Shown piece by piece: positions 1-64,000 of a DNA stretch of 64,000 nt. The translations under genes and the position numbers were made by a program. The DNA lies in assembly GCA_951406725.2 (NCBI GenBank), contig OX597832.1:29326001-29390000 (forward strand), given 5' to 3'. Position 1 is the stretch's first letter; each line of letters opens with the position of its first letter. The notes under the pieces are model-generated. The model did not search any database. It was given only the letters and a program-made list of their open reading frames with translations, and was not told the DNA's origin. The stretch is from Octopus vulgaris (taxonomy: Eukaryota).

Positions 1-355
1 CTTGAATTCCCCAAATGCCATTCCCACCCATGCTACAAGTGGAACCAAAATTAGTCAAAAACTAGAAGAAAAAATAAAAGAACACTAATCTTGCTTTGTC
101 CATCTTTATCTTAGAATTCTGTTCGTTAAAGAAGTTCCACCAACATTTCCAAATTGTTATTGCATGTTACTAATAAGTTTGCAGACATTATTAATTACCA
201 AATTACTAATTATTAGTTAACACTCAAACAAAAGATTATAGCCACACATTAATAGCAACGGAAGGAATCAGAATTCCAAAAGAAGCGTCAGATGATGGTG
301 AGTTTCTGGTTTATCAAAGATTATCATTAATCTGTCAATCTCTCTATACATACAT

Positions 356-520
356 AGGTGCAGGGGTGGCTGTGTGGTAAGAAGCTTGCTTCCCAACCAT
401 GTGGTTCCCGGTTCAGTCCCACTGCGTGGCACCTTGGGCAAGTGCCTTCTACTATAACCTCGGGCTGACCAAAGCCTCGTGAGTGGATTTGGTAAACGGA
501 AACTGAAAGAAGCCCAACAT
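356..520 (+). mobile_element. tRNA-headed SINE family A (5' part)
   Basis: A-box-like TGGCTGTGTGG, B-box-like GGTTCAGTCCC, then CACCTTGGGCAAGTG; multiple copies in window. Confidence 0.85.
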
Positions 521-570
521 GTGTGTGCGCGTGTGTGTGTATGTATGGTATATAATATATATATGTATGG

Positions 571-612
<42 letters not shown>

Positions 613-1164
613 GATTTTATATATATATATATAAAATGGATATATATATATATATATATAAAATGGATTTTATATATATATATATATAAAATGGATTTTG
701 TCCAGGGTGCTAACAATTCTGCCAGCTCGCTACCTTAATAATAATAATAATAATAATAATGGCTTCTATACAAAAAAAAAGAAGATTTCTTTAATTATAA
801 ACAAGTATTAAACTAATTAAATTAGTTTCTAAAATACACAGAAATTCTCAAATTTGTGTGAATCGGCTACAACTAGGAATCTATGATGATGATGATGATA
901 ACAATATCTATTGCAGTACTGATAACAATAAGAGGCAACAGATTCTAGAAATGCCTTTTGCAAACAACTGCAGCCATTGTTTTCATTAGAAAAATTAATT
1001 TTGGTTAAAAATATGCAGAAAGTTATTGGTTCAGTTTTGGGGGCACAAGACAGGCCTTGGTACAAAGTTGTTAATTAATTATTAAAGAGTATAAAAGTAA
1101 TCAAACTTAGAAAGAACAAAAATCAACCGAAAATAAACAAAGAGGAAAATAAAACTTGACTTAC

Positions 1165-1222
1165 CCCTCCGTCTCAAATATTCTGAAACAAGTGCACTTA
1201 TATGAAGGTAGCAATGCGCAGC
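1165..1222 (-). CDS. DOCK9: DOCK exon ([19 protein letters not shown]), phase 0-1; last exon seen in window
   Basis: tttcccag| and |gtaagt. Confidence 0.95.
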
Positions 1223-1268
1223 CTGGGAAACAAGGGAGAAACAACAACAACAATAATTAATAATGATG

Positions 1269-1300
<32 letters not shown>

Positions 1301-1333
1301 TAATAACAATTCTTTTATTGGCCACAAGGGCTC

Positions 1334-1371
<38 letters not shown>

Positions 1372-3444
1372 TGTAGAGAACAACAACAACAACAACAAAC
1401 TGTGGCACAAGGCCAGCAGTTTTGAGGAAGGTGGGTAAGCTGATTATGTCGACCCCCCAGTGGTCAACTGGTACTTAAGCTAGAACAAACTGAGAACAAT
1501 ATTTTTATTGACACATTATCTAAACTGCCAGCTTGCCAATCTGAAATGGTGGTTTCTGATTTAAGCAGGAGGGCCAGCAAATATGATGACAGGCAAAGTT
1601 GGTTTTGGCAGGATTTGAACTCAGGACATAAATAACCAGAACAAATACGACAAGGGGCTAAACACAGAGGGGACAAACAAGGACAGACAAAAGGATTAAG
1701 TCGATTACATCGACCCCAGTGCGTAACTGGTACTTAATTTATCAACCTCGAAAGGATGAAAGGCAAAGTCGACCTCAGTGGAATTTGAACTCAGAACGTA
1801 GCAGCAGATGAAATACCGCTCAGCATTTCGCCCGGCGTGCTAACGTTTCTGCCAGCTCGCCATCTTATCCAGAAGAAATACCTTAACAAGAAGAACAACG
1901 TAGAGATGGTTTCTCTCCTCTCAGACAATAAACACAGAACTATATTCCGATATTAATTTACCATTGTCTTAGTTAAAGACTAAAGCAGAATCAGAAATGG
2001 AACCAACCTCGGAGTAATCTTTTGTTCGTAAGTGAGCCTTTGCCATGGATTCCAGCCAAGTTTTCCTCAGTTCTGGGGTACTGGCATAAGATTTAGCCAA
2101 GCAATATTGTAGATCTACTAACATCTCAGGGTTCTTTTCGTGTTCTTTAAGTTGGGCTGTGGCCATTAGGACTGTACGGATGCGTTTTGTTAAATCTTTC
2201 ACCTCTAATGGGAAGTTGGTTTTCTGAAAGAAGAATAAAATAGTACAAGTCAAGACTCCAGAACTTTTATTACAGAACATTCCAAATGCACATACTTACA
2301 GGCACACACAGATGTATACACATATATACAGACGCACACACACACACACATGCATCTCTGTTTTTAGGATAGGCACGCTGTATTCTTGCATGCCACAAGA
2401 GCAGAATAAAATGGTTGGTAACAGGAAGAGCTTCTGGCTAGGAACCTTGCTTCAAGACAACCTGTTCAACCTATACCATCATAGAAAGGAAAACATAAAA
2501 TAAATGTGTGAGCATTGTTTGTTTTGATTTTGTCGACTACACAGTGTAGCAGGGTCAGTGGAGGTAGTGCTGCCCTGGGTGAAGAGGGTGGCTGCAGGAA
2601 GACCCTATGTCTGGCAACAGGACTCTGCACCCTGCCACACAAGCAGGAGAACCCAGTCATGGCTGTCAGACAATTTCTGCAACCACATCACCCCTAACAT
2701 CTGGTCACCTAACTCCCCAGACTGCAACCCCCTTGATTATTATGTGTTGGGCACAGTTGATGAGTAAGAGACCAACGGAACTCCTTGTAACACCAAAGGT
2801 GAACTGGAGGCAAGGATTCTGACAGCATTCACCAACATAAACAAAGAGACCATCCAGAAAAGTTGCAGGAGATTCTCAAGTCATCTAGAGGCCGTGGTTG
2901 AAGCCAATGGCAACTTTATTGAATAAATTTACTCTTTAGTATTTCAAGATATTTTTATGTAATTTTGGTAAATATATCTGTTAAGATGAGATGCGAGTGT
3001 TATTCTACATCTGGATGTGGATGCTTTTCGAAATGCCAACCGTTATTGCCACTGCCGAAATGGTGCCAAGCAATGACAAACAGATACAAACACACAACCG
3101 AAATAATGTCTTCTCTCAGAGAAGATTTACCTTTCGTCCCCTTAACACACCTGGAAAGCAGAGACAAGGAATTTAAAGGTAGAGATTTTTCTTCTTATTC
3201 TCTACAAGATGTCAGCCATCGTGTAGAGAATATTGTTGCTGTTGTTGTTGTTGACTGTGAGATCCGTCTTACCTGCATTGCTTTATCACTCTTGGCGTAG
3301 TTGTTCACCATCACTAAACTCTCCTGGAAGTAAGAGTTGGAGATACCGACAACATCACCAATAAGTTGTGACACGGATATGATGACCTGCGGAAATAAGA
3401 GAAGACAAAGTTTATAGAGTTTCACCTGAAAAGATAACAGATCT

Positions 3445-3476
<32 letters not shown>

Positions 3477-6400
3477 AATTATAATTTGGGGTATCAAAGT
3501 GTTTTGCCCAAGAGCTCATCATGCTGCCCAGTCTGGGAATCAAACCCACAATCACAAGATTGTAAGTGCAACACTCTAACCACTAGGCTACGAGCCTTTG
3601 CATACACACACACAAACACACATACATGAATATATAGTCTGTATATATGTAAATAATGTATATGTATATATATGTGTGTATATACATCATTTTGTATGTA
3701 TATGTATGTGCATATATGTGTGTTTGTATGTATGTGTGTGCATAATATTTATGTGTGTGCATATGCACATGTATGTATGAATAGGTGTTGGCACACATAC
3801 AGTTTAAATGCATACTCGCATATACCAGAAGAGAAGGTTTAAGTAAAGGACAAGATACCTGAGTAGAGAAAAGAAACAGCTGAGACGAGAGTTGAGTAAA
3901 TGTAAGAGACAGAAGAGAACAGGGTGGAGTAGAGAGTACGAGTGGAAGGAGAGAGAGAGAGAGAACAATATATGGTAGAGAATACAATATAAGGGAGAAA
4001 GTACTCAACACATGGTATGGTGTACAGCAACACACACACACACTGACACACCTGTATTGGGGGAGAGAGAGAGAGAGAGAGAGAGAGGTGAGGTTACTGA
4101 CCTGCAGGTGTACTCGGGTAAAACTGGTTTTCCTACTGTATTCAAAATTGGACCTCATCAGAAGATAGAGTAAAGCACAGGCTTCCTTTCTCGTTGAACT
4201 CAACCGAGAATTGCAGCAGCGCAAGATCTGGAAGCAACATTGTTGAGAAAAGAACATCAAATAACGGTGGAATTCTTACTTCTGTGAATAGCAACCAACG
4301 CACAACAGAGGAATCCTTAACAATAACAGCCACTACAGATTAATGTTAAACACACAGACACACACACACAACAGTTATGTAAAAGAGAATTCCAAATGTA
4401 AATGGTTCTTGGTCTGAAAACGAACCCCTTCTCATCCCCACTGACACACTGCTACACTAACCACGGTGCCAAAACCAACCAAGATAACCAAATGTCCCCA
4501 TGAATTAAAATTTACATTGATTCCCAGTACAAACTCAGTCTTGGATTCCTTATTCCAGCCAACCCATTCCATGTGTAGAAACATTCTGTCAAAATATACC
4601 CGACTGCTCAATCGTAAATTAATCTTTAAACGGAATACAAATATTAATTTTAATTAAATTTAGATAATTAAAATATTTGAACATACTTCGTAGCACAAAT
4701 CTCCACAAAGTTTGGCATTTCCTCTGAACAAAACAGCCTGGAACTGTAAAAGAAAAACAAAAGATAATAAGATCAGAACCGAAGAATTAATAAATAAAGA
4801 ATGGTTCAATTTAGTAGAAATATTGATGTGGCAAGCTAGCAGACAAATAGAATGCTTAATGGCATTTCTTCAACGTTTATGTTCTGAGTTCAAATTCCCA
4901 CCATGGTCAACATCGCTTTTTATTATTTCACTGGGTCAGTAAAATAAAATACCAGCTGTGCATTGGGGGATGAAGTAATTGATTTACCCCACCCTGAAAT
5001 TGCAGGCCTTGAGCCAAGATTCAAAACCAATATGGTAGAAATATTAATAATAAATAGTTTTATGGGAAGATTTCTGGGGTCAGTAAGCCTTTAAAAATAC
5101 AAATTGAAAATCATAAAGAACTGTTCCTGATTGAGGCAGATGGCCATCAATTTGGAGGGGAGGGTCTTAATCAATACCATTGATTTTAATACTGGAACTG
5201 GTATTTTATTTAATTGATCCTGAAAGGATGAGAAGCAGAGTTGACTTCAGCAGGATTTGAACCCAGAACCTAAAGAGCTGGAACAAATGCCACAAGTATC
5301 TTTTTCCAATTGCCTAATGATTCTGCCAACACACTGCAATAACAATAATAATAATAATAATGAATCCACACAGGCCCACACAAATTAACAAGCTATATAC
5401 CCCACTGTTATCCCAATCTCACCCAATACAAGATGTGAGCCCACCACACAATACTCCTGTTTCTTCCCGCCCCTCACCATCCTTACCAAAAAACACCCTA
5501 AACATTTGTCCCATCAATGTCACCAGACAGACTTACACTTCACTAGAACTGGCCTTCTTCCCCCTTTTTGATGAAATTATACAACCTCCATCATCATCAT
5601 TTAATGTCCACCTTCCATGTTGGCATGGATGGAACGGTTTCACAAGTGCCGGCCAGCCAGAAGCCTGCACCAGACTTCTGTGGCTATTTTGACAGGATTT
5701 TTACAGCTGGATGCCCTTCCTAACACCAACCACTCCGAGAGTGTAATGGGTGCTTTTACGTATCACCGGCACGCATGCCATTTGCATGACACCAGCAATG
5801 GTGCCAATTTGCGTTACATCAGTATTTGCCACGACAGTGATTTTAGCCACTTTGCTTCTGTGAGGCCCAATGCTTGAAAGGAACTCAGCCACTTTGCCTC
5901 CGTGAAGCCCAACATGCAAAAGGTGTTCTTTACGTGCCACCAGCACAGGGGCACTTGGCTTGGCAGGTCTTCCCAAGCAGAGCACATTGCCAAAAGTCTC
6001 AGTTTCTAGTTTACTACTTTATGGTGTGGACCCCCAAAAATCTAATATGGACCCTCAAAGGCCATATGGGCCCCAATTGAGAACCCCTGTTCTAACACAA
6101 TAACACCAACACTACCAGTTCTACTCTTGAAAGGACCAATTCCACCCAATACTTACTTTCCGGATAAAAGATCTCCAAATGGAGAAGATGTGTTTTTGCA
6201 ATGTCTCCGACTGACTTGTCTGTAGAAATGACAACAAAATTTCAAAGATTTTCTTCATCAAATTGTTGTCACCATCTTTGTGTTCCAATTGTTTCTGCAA
6301 ACAGAAGAAATTGTGAAAGTATTCTGAGAATTTGGTTTTACAAAAGTATTTTGTTAAAACAATCATTGCATTTGTTATAAGAAACCTAATCCAATTTAAC

Positions 6401-9400
6401 CCTTTCGTTACCAACCTGGCTGAAACCGTTTCTGGATCTGAATACAAATGTCTTGTTTTCCTAAGTTTTGAATTAAAATCTTCCACCAAACCTTAGTCAC
6501 AATTTATGCTCCTAACTCTAGCTTAATGATAACCAAGTTATTTTACTAAATTCTTTGTTAGATTTAAAATTAATTGAAAGAAACACAGAGCATCTCAAAA
6601 TAAATACAGTAATGAAAGAGTTAACTAAATTCTACATAATGCTCAAATTTGCAAGAAATATCAGCCAAATGTCCCTCTAATCACACCTAAATAGCTGAAG
6701 AAATGACACATCAGATAATGTAATCCAAGATGTAATATTCCTTAGAAAAAAAAAAGAAGTTGATGGGGTCAGCTAGAAAGTTTTATATTTATAAATGTCT
6801 GATAAGTTAAGGCTAACAAGAACGACCTCAAACTACTCAATTTCAATCCCTTATAGTACCCTAAACCAGCCCCTTCAAAATCCTTACAGAACACCCACTT
6901 GGTTCCCTCTAAACTGGAACATTAAAATCTTCCTTTCTCAGACACTATAGAATACTGAAGACAAAATAAGGAACGGTATGTAAGAGTTATCTCCCTTATA
7001 CAAAAAAAGTTATATTTTTTATAATACACGTGCATGCATTGCGTACACTCACACACTTATTTCTTTATTGCCCACAAGGGGCTGAACACAGAGGGGACAA
7101 ACAAGGACAGACACACGGATTAAGTCGATTATATCGACCCCAGTGTGTAACCGGGACTTAATTTATCGACCCCGAAAGGATGAAAGGCAAAGTCGACCTT
7201 GGCGGAATTTGAACTCAGAACGTAGCGGCAGACGAAATACCGCTAAGCATTTCGCCCGACGTGCTAACGATGCTGCCAGCTCGCCGCCTTAACCTAAGTT
7301 ATTAGTCTGCCTTCATATACACGTGTGAATGTGTGTGTACTCCACTATATCTATAATCATCCACGACAACAACAGCAATCTCCTTAGCAATGCCATTCCC
7401 CCCATCGACAGAGGTTTGAAGAATTGTCTTACCTTGAACGTATTGCTGTAAAGACTTAAAACATCAAGCACAATAATGCCAACCTCTGTTGATATGTTAG
7501 CCTCCTGCAGAGCCCGATGGATGTTAAATATTCCAGGAGCTGCAATGGAAAGGGACACAGGTTAGACAAAGATCAGGCACAGGTTGTCACAAACTGGTAG
7601 CAAAACTGACAGGGATTATTATAAAACCTGACTACCTAGAAACCTTTAGCAGTCACTAGTAACCCTCAATGGTTAGGTACAAACCAACACTGGTGAGTTA
7701 CACACCAAAAGGGGTTTGATTTTTCACAGAATCCAAGAGTTTATACAGAATGTGGAGTCAGAGAGAAACTTGGATCTTTTCGCTTTGACCGGCAGATTTT
7801 TTAAATAATTTCTAGGTAACTAAACACTTTTGAACTTCGTATATTGGTAGAATGTGTTTATAAAACATCTTTTACTCTTGGCTTTCTTGAGAAAATTCTG
7901 TAGTTTGTAAGCTATTTGTTGTTTAGTTTCTTGCATTTCGGCAATTTCAACCAATCAATGACGTCTATTGAGGTGAAAGCAATTTCTGCCGTAGTGTGTC
8001 AACAACATTTTAAAATCTGCCAGTCAAAGCATAAAGAACCAGAAACTTTTGAAACAAATCAACAACAGGATTTGTGTAGAGGGAGCCAGTGGAATAGCGA
8101 GAGAGGGCTGTTGTAAACTATTGCCAGTCCTCCATGGACTGAACAACAACAATAATAATTACAGAATGAGGGAGAAAGAGAATCAGAGATTAAAAGCAAA
8201 ACTTCACCGTTAGATAAGTCAGCCTGGCTGTCTTGACATTGACTGTAAGTTCTTTGGTGTAAAATTCCATTACTACTGGCCCCAATGAATGACTTGTGTG
8301 ACGGTTGGGGAGCAGTCATGGCTTTACGTGTATCTCCAATGTTGCTACAATAGACAAAACAGCATATACACATACATATATATATCAAACACACATATAC
8401 ATAATATATGGAATTATATATTCACAAATACACACACAGGGAATTATGCAAATTATATTAACCCTTTAGTATTTAAACTGGCCATATCCGGCCAAAATAG
8501 CTAATCTGTTTTATGTTCAAACTGACCAGATCCAGGCTCTCACACCTACCCTACAATGTCATTCTACATTATGTAATTACACCATCAAGATCTTGAAGAT
8601 ATGAGATAATGCATGATTAATTCAAATCAATAGACATTGTTTGATTGAATAATCTGAACACTAAAGGGTTAAAATATGTGTGTCTAATGCTTAACCCTTT
8701 AGCATTTAAACTGGCCAAAATAATCTATTATCTTCAAACTATCCAGATCAGGCCTCTCACACTTACCCTGCAACGTCAGTTTAAAAATAACCGAGCACAT
8801 CATTGAAATCTCAAACCTATGAGATAGTGCATAATTAATTCATATCAATTAATTCATATCAATTAAGTGGCTATACACTCTTGGAGTGGTTGGCGTTAGG
8901 AAGGGCATCCTGCTGTAGAAACTCTGCCAGATCAAGATTAGAGCCTGGTGCATCCATCTCGTTCGCCAGCCTTCAGTCAAACCGTCTAACCCATGCCAGC
9001 ATGGAAAGTGGACATTAAACGATAATGATGATGATAATTAATTGATATCATTAATTCATATCAATGTGAATAAATAAGCCTTATGTTTGACAGAGAAATC
9101 TGAATTTTGAAGGGTTAAATGTTGACGAAAAAGAAATAAAAAACTTGAAAGTTAATAATTTGTTTATAAAAAATAATTATAATGTTGTTATCGAACAATA
9201 ACATTGATGGATAATCCTCATTAATATTACGCAAAATATTTTGCAAAAGTTGTTGTTGATAAAATTACTGATAAAGTTTTAAACTAAATCTAGAAGAGAA
9301 GAAAAAACATCAAAAATGTTTTCTTACCCCAAAGTTAAAATCTTCCTTTTCCCAACATATCTGAATTGGTATAAACAAAGCCTGCAAATACATAATATAA

Positions 9401-9407
9401 AGAGATA

Positions 9408-9449
<42 letters not shown>

Positions 9450-11221
9450 GACAGAAGGGGCAGTTGAATGAGAGGGGGGAGCAAAGACAGCAGAAAGGAC
9501 AGAAGGGGACAGTTGAATAAGAGGCGGGGAGCAGGGACAACAGAAAGGACAGAAGGGGACAGTTGAATAAGAGGAGGGAGCAAAGACAGCAGAAAGGACA
9601 GAAGGGGACAGTTGAATGGGTGGGAGGATAGGGCTGGAAGTACATTTGCTGAGAGGGATTGAGAGAATGGTGGAGAGCAAGGCATAAGATGGACTAGAAT
9701 GGATGAGGAGGAGAAGGGAACCAGAAGAAGATGGAAATTTAAGAAAAAAAAAAGAGAAGGTTGTTATATACAGAAAGCGAATATATGTACTTAATAATAA
9801 TTCCACTTGACAAAATATCAGCATATTCATGAATTCAGAATAATTTTATTTTTAAAAATGAAAAAAAATGTAAACGAAATAAGAGAAATATTTACTTACT
9901 CTAAAAGAGAAAATAAATCAAGAACATTGAATTCTGAAGAATTATTGAACCATCCTAATAGGATATCTGGAATAAAAGAATTCTTGGTTAGCAGACAAGA
10001 TTAAGGAATGGCAGGATAAATATTCTACATTGGAATCCAGGCAGTAGTTTTATACGAAAATATTGGAAATGTCATCTCTCGGTGAGACAAATGGTCTTTT
10101 AGATTTAGGAATTATGGAAACAACAGTGAGGAATTGTTAGAGATTTTCAAAGAGAATTCTTACCTTCTGGTAGATATTTCAAAATATGTAGAAAACATAT
10201 CAACAAGTCTTTAACTTCTGTGGTATCTAATTTATCGTAGCGACTGTACATTGTGGTTTGGAACGGAGCGGTTTGAACTGGACCACCCACTGATTGAGTT
10301 CTGGGAATGAAAGTGAAGCGTTATAAAGAGAGAGGCAAAAAATATGGGTAAATAGAACAGGAACCCTCACAGAACATAACAGACTTCTTGAAAAATGTCA
10401 AAGTTCAGAAATATCTAAGTGGTAACTAATAAAGAAATATTGAGAAGCTCTTATCATTGAAGAAATTGAAGAATTTGCACAAGAGTGTTGGGTAGGAGAT
10501 GTCTGAGGCTTTTCAGATTTCAAAATGTAAAATAAAACCTATGTTTGCCATTCTTCTTCTTCTTCTTCTTATAATAATAATAATTAGTTCTCGTTATTGG
10601 CCACAAGGGCTAACAAAAATCAAATAAAACATGTAAGGACAAAATACAGGACGAAAGTTACAAAAAGGGTTTTGTCCGTTTGAAAAGTCCGTGTAAAAAT
10701 GCAAGATAACAACGAAAATATAACAAGTAAAAACTCCCAATAGGGGGAGGCACTTCGGAAGGTTACTCGTGGAAAAACCCATAAAAGCCACGGGAGCCTG
10801 GTTAAAAGTTGGGTAGAGAGCGCCTTTCTCCTTTTATATTACCTTTTTTTTTTACAGGTGTATCCTCAGAATTGGTCTATTCATACTGGCCATTCTTCCG
10901 ACATTCACCTATAATAATAATAATTGAGACCCCCTTTGGTCATGACTGACCGTGGGATTGCACCTAGAAAGTTACCCTCCCAGGCACAAGTTCACGCGAA
11001 GTTGTTTATGAAAGACCAGCAGTCGCAAATGCATACCGGCCTCCCCTCTCCACGCCACCAGTGTTATCCAAGGGAAAGGCAAAGGGGCCGATACAGCTTG
11101 GCACCAGTGACATTGCAACTCATTTCTACAGCTGAGTGAACTGGAGCAACGTGAAATAAAGTGTCTTGCTCAAGAACACAACACGCAGCCCGGTCCGGGA
11201 TTCAAACTCACAACCTCATAA

Positions 11222-11255
<34 letters not shown>

Positions 11256-11583
11256 GATGATAACAATATAATGTTAATAGTCCAGAAATGTAAGATAATT
11301 GATTGTTTGTTTGTGACCAATGACCAATATGAAATCTCTTTGCAGTGAACAGTGTGAAGATAATTACCTTAAATGAGAGTGTGAAGAACTGTTTGCTCTG
11401 GTTGCCTGGATAACCAAATTGGATTGTTGTAGAGCAAGTAATTCTAGTTGTTCAGGCTCTCCAAGATTCAAGTTACTCACGGACTGGGGTGGAGCTGGCA
11501 GAAGAGAAGACAATTAAAGGGTCACAGAAGCAGCAGGGTGACGACAATGTTTGGAATGAAACGAGGAAGGTCGATGTGGTGGT

Positions 11584-11622
<39 letters not shown>

Positions 11623-11755
11623 ACAGACAGCAGTAGTGCTGCTATTTTTAGCATCCTGAGCGACCACATAGAGGAGACAGCCTCTTTAGAATTGTGATTT
11701 GGTCAAACACTCAGTGTACACTGTAATATATACACAGCAACTAAGTTGGCTGGAC

Positions 11756-11787
<32 letters not shown>

Positions 11788-13317
11788 AAATAAAGAGAGA
11801 GATAAAGAGAGAGAGAAAAAGAGAGAGAGAAAGAGAGAGAGAGAAAAAGATAGAGAGAGAAAGAGAGAGAGAGATAAAGAGAGAGAGAAAAAGAGAAAGA
11901 GAGAGAGAGAAAAAGAGAGAGAGAGAAAAAGAGAGAGAGAGAAAAAAAGAGAGAGAGAAAAAAAGAGAGAGAGAGAGAGAGAGGGAGATGTGGTCAGTGG
12001 TGACTCAACAAACCCATGCCATGTATGGAAAAACAGACGTAAAAACAATTCCAATGATACTGAGAGCTTGTGTGTTGCGTACAGAGTGTAAATAACTTGT
12101 GTATAGTTTATGTTGCTGTTCAACCCTAGGACGACTTGAACCAGCAGAGCTATGATCAAAGACATTGCAACTGTGACCATCCTGTCTTTTATGTAAATGT
12201 AATGCATCCAGGACTACATAATACAATGTGTCCTTCCTTCTTGAAACGGCTGTAAGGTTGAAAGTGAAGGGTGAGGCAATGAACCCAGGAAATATTTGTT
12301 AAGAGAGAAGACAACTTTATTTAAAAAAAAAAACAGACAGGAGTGGCTGTGTGGTAAGTAGCTTGCTAACCAACCACATGGTTCCGGGTTCAGTCCCACT
12401 GCGTGGCATCTTGGACAAGTGTCTTCTGCTATAGCTCCGGGCCGACCAATGCCTTGTGAGTAGATTTGGTAGACGGAAACTGAAAGAAGCCTGTCGCATA
12501 TATGTATATATATATATGTATGTGTGTGTGTTTGTGTGTCTGTGTTTGTCCCCCTAGCATTGCTTGACAACCGATGCTGGTGTGTTTACGTCCCCGTCAC
12601 TTAGCGGTTCGGCAAAAGAGACCGATAGAATAAGTACTGGGCTTACAAAAAATAAGTCCCGGGGTCGATTTGCTCGACTAAAGGCGGTGCTCCAGCATGG
12701 CCGCAGTCAAATGACTGAAACAAGTAAAAGAGAAAGAGTCAAAGAGAGGTGGTCAAATATGGAGTGAATTTCGCTGAATAATGAAAGATTTGATATTTTA
12801 AGTGAAGGACATGAAAAGCAGAAATTTTAGAGCAGAAGCGAATTGTCGAGATTTGTGAGAAGAAAGGAGAATAAAAGAATGGTGTACCTCTTCCGGCAAT
12901 AACATCAAAGTATGAAGAATCTCTTTTATGGATTTGGTCGATCCCCGAGATACTTTTGTGATGATAGTCTGAATTGGTGAAGCCATCAGTACTAGCATTG
13001 AGATCTATATTCTGGGTAGAGGAGCTGACAGCCGTTGTACTATCAGCATTGTCCATCAGACGTTCCTTACTTTCAAGGAGGATTGGGATGAGAGGTAGGT
13101 ACAAGGCGGCTATTCGACCTTGATGACCCTGAAAAAGAAAAGGAATAGGAATAAGAAAAGAAAAGAAAAAAAAGTCAGGGTGGAATATGGGTCAATGACC
13201 GAAATATCGAGATATGGAAATTCTGAAAACAGAATCAGACATAATGATCTCTGGAGAATAGTCATGTTTGTGAGACGTCTTTGAGGTCACAGATATACAT
13301 ACATGTATACATACGTA

Positions 13318-13353
<36 letters not shown>

Positions 13354-16300
13354 TATATATACATACACACACACATTTGTATACATATATACAAACACAA
13401 ATAATGCAGTACGATCATTTCATGCAATTCCATTTAATTGAAGAATTCAATCAGTTCATCAATTTAACATGTAGAGCAATCCTCAGCAGCACAAAGACAT
13501 AGAATTTAATAAAATTAGAACAGATGGACAGATTTTATATATATATATATATATATATACATATATATATGATTCCACTCTGCTATGAACAAGTTTGTCC
13601 AATGAATGGAAATGTAATGAAATTCAGCCATACATTGATTGACCTGTATGTTGAAGGTAGGAAGATGTGATCATACATTGGTCTAGCATTGAGACAAAGT
13701 CATACTTTGGTATAATATCTGACCAAGTCATGTCATACACTGCCTTACCTCCAACTAATATTACAATATCAGGTGGTACATTGTTACATCAGTAATGATC
13801 TCACACACACACACACACACATAATAGAGTGAAACATTGTTGATACAGTGTAGTGAACTAGTTCTATCATTACATAGTTGAAATAGTGTCATACACGGGT
13901 AGAAAAGAGTGAAATATGGCCATACATTAATCGTAATACATTTGTAATATTGTCATGCATTATACACAGAATGGTAAACTCTAAATACCTTGGCACAATA
14001 TCGACTGTCAAACGCATGTTTGGCAATCTGATTCCTTAGAACAGTGATGGCACATCTATGAATGTCTCTGCTGTCATACAGGGCTATTTTCAATTCTTGC
14101 AAGAGCAGCCCTGCCAAATAATGGTTCTTTCGATATTCTTCAGATAACGTGTAGTCATGTTTCAAATCTATAGATATCAAAGAAATAGTTTCAGTGGAAT
14201 CAAACAAGAATTTCGGTTAGTAACAACTTCAAATAGCAAAAACCTTTATTGCCAAAATATAAACGGTTCTCAGTAAAATCCTATTTCTATGTTTATGACA
14301 CAATGAAAATGGCTTATTCCAAAAATATTTACAAAACTTATATTTGCTTCATTCAAGGAAGAAATTACAAACTGCTTTATGAATCCCTGATATTCTTAAA
14401 CTGACATGTATTTGGCAATCTGTTCAATAATATTGATTACACAGCAGAAACATTATTGGTTATTGACTCCTGGAAGAAGTACTCTAAGAAGGAGAGAAAG
14501 AAAAAAAAAAACAGATCCCAAAGTGAAAGATTTATCTTACTATCCATAAGAAAACCCTGACCCCCATCCTACTTCAATTCAACTCAGGTTTTCTAAATCT
14601 GCCTAAAGAAGTATTTGAAAAACAACAAATATTTTGGTTCTACCATTTCTAAATACCTTCTTCAATGGAATATATTCTTGCTACCCAATGTTTGGCACAT
14701 CTTGGCATAGCCTTATAACAGGTTTCTGCCTCAAATTAAACCTAGATTCTTTGAAAGCAATGAAACGGAAATTTTCAAATTGATGGTAGCATGAAAAATC
14801 TAACCAACGATGCCCAACGACTGCACATCAAATTCTTTGAATAACATTAGCAAAAACAATCTAATCAACGGTTTTCTTTATAAACTAGGAATTCTCAGAA
14901 TCTGGTCAAAACAATTCATGGATGTGAAGACATCAATGAGAATGTGTCCAATCAGACTTGTCGTTGGCAACCAAGAATTGGTGATATAAAGCAGACAAAT
15001 TCAAACTAGTGAATTGATTTCAGAGAAAAGTAGGTTGATGCCAGCCAAAGAGACAAGATGCTAGTGACAAGACAACAGAAGCTGATAGAGTTGTGAGCAA
15101 TGAAGTAGGATTGCAAACAAAATTCTTGTCATGCAAGTAACTGTGACCGATTCCGTTTTGGTAATCTGACTGCCAACCAATATGTCTAAACACTGGCTAA
15201 CCATTCCAATACATCATCAATCATCACACCCACACACATATATATATATATATAAATGTGTGTGTGTGTGTGTATGTATATATATTCTTTTATTTGCTTC
15301 AGTCATTTGACTATGGCCATACTGGAGCATCACCTTTATACATATATATATAAACAAAAAGTAAATTGATAATCAAAACTGAATTGGTTTTCTATTCTTC
15401 TGTTTTGGCTCTTCCAGACTGTCAAATCTGGAATGTCTTTTTCAAGTAGCAATAAATAGATGATGGAAAACTGATTTCAACTCATCTTCATTCCATCAAC
15501 TTTGGCTCATCATCACACTGCTACAGACCTTAATTAAAAAATGCCATTTTTTAATGAATTCTTTGCATTCTTCTACATCTATATCCTGTTTCTTGTGTTC
15601 TTTATAATTTACAACAAGAACCAAACCCGATGCCAACATGTTTTATACCCATGCCTCCTTTTCCCCATCATCTTCTTACACTAAATTTTATATTTATTTC
15701 TTTCGTCTGAAAAACTATAGACCTTCTCCTTTCCTACCGCTGTGATCCCCTTGTGCTCCCACCTTATACGAACCCCAAATTTTTCTGACTTTAACCAAAT
15801 TGATTTTAACCCTTCCCTTTCACTAATCAGTGAAACATTATAGACTATGGGGAAATGTTCCCTCTTTCTTTGAAAACAAAAATGAAAACCAAAATAAAAT
15901 GTGGTGAGTTGAAGCAATAATAAACCAAACTGGAATCAGGGATGTCTGCGAGAAGAAAGACAAGTTGTTATGCAACAATACAAAAGAATGGTCAGAGTTG
16001 TAATTAGTGAATCATTTTGCAGTCTTGAATCAACAGACACAGCAATTAACGGAGGATGTATTTGACTATTCTTGCATCTGTTCCATCTATTCTTCTGCCA
16101 CCTGGACATTGCATCACCAGCAGGAATCTTTGGCCAGTATTTAAAAATTAAAAAAATACAAAGAAGGTAATAAAAAAAAAAAAATAATTGTCAGAGCCAT
16201 TGTAGAATGGCTGGATGAAAAGGTCAATTTCTGGCGGCTGCCTGGTTCACAGCTGCTCAAACATGCAACGAAGTCCTCAAATAACCAGGAAGTTAAACAA

Positions 16301-16656
16301 AACAACAGCAGAGATTCTGTAATATTAGAAGAGTCAACGTAGAGGTGAGTGAGTAGCCATGCAGCCAATCAGTCAGTATGAGTCAAAGACAGTTTAGAAA
16401 TTAATTCAACTTTTAGATAAAATTTCTCTTACAACCAAAAAAATATTCATCTATCGGCAGATATTTATTACAAAAACATGGAAATTACCACAAAAATATT
16501 AATATAGGTGATTGTGTGGGTGAGTGTATAAACCCTTATTTGCAAAAACAGGTAAATGTTAGCAAAACGAAGAGCAACCAGCTGTAAAATAATGCTTTAG
16601 GATATGTCCTTGTCCAATCCATGCAGTCATGGGAAACACTTGAAAATGAACAAATA

Positions 16657-16688
<32 letters not shown>

Positions 16689-17433
16689 TGTGTATGTGTG
16701 CTTTTACAAGTGGTGTGAAGGGGTGAAAGTGACTTTAAAGTTTTGGCTTGTGGTCCGACAAAAACTACAGGTTGGCACTTTTAAGACAATGTCACCCAAT
16801 CATTAGTGAAAGTATAATAAATAGGCAATCTACAAGAAAATATCAAGTAATTCTTCAGCTTAATGTTAAATAAGTTTATACACACATACATATTTATACA
16901 CATTTGTACATACGTGGGTGTTTGTGTGCATGTGTATGTATAATATATATATATATGTATGTATGTGAGATCTACTATGAGCAGCTTAAGTCAGTGCTAG
17001 AAGAGAAACAACCATCTTTGGTTTCAAGACGAAAGATGCTCTTCCATCAGGATAATGTTCGGCCACATACAGCTAGTATAACATTCCAAAGGCTGGAGCA
17101 GTTTGAATGGGAAACGATGCACCATCCACCACATTTACCAGACATTGCCCCATCAGATTATCATTTTATTTCACAGTCTTCAAAATCATTTAGATGGAAA
17201 AAATATGAAATCTGTAGACGAGGTCAGAACAGTGCTGGAAGAGTATTTTCATTACAAACAAATGAATTTTGGAAGGGGGCCTTGCAAGTCTAGCAGACAG
17301 ATGGAAGAGCATTGTAGAAAATGAAGGAGAGTATGTTCTAGATTAAAAAAGAACTTTGTTTATCTTAATTTTGAAAAATAAAAGAAGTGTAAAAAAACAG
17401 TATTATTTATGGCATGGCTCGTGTGTGTATGTA

Positions 17434-17480
<47 letters not shown>

Positions 17481-17701
17481 TTGCCATTATGTGAAAATGT
17501 CATAAGTCCAAAATGTTGCCTTTTCAGAAAACACAAAAATAGTTACACCATCTGTTGTACTTTTGATATCTTGACATCTGAAGCAGCTGGAGATACAATA
17601 GTTTGACCAATAGAACCAGCTATTGCAAACAAGAATAAATATTGGAAAAAACGCATTTGGCCAAATTTGAACATACAACAGTTTAACATAATAGGCAACA
17701 A

Positions 17702-17735
<34 letters not shown>

Positions 17736-20570
17736 ATATATCTCTATATAAACGGCAGTTTGTCTGTGCGTGTTTCTGTGTGTCTGTTTGCTTGTACCCT
17801 CACCCTGACCACGGCTTTCAACCGATTCTGATGAAACTTGACACACACATAGCCCAATGTCATAATTCAAAACTAACGCAGAGAAAATTTTGAAAAGTTC
17901 CCCCAGTTTTGAAAAAATCGATAAATTCGACATGGGATCGAGAATCAGGAACACAAACCACAAACTGTGTAGGGGACGCAACTCCACCTTTTTTAACTAT
18001 CAAAAAAAAATTTACCATCATTTTTTTCCATTTTTTTTGCTATTTTTTGGCTATAACTCTCTAAAAATGCTTTATAGTTATTTCCCTTACAAACCTGAGC
18101 AACGCCAGGCGATACTGCTAGTATTTATATATATATATATGTATGTTTGTATGTATGTATCATTATAGTTTAATGTTTTATATATGTATATATATGTATT
18201 TATACACACATATATATATATACACATACATACTTACATACATATATATACATACATACTCGCACATACATACACATCTTATCACTATAAATACATACAT
18301 TCAGTGATATTGTCCAACCCATCTGGTAGGACAATAATCCTGTAAAAGAACTGACTTGGACAGTGTTAATCCTGTCCAACCCATGCCAGCATGGCAAGCA
18401 AATGTAAAATAACGATGTGTGTGTGTGTGTGCTCCTGCCAGAATACATTGGCTGCAGCACCTTGTTGAGTCTTCTACAAAAATTCTTGCATCTCCACTTG
18501 GTTTCTTTTGAAATTTCTGTCACTGAACTCCCTATTCCAGGATTTCAATGAAGACCAACGGATGATGTATTTCTATATCAGAAAAATCAAATTATTTGTT
18601 CTTGGAATGGAGAAATTAGAAAACAGACCATTCTGATAGACATCATCAAAGAAACGGTTATGTCCCTCTCCCTCTTTGGATCTTGTCTCTATATAGAAAA
18701 ATGACAGACTTGTTTATCCCTTGTTTTTGTGAAAATACATTGAAAAACACAAGAATGCATATAATTTTTGACTCTCCCTTGTATTTTTTGTTGTTGTTTT
18801 TTTTTTTGTTTCAGCTCAGAGCTGCAGCCATGCTGATGCACCGCCATTTAGTATTTTGTATATTGCAAAACTTTGATTCTTTTTCAATCTGCAACATTTA
18901 TATTCTTTACTGAATTTGAAAAGTGATCAATTTTTAATTTTTTGCATACTTTTCTAACAAACCTTTAAATCTTGGAGAATGTTTTGGTCTTTACCATTTT
19001 TAACACTATTCTAAGTCTTGAGAAATAATTGTTTGCTTGGCATTAAATTTTCATTCTATTAATTCAATCAATTTCTGGTTTTCAGTTATTTCCACGACAG
19101 AGATTTCATGAGTGGCTCCTGTAAATGATTTTCAAAGACATTTATGTTGAGTTTTTTTTTTAAATTATTGGATTATTCACCAGAGCTTTCATAGTAATAT
19201 AGGTTTTTTTTTGTGTCTGTTATTGAAGGAAAAGACCAGAATGGCACCAAAGAATTGTGATCTGCTTCAAAAAGGATTCTGGTTCTTTGATAATTACAAC
19301 AGTAGGAACTAAACATTTTTTATGTACTCCCATGTGAAAATATAATCAATTTTCTATGTAATTCTAACAATAGTGTACTATCTATAAATATATATTGGTC
19401 GAAAATGGTATAGAGAATTTGATTCTTCTGATAATATGAGAAATCTTATTTCACTGTCATTTATTTCAGAATCATCATTTTTGGTACCAAAGTGAAGCCA
19501 AAAGCCATTTCAATCTCAATCAATTTCTGTGCCGATAAGAATTTTCGAATCCCAAGTGACTCTCTTTGTCAGTTTGAAGAAAAACTTTGAAGGATGCCGA
19601 AGAATGTTTAGTTATGAGATTCACGATAGGCCAAAGAATAACAGAACAGATGGATTAGTACAGTCTGGTTATGTTGCTGCATACAAAAACTGATGGATTA
19701 GTAAAGTCTGGCTGTGGTGTAAAATATAAAACTGATGGATTGGTAGAGTCTAGCTGTGGTGTAAAATATAAAACTGATGGATTGGTAGAGTCTGGCTGTG
19801 TCCAGAGACACTATGGCACCTGAGATGGCTGGAAAACATATCGAATGGAACAACAACAAGAATGGTAATGATAAAGACAGTAATTCCTCAACCATTTTGA
19901 AGAATATTATTATTAAAGTTTATACTGATATTTGTGGTGTGGAATTAGTAACGTGGCACCTCCATAATATTATATGGAGGAGAACAAGAAGAAGAAGAAG
20001 ATGAAGCTGTGCAAATATATCTACATTAAAAGCAACTACTACAAGTAAATAAAACAACAACTAACAACAAATAAAATAAAGATAAAAAAACAATAAAAAT
20101 TGATTGCTTACCAGAGGGGTCATAGTGGTAGTAGTGATAAAAACAGACTAAAACTGCGTCGAAAAAGGGGACAGCAAAAATATCAAAGATTTAAAGTTTG
20201 AATTTTGGCCATTGGTTAAAAATGCATTCTTGTTGGTAATACTCACTAAAGAGGCGGCGGCAGCGTCTAAGAAATGGTTATTGATCTAAACAGCGAGTTG
20301 GTGAGGGGTGAAGGGCACAACGGAGGGGGGGAAGCACTACATGACCAGCTTTTAGAACAAAAATAAACTTTGGGTTAGTGGTGGAAATTTAGCTTTAAAA
20401 ACAGGGGAAAAGCGAAAATAAGAGAGAGAGAGAGAGAAAGACAAAGGAGAGATTGAGACAAAGAACAAAAGAGAAACTAGACAAAAATCTTTTCACAAAA
20501 TTTGAGAATATACTTAATGTACTAGATGTTATTATACATATATATATATATATACATACAAACATATGCA

Positions 20571-20610
<40 letters not shown>

Positions 20611-20756
20611 TATGTATATATATATATATATACATGTGTATATATATATATATATACACATACATGTGTGTGTGTATGTATATATGTGTATATATATATA
20701 TATGTGTGTGTATATATGTGTATATATATATATGTATATATACACACACACATATG

Positions 20757-20820
<64 letters not shown>

Positions 20821-23800
20821 TACACGTGTGTGTGTATATATATATATATACACATAGCATGGCTGCAAAATATTATATACACACACAGACATGCTTACGT
20901 ATATTCTCATACACTACACACATATATACACATTTTTGTATACCAGTATCTCTCCCAACATAGGCACACTCTCTCACACACACACACACACATACATACA
21001 AAACTGTATTCAGTCTGTGATAACATCCACTAATAATTCCAGATTATCTTAATCCTCTTTTGAGAAGATTCCATTCCAAGTACAAAAAATAAAGACCAAT
21101 TCCCAGAGAGATTCAATGGAAGAGAATCTCTACAGATATTGGAATTCCAGAACCATTTTTCTCAAGAAATACTGATTCACTTTAAAAATACAAAAATACG
21201 AATCCTGAAACCCCAGATGTGAGGCATCCTGCAGTCAGCCCAATACAACAGCCAATTCTCCCTCAACTTGATCCCTACAACTCACAAAATAGGAAATATA
21301 TTATCTAAGATGTTAAAACTTAGCAACATTTTAAAGATTTTCTTTTGTTTAAATCAACTGGCTTTATACAATATATGCAAAGGTGAGTGCTTAATATGAC
21401 ATTTATGTGTGCAAAGATAAACCTGACTAGGCCCACACATCTACAACATCAGTAGGCACAATGGCCCAGTGGTTAGAGCAGTGGACTTGTAGTTGGAGGA
21501 TCGCGGTTTCAATTCCCAGACCGGGCGTTGTGTGTGTTTATTGAGCGAAATCACCTAAAGCTCCACGAGGCTCCGGCAGGGGGTGGTGGCGACCCTGTTG
21601 TACTCTTTCACCCCAACTTTCTCTCACTCTTTCTTCCTGTTTCTTGTCCCCGACTTCCTACGCAATCGCTGAGCCTGGATGCGCATTCATCCATCCGTCG
21701 ATGCTCTCGGTGTCAGGGGTTGACCTGCTCTCTCTTCTGCGGGTCTTACGAATAGCAAAGGACAGCGTTTCGGACTTCTCCCACTCTGGGACGAAGACCG
21801 CTACACTCAACAGCAGCAACAGCAACAACAACATCAATCACCACAGACCCACTTCTGTCACTAAATTACTCTTATGATGTTTCCCTTTCTGTCAAACATT
21901 TCAGAAACCTTATACCTCTATATACTGCCTCTTTATGGCCCATTATTTATTCTATTTTGAGGGGCAGACTGAGCTGTTCGAGACACTACAGACATCACAT
22001 GTAAATCTACCAAAAGTTCAAAGGAACTGAAACAAAACAATCTATTTAGAGATACGGCAAAATACAAACGATTTGAATATAAACTATATCCATCCATCCA
22101 TCCATTTTCTCAGCCGAGTGTTCCTGGGGAAGTTGTGGGGCTGGAATTCTCAGAGAAGCAATCATTATTATACTTCCCCCTTGGATTCTCAAACATGGCC
22201 AACTGAGTCTATGGCTGTTCTCAAAACATCTCATTCTTGGTCTACCCTTCACTCTCCGACCACTTGGCTCAGCCTGGAGAATCCATCTTGTGATTTCCTC
22301 CTGTGACAGTCTAATCACATGACCATAGTACCAGAGCTGTGACCCCTGAATGCAGAAGAGTAGCAACTCAATCTGGAGAGATTCCTTCATCTCCAAGCTA
22401 CACACCCTGTCCAGTATGTTACACAGGAAGTCCTTTGGAGGACCTGTTGGTACTCTTTTGGTCATCAACCAACACTCATCCCCTTAATTAAGGCAGTGAG
22501 CTGGCAGAAACTTTAGCATAGCGGTCGAAATGCTTAGCAGTATTTTGTCTGTCTTTATGTCCTGAGTTCAAATTCCGCCAAGGTCGACTTTGCCTTTCAT
22601 CTTTTCGGGGTTGATAAATTAAGTACCAGTTGCACATTGGCGTTGATCTAATCAACTGGCCCCCTCCCCCAAAATTTCGGGCCTTGTGTCTAGAGTAGTA
22701 AAGAATATAACTCTGTAAAATCATAGTACGAAGATAAAACAGTAGATAGGGAAACCATCTTCATTCATCCAGATATGATTTGGGTGTATGCATCAATACA
22801 GATCCCTTTGTCATATATACACACATACTTATGTATATAAACACACAGAAGTATAAACGTATGTATACATACACTTGCTTATCTAAATACAAGCATATGT
22901 GTACATACACACACATATATGTGTGTGTGTATATGTTTATTGAACAATCAACACAGAGAAAATTTTAAAAGTAAGACAGATCTAAGGCCACAAACAAGAA
23001 ATATTGAAGAAAGTTCCCAAGACTGAACTTCAAGCAGTGAAGAAGCAGTCAGCGAGAGAGAGAGAGAGAAGGACGCCATGCCAAGTGTTGAGAGGTCAAG
23101 TGTGGCAGATGAAATAACAACAACAGCAAAAAAAAATTAAATAAAAATAAATAAATAAATTTCAAAATGACAAAATACTTCTTGAAACACTGAACTATCG
23201 ACTGTGGAGGCACAGTAATGACAACATCCCACAATCTAAAGAATTATTATTCTGGGAAAAATTAAGGGTCTGCCAGAAGATGTGAGAGAAATGATATAGC
23301 GCTCCACATAGAGTATCAGTATCCTGTCTATTTCTAGTGAAGCACTGTGGTTACTATTGTTCTTAGCAGTATTACTAGTTAGAAGACCGGTCAAGCTAAG
23401 TAAAATTGTAGCCATGGCTGACACTGGTGTCACATAACAGGCACCTGTGCTGGTGGCACATAAAAAGCACCTGTTGAGTATTGGGCCTTACGGAGGCAAT
23501 GTGGCCAATGCTGGTGTCATGAAACTGGCACCTGTGCTGGTGGCACATAAAAAGTACCTTTCAGTTGTTGGGCTTCACAGAAGCAATGACAAATGACTGA
23601 GACCTTTGGCAATATGCTGTGCTTGAGCAGAAGACCCATCAAGCCAAGTGAAATTGTAGTCGTGGAAGATAAGATACTGGTGTCGTGCCAGTGGCACATA
23701 AAAACACCCATTACACTCTTAGAGAGGTTGGTGTTAGGAAGGGGATCCAGCCATAGAAACCATGCCAAATCAGACTGGAATCTAGTGCAGCCCTTCAGCT

Positions 23801-23993
23801 TACCAGCCCTGATCAAACTGTCCAACCCATGACAGCATGGACAACAAACGTTAAATGATGATGCAGTAAAAAAAAGTATGATAAACACAAGATACAGTTT
23901 GATCTGTTGAAACATAATGCAATGAGGTATTCCTCCAATGATCTGTTGTGGCTCAGCATCCAACTGCAGTAGGAACATCTGATGCAGAGGTTG

Positions 23994-24029
<36 letters not shown>

Positions 24030-27000
24030 ATATATACAAATATGGCAGCACCAAGAGACAGTCAGAATAGAACCTCAGCAGGCATGATCTAAACGGATCA
24101 GAGATATGTTTGGAAAACTAAAACTAATTTATTGATAACTGAAATAAATACAAAAGAACTCAAGGACCCCCCTTACACATACACACACACACACGCACAC
24201 ATCAATCAGCTTTAATACGAGGTAAAGTAAGAGAGGAAACTGTGATACGTAGTTAGTAGTAGTAGTAGTAGCAGCAGCAACACATGGTGTGCATCAATAA
24301 TTACTAACAAATTTGTTCCCTCATTAATAAACATAATTAGACGCAACCTCATAAAACCTGACTTCTAACGAAGTAGTTGTCCTGTTATTTTAATTAATGT
24401 CAATGGCCAAAGTGGTTATTCAATAGAGTTGAGGGTAAACATGACTTTGGTAAAGGATTCTTCACAACTCCTCAGCACCAGTTCTCCATGAAGGGAGATG
24501 CTGTACAAGACTAGAAGATTCCATGGAATAAACCAAACCTAGAAACAGCTACGGAAAAGCTGTATTCCTAATTAGACAAGAAGGAGTGACCAGGAATATA
24601 AAGAACTGGTTACACGGTACAAACTAGTTTATGATGGAACTTAGAATTAACCAGAGGTGTATCAAAATGGCAACGTTCCCCACCTGCCACCCCGGACACA
24701 CGGACACATAAAAAAAAAAAAAGCAACAGGAAAATAACAACAACAACAACAACAACGACAAACTAGAAACAAAATAAGAGAAGAAAAAAAAATTACACTG
24801 AAAAGAAGAAAATAAGAAGAGAGGAAGAAGAAGTGTTATGAAGTGATTGATCAGATTGGTAATAAGTGATCAATGGTGACAAGGCTAAGGTGATTGGTAA
24901 GCGCCTGGCTACATATCACACAATGAAACGATGCAGTCTGGATGCAGAGACTGCACCGACAACAGAGAAGTAAGAATTTACCTTCCAATTGGACATCTGT
25001 CAGTCGTAAAGAGAAGAAATAGATTGACAACTTTGTTACCAACAATATTTTTATATACACAGGCACAAACACACAGACATATATATATATATATATTTAT
25101 GTTTATATATACATACATACATACGTACGTACACTGGCAAGAGACAACAGAAAAGCTATTGGCAGCACAACAAATAGCAACAAATAAACAATAAATATAT
25201 ATATAAAGTTGATTTAGAATTTACCAAAAGACAAATTGAAATATTTTATGCCAATTCTTTGGAAAATTATCTCAGTTTTAAATATACAAAAGCTGTTTAT
25301 TATGAATCAGTGCTGGTTAGTATACACCAATAAATATATTTTAGTAGCAATAAAATTTTAGTATACATTCATAAATTTGTTTAATTACTTTGTTCGTTTA
25401 ACCAAATTACAGAGTTGGGTCTTCAACCATTGACCAATTCCACTCTCCAAGACTTTTAACTGACACCACACGATGAGAGGATGAGGAATTAGACAGGGAA
25501 TTTCATGTAGAAAAAGCACAGGGAAAGAATTGGTTTGTCAGTAAGAACAGTTCTATCTGGATTATAAGGGATTAGCAATATTATCTAAGTCTATAAGAGA
25601 TAAGTAATTTTACTTAAGTCTATAAAAGAAAATATTATTAGGGTCTTTAAAGAATAAGTAGGATTATCTAAGTCTATAAGAGATAAAGTAGGATTATCTA
25701 GGTCCATAAGTAGTTCCTACATCTTGATGTCAGAAATGAAACAATTACCATATCATAAGAGATTGAACAAGAAGTGAGAAAGATTTTAAAGGTTATGTCA
25801 GGGGTGGGGAGAGGTTTGTTAATAAGGGGGGGTCAGTGCAACAGGGATGTATTGGCAGGGGTTCAAAGAGGGGTGTTTTTGTAGAAGTGACAGAGAGATT
25901 AGGCCTAAGATGTGTGACAGGAAAATATGTTAACTATATTACATATATTAATGGGGTGGTGGTGGTGGTGGTGGCCATGCCTGGATTACTGACAGGAAAG
26001 CATGTCAGTTGTATCACATTAATAGGGTCGACTCTATCTCTTCTAGATTATTGAGAGAAGAGGACACAACAGTCATGTGTTTATGTATTTGCATATATAT
26101 ATAGCTATGTGTATATATATATACATATATATATATACATATAAAATAATATACATATAAAATATATACAAATAAAATATAAAATACATATAAAATATAT
26201 ACAAATAACGTGGTGGTGTAACAATATTGTTGACAGGGCTATTAGACAAAAGAAACAGGCTTGGAAGGCCTGGAAGAACGGTGGTAGCAGGGAAGTGTAT
26301 CAGACTGCCAGAAGGGAAGCTAGGAGACAGGTCTATCTACCCAAAGGGGAAGCAGATAAGGAAAAATTTGCCAATGTCCTGCGCCGTGAGGATGAAAGAC
26401 TTGAGGTATTTCGTGTTGCAAGACAGTGTGTTAGAGAGAATCGTGACGTGGTAGGAGAGAAATGTGTTCGCAAGGATGACGGTTCACTTGTGCTAAATGA
26501 GGATGCAAAGAGAGAGGCTTGGAGACGCCACTATGAAAGGTTGCTGAATGAGGAAAATGAATGGGATAAAGTGAGTCTGCCGAATGTCGACCCAACAGAG
26601 GGACCAGCAATCCGAGTTAACAGTTCCTTAGTAGATAAGGCAATTAGAAGCATGAAAACAGGGAAAGCTCCAGGCCCATCAGGAATTACTGCAGAGATGC
26701 TCAAAATATCTGGTAGTGTCGGCTATAGCTTAGTCACCCGTATAGTTAACCAGGTGATACACGAAGGAGTCATACCCAATGACTGGTGTAGCAGCATAAT
26801 AGTCAACTGCTACAAAGGTAAAGGCGACGCCCTAGATACAAATAACTACAGGGGCATCAAGCTGCTGGATCAGGTAATGAAGGTTACGGAGAGGGTTATA
26901 GCCCAATTAATTAGAGAGAGAGTTAGCTTAGATGATATGCAGTTTGGGTTCGTGCCAGGGAAAAGTACTACTGATGCTATATTCCTGGTAAGACAGCTGC

Positions 27001-28816
27001 AGGAGAAATACCTAGCCAAAGATAAGCCCTTGTACCTGGCTTTTGTTGACTTGGAGAAAGCCTTTGACAGGGTCCCCCGATCCCTTATCTGGTGGTCAAT
27101 GAGGAAACTAGGGATAGATGAATGGTTAGTGAGAGCTGTGCAAGCCATGTACAGAGACGCTGCTAGTAAGGTGAAGGTTGGCAACGAGTACAGTGAAGAA
27201 TTCCGGGTAGAGGTTGGGGTCCACCAAGGTTCAGTCCTCAGTCCCCTCCTATTTATCATAGTCCTCCAGGCAATAACGGAGGAATTCAAGACAGGATGCA
27301 CCTGGGAGCTCCTCTATGCTGATGACCTTGCTCTAATTGCTGAGTCACTATCAGAACTGGAGGAGAAGTTTCAGGTGTGGAAACAAGGATTAGAATCGAA
27401 GGGCCTTAGAATCAACCTAGCCAAAACCAAAGTCCAAATAAGTAGGAAGGTGGACCAATCACAAACGACTTCAGGTAGATGGCCCTGCTCAATCTGTAAA
27501 AAAGGTGTAGGTAGAAACTCTATAAGGTGCACCAAGTGTAAGCTATGGACACATAAGAGGTGCAGCAATGTCAAAGGAAGGCTAACTAGGAAAATAGTTT
27601 TTGTCTGTGGCAGATGCTCAGGAGCAATAAACACTGGAAATGTGCAGAGACCAACTTCTACCACGTTCCAGGGAGACAAACTAGAAGTAGTTGATAGCTT
27701 CTGCTACCTAGGAGACCAAGTCAGTAGTGGGGGTGGGTGTGCTGAAAGTGTAACTGCTAGAGTAAGAATAGCCTGGGCAAAGTTTAGAGAGTTCTTACCC
27801 CTGCTGGTGACAAAAGGCCTCTCGCTCAGAGTAAAAGGCAGACTGTATGATGCATGTGTACGTACAGCCATGCTGTACGTACAGCCATGCTGTATGATGC
27901 ATGTGTACGTACAGCCATGCTACATGGTAGTGAAACATGGGCTGTGACTGCTGAGGATATGCGTAAGCTCGCAAGAAATGAAGCCAGTATGCTCCAATGG
28001 ATGTGTAATGTCAGTGTTCATAATCGTCAGAGTGTAAGTACCTTGAGAGAAAAGTTGAACCTAAGAAGCGTCAGTTGTGGTGTGCAAGAGAGATGGCTGC
28101 GCTGGTATGGTCATGTGACAAGAAAGGCTGAAGATAGTTGTGTGCAAAAGTGCTACACCCTAGCAGTTGAGGGAACCTGTGGAAGAGGTAGACCCAGGAA
28201 AACCTGGGACGAGGTGGTGAAGCACGACCTTTCGAACTTTAGGTCTCACTAAGGAAATGTCTAGAGACCGAGACCTATGGAAGTATGCTGTGCGTGAGAA
28301 GACCCGGCAAGACTAGCCAGGCCATAACCCGTGGCCCCTACCTGGGACGTAGTCAGTCCACCTCTGCATATCTTCCTTCTTGTGACACTTGTGAAGACCT
28401 GTTGAGGCAAGTGAAAATCAAATCAAAACAAATCAAAATAGATGAACATCAATGGAATTTGTATCTTTGTGATACCAGTGCCGGTGGCACACAAGAAAAC
28501 CATCCGAACGTGGCCGTAGCCAGTACCGCATCGACTGGCCTCTGTGCTTTGAGCGTGGCCGTCTGCCAGCCTCGTCTGGCACCTGTGTCGGTGGCACATA
28601 AAAAACACCATCCGAGCGTGGCCGTTCACCAGCCTTGTCTGGCACCTGTGTCGGTGGCACATAAAATCACCCACTACACTCTTGGAGTGGTTGGCGTTAG
28701 GAAGGGCATCCAGCTGTAGAAACACTACCAGATCTGACCTGCCTGGTGCAGCCTGCGGGCTCCCCAGACCCCAGTTGAACCGTCCAACCCATGCTAGCAT
28801 GGAAAGCGGACGTTAA

Positions 28817-28848
<32 letters not shown>

Positions 28849-31800
28849 GAGGGATGACAAGTATGTGGACATCCATATACGAGAAGTAGATCTGCTATGG
28901 TCTTACCACTAAGAAAGAAAATTTTAGAAATTTATTTATATATATATTTTAGAAATTTATTTATATATATATATAGCTATATATGCATATATAGATAGAT
29001 AGATAGATTTATACAGACTAGGATAAGGGGGAGAACACAACAGTGATGTATAGAGAACAGGGATATATGCATTGATACAGAGGGAAGACACAAAAATGGT
29101 GTGTATTATTGATTAGGCTCCTGTCTGCCATATGTCAGGGGTGAAGGAGAGATAGGTGTGATCTTCGTCTTTTCCTCAAACATTTAAGGGTGACATTGAA
29201 GTAGAAATGGATTGGAACTGCTTCCATAGCGCTAGTAACTCCTACATGCCAACACTTACCGAAAATGTATACAGGACATTGAGGAGCTCATAAATGGGGA
29301 CAGGGAAGGCATGGCCATAACGTTTAGGGGGTGGGGTGTAACAGAGATTGAATAATATTCAAGGATTATTAAAAAAAGAAGAAAAAAAAGATGGGAAAAA
29401 AGATTTTTAAAACGTACAAATTAGTTTAGAAAATGTAAAATTGTACACTAAATGTAGATCTATCAGGGATTGAACCAGTAACAAGCTAGTATACCAAACA
29501 AAACATTAATGAGTCAGAGTGAAGGAAAAGTCTTCAATTTTGGAAAATTTTTGGTTGGAACTGTTTCGCATGCTTAATTAATGTCTATAGGAAAAGCATG
29601 AAGGTCACAACTTCCAATAACAGTTCTTATAAAAACCAAAACTGCATGTTTATCTAAGAAGTTCTTATTAAACGAATGAGAGTTATCAGAAAACTTTATT
29701 CTAATTCTGACATCATCATTTGTTATCCTAAACACTCATGGGAATGTGATGAAGACCTCAGCATCCTTTTATAGTCGTCCAGGAAAACCTATGAACCTAA
29801 AGATATATGTTAAAGAAGTCAGATTTTTTTTTGATATTTCTTGAAGAATTATGCTTTAACTACATCAATGGAGAGAGACATCGCCTCTGTGTGGAACTCA
29901 GGTGACTGCTTCCGTTTCCATGGAACAAACAGAAGATCAAATGCTTCACAAACGATAGGCACCATGTCTGGGAAAGCTAGGACTAATACAGAATAGAGGG
30001 GACTGTACAGGCAAACTCCACAATGCCAGTGGTGGGATAGAATATACCCAGTCTACACAGAACATCCCAAAACAGTTTAGGCTCAATAGAAACATTAGGC
30101 GGCAAGCTGGCTGAAATGTTATCATGCTGGGCGAAATGCTTAGTGGTATTTCGTCTGCTGTTACGTTCTAGGTTCAAATTCTGCCGAGGTCGACTTTGCC
30201 TTTCATCCTTTCGGGTTCGATTAAATAAGTACCAGTTATGCACTGGGGTCGATGTAATCGACTTAATCCGTTTGTCTGTCCTTGTTTGTCCCCTCTGTGT
30301 TTAGCCCTTTGTGGGTAGTAAAGAAATAGGTATTTCGTCTGTCTTTACGTTCTGAGTTCAAATTTCACCAAGGTCGACTTTGCCTTTCATCCTTTCAGGT
30401 TCAATTAAATAAGTACCAGTCATACACTGGGGTCAATATAATCGACTTAACCCCTTTGTCTGTCCTTGTTTGTCCCCTTTATGTTTAGCCCTTTGTGGGC
30501 AATAAAGAAATAAGAAACACTGAAGAATACAACAGCAACTGGCATTCATGGCATAACAAAACACAGGACACACAGACCATGATGGTGATGATGATGATGA
30601 CAATAAAAACAATGACTGACATTGAAATATATGAAGAAAAACACTGACAACAAAAGAAAACAATTAGAACATTGCAGAACGTTTGGTAATTAAAACAATA
30701 ACCTGTAACAGTAAACGAACCAACATTATGTACATGTACAGAATTATGTATAGACAGAAAGATGTAGAAGTGGATTATGTGTGTGGAGAGAGAGAGAGAG
30801 AGAGAGATGTGGTAACAAACCTTTGTAATTTTTGATAAGGCCACGCCTCATTAGAGGAAGACAAAGAGGGATATAGTGTTCATGGCTACAAACTATCCTA
30901 AGGAACTCGAATTTCATTTGTTGGAATACCTGTGCCAGAGAAAAAACAAAAAACAGAAACAACAATGGTTAGGAATAATTCCCAAGAGCAGAAATGGTAA
31001 AAGTAACATTCATCAATAATAATAATAATAATAATAATAACCTGTAGTTTAGAAGATGTTAACAATGTTACTGGATCTGCTATGAATAGCAGCTAAATAT
31101 CCCTCAATTACAGACACCCTAATGTCTGTAAAAAAGGACTCGTTTAATAATGTAGTCTTAGATACATAATGAGTAAATAATGATGGGAAGGTCGTTTCAG
31201 GAATATTTTTTATAAGTGCAGCTGGTTGGCGTTAGGAAGGGTATCTAGCAGTAGAAACACTGCCAGATCAGACTGGAGCTTGGTGCAGCCTCCTGGCTTC
31301 CCAGACCCCAGTCAAACCGTCCAACCCATGCTAGCATGGAAAACAGACGTTAGACGATGATGATGATAATGATGATGTGCTGGATCAAGGCTTACCTAGG
31401 GCTAAAGAACAACTACACGGAAAGCTACATTAGATAATTGAGTCCTTGATAACATTGTCTCAGTAGAAGACAGGATGGTCATGGTTGGAACATCTCTGGC
31501 CAGTTGGATCATAGCTAAACTGGGACTAAGCAACAAAGAAGATTACATTAGATAGTGGAGTCTTTGATACATTATGTCTCAAAACCAGAAAGCCATGGCT
31601 GGACAGCTTTGACCATAGGCTGACCTGTGGCTGAACAACAATAACAATAACTAAATATTGTATCCAATCCTTCTTCCCCAGAACAATATCCTTCTGAAAC
31701 TATTACTGCAACCAGACGTCAGTAATAATCCAAACACACAACTTTATCTTAAGCCAATAATCTCTTTAATCCAATCCAGGCATGTGGATCAAGGTCTTCT

Positions 31801-32865
31801 GTAACACAACAGAACCAAAAGTGACTTCTGACGTTGGTTTAAGGCTAAAAATTTATGTCCCCCTTGAAGAGATGGACAATGAAGTCAACCATGGCAGGAT
31901 CTAAACATCAAGCCATAGAAACCATGCCAAAACAAACAATGGAGCCTGGTGCAGCTCCTGTCCGACTGTCCAATCCATGCCAGCAGGGAAAAGAGACATT
32001 AAATGATGATGATGATGATATTTATGAAAAGTTCATCATAAATTTAACATAATTCTGTTGTTTAGTTTCTATGGAAACAGCTTAATCAAATCAATAGAAA
32101 GGATGAAAAATAAAGGAAAGAGTCTTTTTTTGGTTTATCCTAAAGTAATTAATGAAAAGTCAATGAGAAAATCAATAACATATTTAAATATTTAATTAGT
32201 TAATGAAAGAAATAATAATAAACCTTAATAAATTAACCTTTACTTCTAGGAGATCCTAAATACTGTCTACGTTCATCATCATCATCATCGTTTAACGTCA
32301 GTTTTCCGTGCTAGCATGGGTTAGATGGTTTGACCGGGGTCTCGGAAGCCAGGAGGCTGCCCCAGGCTCCAAAAGAAACTAAGAGTCATTAGCTTTCACC
32401 TCCAGGAGATTCTAAATACAGGGTTACCCTAATCAATATGTTCACAGCTCTTTGAACAGCGAACAATATTTGTGGTTTATGTTGAAATTTAAGGACGTAA
32501 TTCTTTGATCAACAGCTGGCACCCGGGACCAGACCTTAACTCTTTCTTCAATCCACAGTTGACATCCAGAACTGACCCATGACTGGTCCTTAATAATTAT
32601 CATTCTAATCAGGACAAGATACCAGTAGAGTCTCATTAAACAATTATATTAATTACTGTGTTTATATATATATATATATATATACCGGAGTAAACACATA
32701 AATGTGAAACAAGGTGGAAAAAAGAGTACTCAAATACCAGTAGTAGAGTAATATGCTTTATTTAAAGCAGCAGAAAATTCAACAAAACCTGTTACTCTGA
32801 GTTTCACGGCAACGTGAAACTCAGAGTAACAGGTTTTGTTGAATTTTCTGCTGCTTTAAATAAAG

Positions 32866-32919
<54 letters not shown>

Positions 32920-35790
32920 AATATATTTTTTATTTTTCTTTCCAGGTGAAGGCTAGTTTATGGGGTTACTCTGGGTTTCCCGTCCATAAAGGGTTTAACT
33001 TTATGGCATATCTTCAGACCCCAAACCTGTTGACCTATGACCCGTCTATATATATGTAAAACATTAGACATACCTTTGTATCTCTAACACTGAAGTTCTC
33101 CATGTAGGTGCTGATGATTCGAAACACAAAACCTCGATCAATTAGTGTAAATAAATGCTGAATGAAATTGAAAAAAGAGACGTTAGAATATTACAGAGAA
33201 AATATCAGAATGGAAACGTAACAGTGAAAACATCACAACAGGAATGTCATGAAAGAGAGGTTAAGGCGGAAATGTCATGGTGAAAATATTGCAACACGAA
33301 TGTCACAATGGAAATGTCACAGAGAAAATTCAGCAGAAATGTCATGGTGGGAATGTCATGGCAAAAATGTCATGGTAGAAATGTCATGGCTGAAATGTCA
33401 CAGAGAAAATTCAGCTGAAATGTCATGGTGAGAATGTCATGCCAGAAGTGTCATGGTGGGAATGTCACAGCAGAAATGTCACAGTGAAAATATCACAACA
33501 CAAATGTCACAATGGAAATGACACGGAGAAAATTTAGTGGAAATGTCACGGTGGAAATGTCACAGTGAAAATATCACAACACAAATGTCACAATGGAAAT
33601 GTCACGGTGGAAATGTCACGGTGGAAATGTCATGGCGGAAATGTCACAGTGAAAATATCACAACACAAAGGTCACAGTGGAAATGTCACGGTGGAAATGT
33701 CACGGCGGAAATGTCATGGCAGAAATGTCACAGTGAAAATATCACAACACAAATGTCACAATGAAAATGTCACAGTGGAAATGTCATGGTGGAAATGTCA
33801 TGGTGGAAATGTCATGGCGGAAATGTCATAGTAGAAATGTCATAGTAGAAATGTCATGGCGGAAATGTCATAGTAGAAATGTCAGGGCAGAAATGTCGTG
33901 GTGGAAATGCTACAGTGATTATGTTACAATTGCAATGAACCACTGGAAATTTGACCAATCCCAGAAGTTCCTAAACACAGCCATTTCTTCTTCATTAAAA
34001 TCATAATAATAACTGGTGCTATGTCTTTTCGTCCGACGTCACTTCATCAAATGTCTTTTCATACATGTCTTTTAGTCTTTTCGTCTGAAGATTATTTTTT
34101 GTCTAATGACATTCTTATCAATAAAATTCTCAATGATTCTTTGATTTTGATGTTCAGTTTGTCTTCTAACGAGTTTATTTAAAATTGGACAAAAAAAAAA
34201 ATCATCAGACCAAAAGACATGGACAAAGTGACGTTGGACAAAGTGACATCAGACGAAAAGTCGGGTCACGAAAATAAGCACCCCAATACTGCCCGTTCAC
34301 CCTTCCCAATTTGGACTCTTCCATTAAAGACACAAACAAAGAAAGAAAATGGAATCATATGATAAAAGGAACTAAAGTATTCACCTTGATAAATGTGGCA
34401 AGGCTGTGGTTGGCAGTACTGGCATCCGTTGAGATATCATCCTGTTTCTGGTACAAATGAGGGTAGATGGCTTGGATCAGGTTCTGGATGCGGAACTGGT
34501 AATCTGAGGAAAACCGCTCATTTCTTGGCATCTGAAGAATTTTTTGGGAAAAAAAATATTGACAATATTAACATTAGTGGCATTCTACTAAAACATTGTT
34601 GGAGCTAATGGTATGAGTGTAGATATAAGGCAGTGAGCTGGCAGAAACGTTAGCACGCCAGGCGAAACGCTTAGCGGTATTTTGTCTGCCACTACATTCT
34701 GAGTTCAAATTCTGCCGAGGTCGATTTTACCTTTCATCCTTTCAGGGTCAATAAATTAAGCACCAGGGTCAATGTAATTGGCTTATCCCCTCCCCTCAAA
34801 TTTCAGGTTTTGTGCCTGTAGTACAAAGGATTATATACATATTTCTTTACTGCCCACAAGGGGCTACACACAGAGAGGACAAACAAGGACAGACAAACGG
34901 ATTAAGTCGATTACATCGACCCCAGTGCGTAACTAGTACTCAATTTATCGACGCCGAAAGGATGAAAGGCGAAGTTGACCTCAGCGGAATTTGAACTCAG
35001 AACATAGTGGCAGACGAAATACGGCTAAGCATTTCGTCCGGCATGCTAACGTTTCTGCCAGCTCCCCACCGCCTTCAAAGGATTATATACAACTGCATGC
35101 TTTACAACAGCAACGTCTGTTTGGGCATGGAAGGAAGAATAAGGAGCAAGTGTGTCCCCTTACCTTAATTCTCTCTGTTTCAATGAGGTACTGAGCCATA
35201 CTTTTGATTAGAATCTCAAAAAAGAACCAGGAATGTTTTAGGAAACGACTGACCACCGACTGGTCAGCATTTATAGGGCGGAGTAAAACTGTGAGGTTTT
35301 TGGCCAATTCTTCATGTACTGTCTTCACTTTGGTTCCTTTGGGGCTCGGTAAGGTCTTGAAGACATACTGCAATAGAGAAATAGAAGAAGGAGAAGTCAT
35401 ACTGTATACACTCTGGCAGCTTACACACCACTCTAAATGTGTGTATGCAGATGTGTGAATATATATATATATAAATCATCATCATCATCGTTTAACGTCC
35501 GCTTTCCATGCTAGCATGGGTTGGACAATTTGACTGAGGACTGGCGAACCAGATGGCTGCACCAGGCTTCAATCTTGATCTGGCAGAGTTTCTACAGCTG
35601 GATGCCCTTCCTAACACCAACCACTCCGAGAGTGTAGTGGGTGCTTTAACGTGCCACCGGCACAGGTGCCAGTCGGGCGATACTGGCTTGAAACTTTTAC
35701 ACATGCCACTGGCACAGGTGCCAGTAAGGCGATGCTGGTAATGATCATGCTTGAATGGTGTCTTTTACGTGCCACCATCACGGAGGCCAG

Positions 35791-35848
<58 letters not shown>

Positions 35849-36986
35849 CATCTCTGTTTACTACAATAACACATATTGCCATATTGCCATCACTGTACAA
35901 GATACCACATCACCACTACACCAACACACTGCCACAATTCACTCCTGCACCAGCACCACCATCACAACAATTACTACTACACTATACCAGCAACACACCA
36001 CCACAACACACTCCACCACTACCACCAGAAATGACTGCTACTATACCATACCAGCAACACGCCACCACCATCACTGCAGTCACAACAACCACCACAATAT
36101 TCCACTCACCTTGACATAAGCTTGAAGAATGTCTGGTTTGCCGACATTGTTAACTTCAGAGACAATGTGTATAAGAACCCTGGAAAACATGAAAGGTTAC
36201 TGATGAATGGGGTAGCTGAAGGCATAGGGGAAAGGGTATTAAGGTTAACGAAAGGGTACCATAGTGGGTTAACAATAGGTTTATCTAAACTACTCATAAA
36301 ATGAACGAAACTGCCTGAGTGGGTCAATGGTGGGTTAACTGATGGGTAAAACCTGCCATGAGTTAAGTGTGGGGCCCAGGTTTTCAAGGACCAGTCTGTC
36401 AAGGACCAGCCTGTCAATGAACTGACCCAACATTTCCTCTGTGTGTTGTAAAAGGTGACTAAAAGAAATTGAGGTGGGATCTGCACTCTGACCTTGTAAA
36501 AGCAATGACTACTGAAAAAAATAGACCCATGTGTTGGGGGACTGACACCTGAGTGATACAAAAGTGTTGTCTGCTGCTATCTCTGAAGAGTGCAGGGTTA
36601 CATAGTTGTACTGTTACCTAACACTCCGTTAAACCCCTAGTGCGAAACTGATTGGTAAGGTCGGCCATAATGGATATAGGATACTGTACACTTAGATTTT
36701 GACTGAGGGCTGGTGAACCAGATGGCTGCACCAGGCTCCAATCTTGATCTGGCAGAGTTTCTACAGCTGGATGCCCTTCCTAATGCCAACCAGTCCGAGA
36801 GTGTAGTGGGTACTTTTTATATGCCACTGGCACGGAGGCCAGTCAGGCGGTACTGGCAATGACCTCGCTCGAATGTTTTTATACATGCCACCGGCACAGG
36901 TGCCAGTAAGGCGACATTGGTAATGATCAATATGTGATTTTCTGACTTTCTGTGTGTGTGTATGTGTATATATATATATATACACA

Positions 36987-37020
<34 letters not shown>

Positions 37021-38825
37021 GGGAAAGCACACCTCAACATTTGTACTATCCAAAGGGCTTTTTAACCTGATATTTATACACTATTATTGTTTATAGCTTC
37101 ATCTGCTTTGAGTTCAACCATTAAAAACAAATTATTTCACACTCTCTCTAAGTTTCTAAATTCTTATGATGTCAAAATCTGCGTGCGTGAGAGAGAGAGA
37201 GAGAGAGAGATACTGTACCTTGCAGCATTCATGGCTATGTCTTCATTGTGTGTTCTGGCAATGAGTCGGAACAACTGGTTGAGAATTGTTGGTAGGAAGT
37301 TGATGAAGGTACTCACTTCAACAGCATGAAGGGACTGAAACGGAAGACAGGTGAGAAAGGTTAATTACAAATCTGAGACAACAGAAGTCACTGTGTTGAT
37401 GATGACGACGATGATGATGATAATGATGGTGACAGTAGTGGTAGCAGTGATGATGATACTAACAACAGGGGGTGGGGTGGAGTTAAAGAGGGATGGTAGA
37501 AATTTTTCAAGGAGAGGAGGAAATGGAAATTGTATCTGTAAGTAACTTTGAAGTAATTCCAGAAATAACTTGTTTTTTTTTAAATCTTTTTTTTTATATC
37601 TAAGTTCAGTAAATATAGGCGCAGGGGTGGCTGTGTGGTAAGTAGCCTGTCTACCAGCCACATGGTTCCGGGTTCAGTCCCACTGCGTGGCACCTTGGGC
37701 AAGTGCCTTCTACTATAGCCTCGGGCCGACCAAAGCCTTGTGAGTGGATTTGGTAGACGGAAACTGAAAGAAGCCCGTCGTATATATGTATATATATATG
37801 CGTGTGTGTGTTTGTGTGTCTGTGTTTGTCCCCCTAGCATTGCTTGACAACCGATGCTGGTGTGTTTATGTCCCCGTCATGCTGGTGTGTTTATGGTGTG
37901 TTGCTCGATTAAAGGCGGTGCTCCAGCATGGCCGCAGTCAAATGACTGAAACAAGTAAAAGAGTAAAAGAGAGTAAAGAGTAAATATACCCTAAACATGA
38001 AGTTTACATGTGGTTCTTGGGAAATGCATGCACATCACACACTCCAATTGCTTCATCTCGGTGTATATGTTCTGTATATATATAGATGTTCAGTTAGAAC
38101 AGACTATACTGCGGTAGATACCATGAGAGAAACTCTTGTATTGGCTTTTGGTGTAAAATGCACTCTTGTTAAGTGATGATGATGATGATGATGATGATTA
38201 CTAGCAAGAAGATAAATCCCCACCATCTCCAGTGCCATGACCACCAGATCATGTGATTTTGACCTTAATTGCTCTCGTTAATGACGGCTGCCCGACCACT
38301 AGAGATAGCAGTGACTCATTTCCCTGCTCATCATCATCATCATCAAGTGTTTTAAATCCGGGTTTTGTCCCCGTTAACAGGGGTGGCTGGATCTACCTCA
38401 ATGCCATAGCAACTGAAGTAGGCAGGTGCAGCCCACCCCAACCTTTGGGTAAGAATTACTGCAACTGGAGACCCTTCCAGTCACCAACCAATTTACAGAA
38501 TGTACTCGATGTATTCTATGTTGACCTCAGCACAAATGAGGTAGTCTAATCTCTGTATGACTAAGGAGTCCTCTTTGCTTTATGATGTCTCTATTGTTTG
38601 AAGGCAAATGTGAACTCGAGGGAGACTAGAGGAGAGAGAGAGTGAAGGTTAAGAGAGTGGAGGATGAAAGAGAATGATTTTGTTGGGGAGAGAAGAATGT
38701 AATGAGTCAGTGGTAGCTAGATGATGGTTGTTGGTAAGGAGGTTGACTTAGAAAAAAGCAAGACGCTGCATGATGGGAGAGCCATAAAAATGAGTGGTCA
38801 TGAATAAGAACAGTGATAGTAAGGT

Positions 38826-38873
<48 letters not shown>

Positions 38874-41800
38874 CAGTGTGTGAAACAAACAAAAGCAAGC
38901 AAGCAAAATAAGCAGCTATATTTTGCCAATCTTACTCATCCTACAAAACAACCCTGTCACCAGATTTACCCAGCCAAAGGACCACACAAATAAGGGAGAT
39001 TGACCCAGAAACACATGAAATGCACCAGGATCAGGTGATCTTAGCCCATATTCCCATTGGTCAGTGTAAAAATATCTCACCAAGTTAGGAAGCTGAACTT
39101 TGAAGCTGAAAAGTAAAACTGAAAAATGAAACAAAAATTTGAAAAAGGTTGAAATGCAATGGCCACTTGCAGCAAGGCTGAGTTTCAATGACTAAAGTGA
39201 GAGATCTTCAGTATAAAAGACACAGATCTATCATAGGAGACTACATCTAAAGGAGGAGCATATTAACAAAGGGCAAACAACTCATGCTACCAAGGTAGGA
39301 ATTAACTAAACTGACAGAACTACATTCTAAAAGAAAGGGTAGTGAAACAGAGGAAGCCTCTAAAGTAGGATTGTCTTCACAGATTTAATTACAGGATTAA
39401 TTACAGGATTCTAATACAATGCTAATGTTAGCAATGGTGGGAGTGAGACTAATATTTTATTTCTTCATCTCTACACGGTTATATATGGATAACAGTCTTG
39501 TAACTGCTTGACATCACACACACACACACACTTGTCATATAATGATATACCACAACTACATGTGTGTGTGTGTGTGTGTGTGTGCTTGCATGTACACACA
39601 AACGAGTTATATCTTTATCTCTTACTTGTTTCAGTCATTAGACTGTGGCCATGCTGGAGCACTGACTGGAAGAACTTGACCCCAATGCTTATCTTTTAAG
39701 TTTTGGTACTAAGCCTAAAAGACTCTTTTTGCTGAACCGAGGACATAAACACAGCAACACTGGTTGTCAAGCAGTGGGGGAGGGTGGCGGGTGGACAAAT
39801 GCAGGGAGACAAACAAACACACACATACACACGCGCGTGCGTGCATGGAGGGCTTCTTCTAGTTTACAGCAACCAAATCCACTCACAAGGCTTTGGTTGG
39901 CTTGAGACTCAGTAGAAGTCACTTGCCCAAGGTGCCACTTAGTGGAACTGAACCCAGACCCATGTGGTTGGGAAGCAAACTTCTTACTGCCCAACACCAC
40001 ACATATGATAAAAGACTGGCTGTCATTACATATTAATCTAATACTGATAGACATCCTACAGCTGTGAGATACCGTACAAATATATATATATATATACGCA
40101 CACACACACATGTGCATGCGAATTGTGTGCACATATGCATATGTGGTGTTTGCATGCACACACACCCACTTAACGATCTGTGAGTCTCAGTGGCAGCAGA
40201 TGAAGTAGGAAGCCATCAAAGATAATTTCTATTTTCACATGAATAAATGAAAAGAAATGTCGTCCCAACCGAGTTGGTTGCTATGACAACAGGGTCGTGC
40301 AGTAAATTCATTGGTAATTACAGATGGAAATATAAAAAAAAAACAACATAATTATGTACAAAACTAACAACCGGTCACTAAATAAACAAGGGAAGAGTAA
40401 GGAGGAGGAGGAGGGGGAAATGGGGGGATGGAGACAGGTTTGCTAGTGACAAATTATGGTAACTGTTTCTGTGGTTGGAGTAGTAACAACTGATCTGGGA
40501 GAGAGAGAGATAAACGGCCTTAACCTTCATGTTGCTATGGATACTAGTTTTTGACCATCTGCACATATATACATATTTATATAACTACACACACACACAC
40601 ACACACACACATTTATACCTATTTTATATACAGGGGTTGGACAAAATAATGGAAACACGTAGCATCACACCATAATTTTGAAATATCTATAAAACCATCA
40701 AAAGCTTGTTTATTTTTATGTTTTTTTGATTTATTATTAGTGTTGCTTAATATGTTTTGTTAAAATTACTGTTTCTTTTCAGATATCATCAGAAAAAGGT
40801 AATTAAAATTCATTAAAATGACAGATCTTTCGGACTTTCAAAGGGGTCAAATTGTTGGTGCAGGCGCTTCTTGGCATTTGCCCTAGACTGCCTTCTTCCA
40901 ACTGTTAAACATGGAGGAGGATCTGTGATGATCTGGGGGGGTTATATCTTGGAAATCCACCAACCCAATGGTTTCCCTTCATGGCAGAATTAATTGTCAA
41001 GACTATTTAAGCATTTTATCTGATCAATTCATCCTATGGTTGCAGAACTGTTTCTGGAGTGAAATGCAATCTTTCAGGATGATAATGCACCAATTCACAC
41101 ACCCAAAGTTGTTACTGAATGGCACAAGGAACATTCTAGTGAAATTGAACATCTCATCTGGCCACCACAGTCCTCAGATCTCAATATTATTGAACATTTG
41201 TGGTGCATTTTAGAAAAACAAGTAAGAAGTCGGTATCCTCCACCATCATCACTACAAGAAATGGAGACTGTTTTAGCTGAAAAATGGACAAAAATTCCCT
41301 TGGAAACAATTCAAACTTTGTACGAGTCCATACCTCATAGAATTCAAGTTGTAATTACTGCCAGTGGTGGTCTTACCCCATATTAAAATAAATTTGCTTG
41401 AAATTTTAAGGTGTTTCCATTATTTTGTCCAACCCCTGTGTATTGAAATCAATTTCCAGCTGCATAATAGATAAGAATTTTGGACCCATATGATGTACAT
41501 AAGGAATCAAAAGACTAAATGTAGTCCAAGAAAATGTTTACCTCTAAAACGAGAGAAACTGAAGACACTTATAGAATATACTGGAATGAAATTTAGTATA
41601 AACGCTAAACACACAAGGACAGCATCGGTGGTTTGATCAATGTTTACTACAGAAGTCATGGAAACAGATGAGGGAGGGAGGGAGGCTGGGGGAACTAAAA
41701 TACTAGGGTTTTCATCTAATGAGACATGTCTAAGGTCTAAAGAAGACTGCAGAAATCTATGGTAGAGTTTGTGACAGTGCAGTTACAGTGCAGCAATGAG

Positions 41801-41887
41801 GCTACGGAAGTGCATGATGCAAGAGAGTTAAAGAGAGAGAGAGAGTTAAAGAGAAAGAGAGAGAGAGAAAAAGAGAGAGAGAGTTAA

Positions 41888-41919
<32 letters not shown>

Positions 41920-43837
41920 TCTAGCAACTTACCTTAATTGCATTTAGGTGGTGAGCTGCATCATCTGTGACACGCCCATTTTCAGGCTAACCAAAGCACA
42001 AAATTTGAAGTAGGGTTTATAACTAAACAATTGGGTCAGAAATTCTAGTGGACAGACATGGCCTATCAATGCTACTTCTAAACTTCTTCATATTTGTTTG
42101 TGTGTGTGGTGTGGTGTGGTGTGGTGTGTGTGTGTGTTTCAAAGTTGTGTTGGTTTTGTTGATAGAAGCTTGCTAACACAAACACAAATGGCACAATCTC
42201 TTTTCTATTTTTGATGTCAGAGTGTTTCCACTGCAAAAAGATCCACCATGATTGGCATGAAGACATCAACCAGTCATTCACCAGTTTCCTCTGAGTTGTG
42301 AAGAATCCTCAGAGCAAGGAAGCAAAGGTGAAAAATGGTAAAAATTGAGGTTGATAAAATACGGTACCAGTCAAATACCGTGGTCGATTTGATATTCTTA
42401 ATACGTTTCAGATGAGAATGGAATCATAATACAAGACTTCAAGAGAGGAAGTTCTCTATTCAATATTCTCTGTGGGGTGGGGTTTGGCACCAAAACAGTT
42501 AAAATGATTTACCATTTTAGCCTTCAAACTTCCACTGTAACCTAAACTGAATCTTAATATTTTGCAATCAACTAATTCTATAGTGAAGTGATTTGGAGGC
42601 TTTCATCGTTGTCTATATTGAAACTTGGTAAAGACAGGTGGAAAAGCTGGAAGTAGTGAGACACTGTACAATGAACAGTTCTCAAAAGTGAGTTTGTACC
42701 GATTCCAGATGGTTTAGACTGAGCCTCATCCATAGACTGACATCGATGGGTGCATAACAACATCACCAGGCAGGGAATAGGAGGCTTTCATGCATGGTAA
42801 CATTGATATCACATAATTAACAAGAATAACAGCACATGTAATAATGATACAACATATTTTACAAGTGTATAATAATAATAATGTGTTAGAAGATTACACT
42901 TAATGCAGTTGGAAGTTGAATATCTTTAAGAACAAAGATGCCAAATTTTTACCTTAAAATAGTATTTAAATCTTGATATTCTGGATATTAAAACCGCTTT
43001 ATGGAAGTCTAAGTGAACTGATTAGAGAGAGAAAATGAATAACCTTCTAGGTTGGCAATGTGGGCTTGTGAGAGAAAAATTCAGACTAGGTGTGTTGAGA
43101 TATGGAGACTGGGAGAGTAATTTGTGTTTGATCGGTTATCAAATATGAAGCAGCTACTGTTGTCATATATATATATACAAGTAGAGATCAGGGTCCATTA
43201 TTGAGTCTCACAGAAGTAGCAATAACAGTCACTTCATTCAATTCATGGTGAATGTAAATAGTTGGTTGGTTTTCTTAATCAGGATGGCTTCGTTGGTCCT
43301 CAGGTTACCAATATTATAATTTATGACTTAAATGGTGACCACATTTTCCTTGTTAATATTCTTTTAATTATCAATGTCTTATCAACAGTGATGCATGCAT
43401 GTGTGTGTGTGTGTGGAGGGTATTCTCTAATTCTCAATGTGTAAGGACCAAATTGTGCTGCTGACCTGACATCTGGTGCATTTACTGCACTGGATTTGTT
43501 AGATGATATAATTTCAGTCAGCACATTGATGAATGCCAAGATATCAATCCAAAGAGACATTCATACATTCATTCATCTACTCTCTCTCTCTTTCTTCCCC
43601 TGCCTCCCTGTAGTTCTCTTAACCCTTCATAAAGAAGTTTTTATGCTTGAAACATCAGGACTATTAAATGTTTTTACGGTAACATTTCAATATGTTTGTT
43701 TCCCATCTTATTGATGTTTAAATTTCCAACCGCATTCTTGAAACCTTCTGACATACAGTTTTATCATTTAATCACTACGTTTCAACAAACAACACTATGA
43801 ATAAATAAATAAATAAATAATGATAATAATAATAATC

Positions 43838-43872
<35 letters not shown>

Positions 43873-46800
43873 GGCTTCTATTTTTAGAACTTCATAATTG
43901 TTTCTGAATAACAACAACAACAATACCAACAGAAGAAGCAATAATAATAATGAGAAGACAAGGAGAAAGAAGAGAAGAATGAAAAGAAGAAGAAGAAGAA
44001 AAGGAGAATATTTGGAGATACTAGAAAAGAGAAAGCAACAATCACTGCAAGTTGACTGACCAAACAGAGAATGTGTCATGCAAGCTTAACATTCTGCCAT
44101 TGCAATATTGATGGCATTATTGAGATTTAGAGTCTATTTCTGTTCAGCAGAGAATCATACATAATGAAGACATAGAAATGATTTATCGACAGGAACCAAA
44201 GACACAAGTTCTTACCTTCAATTTATTAGTTGTTTCGCTTTCTACAGTTGGGGAGAAGTTATTTTCCAGTTTTTGGCAATGTACAAAGAAATTGTACAAA
44301 TGTTGATCCTGCAAGCAGAAAGATTATCATCAACATTATTATTATTGAGTGAGAGAGCAGTGCATGCCATCAAAGTGACACTGGAGTAAAATATACAAAG
44401 CCCAGTACACCCATCATGACAACCCGTCTGATAAAAGTACACCAGGCACATGCATCACAACCATATGTGCGCGACATGGTGATCTCATATCAAGATAAAC
44501 AGCGCATGACCTTGCAGGTGGGGCCCAGTTAGAATTTACTACAGGTTGAGTAGCCCATCCCGCTCAAAAGGTCCCTGAATAAGGATTGTTTAAGGATGCT
44601 GAATGAAACACCCATGTTTCCAGAGGTGAATTATTCAAACCCCAAAGAATCCCTCTCAACACATGGCTATGATGCTCCCCCACAACTTCTGCTCGTGATC
44701 AGAGATGCACATATCGTCAACCACCAAGGGACATGGTCAACTGGTTACGGTCAAACAACTGACAAACAAATCTGTGGTATTGAGCAGAATATTTGCTGTA
44801 GCCCATCTTTTATACCAAGACAAAACAATGTACAAGATGACACTTCCAATCAATTAAGATCAGAAGCCATGAGAGCCACCGTCTGGTACTGCATCAGGGC
44901 ATTTATTATTATTCTTCTTATCAAAATCTCACCGTTTTGTATTTCAGTGATAAGTCTATCAAAGCCATAAGATTGCAGTTTTATAAAGGAAAACACATTA
45001 CACAGACATCTCTGGCACCCTCAAGTAGAAATGGAACCTTTTTATCAGCAAAGTAGACAGGGGAAAGTAGCATAACATGTATTGTCAGAGAATACTTTAT
45101 AAGAGTTCTTATGGGTTGGAACCCATGGCGGTGTAGTGAGGAGTCTAACATTTCAACCATATGATGACAGTTTACAGTACAAAATCACAAGAAAACATTA
45201 CCTTGGTGATCAACATCTTTTATTTAGATACTATATCAGACTAAAAGGCTGGATGATCATGGGTGGAATATCAGGGAATATAAATCTGCCAGATTAAGGC
45301 TAACTTGGGATTAAAGGACAACAAGTAATGCAGCTTACCTTTGTGTAAATTGTGGATTTCAATCTGAGATTGACCTTCAGTAGTTCTTTCTTGCCATCGA
45401 CCCATTTAATTTCAGGACACATTACCTGTAATAAGAGGAATAAAGATGAAGGATAAGACTTATGTCTAGCATTGAACCGGCAATAAGAGCAACAGAGATG
45501 ATTGGATATAGAGCTGTTTATATTGAGCAATACATGGAGAGTATACATGAGGGAAACAAAGAGAGTTACATCCCCCTTGTGAAACTTTATACACAATTCC
45601 AGTGGTCAGTATATTGTCATGGTGAGATGGTCAAGCCTACTGACCAGCATATTGGATGCAACCTTAGTCTGGTATTTAAAATGGTCCCTTTTTGAATCAG
45701 ATTGTTCCAAGTTCAATCCTGACCAGCATATTGGATGTGGCCTTAGTCTGGTATTTAAAATGGTCCCTTTTTGAATCAGATTGTTCTGAGTTCAATCTTA
45801 CTGCTTTGCAGCTTGGGTGTGAATTACCTTAAGCCTGAATTCACCCAAACCATGTCGTGGAATCTGGGTAGATGGGAAAATGTAGAAGCCTATCAGAAAT
45901 ATTTATTGTTGGGTGGTAAATTTAAGGGCTCTGCCCAGCTCTGGGTATCATCAAGGGCACTGACTTTGTTGTAAACATTTAGAACAGGCCCCTGGTCTGA
46001 AAATAACTTACTATTTTGAATGTCTTTTGGGGTCAATAAATTAAGTACCAGTTACATACTGGAGTCGATCTAATCGACTGGCCCCCTCGCCCAAAATTTT
46101 GGGCCTTGTGCCAAGAGTGGGAAAGATTATTTTGGAATACCAGAACAAGTCTTTTATTTCCTTCCCTCACACAAAGCTACAAAGTCTGATTGTCTCAAAG
46201 TCAATTATAGAAAATAGTGTCGAGAAAACTCACCTTGCCACTTGCTACCATATCATGCGACAGGTAACCGGCAGGTAGGTTGGCTGCGATGGGTAAAGGG
46301 TCTGGATTTTCTGAAGCAAGTCTGTAAAGAGGATAGAAAATAAAGACAGTGGTTAGTAACACGGGTATTAAGTGGTTTATAACAGCCATTAAGTATTTAT
46401 TGCAGATAATTGGTAATGATTAAGAAATTAAATACGCTATGGAGAAAGGGTGTATCAGGTATTATGATATCCTCAGAGTCTAATATCTAATGATTGATAC
46501 AAACAACAAGATACAATCAATATTATATGTTAAAGCAATGGAAAGTTTGATTGTGTGTGTGTGTGTGGTTATAGACAAACTGAAAGATGGGAAAGACATG
46601 ACTGGAATGACTTTTATCCTGGGTTCGTTCAATCATAGTCAACCAGTTTCTACACATCAACACCCCCCACCACCCTACATGAACACTTGCTGTATTTGCA
46701 TTCACAAAGAAGCAACAAATATCCATTTTGCCAGGAGTGATAACAATTCTGCCAGCTGATCACCTTATTGGTCAATATCTTGAGCAAGAACAAATTGTCT

Positions 46801-48574
46801 CAGCTGCAACTCAAAGAGTCTCACAACTTCCCACATCCAAAACTTCACAATTAATTTACTCCCCACCATTTGTTACACAGGACTCAAGGAGTTTTACTTC
46901 CCAATAGAATCCTACCAGGGATGTGCCGCCTGGGTAGGCAAGATAGGCAGTGCCTACCTTGAATAAAATAGATCGATAACAACATTTTCCTTTCATGGCA
47001 AAATATGCACCTAATTCAATAAAATTACGAAGGTTAGTCTGATGACTATGCATAAAATACAAAATATTTTACTTTTTTTTTTGTAGATTAGGTAGGCATA
47101 ATTCGCCCCTGCCTTTCAATCTTAGTATTTAAGCTATGCATAGTACTGCCGTAGTACACTTGCTGCGTGCATTCCTACAACAATGTTTTCTTTACATGCT
47201 ATAAAGGCAGAAGCAAATCTGTCTACAACTCAGTCGCACGCCTGTGTTTTGCTTATTTTTTGTATGTTTTATTAAATAAAGACCACCAACTGCCTACCCT
47301 GAGTAATTACTGACGGCACATGCCTGAATTCTACCTTTCACACCTCTCTGTCATAACCTACCTTTCTTATCAAAACAGAACCCTTCTATTGCTAACAGGA
47401 CATTAATTAAGGAGACCGACACTATAAACGTTAACGACACAAGAAACAGACTCGATTACGAACTAATCTAGTAATAAGATTCTCAACATATAAAAAACTG
47501 ATATTGGAGAAGTTTCTGGAAAAGAACTGCAAAAAGGATGACCCAAAAATCTCAAAGAGCTGAAATAAATATTCAAAATAATAAAACTTACTTTCCACCC
47601 CTCAAGAGTGGCAACCAAGCATAACCGATGGCAGTTTCTATATTATCTTTCTTCTTGGAGGAGGCAGACGAGTTTCTCGGACTCGTCTTGGAAGACTCAC
47701 AGCTAACATGGTAGAAACGAAACAAAAGGTGATGCTTGTCATGTAACTGCGTTGGTAAATTAATTTTCACCTGTCGAAAATAGAATATATATATACACCT
47801 GTCAGTTTAACAGAACAGCATATGAGGAGTGGGGTTAGGGACAGGATCAATTGAGAGGGTGGGGCAGTGAGGGCAATGAGGGACCTTTCAAAGTTTGTTG
47901 TGTTATAAAATGTGACAGGAAAAAGGGAATTTCGTCATACAATATGTCATGCAACAATGTGTGACAGGAGGATGGGAGTTCCTTTATGTTGTGTCACAAA
48001 GTGTAACATGATGACAAATGTTGTGTCACAATGTGTAACAAGAGGATAAGTTTCTTTATGTTGTCACAAAGTGTAACAGAATGAGAAATGTGTCACAATG
48101 TGTAACAGGAGGATGGGAGTTCCTTTATGTTGTGTCACAAAGTGTAACAGGATGACAAATGTTGTGTCACAATGTGTAACAGGAAGATAGGAGTTCCTTT
48201 GTGTTGTGTCACAAAGTGTAACAGAATGACAAATGTTGTGACAATATGTAACAGGATGATGGGAGTTTCTTTATGTTGTGTCACAAAGTGTAACAGGATG
48301 ACAAATGTGTCACAATGTGTAACAAGAGGATAAGAGTTCCTTTATGTGTCACAAAGTATAACAGGATGACAAATGTTGTGTCACAATGTGTAACAGGCTA
48401 ACAAGAGTTCCTTAATATCCTGCATCTCAATGTGATAAATGTTCTCTAATTCACTTTTTTTGATAGAAAAGGAATTCTTTCTCTCAAAATATTTTGTGCC
48501 ACATGCAACAACATAGGAGTCCCTTCACACAGTCACATGTCACATGAGAAGACAAAACAAGGGATTTGTTCATA

Positions 48575-48605
<31 letters not shown>

Positions 48606-51600
48606 GTTTAACATCTGCTTTCCATGCTGGCATGGGTTAGACAGTTCGGTCGGGGATCTGGGAAGCCAGGAGGCTGCACCAGGCTCCAGTCTGATCTGGC
48701 AGTGTTTCTACAGCTGGATGCCCTTCCTAATGCAAACCACTCTGAGAATGTAGTGGGTGCTTCTTATGTGCCACCGGCACAGGGGCCAGTCAGGTGGACC
48801 TGGCATCGATCACTTTCGTATACTAAGGGCACAGGTCAATAACAGGAGGTAAATAAAGGATGAAGGGGAGACGTGGTCAATGATTGGTATAAAGTTGGTG
48901 TAGGTGTTAGAGTAAATGAGTGAAGGAAAATAGAAGACCGTTGAAAGGGTAAAATATAGTGAGGGTAACAGAGGAGGTAAAGAGAGTAAAAATGAAATGG
49001 GAGATGATAAAGTGTGTGTGGGGTGGGGTTATATAAGAGCAAAAGGAGGAAGAAGAATAAGAAAGAGTAAACTGGCAGGGTGGGGCAGTACAGAAGGGAG
49101 GGTAAAAACGAGGGGGTAAAATAGAGTGGGTTAAATGGAGAGGTAAAGGGAATTAGTAAATTGTGGAGGTATGATAAAAGAATATATGTGGAGGTGAGAA
49201 AATATAAACTTACTTCTTCTGAAAATTCTGGGAAAGTATTATGATGGAGAACAGTAGCACTGGCAACCGTAGTAAACACAGACATTCCAGGACGTCCATA
49301 AATACACTGGAATAGAGAAGAAATAGGGGTGAAGGGTACAGATGGAGAGTGTTGATGAAATGACAAATTTTGAATAATTTATGGCAGTCGGTTTGAGTGT
49401 GCATGACAATGACATCAAGTAATGACCCCCTTGGGTCATGAATGACCCTGGGATTGCACCTAGAAAGCTCCCCCTTGAGGCACAAGTCTGGTCAAGATTT
49501 ATCATCATCATTATCATCATCGTTTAACGTCTACTTTCCATGCTAGCATGGGTTGGACAGTTCAACTGGGGTCTAGGAAGCCAGGAGGCTGTACCAGGCC
49601 CAGTCTGATCTGGCAGTGTTTCTACAGCTGGATGCCCTTCCTAACGCCAACCACTCCGTGAGTGTAGTGGGTGCTTTTTACGTGCCACCTGCACAGGTGC
49701 CAGACATGTCTGGCAAACAGCCACGGTCGGATGGTGCTTTTTACGTGCCACCAGCACGTAAAGGTAGTTTGTGGAAAACCAGCAGTCACCCAAGCATTGT
49801 AAAAATAAATAATCACATCATTGAAATCTCAAAGTTATGAGATATAATGCAGGATTAATTCAAAACATTGTGAATGAGAAAGTATTATAATATGGCAAGA
49901 GTAATCTGGAACGCTAAGGGGTTAAATACAATCCCACCCCTCATCTTTGACTAATCTATCTGATTTGAACATGCTACCCAGCATTGTGCAATCTACCCCC
50001 ATGTGGTACAATGAACTATCTTATTTCTTTACTGCCCAAAAAGGGCTACACACAGAGGGGACAAACAAGGACAGACAAACGGATTAAGTCGATTATATCG
50101 ACCCCTATCTTACTATGCACAATCTACCCCCAAAGTTCCAATTTTTTGAAAAGTCATCTGAAAATTTGTGGGAAACAAAGAAATCACTACAAAAAAACAA
50201 AAAACAAAGAAAAGTTGGTAAAATGTTTACCCTTAGAGGAATGGCTCCGTCGTCATCAGAATCTCTTAGTTCTATACAGCATGCGATATTTCGTGCCTGG
50301 AATGTAAAAGAAGAACAGAATATACCAAAGCTGACCATTGTTGTTGTTGTTGTTGTGGGTGGTCAGTTATGATAAAAGGGGGATTAGAGACCAACAGGCT
50401 TGTTTAGCCCCAGGTCAGCCCTGACTGAACAGACCATTAGATTCTATTATTATTGCTTAGATCAATCTCAGACCCTAAATGAGTATATCTATAATTCGAC
50501 TGTGGACCCTAAATAATGGTGGCGCTTTTTTAAGGGTTATTAATTCCTTAATCCATGAAGTTGAATAAATTCTGATATTTCAAAGAAAACAGTATAATTT
50601 CAAAACAGATTTACTATTTCTCCAATGGTGAAGATAATACACTGGATTAGCAATGTGATAATCCATAGCGACAACAAGATTTACCCACATTGGCCTCATT
50701 GAGTTTTTATCCACTAGTAAGGCTATGGGCCGTGGCCACCATGGCCCCACCTCTCCTGCTTATCAAACTAATAAATCAAAAATACTAATCATCGTCATCA
50801 TCATCGTTAGTTGTAGGTTTCTAAATGATGGCCAATCCCTACTTCACTGCACATAATTCTGTGGCACAACCAATACCACAAGGTACTTTAGTCAGATAAC
50901 ATCTGTTATCTTTTCTCTTTTACAAGCTTCAGTCATAACGCTGTGGCCATGCTGGAGCACCACCTTCAAGAATTTTTAGCTGAATGAATTCAGCTGCAGC
51001 ACTTAATTTTCGTTTTGTTTTTTTTAAAAACCTGGTACTTATGCTATCAGTCACTTTGGCTGAACTGCTAAGTTATAGGGATGTAAACACACTAACACCT
51101 GCTGTCAAGTGCTGGTGGGGGACAAATACAAAGACACACACAGATATATACATATACACACACACACATATATATATGATGGGCTTCTTTCAGTTTCCAT
51201 CAACCAAATCTACTCACAAAGGTTTGGTCGGCCTAAGACTATAGAAGACACTTGTCCAAGGTGCCATGCAGTGGGACTGAACCCTGAACCAAGTGGTTGG
51301 GAAGCAAGCTTCTTACCACAGAGTCACAACTTTTCTTTTTTTACTAACGAATATTACCAAAAGATAGAACAGGCTTCCACACAGTTTCCATCCCCCAAAT
51401 CACACACGTAAGGCACTGGTCACCTTAAGGCCATATTAGAAAGAATTTTCTTTTTGCAAACTGCTGTGCAGCATATTTGAACCCAGAACCACATGGTTGT
51501 GAAAACAAACAGCCATGTCTAGAAAGATACATTCCACCCTCCGCCCCCATCACCCTCTCATACTTCTTCCACCCTCCACCCCTATCACCCTCTCATACTT

Positions 51601-54600
51601 CTTCCACCCTCCACCCCCATCACCCCCTCATACTTCTTCCACCCTCCACCCCCATCACCCCCTCATACTTCTTCCACCCTCCACCCCCATCACCCCCTCA
51701 TACTTCTTCCACCCTCCACCCCTATCACCCTCTCATACTTCTTCCACCCTCCACCCCCATCACCCTCTCATACGTCTTCCACCCTCCACCCCCATCACCC
51801 TCTCATACTTCTTCCACCCTCCACCCCCATCACCCTCTCATACTTCTTCCACCCTCCACCCCCATCACCCTCTCATACTTCTTCCACCCTCCACCCCTAT
51901 CATCCTCTCATACTTCTTCCACCCTCCACCCCTATCACCCTCTCATACTTCTTCCACCCTCCACCCCTATCACCCTCTCATACTTCTTCCACCCCTATCA
52001 CCCTCTCATACTTCTTCCACCCTCCACCCCTATCACCCTCTCATACTTCTTCCACCCCCATCACCCTCTCATACTTCTTCCACCCTCCACCCCTATCACC
52101 CTCTCATACTTCTTCCACCCTGTGCATTACAGAGAGAAACGAACCTTGGTGAAAGTCTTTTGGCAATCGTATTTAAGGCTGATTGGGTAGACAAAAAGCA
52201 AGTTTTGGTAGCAAGTGAACGGAGAACTTAAATCTTTGTCTTCTTGGAATTCTTCGATTTCAATGTGTAAATTTCCAACTGGAGGTTCAGGGAATGGGTG
52301 TAGAGGGAGCAGGGAAGGGGTTACACAATCTGAAACAGAAACGTTGCAATGTTAAGCAGGAACGTCTAATTGGAGTCATAGCAATTAATCTGATTAGCAT
52401 GATACTGTTTTCAAATTTTGGCACAAAGTTAGTAAATTCTTTTTTTTTTTTTGTGGTGGGGGGGTGAGGTAGAATAAGTCAATTACATCGACCCCAGCGC
52501 TCATGTTGTTGTTGTAGCCGCTGTTTGTTCCTTCTCGAGTCAAGCCTGGCTCATAAGGGCCGGTTTCCCGTTTTCATTGGCGTACAAGTTCCCCACCTGG
52601 AAGAGACGTTGGTTCGTCGCAGGTGAGCTGCAAGATGCAGGAGGAAAGAGTGAGAGAAAGTTATGGCAAAAGAGTCAGCAGAAGTTTGCCATTAGCTCCT
52701 GCAGGAGCCACGTGGAGCTTAGGTGTTTTGCTCATAAACACACACATCACCTGGTCTGAGATTCGAACCTGCGATCCCTCGACCACAAGTCTGCTGTTCT
52801 AACCTCTAGGCCATGCGCCTCCATCCCCAGTGCTTGACCAGTACTTATTTCATCAACTATGAAAGATTGAAAAGCAAAGTAGACCTTGGTGGAATTTGAA
52901 CTCAGAGTGTAAAGATGGAATGAAACGCCACTAAGCACTTTATCCAGCAAGCTGATGAGTCTGCTGGCTCACTGCCTTTCAAATTAATATATTTGTCTTG
53001 AAAGATGGTGAGCAGGTAGAAACGGGCCTTGTGCCTAGAGTAGAAAAGAACATATATGTGTAACTATAGTAGCAAGCTGGCAGAAACGTTGGCACGCCAG
53101 GCAAAATGCTCAGTGGTACTTCATCTGTCTTTACATTCTGAGTTCAAATTCCGCCAAGGTCAACTTTGTCTTTCATCCTTTCGGGGTCGATAAATTAAGT
53201 ACCAGTTGCGTACTGGTGTCAATCTAATCGTCTTCCCCACCCTCCCCAAAAATTTCAAGCCTTGTGCCTTGAGTAGAAAAGAATATATTTGTTTTGAAAT
53301 TTTGGAACAAGGCTGACAATTTCGAGGATGGGAGTGGGGAGGAAGGTAGGTCAATTACATCAACCCGAGTACTCAACTGGTATTTATTTCATCAACTCAG
53401 AAAAGATGAAAAGCAAAGGGAACCCTGGTGGAGTTTGAACCCAGAACAATACATGAATAATGTATTGTTTTCATTGAAAGGACCACAGCAGAAGAAGAAC
53501 TGAGGGCAAGCATTCATTTTCAGCATTGCCTTTGAATGGACAAATGTCCTTGAAATGATGAGAGAATCACCCAAAACAGAATTTATGAATAAATTTGAAT
53601 ATGGATAAATTATGGAATAAATCACTCACATAACCAGTATTTAATAAAGGCAATGGTAAGAATTCTACTTACTTGGAACTGGAGACTCAATTGGTTCTAT
53701 CAGGATCTTCAAATGTCCTGGAATTACTTGCCATTTACTCTGTTTTTCAGGTCTACAAAGAAACCATTTTAGAACCACGGATAAGAACACAGGATTGGAA
53801 TCAAAATACTTTAAGGAATGGTGTATTTCTAAAATAACTGTTACTATAGCAACAAAGAGGAAGATGAGAAATTGCTGTACAATAGTAAAATGAGGAATAA
53901 ATTGATGGGAAAATGGGATGTTGAAGTATCAATGATGGTGATGATGGGATGGGGTAGTGATGTTGATGATGATGATGGTTGGCAGTAATGATAATGATTG
54001 TGATGATATTAATGATGATGATGATGGTGGTGGCAGTAATGATGTTAACGATTGTTACCTTCTCATTTCTTGGAGTCTCTTAATGATTTCTTCTTCTGAC
54101 AATTTGGAACTCTCTTGTCGATAAAGAACCATTTTGGCATCATTTGTTGCTTGTGGAGAGACACACCTGTGGGAAATGTAGCATAATTAAGGTGTTGTAG
54201 TAATGTTATAATAAACTATCACTGCTACTATTAGACAGCTACTTCTATGCGCACCAACACAAAAGCATAGTTTACATATGGAAGCTACAGAGTCCTAATA
54301 AAGCTTATTCTGCTTTGTAAACAGTTGATTGGATGATGGTAAGGATACCATAAAACACGAGCTGAGAGATGAATGGAGAGTAAATAAGAGGTGAGGAGAA
54401 GAAAGAGGAGCTTGAGGGGGGTCATGGTCATTGATAAGGTCAAAGGCTATGGTGAAAGGACTTAACCCTTTAGTATTTAAACCGGCCATATCCGGCCAAA
54501 ATATTTAATCTGTTTTATGTTCAAACTGACCAGATCCAGGCCCTCACACCTACCCTACAATGTTATTCTATATTAAGTAATTACACCATCAAGATCTTGA

Positions 54601-55204
54601 AGATATGAGATAATGCATGATTAATTCAAATCAACGTGAATCAATAAGCATTATGTTTGATAGAATAATCAGAACACTAAAGGGGTTAAACTAATTGAAA
54701 GTAAGGAACTTACTTGGCCGTCCAGGCAAATGGCATTCTGTGATGACCGATCCTGGAACAAAATAATTTCATCTGTCTGTGTATCTTGGTTCCTACTTTA
54801 GTGTCTGTGGACTTCATGTAATGTTCTGTACAGTGAGATATACTACCTTGCAGTACTTTCTCGATTTTGGCATACAAATAGATGTTAGACGGGTGACCAG
54901 TCACAGAAAATACAGCCTGGAGGAGACAAGGGAAACAGATTTCATTCGGTTAAGAAACTTTGAAAAGAAAAAACAAAAAACAAACACACATTCAAGAATA
55001 ATGGGGTGGGTTGTTTATCCTTCCTTGTTTGTATGGGTAAGATAGTGCATGTGTGCGTGTGTGTATACATATATATATGTGTGTGTGTGTGTGTAAAAAC
55101 TATGTTACTATACACAAAATTTTCTAACATTTTTCTAACATAACAACTTAAATATATTCTTTAACCTAATAAAACAAGCCTTCTGTAGTTTTTTTCTTCT
55201 TTTC

Positions 55205-55260
<56 letters not shown>

Positions 55261-58200
55261 GTAAATATACATATATGTATGTAAATATACATATATGTAT
55301 ATGTATATATATATACATATATGTATATATATATACATATATGTATATATATATACATATATGTATATGTATATATATATACATATATGTATATGTATAT
55401 ATATATATGTATATGTATATATATACATATACTTTATTTAAAGCAGCAGAAAATTCAACAAAATCTGTTACTCTGAGTTTCTCGTTGCCGTTCGTCAGAC
55501 AGTTTTTGTTAGAATATATATACATATATATATACATACATATACATATATGTACATATATGTAGTTTGAACTCAGAACACAGGAGTTTAAAACCATGAA
55601 GTTTTGTATAATTCATGCTTCTCAATCATTAAATGTGTAATTACATAGAATAATTCAAATTATACATGTTACAGGGCCCTAACTATCAATTAGAATTCAT
55701 AGAGTGTTTTGTTGTATACTTACTCGTCTTTCCTTTGAATAGAACCATTTTTCATCAAATTTATATAACTCTGGCGCTGTGTTCTTGACACCGTCCACTG
55801 TGTGTAGTCTGTCGGAAGCGTGTAACAACTCTGATGGAATCATTGAGCGGATATGGAGACTGTTGGGGTCAACATAAAAGTCTTCTGTGATTTTTTTCCC
55901 CGCTTTGGCATCGTAGAGAGCAAAAGATATGAAAAAAGGTTCTGGCTGGAAGACAGACAGACAGAAAATAAAAATAAAACATCAAACAGAAAGAAAACCA
56001 ATTCTGAAATTATTTTTACCAATATTTTTGTTGTTATTTTTGAATTGTTTCAACCAGTTTCAATATTCAAGTATGTTAGTTGTGAGATGATAGAATTGAG
56101 GGAGGTGGTAACTTCTCGAAGAAACTGTTAAGGCGGCGACCAGGCAGAAACATTAGCACGCCGGATGAAATGCTTAGCGGTATTTTGTCTACCGCTACGT
56201 TCAGAGTTCAAATTCTGCCAAGGTCGACTTTGCCTTTCATCCTTTCAGGATCGATTAAATAAGTACCAGTTACGCACTGGGGTCGATATAATCGACTTAA
56301 TCCGTTTGTTCTTGTTTGTCCTCTCTGTGTTTAGCCCCTTATGGGTAGTAAAGAAATAGGTATTTCGTTTGCCGCTACGTTCTGAGTTAAGATTCCGCTG
56401 AGGTCGACTTTGCCTTTCATCCTTTCGGGGTCGATAAATTTAGTACCAGTTATGCACTGAGGTCAATGTAATCGATTTAATCCCTTTGTCTGTCCTTGTT
56501 TGGGCAATAAAGAAATAAGAAACTGTATAACAGAGTTTATGGTGACTTATTAAATTTATTATAAAACTGAGTGTGTGGCAACTCATGGAGTCTATTAACC
56601 ATTTTGATACCAACTCACCTGGGACCATTCCTGTTTCTATGATAAAATTTTTGTTTTAAAGTGATTTTAAGTGAAAGCTTTCCTTCAAGATTCCATGTTG
56701 ATTTATATTCTAAACTCCAGCTTAATAATGACAAAATTATCATCATAAATTCTTCATTATTTTTCAAAGTTAGTTGAAACAAAAGCAGTACCTTCATCAA
56801 AAAATATGGTAACAAAATGGTTAAATAGCATAATGTGTGTATGTGTGTGTGTGTGTGTGGTAAGTTGTCAGTGTGACTGTTAAATAACAGAGTGTGTGGT
56901 AACTTAACCCTCTTTGACATGGGTTCCAATGTCTAACTTTACCCTCCACCTGGGTTCCTGAGCAAACAAATGGTAGCTGCATATACAGTCCAAGAGTGAC
57001 CCTTGCAGGCAAAACTAATGGACAGAATCGGCTTCTTTGTCTTCTTGTGTGGTTCATTACCACTTTACCAGGAATTCTGCTTTCCATGCTGGCATGGGTT
57101 GGACGGTTTGACTGAGGGCTGGCATGCCAGAAGGTTGCACCTGGCTCCAATCTGATCTGGCAAGGTTTCTGCAGCTGGATGCTCTTCCTAATGCCAACCA
57201 CTCAAGAGAGTGTAGTAGGTGCTTTTTATGTGCCACTGGCATGAGGGCCAATGAAGCGGTACTGGCATTGGCCACGCTTGAATGGTGCTTTTTATGTGCC
57301 ACCAGCATATAAAAATACCAGTGTGTGTGTGTGAGTGGTAAGTTAGTGCCATTATCTAACATAATGGTAACCAGTCTTGGAGAGTAGGTAAGAGAAACTT
57401 TCCAAAACCGAAACATACAAATGAGACTTGGTCCCCCGACTTGCCCAGGAGGTAACAATTCCAAATAAGAACACGGTCAGACTGCGACAAACCATCTAAC
57501 CCATACTAGCAACAAAAATGGATGTATGATGACGATGAGGATGATGAAGTGGTAACTCGTCAATAAGAGTAAATGACTTAGAAAATGAAGAAGGGGGGGG
57601 GGTCGTCCTACACTGAGATTTCTTGACTTGAATTATAGTCTGTGAAAATGAAGTCAGTGAGGACTGACTGTTGACCCTTTCTAGTCAGTGGGGGGAAAAT
57701 AGTTGACCCTTTGCCTCCAGACAAATACAAAAAAAAAAGAAGGGTTAAAGACAAGCAGTAAGGAAGGGCTAACACAGGAAGAGGGGTTAAAATGAGAGAC
57801 ACAGAGGATTAGTAAGTAAAAAGGGGTAACATGAGAAATAAAGGGTTCAATAGGCAAATAAAAAAAAAGGGATCAACACGAGAAATAACATGTTGAATTA
57901 TAAGCTGTTTTAAAGCTCAGCAATTATAAAGCCAAGTAAAATGACATTATGTGGTAAGAGAATTTGAGATAAAACTGGGTTAAATCTGACAGACTGTGAG
58001 AATAAACCCTAAATGGACACAATTAGAAGATTCGTTAAGACATGTAAGAGAGATTCAGAAAAAACAAAAAAAGGAAATACCGCAACTGGTGCAGACATCT
58101 TGCTCCTGGCTGTTTTCATAGTTTCAGAAATGATGTAAACATCGTGGAAGCTGTATTGCTACCATCTTATCAGTACGAAATTACAATTAACAAAAGACAT

Positions 58201-58372
58201 CCCTAACGAGTCTACTCTTCTCTTTCCCTCTCTCTCTCTCTCCCTGGCACCTATGTTATGTCAGCAGACTTCACTGATACAGAATTAACTCTGCCTCCAA
58301 GGGCATCACAGTTCCCACAAAACAAAATATGTGTATGGGTTAGCATATATATATATAAGCATATACACACAC

Positions 58373-58413
<41 letters not shown>

Positions 58414-59047
58414 CGTGTGACAGGCAGCAGATCAGTTAAAGCTGTTTATACAAGTTAATCCGAATGTTGTCTAACACCTACAGGGCATGGCACACATAAA
58501 CACGGTAGTGGTGTTGTTGTTGTTACTGTTGTAGTTGTGGTGGTGGTACTAAGATAAACTAGGGAAATATTAGCAGTTTTCAGGGCTTTTGTGAGAATAC
58601 ACTGTATGGAAGGGTCGTTATGAAAGGTAATTCTCACCTTCTCAAGTGAAGTTAGTAAATCTTATTAACAATAATGATGGGCTTTAGGATACTGAATACC
58701 TATATATACACACATATACCAAAAGCAAGCACACACACACACACACAAATATATTAATATTTAGCAGAAGTTTCTGCTTAATATTAATAAAAATATACAT
58801 ATACTCATATTTTGAGTTCTATTTGTCATGTTTGCATCAACATACCTATATACATACTATATAAAAATTAGAAAAAAATCACCTTTTATCAATTCAAAAT
58901 GAATATATATACGTTTTTATTATTATTTTGCAATTTACTTAATCATTGGTATATTATTGTTATTTTAATACTTCTATCATGTAATTTTCTAGATGGTGTA
59001 ATTTAATTGTTCATTTTGAATTGATAAAAGGTATTTTTTTTTTTCTA

Positions 59048-59084
<37 letters not shown>

Positions 59085-59169
59085 TTTGTGAAATTTGATT
59101 TAGTATTTCTAAATTGAATTTGTCTCTGTAAGTTAGGAATAATATTCCCTCAAATAATAATAATTATTT

Positions 59170-59252
<83 letters not shown>

Positions 59253-59522
59253 ATGTATGTATGTATGTATGTATATGGAATTCATCTTTGAAGGATATTC
59301 CTATGACATCTAGAAAGGAATATATTTAAAAACTTAATTGTATATCTAATTTTTTCTATATGGTATATAATTTTAATTACATCATTGTTATTTGATTGTT
59401 GAATTGATAAAAGGTTGGTTCTTCTCTAATTCCTATACATATATTATATATATTATATTTTGTGAAATTTGAATAAGTATTACTAAATTGAATTTTTCCC
59501 TGTAAGTTTGGAATAATATTCC

Positions 59523-59556
<34 letters not shown>

Positions 59557-59697
59557 TACACACACACAGCATTAGAGTGATTTAGCTCTTATTTCTAGCA
59601 ATGTAGGTGTTTCCTAACACCCTAGTCACATGTAGCTTTTTGGTGAAACATTGCAAACTGTTGTTTATATTAATTTTTTAAACATATATATATGTAT

Positions 59698-59778
<81 letters not shown>

Positions 59779-61093
59779 TGCTTAGGTGTAGTGATGATAA
59801 TAACCTGATGTTAGAACTCAGTACATATTCTTCAGAAAGAATTAGTCAAGGACAGAGCAGCGATAAGAGATTAAATAAACAACAAAAGAAGTAAGAAATT
59901 ATGTCATCAAGTTCATTACATTATTTCTTAGTCCCTCGTCATTTTAATTATAGATATATAGATATAATTTAAGGGGAGGGGGTGTAATGAATGCTGTGTA
60001 TAATTATATACATACTTATATATGTAAGCCTACCCAGCCTTTACAAGCGACTATGAGCAAAATCACAGTTGTGGTGGATACTGGTGTCACACAAATAGCA
60101 CCTGTGCCAGTGGCATGTAAAAGCACCCATTACACTCTTGGAGTGGTTGGCATTAGGAAGAGCATTCAGCTGTAGAAAACCATGCCAAATCAGACTGGAT
60201 GCTGGTGCATCCTTCCAGCTTATCAGCCCTGGTCAAACTGTCCAACCCATGCCAGTATGGACAACGGACGTTAAATGATGATGATGATGACTTGGTAGTA
60301 TGAACCATGCTTTGGCTAATTGGTATGGGTCCATACATTGTCACGAGTAGATACTGACACCCTCTTGTCCTTCCCATCCATGGCCCCGGGAGACAGAGGG
60401 GATGTGACTACATTGGCCTGTCTGCTAATGACCCTCCACCCAATCAACAGTATGAGGGAAAGCAAAGATGAAATTTGGACCAGGAACATGAAGGGACAGG
60501 AGACGAAATACCACAAGGCATTGAGCTGGTCACTCAAACAACTGCATCATCCTTTGCCAGGATGGTGATGAAGACGATGCTGAGGGATGATGATGAAGAC
60601 AATAGTGATGAGTGTGCTGATAATGAAGATGATGAAGGTGATGATCGTGAAGACAATACCAATAGAGATGAAAATGATGGTGATGGTGATGATGATGATG
60701 AGGACGATGCCAACAGAGATGAAGACAATGATGATGATGAGGATGATGATGATGATACTGAAGATGATGGTGATGCAGGCGATGATGATGATGAAGACGA
60801 CACCAACAGAGATGAAGATGATACTGATGATGATGAGAATGATGCTGATGATGATGATGACAACTATGACAGTGATGATGATGATGATGATGATGATAGA
60901 GAAACAACGAAGAGAAAGAGAGCCTTACATTCTGATGATTCTCTATGCAGTCATCGTCTGAAACATTAGCTTGCAATTTCAGCTGAAACTCTTGGAGTCT
61001 TAAAAGGAATCGTTGTCCAAGAGCTTTGGGGAAGACATCAATGACGTCCTTGCTGGTGTAGACTTCTTCTTCTTCTTTACCGTAACCGAATCT
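1165..61093 (-). CDS. DOCK9: Dedicator of cytokinesis DOCK-D/zizimin (DOCK9/10/11-like Cdc42 GEF), partial multi-exon gene; 32 core exons, about 1352 aa in window
   Basis: Hand-spliced exons all have GT-AG boundaries and compatible phases (4057 nt, open frame). Motifs: [24 protein letters not shown] and [13 protein letters not shown] (DHR-1/C2), [62 protein letters not shown] (start of DHR-2). The paralog label DOCK9 is approximate. Confidence 0.95.
1652..1862 (-). mobile_element. tRNA-headed SINE family B
   Basis: GAGCTGGCAGAAACGTTAGC...GAGTTCAAATTCC...GTCGACTTTGCCTTTCATCCTTTCG core; many copies in window. Confidence 0.88.
2008..2223 (-). CDS. DOCK9: DOCK exon ([24 protein letters not shown]...[12 protein letters not shown]...KDYSE), start of DHR-2, phase 0-0
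   Basis: tctttcag| and |gttggt; highly conserved DOCK-D motif. Confidence 0.97.
2556..2990 (+). mobile_element. maT-type (DD37D) transposase 3' fragment
   Basis: WQQDSAPCH...[13 protein letters not shown] (37 aa D-D spacing); C-terminus ...[12 protein letters not shown]. Confidence 0.88.
3273..3386 (-). CDS. DOCK9: DOCK exon ([14 protein letters not shown]...AKSDKAMQ), phase 0-0
   Basis: ttccgcag| and |gtaaga. Confidence 0.96.
4102..4227 (-). CDS. DOCK9: DOCK exon ([42 protein letters not shown]), phase 0-0
   Basis: gcttccag| and |gtcagt. Confidence 0.96.
4687..4743 (-). CDS. DOCK9: DOCK exon ([19 protein letters not shown]), phase 0-0
   Basis: ttttacag| and |gtatgt. Confidence 0.94.
6157..6294 (-). 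CDS. DOCK9: DOCK exon ([18 protein letters not shown]...WRSFIRK), phase 0-0
   Basis: tttgcag| and |gtaagt. Confidence 0.95.
6400..6620. mobile_element. piggyBac-type MITE (family 1)
   Basis: TTAA on both sides; TIR CCCTTTCGTTAC / GTAATGAAAGAG. Confidence 0.75.
7059..7290 (-). mobile_element. SINE family B, full length
   Basis: Complete head to CCCTTGTGGGCAATAAAGAAAT tail. Confidence 0.9.
7433..7539 (-). CDS. DOCK9: DOCK exon ([35 protein letters not shown]), phase 1-0
   Basis: cattgcag| and |gtaaga; EANI.TEV motif. Confidence 0.93.
7772..8040. mobile_element. MITE with about 29-bp TIRs and 8-bp TSD (Merlin- or hAT-like)
   Basis: GGATCTTTTCGCTTTGACCGGCAGATTTT vs AAAATCTGCCAGTCAAAGCATAAAGAACC; AGAAACTT on both flanks. 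Confidence 0.8.
8208..8344 (-). CDS. DOCK9: DOCK exon ([12 protein letters not shown]...QADLSN), phase 2-1
   Basis: tattgtag| and |gtgaag; phases fit both neighbours. Confidence 0.85.
8462..8668. mobile_element. piggyBac-type MITE (family 2)
   Basis: TTAA|CCCTTTAGT ... ACTAAAGGG|TTAA; near-identical copy at 54466-54685. Confidence 0.85.
8695..9114. mobile_element. piggyBac-type MITE (family 2) with a nested RTE 3'-tail insertion at about 8866-9033
   Basis: TTAA|CCCTTTAGC ... GAAGGG|TTAA; insert flanked by duplicated ATAATTAATT(C/G)ATATCA(A)TTAATTCATATCAAT. Confidence 0.8.
9328..9381 (-). CDS. DOCK9: DOCK exon ([17 protein letters not shown]), phase 2-2
   Basis: tttgcag| and |gtaaga; F.Y.GKR motif. 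Confidence 0.94.
9447..9620. repeat. About 49-bp purine-rich minisatellite, about 3.5 copies
   Basis: AAGGACAGAAGGGGACAGTTGAAT recurs at about 49-bp intervals. Confidence 0.85.
9900..9966 (-). CDS. DOCK9: DOCK exon ([21 protein letters not shown]), phase 1-2
   Basis: tattccag| and |gtaagt. Confidence 0.92.
10164..10300 (-). CDS. DOCK9: DOCK exon (TQSVGG...[26 protein letters not shown]), phase 2-1
   Basis: attcccag| and |gtaaga. Confidence 0.92.
10925..11220 (-). mobile_element. SINE family D
   Basis: GAGTTTGAATCCCG B box, GTGTTCTTGAGCAAGACACTT core, (ATT)n tail; tail fragment again at about 49420-49500. Confidence 0.7.
11368..11494 (-). CDS. DOCK9: DOCK exon ([19 protein letters not shown]...SSSHSHL), phase 1-2, poorly conserved linker
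   Basis: cttctcttctgccag| and |gtaatt; required to reconcile the phases of the neighbouring exons. Confidence 0.8.
12338..12740 (+). mobile_element. SINE family A, near full length
   Basis: Same head, internal TA/TG microsatellite, tail GGCGGTGCTCCAGCATGGCCGCAGTCAAATGACTGAAACAAGTAAAAG. Confidence 0.9.
12888..13128 (-). CDS. DOCK9: DOCK exon ([19 protein letters not shown]...FDVIAGR), phase 0-1
   Basis: tttttcag| and |gtacac; RIA.LYLP motif. Confidence 0.92.
13989..14167 (-). CDS. DOCK9: DOCK exon ((D)[24 protein letters not shown]...[11 protein letters not shown]), phase 1-0
   Basis: atctatag| and |gtattt. Confidence 0.94.
16962..17420 (+). mobile_element. mariner (DD34D) transposase 3' fragment
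   Basis: FHQDNVRPH...[14 protein letters not shown] (34 aa D-D spacing), then frameshifted ...ENEGEYVLD*. Confidence 0.9.
17741..18121 (+). mobile_element. Non-autonomous Helitron
   Basis: 5' TC, 3' hairpin CCTGAGCAACGCCAGG then CTAG, inserted between A and T, no TSD. Confidence 0.8.
19650..19800. repeat. About 42-bp tandem repeat, about 3.5 copies
   Basis: CTGATGGATTGGTAGAGTCTGGCTGTGGTGTAAAATATAAAA. Confidence 0.85.
20112..20153 (-). CDS. DOCK9: Candidate 42-nt cassette exon (V)[13 protein letters not shown], phase 1-1
   Basis: tcccctttttcgacgcag| acceptor, CTG|gtaagc donor, open in phase 1; alternative tttag acceptor gives 36 nt. Confidence 0.5.
20533..20852. repeat. Compound TA/TG/CA microsatellite (one of many)
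   Basis: Visible in sequence. Confidence 0.95.
21453..21770 (+). mobile_element. tRNA-headed SINE family C
   Basis: TGGCCCAGTGGTTAGAGC...GGTTTCAATTCCC head, body CACCTAAAGCTCCACG; related copy at about 52505-52822 (-). Confidence 0.75.
22088..22440 (-). mobile_element. Degenerate 3' fragment of a second RTE-like LINE
   Basis: [11 protein letters not shown]...[10 protein letters not shown]-terminal motif followed by a (GGAT)n tail. Confidence 0.7.
22490..22706 (+). mobile_element. SINE family B (alternative tail)
   Basis: Same head and core; tail AAAATTTCGGGCCTTGTGTCTAGAGTAG. Confidence 0.88.
24982..24996 (-). CDS. DOCK9: Candidate 15-nt microexon (D)VQLE, phase 1-1
   Basis: ttcttctctttacgactgacag|ATGTCCAATTGGAAG|gtaaat; frame-preserving in a phase-1 intron. 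Confidence 0.55.
26205..28846 (+). mobile_element. 5'-truncated RTE-clade LINE (RT domain, internal PHD finger, (GAT)n tail), frameshifted
   Basis: ORF 26295-27947 has [37 protein letters not shown] and YADD; the C-terminus ([15 protein letters not shown]) continues in another frame; ends in (GAT)n; no endonuclease domain present. Confidence 0.95.
30097..30513 (+). mobile_element. SINE family B tandem dimer
   Basis: Full unit followed by a second unit restarting at GGTATTTCGTCTG. Confidence 0.88.
30821..30929 (-). CDS. DOCK9: DOCK exon ([36 protein letters not shown]), phase 0-1
   Basis: ggcacag| and |gtttgt. Confidence 0.95.
32756..32865. repeat. Perfect 53-bp inverted repeat with a 4-nt GCAA loop
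   Basis: 32756-32808 is the exact reverse complement of 32813-32865; a single arm recurs at about 55432-55481. Confidence 0.95.
33074..33157 (-). CDS. DOCK9: DOCK exon ([28 protein letters not shown]), phase 0-0
   Basis: tcattcag| and |gtatgt; DRGFVF motif. Confidence 0.95.
33240..33910. repeat. About 15-bp minisatellite array with higher-order structure
   Basis: GAAATGTCA(C/T)GGTG-type units with periodic AAAATATCACAACAC variants. Confidence 0.9.
34023..34262. mobile_element. Degenerate MITE with subterminal repeats
   Basis: CTTTTCGTCCGACGTCACTT inverted against AAGTGACATCAGACGAAAAG; internal repeats of that motif. Confidence 0.55.
34385..34531 (-). CDS. DOCK9: DOCK exon ([11 protein letters not shown]...[10 protein letters not shown]), phase 0-0
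   Basis: ttcttcag| and |gtgaat; 147 nt. Confidence 0.94.
34628..34832 (+). mobile_element. SINE family B (left member of inverted pair)
   Basis: Family B head and core. Confidence 0.88.
34841..35075 (-). mobile_element. SINE family B (right member of inverted pair)
   Basis: Reverse complement of family B, full length. Confidence 0.88.
35164..35367 (-). CDS. DOCK9: DOCK exon (YVFKT...KTVHEELAK...[25 protein letters not shown]), phase 0-0
   Basis: tattgcag| and |gtaagg. Confidence 0.96.
35477..35790 (-). mobile_element. RTE 3'-tail fragment; representative of about 15 copies (e.g. 5590-5960, 23400-23865, 31225-31376, 32275-32370, 36700-36930, 48574-48810, 49500-49760, 57075-57310, 60060-60290, 62740-62930)
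   Basis: Matches LINE 3' end 28670-28846: GAGTGGTTGGCGTTAGGAAGGGCATCCAGCTGTAGAAAC...CCAACCCATGCTAGCATGGAAAGCGGACGTTAAA(TGA)n. Confidence 0.9.
36110..36179 (-). CDS. DOCK9: DOCK exon ([23 protein letters not shown]), phase 2-0
   Basis: ttttccag| and |gtgagt. Confidence 0.94.
37219..37334 (-). CDS. DOCK9: DOCK exon ([38 protein letters not shown]), phase 0-2
   Basis: cgtttcag| and |gtacag. Confidence 0.95.
37618..37981 (+). mobile_element. SINE family A
   Basis: Close match to 12338-12740 with an internal deletion. Confidence 0.9.
39622..39990 (-). mobile_element. SINE family A, diverged
   Basis: Reverse complement of family A head and tail. Confidence 0.75.
40631..41438 (+). mobile_element. 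Internally deleted Tc1-like DNA transposon with DD36E spacing
   Basis: Perfect 28-bp TIRs CAGGGGTTGGACAAAATAATGGAAACAC (40631-40658 and 41411-41438); TA on the left, TG on the right; transposase remnants [36 protein letters not shown]...[15 protein letters not shown]. Confidence 0.93.
41933..41986 (-). CDS. DOCK9: Probable cassette exon ([18 protein letters not shown]), phase 0-0
   Basis: tgtgctttggttag| acceptor, AAG|gtaagt consensus donor, 54 nt, open; not required for continuity of the flanking exons. Confidence 0.7.
44216..44308 (-). CDS. DOCK9: DOCK exon ([31 protein letters not shown]), phase 0-0
   Basis: cttgcag| and |gtaaga; DQHL.NFF motif. Confidence 0.95.
45339..45425 (-). CDS. 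DOCK9: DOCK exon ([29 protein letters not shown]), phase 0-0
   Basis: tattacag| and |gtaagc; IKWVDG motif. Confidence 0.95.
45641..45797. repeat. About 79-bp direct tandem duplication
   Basis: TGACCAGCATATTGGATG...TTTGAATCAGATTGTTC twice. Confidence 0.9.
46234..46321 (-). CDS. DOCK9: DOCK exon ([29 protein letters not shown]), phase 2-0
   Basis: ctttacag| and |gtgagt; ANLP.GYL motif. Confidence 0.94.
46916..47326. mobile_element. hAT-type MITE
   Basis: TIR CAGGGATGTGCCG / CGGCACATGCCTG; 8-bp TSD AATCCTAC / AATTCTAC. Confidence 0.8.
47592..47770 (-). CDS. DOCK9: DOCK exon ([25 protein letters not shown]...[11 protein letters not shown]), phase 0-2
   Basis: tcgacag| and |gtaagt; DHR-1 core. 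Confidence 0.96.
47900..48410. repeat. Dimeric minisatellite (about 70-bp period)
   Basis: Alternating TGTCACAATGTGTAACAGG and TGTCACAAAGTGTAACAG subunits. Confidence 0.85.
49214..49306 (-). CDS. DOCK9: DOCK exon ([31 protein letters not shown]), phase 0-0
   Basis: attccag| and |gtaagt. Confidence 0.95.
50231..50296 (-). CDS. DOCK9: DOCK exon ([22 protein letters not shown]), phase 0-0
   Basis: attccag| and |gtaaac; ARNIA motif. Confidence 0.95.
50925..51322 (-). mobile_element. SINE family A, diverged
   Basis: Reverse complement of family A head and tail. Confidence 0.75.
51531..52120. repeat. 35-bp C-rich minisatellite, about 17 copies
   Basis: CTTCCACCCTCCACCCC(C/T)ATCACCCTCTCATACTT. 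Confidence 0.95.
52145..52329 (-). CDS. DOCK9: DOCK exon, start of DHR-1 (CVTPSLLPL...[20 protein letters not shown]), phase 1-0
   Basis: tgtttcag| and weak |gttcgt donor; 185 nt. Confidence 0.93.
52505..52822 (-). mobile_element. tRNA-headed SINE family C
   Basis: TGGCCTAGAGGTTAG...GGTTCGAATCTC head; (AAC)n tail. Confidence 0.75.
53068..53283 (+). mobile_element. SINE family B, flanked by diverged minus-strand copies (about 52825-52980 and 53295-53450)
   Basis: Family B head and core. Confidence 0.82.
53673..53752 (-). CDS. DOCK9: DOCK exon ([26 protein letters not shown]), phase 2-1
   Basis: ctttgtag| and |gtaagt; 80 nt. Confidence 0.92.
54059..54166 (-). CDS. DOCK9: DOCK exon ([35 protein letters not shown]), phase 2-2
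   Basis: cccacag| and |gtaaca; LYRQ.S.KLS motif. Confidence 0.93.
54466..54685. mobile_element. piggyBac-type MITE (family 2)
   Basis: TTAA TSD, CCCTTTAGT termini, matches 8462-8668. Confidence 0.85.
54714..54916 (-). CDS. DOCK9: DOCK exon ([24 protein letters not shown]...RMPFAWTA), phase 0-2
   Basis: ctcctccag| and |gtaagt; IEKVLQG and RMPFAW motifs. Confidence 0.95.
55457..55510 (-). ncRNA. Minimal type I hammerhead ribozyme motif (Penelope-like element/retrozyme type)
   Basis: Minus strand reads AACAAAAACTGT-CTGACGA-ACGGCAACGA-GAAA-CTCAGAG-TA-ACAGATTTTGTT: stem I, CUGANGA core, short stem II with GCAA loop, GAAA, near-palindromic stem III, GUA cleavage triplet. Confidence 0.8.
55724..55945 (-). 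CDS. DOCK9: DOCK exon ([26 protein letters not shown]...WFYSKERR), phase 0-0
   Basis: tcttccag| and |gtaagt; EPFF..ALYD..KKI.EDF motif; 222 nt. Confidence 0.93.
56131..56519 (+). mobile_element. SINE family B tandem dimer
   Basis: Same dimer junction (AAAGAAATAGGTATTTCG) as 30097-30513. Confidence 0.88.
60563..60897. repeat. Degenerate (GAT)n trinucleotide tract
   Basis: Visible in sequence; explains the overlapping low-complexity ORFs. Confidence 0.9.
60929..61093 (-). CDS. DOCK9: DOCK exon 1 in window (RFGYGKEE...IENHQN), phase 0-0
   Basis: tctttccag| acceptor, |gtaagg donor, 165 nt. Confidence 0.85.
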
Positions 61094-61220
61094 CTGGAAA
61101 GAAAACAAGACATTAGCCAAGGGAAGTTGGGTGCGGCAGAGCGATAATGTGCTATAGAACAGTGGTACTATGACCATAGTATTGAGACAGGGTACTAACT
61201 ACAACGGTATCTCCTTCCCT

Positions 61221-61258
<38 letters not shown>

Positions 61259-61343
61259 CCCAACTCCCTCCAGCCTCTCCCTTTCTAGCAATCTTTACAG
61301 CAGGAACAGTGATAAGGCACTGCTAGAAGCAGTAGTAGTGGCG

Positions 61344-61374
<31 letters not shown>

Positions 61375-64000
61375 TTGGTGTTGGTAGCTATGGCAATAGG
61401 TAGCTTGGTGACAGAGGTAGCAGAGTTTGACCTTATTTTTGACCTTATGTTGTGTCCCTTTGGCGAAGGTGGACAACCATCATCATCATTTAATGTCCCC
61501 TTTTCTATGCTGTGCCAACCTTCAGTGTCAACTTTTAGTGTCAACTTTGGCATAGTTTCTATGACTGGATGCCCTTCCTAAAAAAGCCAACCACTTTACA
61601 GAGGCACTTTATTTACTAGGTGCCTTTTTCATGGCACTTTTTCAAGTACTCACAAACCCCAACAACTGAATGGGGTACCTGCTTATTTTGGTTACTGCAA
61701 TGTTTATCCTATGGTTTGCCCTTCCATTGCTATTCATCATTAATTACATCAAGAATATATTCCATCCTTCAACAGAAACCATGGATGATGAAACAGTTTG
61801 AGACACGACTGCCTTGCCTCCTTCTACAACACCGACATTCAGAACCAACCACACTGTCTTGAGTGTTGTGGACTCGCAAGAATAAGTGTAAAAAAAAAAA
61901 ACTATTTCCCAGCCATCTGCATCTCATCAGTGTCACCAAGTTGACCTTTGCAAAGTCGACAATTCTAGCTCTGGAGGTTCTTTTGAAAACTGAATTGGTG
62001 TTTAGTGGCAGACAAAGTTGAACTTTTACAAAATGTTAATAATCAAAAAATGGTTTTCAAAAAAAAAACCCAAAAAAAAACACATCCAACCGTTCGCTTC
62101 TGAACTCGGTTAATGTTCTTAGTCTTGAAAGACAACACACTCTTCATACGTGTGGCTTTCACTGATTTGACAAAATTCTACACCCAAATACCAAATCTAT
62201 TATACCATTGTTTTAAAAGATTAAATTACTGGATCTTTCCACCCACTTCCACTGCCTCACACACACACACACACACTATCTGCTTCAAATATTTTTATTG
62301 CATCATCGTCTTCGGCTCCTTGTGTATTTATTTCCAGCGTTTCAATTTTGTCGTTCTCTTTTAAACACAAATTGAGTTTTTGTGGGGGCGTAATTGTTTA
62401 ACCCAGGTCAGAGCCATGATTGAAGACACTCCAGATTTTGGTGGCCACCCTAGGAGAAATACTGGCAGTGGCACAGGGACATACACCCCCCCTTCCAGTG
62501 AGATTGATGTTATTGATGGTACCTTTTGAATAGGAGAAGGGGAAGGAAAATGTGTGCAGGGAGTGAATGTGGGAGGAGTGACATAGTAGGGAGGAAGGAC
62601 TTGGTATAGGGGTTGGTGCAGGGATCGAAGAAGGAATGGAGATAATATGATGGGGGAGGGGGAGGAAGGAGAGGAGGAAGCAGATGAGAGGAAGGGGGAA
62701 GAGAAGTCTTCATCCCACAAGTTACTTGGTGACCCTGTTGGTACCATGTTAAAGCACCCAGTACACTCTGTAAAATGGGGTTGGTGTTAGGAAGGGCATC
62801 CAGCTGTGGAAACCAGGCCGAAACAGACAATGGGGCCTGGTGCAGTCCTCTGGCTTGCCAGCCCCTTGTCAAACCATCCAGCCCATGCCAGCATGGATGA
62901 CAGATGCTAAATGATGGTGATGAGGATGAACTAGTCCTCAGATTTCGTTTACTGTACATGTTGTGTTGTGGTGTTCATGCCTCTTATGGCTTAACTGTGT
63001 AACACAGTCGTGAACATTTTACATATCAAATGCTTCAAAACTAAAAGATTTTGTCTTTGAGACACTCAGAATTACATTACAAACCCCATAATTTGGGGAC
63101 TACTACCACATCTAGTGAAGCATACCACCACCACCACCATCAAAACCAATACCTCAGTGAATACCCAGTGTTGCTGCCCCTCCCCCCAGCACCACAACAA
63201 ATACCCACCGCTACCCCACCAATAGCCCTGCTGCTCTCCAATATGAGGAAAAGAAACTATATTAGCTATCATCACAAAGATATATATTTAACTGGCAAAT
63301 ATTTCCCAGACTTTCAGCGAAGAACCATACAGAAAATTATTATTTTCAGTTTTAAAAATCAATAAAATAGATTCTCACTGGAATGGAGAAATATAAGAAA
63401 AGCTACGGGGGAGGGGGGGTTGAGAAGGGAGAGAAGCAGAAAGGGAGAGAAAAGAGATGTAACGTGCACACGTGTGTGTGTGTGTGTGTTTGTGGACAGA
63501 ACTTGTAATTTTGAAACTGCTCATGTGATATAATTAAAGATCAGCTGTTTTGCTGCACAAATCAAGAAGGGAAGAAGTAAATAATATAAAACAAAAAAAA
63601 AAAGCCTAAAAAAAAAATTAAATATTGAGAGAAATAATTAAGAAGAGAAATAACAAACGAAGTTGGTAATGTGAATTAAACAGATGGAGGGGGAAGAAAG
63701 AGATGGAAAAACAACCAACAACAACAACAACAAAAAAAAGATGACAAAAGTGTTTTCCAGTTTTTGAGAAGTAGGAATTATCTTGGCAATAAAGAACGTA
63801 TATTAAAAAGTAGATATTTCAGAGAGAAATATTCTGAAATATTGTTAAGAGAGAAAGAGTTAGGTGAAGAAGGGGGGGGGGCAGGGCATTATCTTTTGGG
63901 TTTGTCGACAGAGAAAACGAAACTTAGATTGAATTAAAGATTTCGGAGTTAAAACTATATTATCAAGTGTTAGCATGGGATTATTGATTTGATAAAGTTT

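Follow-up and report, generated by a model that had tools for sequence, protein, structure and literature searches.

An optional 15-nt exon in a 16.6-kb intron of an octopus DOCK-D gene, at a junction where cassettes recur across phyla

The window analysed here, a 64,000-nt stretch of the Octopus vulgaris genome, contains most of a DOCK-D (DOCK9/zizimin) gene on the minus strand, and the largest intron of the window raises the question of whether it holds optional exons and, if so, which of its short frame-keeping segments they are. The original prediction had named four such segments, of 27, 15, 42 and 9 nt. The gene was identified through the protein P0129, whose exons are identical to those of the window and map to the window and the adjoining stretches: its domains follow the order DOCK_C-D_N (PF11878, 65-174), PH (PF00169, 195-300), DOCK-C2 (DHR-1; PF14429, 666-863) and DHR-2 lobes A-C. 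Membership of the DOCK-D group is indicated by the DOCK_C-D_N and PH domains lying N-terminal to DHR-1 and by the DHR-2 lobes A-C, nearest to DOCK9/10; the DHR-2 model shows 55% identity to the DOCK9-Cdc42 structure 2wm9.

The intron (14168..30820, minus strand, phase 1) measures 16,653 nt; its coordinates and its rank as the largest of the window, both part of the original prediction, were confirmed from the sequence. The upstream constitutive exon (109 nt, 30821..30929, minus strand) ends KNYK plus G, in phase 1, with the donor AAG|GTTTGT, and is 100% identical to residues 1117-1152 of P0129 and to P0128. The downstream constitutive exon (179 nt, 13989..14167, minus strand) starts D-LKHDY, is 100% identical to residues 1158-1217 of P0129, and is covered by four contigs (2.5-5.9 kb) aligning across 13988-14169 without other letters; direct splicing of the two exons is in phase 1 and reads KNYK-D-LKHDY. 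About 30% of the intron is repeat-derived. Part of its size is due to a LINE-type reverse transcriptase frame of 600 codons, stop to stop (26145..27947, plus strand, antisense to the gene; RVT_1 E 8.8e-33), and approximately 3.4 kb, additional to this frame, have matches elsewhere within 237 kb. The second largest intron (6,881 nt, in the first gene model) is itself divided by a 54-nt cassette.

Each of the four segments (29260..29286, 24982..24996, 20112..20153 and 19820..19828, all on the minus strand) lies between an AG and a GT, has a length divisible by 3 and reads through phase 1 without a stop, as proposed. These criteria carry no weight alone, since the same intron contains 2,861 AG..GT pairs of 3-60 nt, 1,007 of them multiples of 3 and 620 both multiples of 3 and open; the step from these properties to an exon cluster was consequently not upheld. 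Under a splice-site matrix built from the gene's own 31 exons, the 15-nt segment had the top score of all 2,861 pairs, and the 42-, 9- and 27-nt segments ranked 7th, 24th and 152nd. A strict rule (strong donor, pyrimidine tract and AG-free zone) selected exactly three segments in the intron, those of 27, 15 and 42 nt, all of them frame-keeping; none of the six hits obtained on the antisense strand of the window or in its remaining introns kept the frame, and 100 Markov shuffles gave a mean of 0.16. A relaxed rule gave seven hits, five of them frame-keeping, including the four proposed segments. Against a 254-kb null, the excess remaining without the 15-nt exon had P values from 0.0004 to 0.41 over 12 threshold settings (below 0.05 in eight), which are optimistic because the thresholds were fixed after the candidates were known. 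Two further candidates were discarded: 57 nt at 28342-28398, inside a repeat segment, and 24 nt at 18299-18322, located 49 nt from one.

The 15-nt segment (24982..24996), a cassette microexon adding DVQLE, has the donor AAG|GTAAAT and an AG-free zone of 32 nt, and its use divides the intron into 5,824 and 10,814 nt. DVQLE is included in eight and skipped in three of the 11 Octopus sinensis isoforms listed (database proteins), and it is present in the single O. vulgaris protein and in both O. bimaculoides proteins. Of 13 proteins of the Logan cluster, which consists of squid/cuttlefish-like transcript proteins together with Sepia pharaonis fragments, three have DVQLE, seven are without it and three do not cover the junction. 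Protein-level evidence, mostly computed gene models, thus identifies the 15-nt segment as a real optional exon, both included and skipped in cephalopod proteins. The prediction of a real alternative microexon in this intron was therefore borne out for this segment, the only one of the four established as an exon. Its length and its AG and GT ends fit the definition of an alternative microexon (3-27 nt). The O. bimaculoides model P0125 runs past the donor of the 15-nt exon into intron sequence; 41 of the 44 read-through residues are identical to those of the window, a figure given without reference to the general divergence of introns between these two species. Public gene models already include the exon; none of the papers listed on microexons with DOCK9, DOCK11 or octopus, or on cephalopod DOCK9 splicing, describes it.

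The remaining three segments gave a different picture. Their peptides were found in none of the 622 proteins fetched (a set that includes 15 of 16 octopod-cluster proteins and 15 of 21 from the Logan cluster), so that their proposed use as exons is not supported so far. The 42-nt segment (20112..20153) has the donor CTG|GTAAGC, an AG-free zone of 73 nt and a TGC at -23, and no second match in the genome. The 27-nt segment (29260..29286; APQCPVYIF), also with a single genome match, has the donor TCG|GTAAGT, a GAG acceptor, an AG-free zone of 159 nt, a TGC at -25 and a GCATG just downstream. The splice signals of both are above background, so they stay candidates; the 42-nt segment is somewhat unlikely to be an exon, and the 27-nt segment slightly more doubtful. 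The 9-nt segment (19820..19828; AIS), whose donor is CAG|GTGCCA and which passes the relaxed rule only, is improbable as an exon. Regarding sequencing runs, 24 were listed, 19 with the downstream exon and none recorded as RNA, and assembled contigs were the only form searched. No contig covered the 42- or the 9-nt segment and no joint to either was found (13900-20400 and 18900-20500, contigs of seven of the 24 runs); as assembled contigs lose rare forms, these missing joints do not count against the two segments. In two runs, a depth signal close to the 42-nt segment was rejected, as it consisted of matches of 22-31 bases (90-95%) to the low-complexity sequence at 19972-20044.

Considering these data together, we regard as probable that the intron contains one real optional exon of 15 nt, in a predicted surface loop of the DOCK9 ARM region, likely inherited from the ancestor of cephalopods, snails and bivalves, and that the remaining three are probably not used, or only seldom. 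This reading leaves unexplained the above-background signals of the 27- and 42-nt segments, which are what its main competitor starts from: a true octopus cluster, in which one or both would be rare, neuron-restricted eMIC-type exons missed by annotation. Apart from the 15-nt exon, the strict rule selects nothing but these two segments in 16.6 kb, both frame-keeping and in unique sequence; their GTAAG donors, 74% pyrimidine tracts, long AG-free zones and upstream TGC are features that PMC8797185 gives for eMIC exons; the genome carries an eMIC exon, other molluscs carry extra inserts at the junction, and eight of the 12 settings reached P below 0.05. However, the thresholds were picked post hoc and two settings gave P values of 0.22 and 0.41, neither peptide occurs in the 622 proteins, the 42-nt peptide is not specially like the vertebrate 14-aa insert, and the exon preceding 14167 ends in AG in the four long contigs, as neither segment does. 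We therefore consider such a cluster unlikely, while giving it more weight than any other competing explanation.

The use of all four segments, freely combined under neural eMIC control as the original prediction had it, appears very improbable: every segment keeps the frame and is stop-free, all four are among the five frame-keeping hits of the relaxed rule, and the crinoid Antedon does have a combinatorial set at this junction, but the donor of the 9-nt segment is poor (GTGCCA) and the strict rule does not select it, three of the four lack protein support, and the one proven exon has no UGC. Least credible of all, to the point of being nearly negligible, is that the insert is an annotation artefact in a merely repeat-inflated intron. 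The 620 segments satisfying the bare criteria and the repeat-derived share of the intron would fit that explanation, as would the fact that none of the contigs seen bridged the exon; yet independent annotations and proteins derived from Logan contigs show forms with the insert and forms lacking it, and its sequence does not differ between octopods and the squid/cuttlefish-like cluster, with similar ones in bivalves and snails.

The optional 15-nt exon has apparent counterparts in other molluscs. The peptide is identical in three Octopus species and the Logan cluster, and bivalve and gastropod proteins carry similar five-residue inserts at the same junction, with skipped forms within the same clusters; nine distinct inserts were found in total (DVQLE, DIKLE, EIKLE, EIKME, DIKQE, DIKPE, EFKPE, DFKPE and DFRVE). 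From the position, length and sequence of the proteins, we infer that these inserts correspond to separate, homologous exons. Additional inserts at the junction correspond to 21 nt in three pulmonates, 18 nt in Mytilus, 9 nt in one oyster protein, and 63-105 nt in Dreissena, Mya, Littorina and a chiton. Concerning its origin, the microexon may be a duplicate of the opening codons of the downstream exon (DVQLE/DIKLE versus DLKHD/DLQLD), a scenario that we hold only tentatively: positions 2-5 of the inserts are closer to the downstream exon start than 93-100% of 258 pentapeptides starting with D or E; as nucleotide sequences, the 15-nt exon and those opening codons have hardly more than AG|AT in common, which leaves a duplication origin weak.

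The placement of the junction in a variable loop between DHR-1 and DHR-2 agrees with both the domain matches and an AlphaFold2 model. That model, built for the skipped form, places the junction, K113|D114 in P0147, within an inter-helix linker (94-122) whose pLDDT drops to 57 at 101-110, so the junction is predicted to map to an inter-helix loop of the ARM solenoid; a PDB sequence search with the 59-aa exon gave no match. Such a loop would tolerate insertions, and a phase-1 intron would accept any cassette of 3n nucleotides, so lineages may have gained cassettes here independently. Inclusion of DVQLE would lengthen the loop and leave the catalytic DHR-2 domain untouched, most likely tuning a binding surface or the ARM packing, not catalysis, with the exon presumably regulated by tissue or stage. 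We would attribute the length of the intron to its place around a regulated exon and to the uptake of repeats. The ARM-domain loop of DOCK9-type GEFs is likely a regulatory surface; it lies on the C-terminal side of the activated-Cdc42 site reported in DOCK11, at a distance of approximately 200 residues. Microexon programmes have been charted mainly in vertebrates and flies; a microexon that is apparently shared by cephalopods, snails and bivalves, at a junction with other cassettes elsewhere, offers a clean way to ask if splicing control has settled on particular protein loops again and again, even if the surprise is modest, given that the exon is in public gene models and that repeated exon gain at matching introns has been described before. 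A more far-reaching scenario, which we consider unlikely, would make the DOCK-D intron an exon nursery common to molluscs, nemerteans, echinoderms, hemichordates and vertebrates, seeded in molluscs by a copy of the five codons that open the downstream exon and extended in octopus by one or two unannotated, neuron-restricted exons (42 and 27 nt), resulting in a combinatorial code on the regulatory surface of a Cdc42 activator.

The eMIC regulator invoked by the original prediction is present: the genome carries an eMIC exon (PF15230 match above cut-off, G000:C25:37317492-37317626). The accompanying claim that microexons are enriched in GTPase regulators across bilaterians runs counter to PMC8797185, which gives this enrichment for mouse and ion channels for fly. 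Among the features of eMIC exons are a UGC between the pyrimidine tract and the acceptor and a long AG exclusion zone. In mouse, Dock7, Dock4 and Dock9 contain eMIC-dependent exons. The octopus exon resembles these neural microexons in its 15-nt size, frame-keeping and GTPase-regulator host, and differs from them in having no TGC at -30 to -3 of its acceptor; its AG-free zone measures 32 nt, versus 57 and 110 nt at the flanking constitutive exons. Whether its regulation is neural is, in our estimate, evenly balanced. A second 15-nt exon, outside the window, has a TGC near its acceptor. The neural 6+36-nt pair of mouse Dock9 was rejected as a counterpart, since among the proteins fetched its lengths fit inserts in DHR-2 instead (AA plus QYQFTDSETDVE).

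A further close system is vertebrate DOCK9, where a 14-aa (42-nt) insert of the type AFLSPTVESNDTPV is located at the same junction (RYQ|DLQLD). It is present in nine of the 15 Elgaria and seven of the 14 Scleropages DOCK9 proteins listed, and in all 120 matches listed by a search aimed at the insert (chimpanzee, dog, axolotl and eel among them). The expectation of alternative inserts at the equivalent junction of vertebrate DOCK9 and DOCK11 thus held for DOCK9 and is not supported so far for DOCK11, as seven of eight shark proteins are without an insert and the eighth has an odd one. Among the DOCK-D GEFs (DOCK9/10/11, fly Zizimin), the mollusc gene is a single pro-orthologue by database names, and its ARM-loop insert has 5 aa in octopus versus 14 aa in vertebrates. 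The vertebrate cassette is likewise optional and at the same junction, in the same phase by translation, but its sequence resembles neither DVQLE nor the octopus 42-nt candidate, and it is not among the Dock9 rows consulted in the mouse eMIC table; homology between the two 42-nt sequences was rejected, their likeness being no greater than for 35% of 409 random intron peptides. Isoforms of Antedon and of the acorn worm Ptychodera combine two or more inserts at the junction, so that the combinatorial hotspot foreseen by the original prediction exists in crinoid, acorn worm and some molluscs, and in octopus its 27-, 42- and 9-nt components are without protein support. Judged from protein alignments, the junction is a recurrent, convergent cassette site across phyla. 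As far as exon position goes, this pattern matches the convergent tissue-specific exons of type I, in which distinct exons arose at corresponding places within introns (bioRxiv 10.64898/2026.09.05.749416): unrelated frame-keeping cassettes occupy one DOCK junction in different phyla, the non-homology of the exons and the equivalence of position being judged here by protein alignment of the junction. The 18-nt microexon of fly sponge and vertebrate DOCK3/4 given there as a type I example belongs to DOCK-B and lies in DHR-2, whereas the octopus case belongs to DOCK-D and lies in the ARM region.

The window, part of a 2.8-Gb genome, carries a minus-strand gene whose model, first built on a bivalve homologue, was filled in with the help of cephalopod proteins. 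Once translated, its exons are identical to P0129 (labelled Octopus vulgaris) and to isoform X1 of Octopus sinensis DOCK9 (P0128). P0129 carries DOCK_C-D_N, PH and DOCK-C2 domains and DHR-2 lobes A-C, indicating that the gene is a DOCK-D member (DOCK9/10/11, zizimin); its remainder lies in the stretches adjoining the window. A 127-nt exon absent from the bivalve-based model (11368-11494, minus strand) restores the frame between 12888 and 10300. Outside the window there are an alternative donor of nine bases (L001, window-extended positions ~69905-69914; GID is present or absent among O. sinensis isoforms) and at least two alternative first exons (L002-L009, window-extended ~102400 and ~146400), which lie 22 kb and 66 kb ahead of the second exon that they share; no location was found in the 254 kb read for a third N-terminus (P0134, P0136).

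Re-reading the sequence bore out the predicted coordinates of the intron and its four segments. At 16,653 nt, the intron (14168-30820, phase 1) is indeed the largest in the window; the only larger ones in the gene lie beyond the window, where they follow the alternative first exons. Its size is partly explained by repeats: about 3.4 kb matches elsewhere in 237 kb, and an antisense LINE-type reverse transcriptase frame (26145-27947, plus strand, with more frames to ~28250; RVT_1 and a weak PHD-like match) has 600 open codons, a length that suggests a young copy. The segments of 27 nt (29260-29286), 15 nt (24982-24996), 42 nt (20112-20153) and 9 nt (19820-19828), all on the minus strand, have AG/GT ends, lengths divisible by three and no stop in phase 1.

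The 15-nt segment translates to DVQLE, is almost certainly a real exon and is already contained in public gene models. Of the 11 O. sinensis isoforms listed, 8 contain DVQLE and 3 skip it; the O. vulgaris protein and the two O. bimaculoides proteins contain it as well, and the Argonauta protein skips it. Among 13 proteins of the Logan cluster (squid/cuttlefish-like, contig-derived sequences, with Sepia pharaonis fragments), three include it, seven skip it and three leave the junction uncovered; the members listed were 15 of 16 (octopod) and 15 of 21 (Logan). The gene model of P0125 (O. bimaculoides) reads past the donor of the DVQLE exon into the intron, without the downstream exon (13989-14167); this read-through, identical to the intron of the window at 41 of 44 residues, is probably an annotation error.

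Five-residue inserts at the same site in bivalves and gastropods (DIKLE, EIKLE, EIKME, DIKQE, DIKPE, EFKPE, DFKPE, DFRVE), whose clusters also hold skipped forms, are inferred from position, length and sequence in the proteins to be homologous to the DVQLE exon. At this junction other molluscs have extra inserts of 7 residues (three pulmonates), 6 residues (Mytilus) or DIKLE+ALH (one oyster protein), and longer ones of 13-35 residues (scallop, Dreissena, Mya, Littorina, a chiton); annotation mistakes may account for some of those known from a single model. In Antedon, inserts of 8, 11 and 28 residues and longer ones occur in combination among the isoforms, as do inserts of 9 and 16 residues in Ptychodera, and one nemertean has 18; the single Anopheles and Strigamia proteins have no insert at the junction. 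The alternative insert predicted for vertebrate DOCK9 exists, as 14 residues in 9 of 15 Elgaria and 7 of 14 Scleropages proteins among those listed, and in all of the best 120 of 254 matches to a search aimed at it, from eel to chimpanzee; the one predicted for DOCK11 had no clean counterpart in shark DOCK11. A neural exon of 42 nt is listed for fly Ziz (excerpts of PMC8797185), known here by length and tissue.

The predicted cluster of four microexons was found in proteins for the 15-nt member only, the 27-, 42- and 9-nt peptides occurring in none of the 622 proteins fetched. Bare criteria (AG/GT, multiple of three, no phase-1 stop) prove nothing alone, because 620 of the 2,861 AG..GT pairs in the intron satisfy them. 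By splice strength the 15-nt exon ranks 1, the 42-nt segment 7, the 9-nt segment 24 and the 27-nt segment 152, on a matrix from just 31 exons that scores GTAAG donors with unusual exon ends too low. A strict rule, its thresholds chosen with the candidates already known, picks exactly three segments (27, 15 and 42 nt), each of which keeps the frame; none of six hits in control sequence was in frame, and three hits were reached in 1 of 100 shuffles. The excess beyond the 15-nt exon gave P of 0.0004-0.41 (254-kb null, 12 settings), values made optimistic by the same choice of thresholds. Two marks of eMIC targets, a long AG-free zone and a UGC close to the acceptor (excerpts of PMC8797185), both occur in the 27- and 42-nt candidates; the 15-nt exon has no TGC near its acceptor and an AG-free zone of 32 nt. 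Four long contigs (sequencing runs X1, X6, X11, X15) show no difference across 13988-14169 and continue beyond, so the exon preceding the downstream exon ends in AG, which is compatible with direct joining or with the 15- or 9-nt segment and, for these contigs, incompatible with the 27- or 42-nt segment in last place. Use of the 42-nt segment is graded as doubtful, that of the 27-nt segment as slightly more so, and that of the 9-nt segment as improbable. A relationship between the 42-nt candidate and the vertebrate 14-residue insert was rejected (mean BLOSUM62 -9.3, matched by 35% of 409 null peptides). The genome does encode the eMIC (SRRM_C) exon of an Srrm2/3/4-type gene (L020, G000:C25:37317492-37317626; PF15230 over cut-off); the GTPase-regulator enrichment expected of its targets across bilaterians holds for mouse and not for fly, where ion channels are enriched instead (excerpts of PMC8797185).

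The expectation of a variable loop agrees with the structure that AlphaFold2 predicts for P0147, a protein that skips the exon (55-sequence alignment, mean pLDDT 73.7), in which the junction falls within linker 94-122 between ARM helices (ten-residue pLDDT means 67, 57 and 75), a linker highly variable in length among distant DOCK proteins. According to the available portions of PMC13663769, the DOCK11 ARM domain is an alpha-solenoid around which N-terminal segments wrap, and it binds activated Cdc42 at AR1 and loop 949-952. The junction corresponds to residue 1104 of shark DOCK11, far enough C-terminal of that site that no direct effect on the Cdc42 interface is implied. Inclusion would add five residues to an exposed loop, and the longer loop would probably change one of its contacts or the way the region packs locally, with catalysis unaffected. 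Positions 2-5 of nine inserts score above 93-100% of 258 control pentapeptides against the first residues of the downstream exon (DVQLE above 98.8%, aligning with shark DLQLE), which suggests that the microexon arose by duplication of that exon's start; likeness at the DNA level is slight.

The gene has a cassette in each of its three largest internal introns. A 54-nt exon of 18 residues (41933-41986, minus strand), lying where the ARM region begins, divides the second-largest intron in the window; O. sinensis and the Logan cluster have forms with and without it. Exon 1165-1222 is followed by a 9.7-kb intron with another 15-nt microexon, GKMKS (minus strand, in stretch L019, ~2,055-2,069 bases before position 1 of the window). 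This second microexon is both included and skipped in cephalopods, resembles inserts of oysters, abalone, mussels and a chiton, and corresponds to a junction with 23-26-residue inserts in vertebrate DOCK9; with two TGC motifs and a GTAAGT donor, it fits the eMIC pattern better than the DVQLE exon.

A literature search on microexons and DOCK genes found no description of the DVQLE exon; the part of PMC4633719 available describes other Dock9 exons, and octopus splicing is reported to peak in neural tissue and to be unremarkable in other respects (excerpts of PMC9699675). We conclude that the intron holds one microexon, conserved and alternatively spliced, at a site where splicing inserts recur; the four-exon neural cluster remains a hypothesis. 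The exon may be listed in the supplements of bioRxiv 10.64898/2026.09.05.749416, which include O. bimaculoides, and, as far as the accessible text of that preprint goes, it behaves in the manner of the exons classed there as type I convergent.
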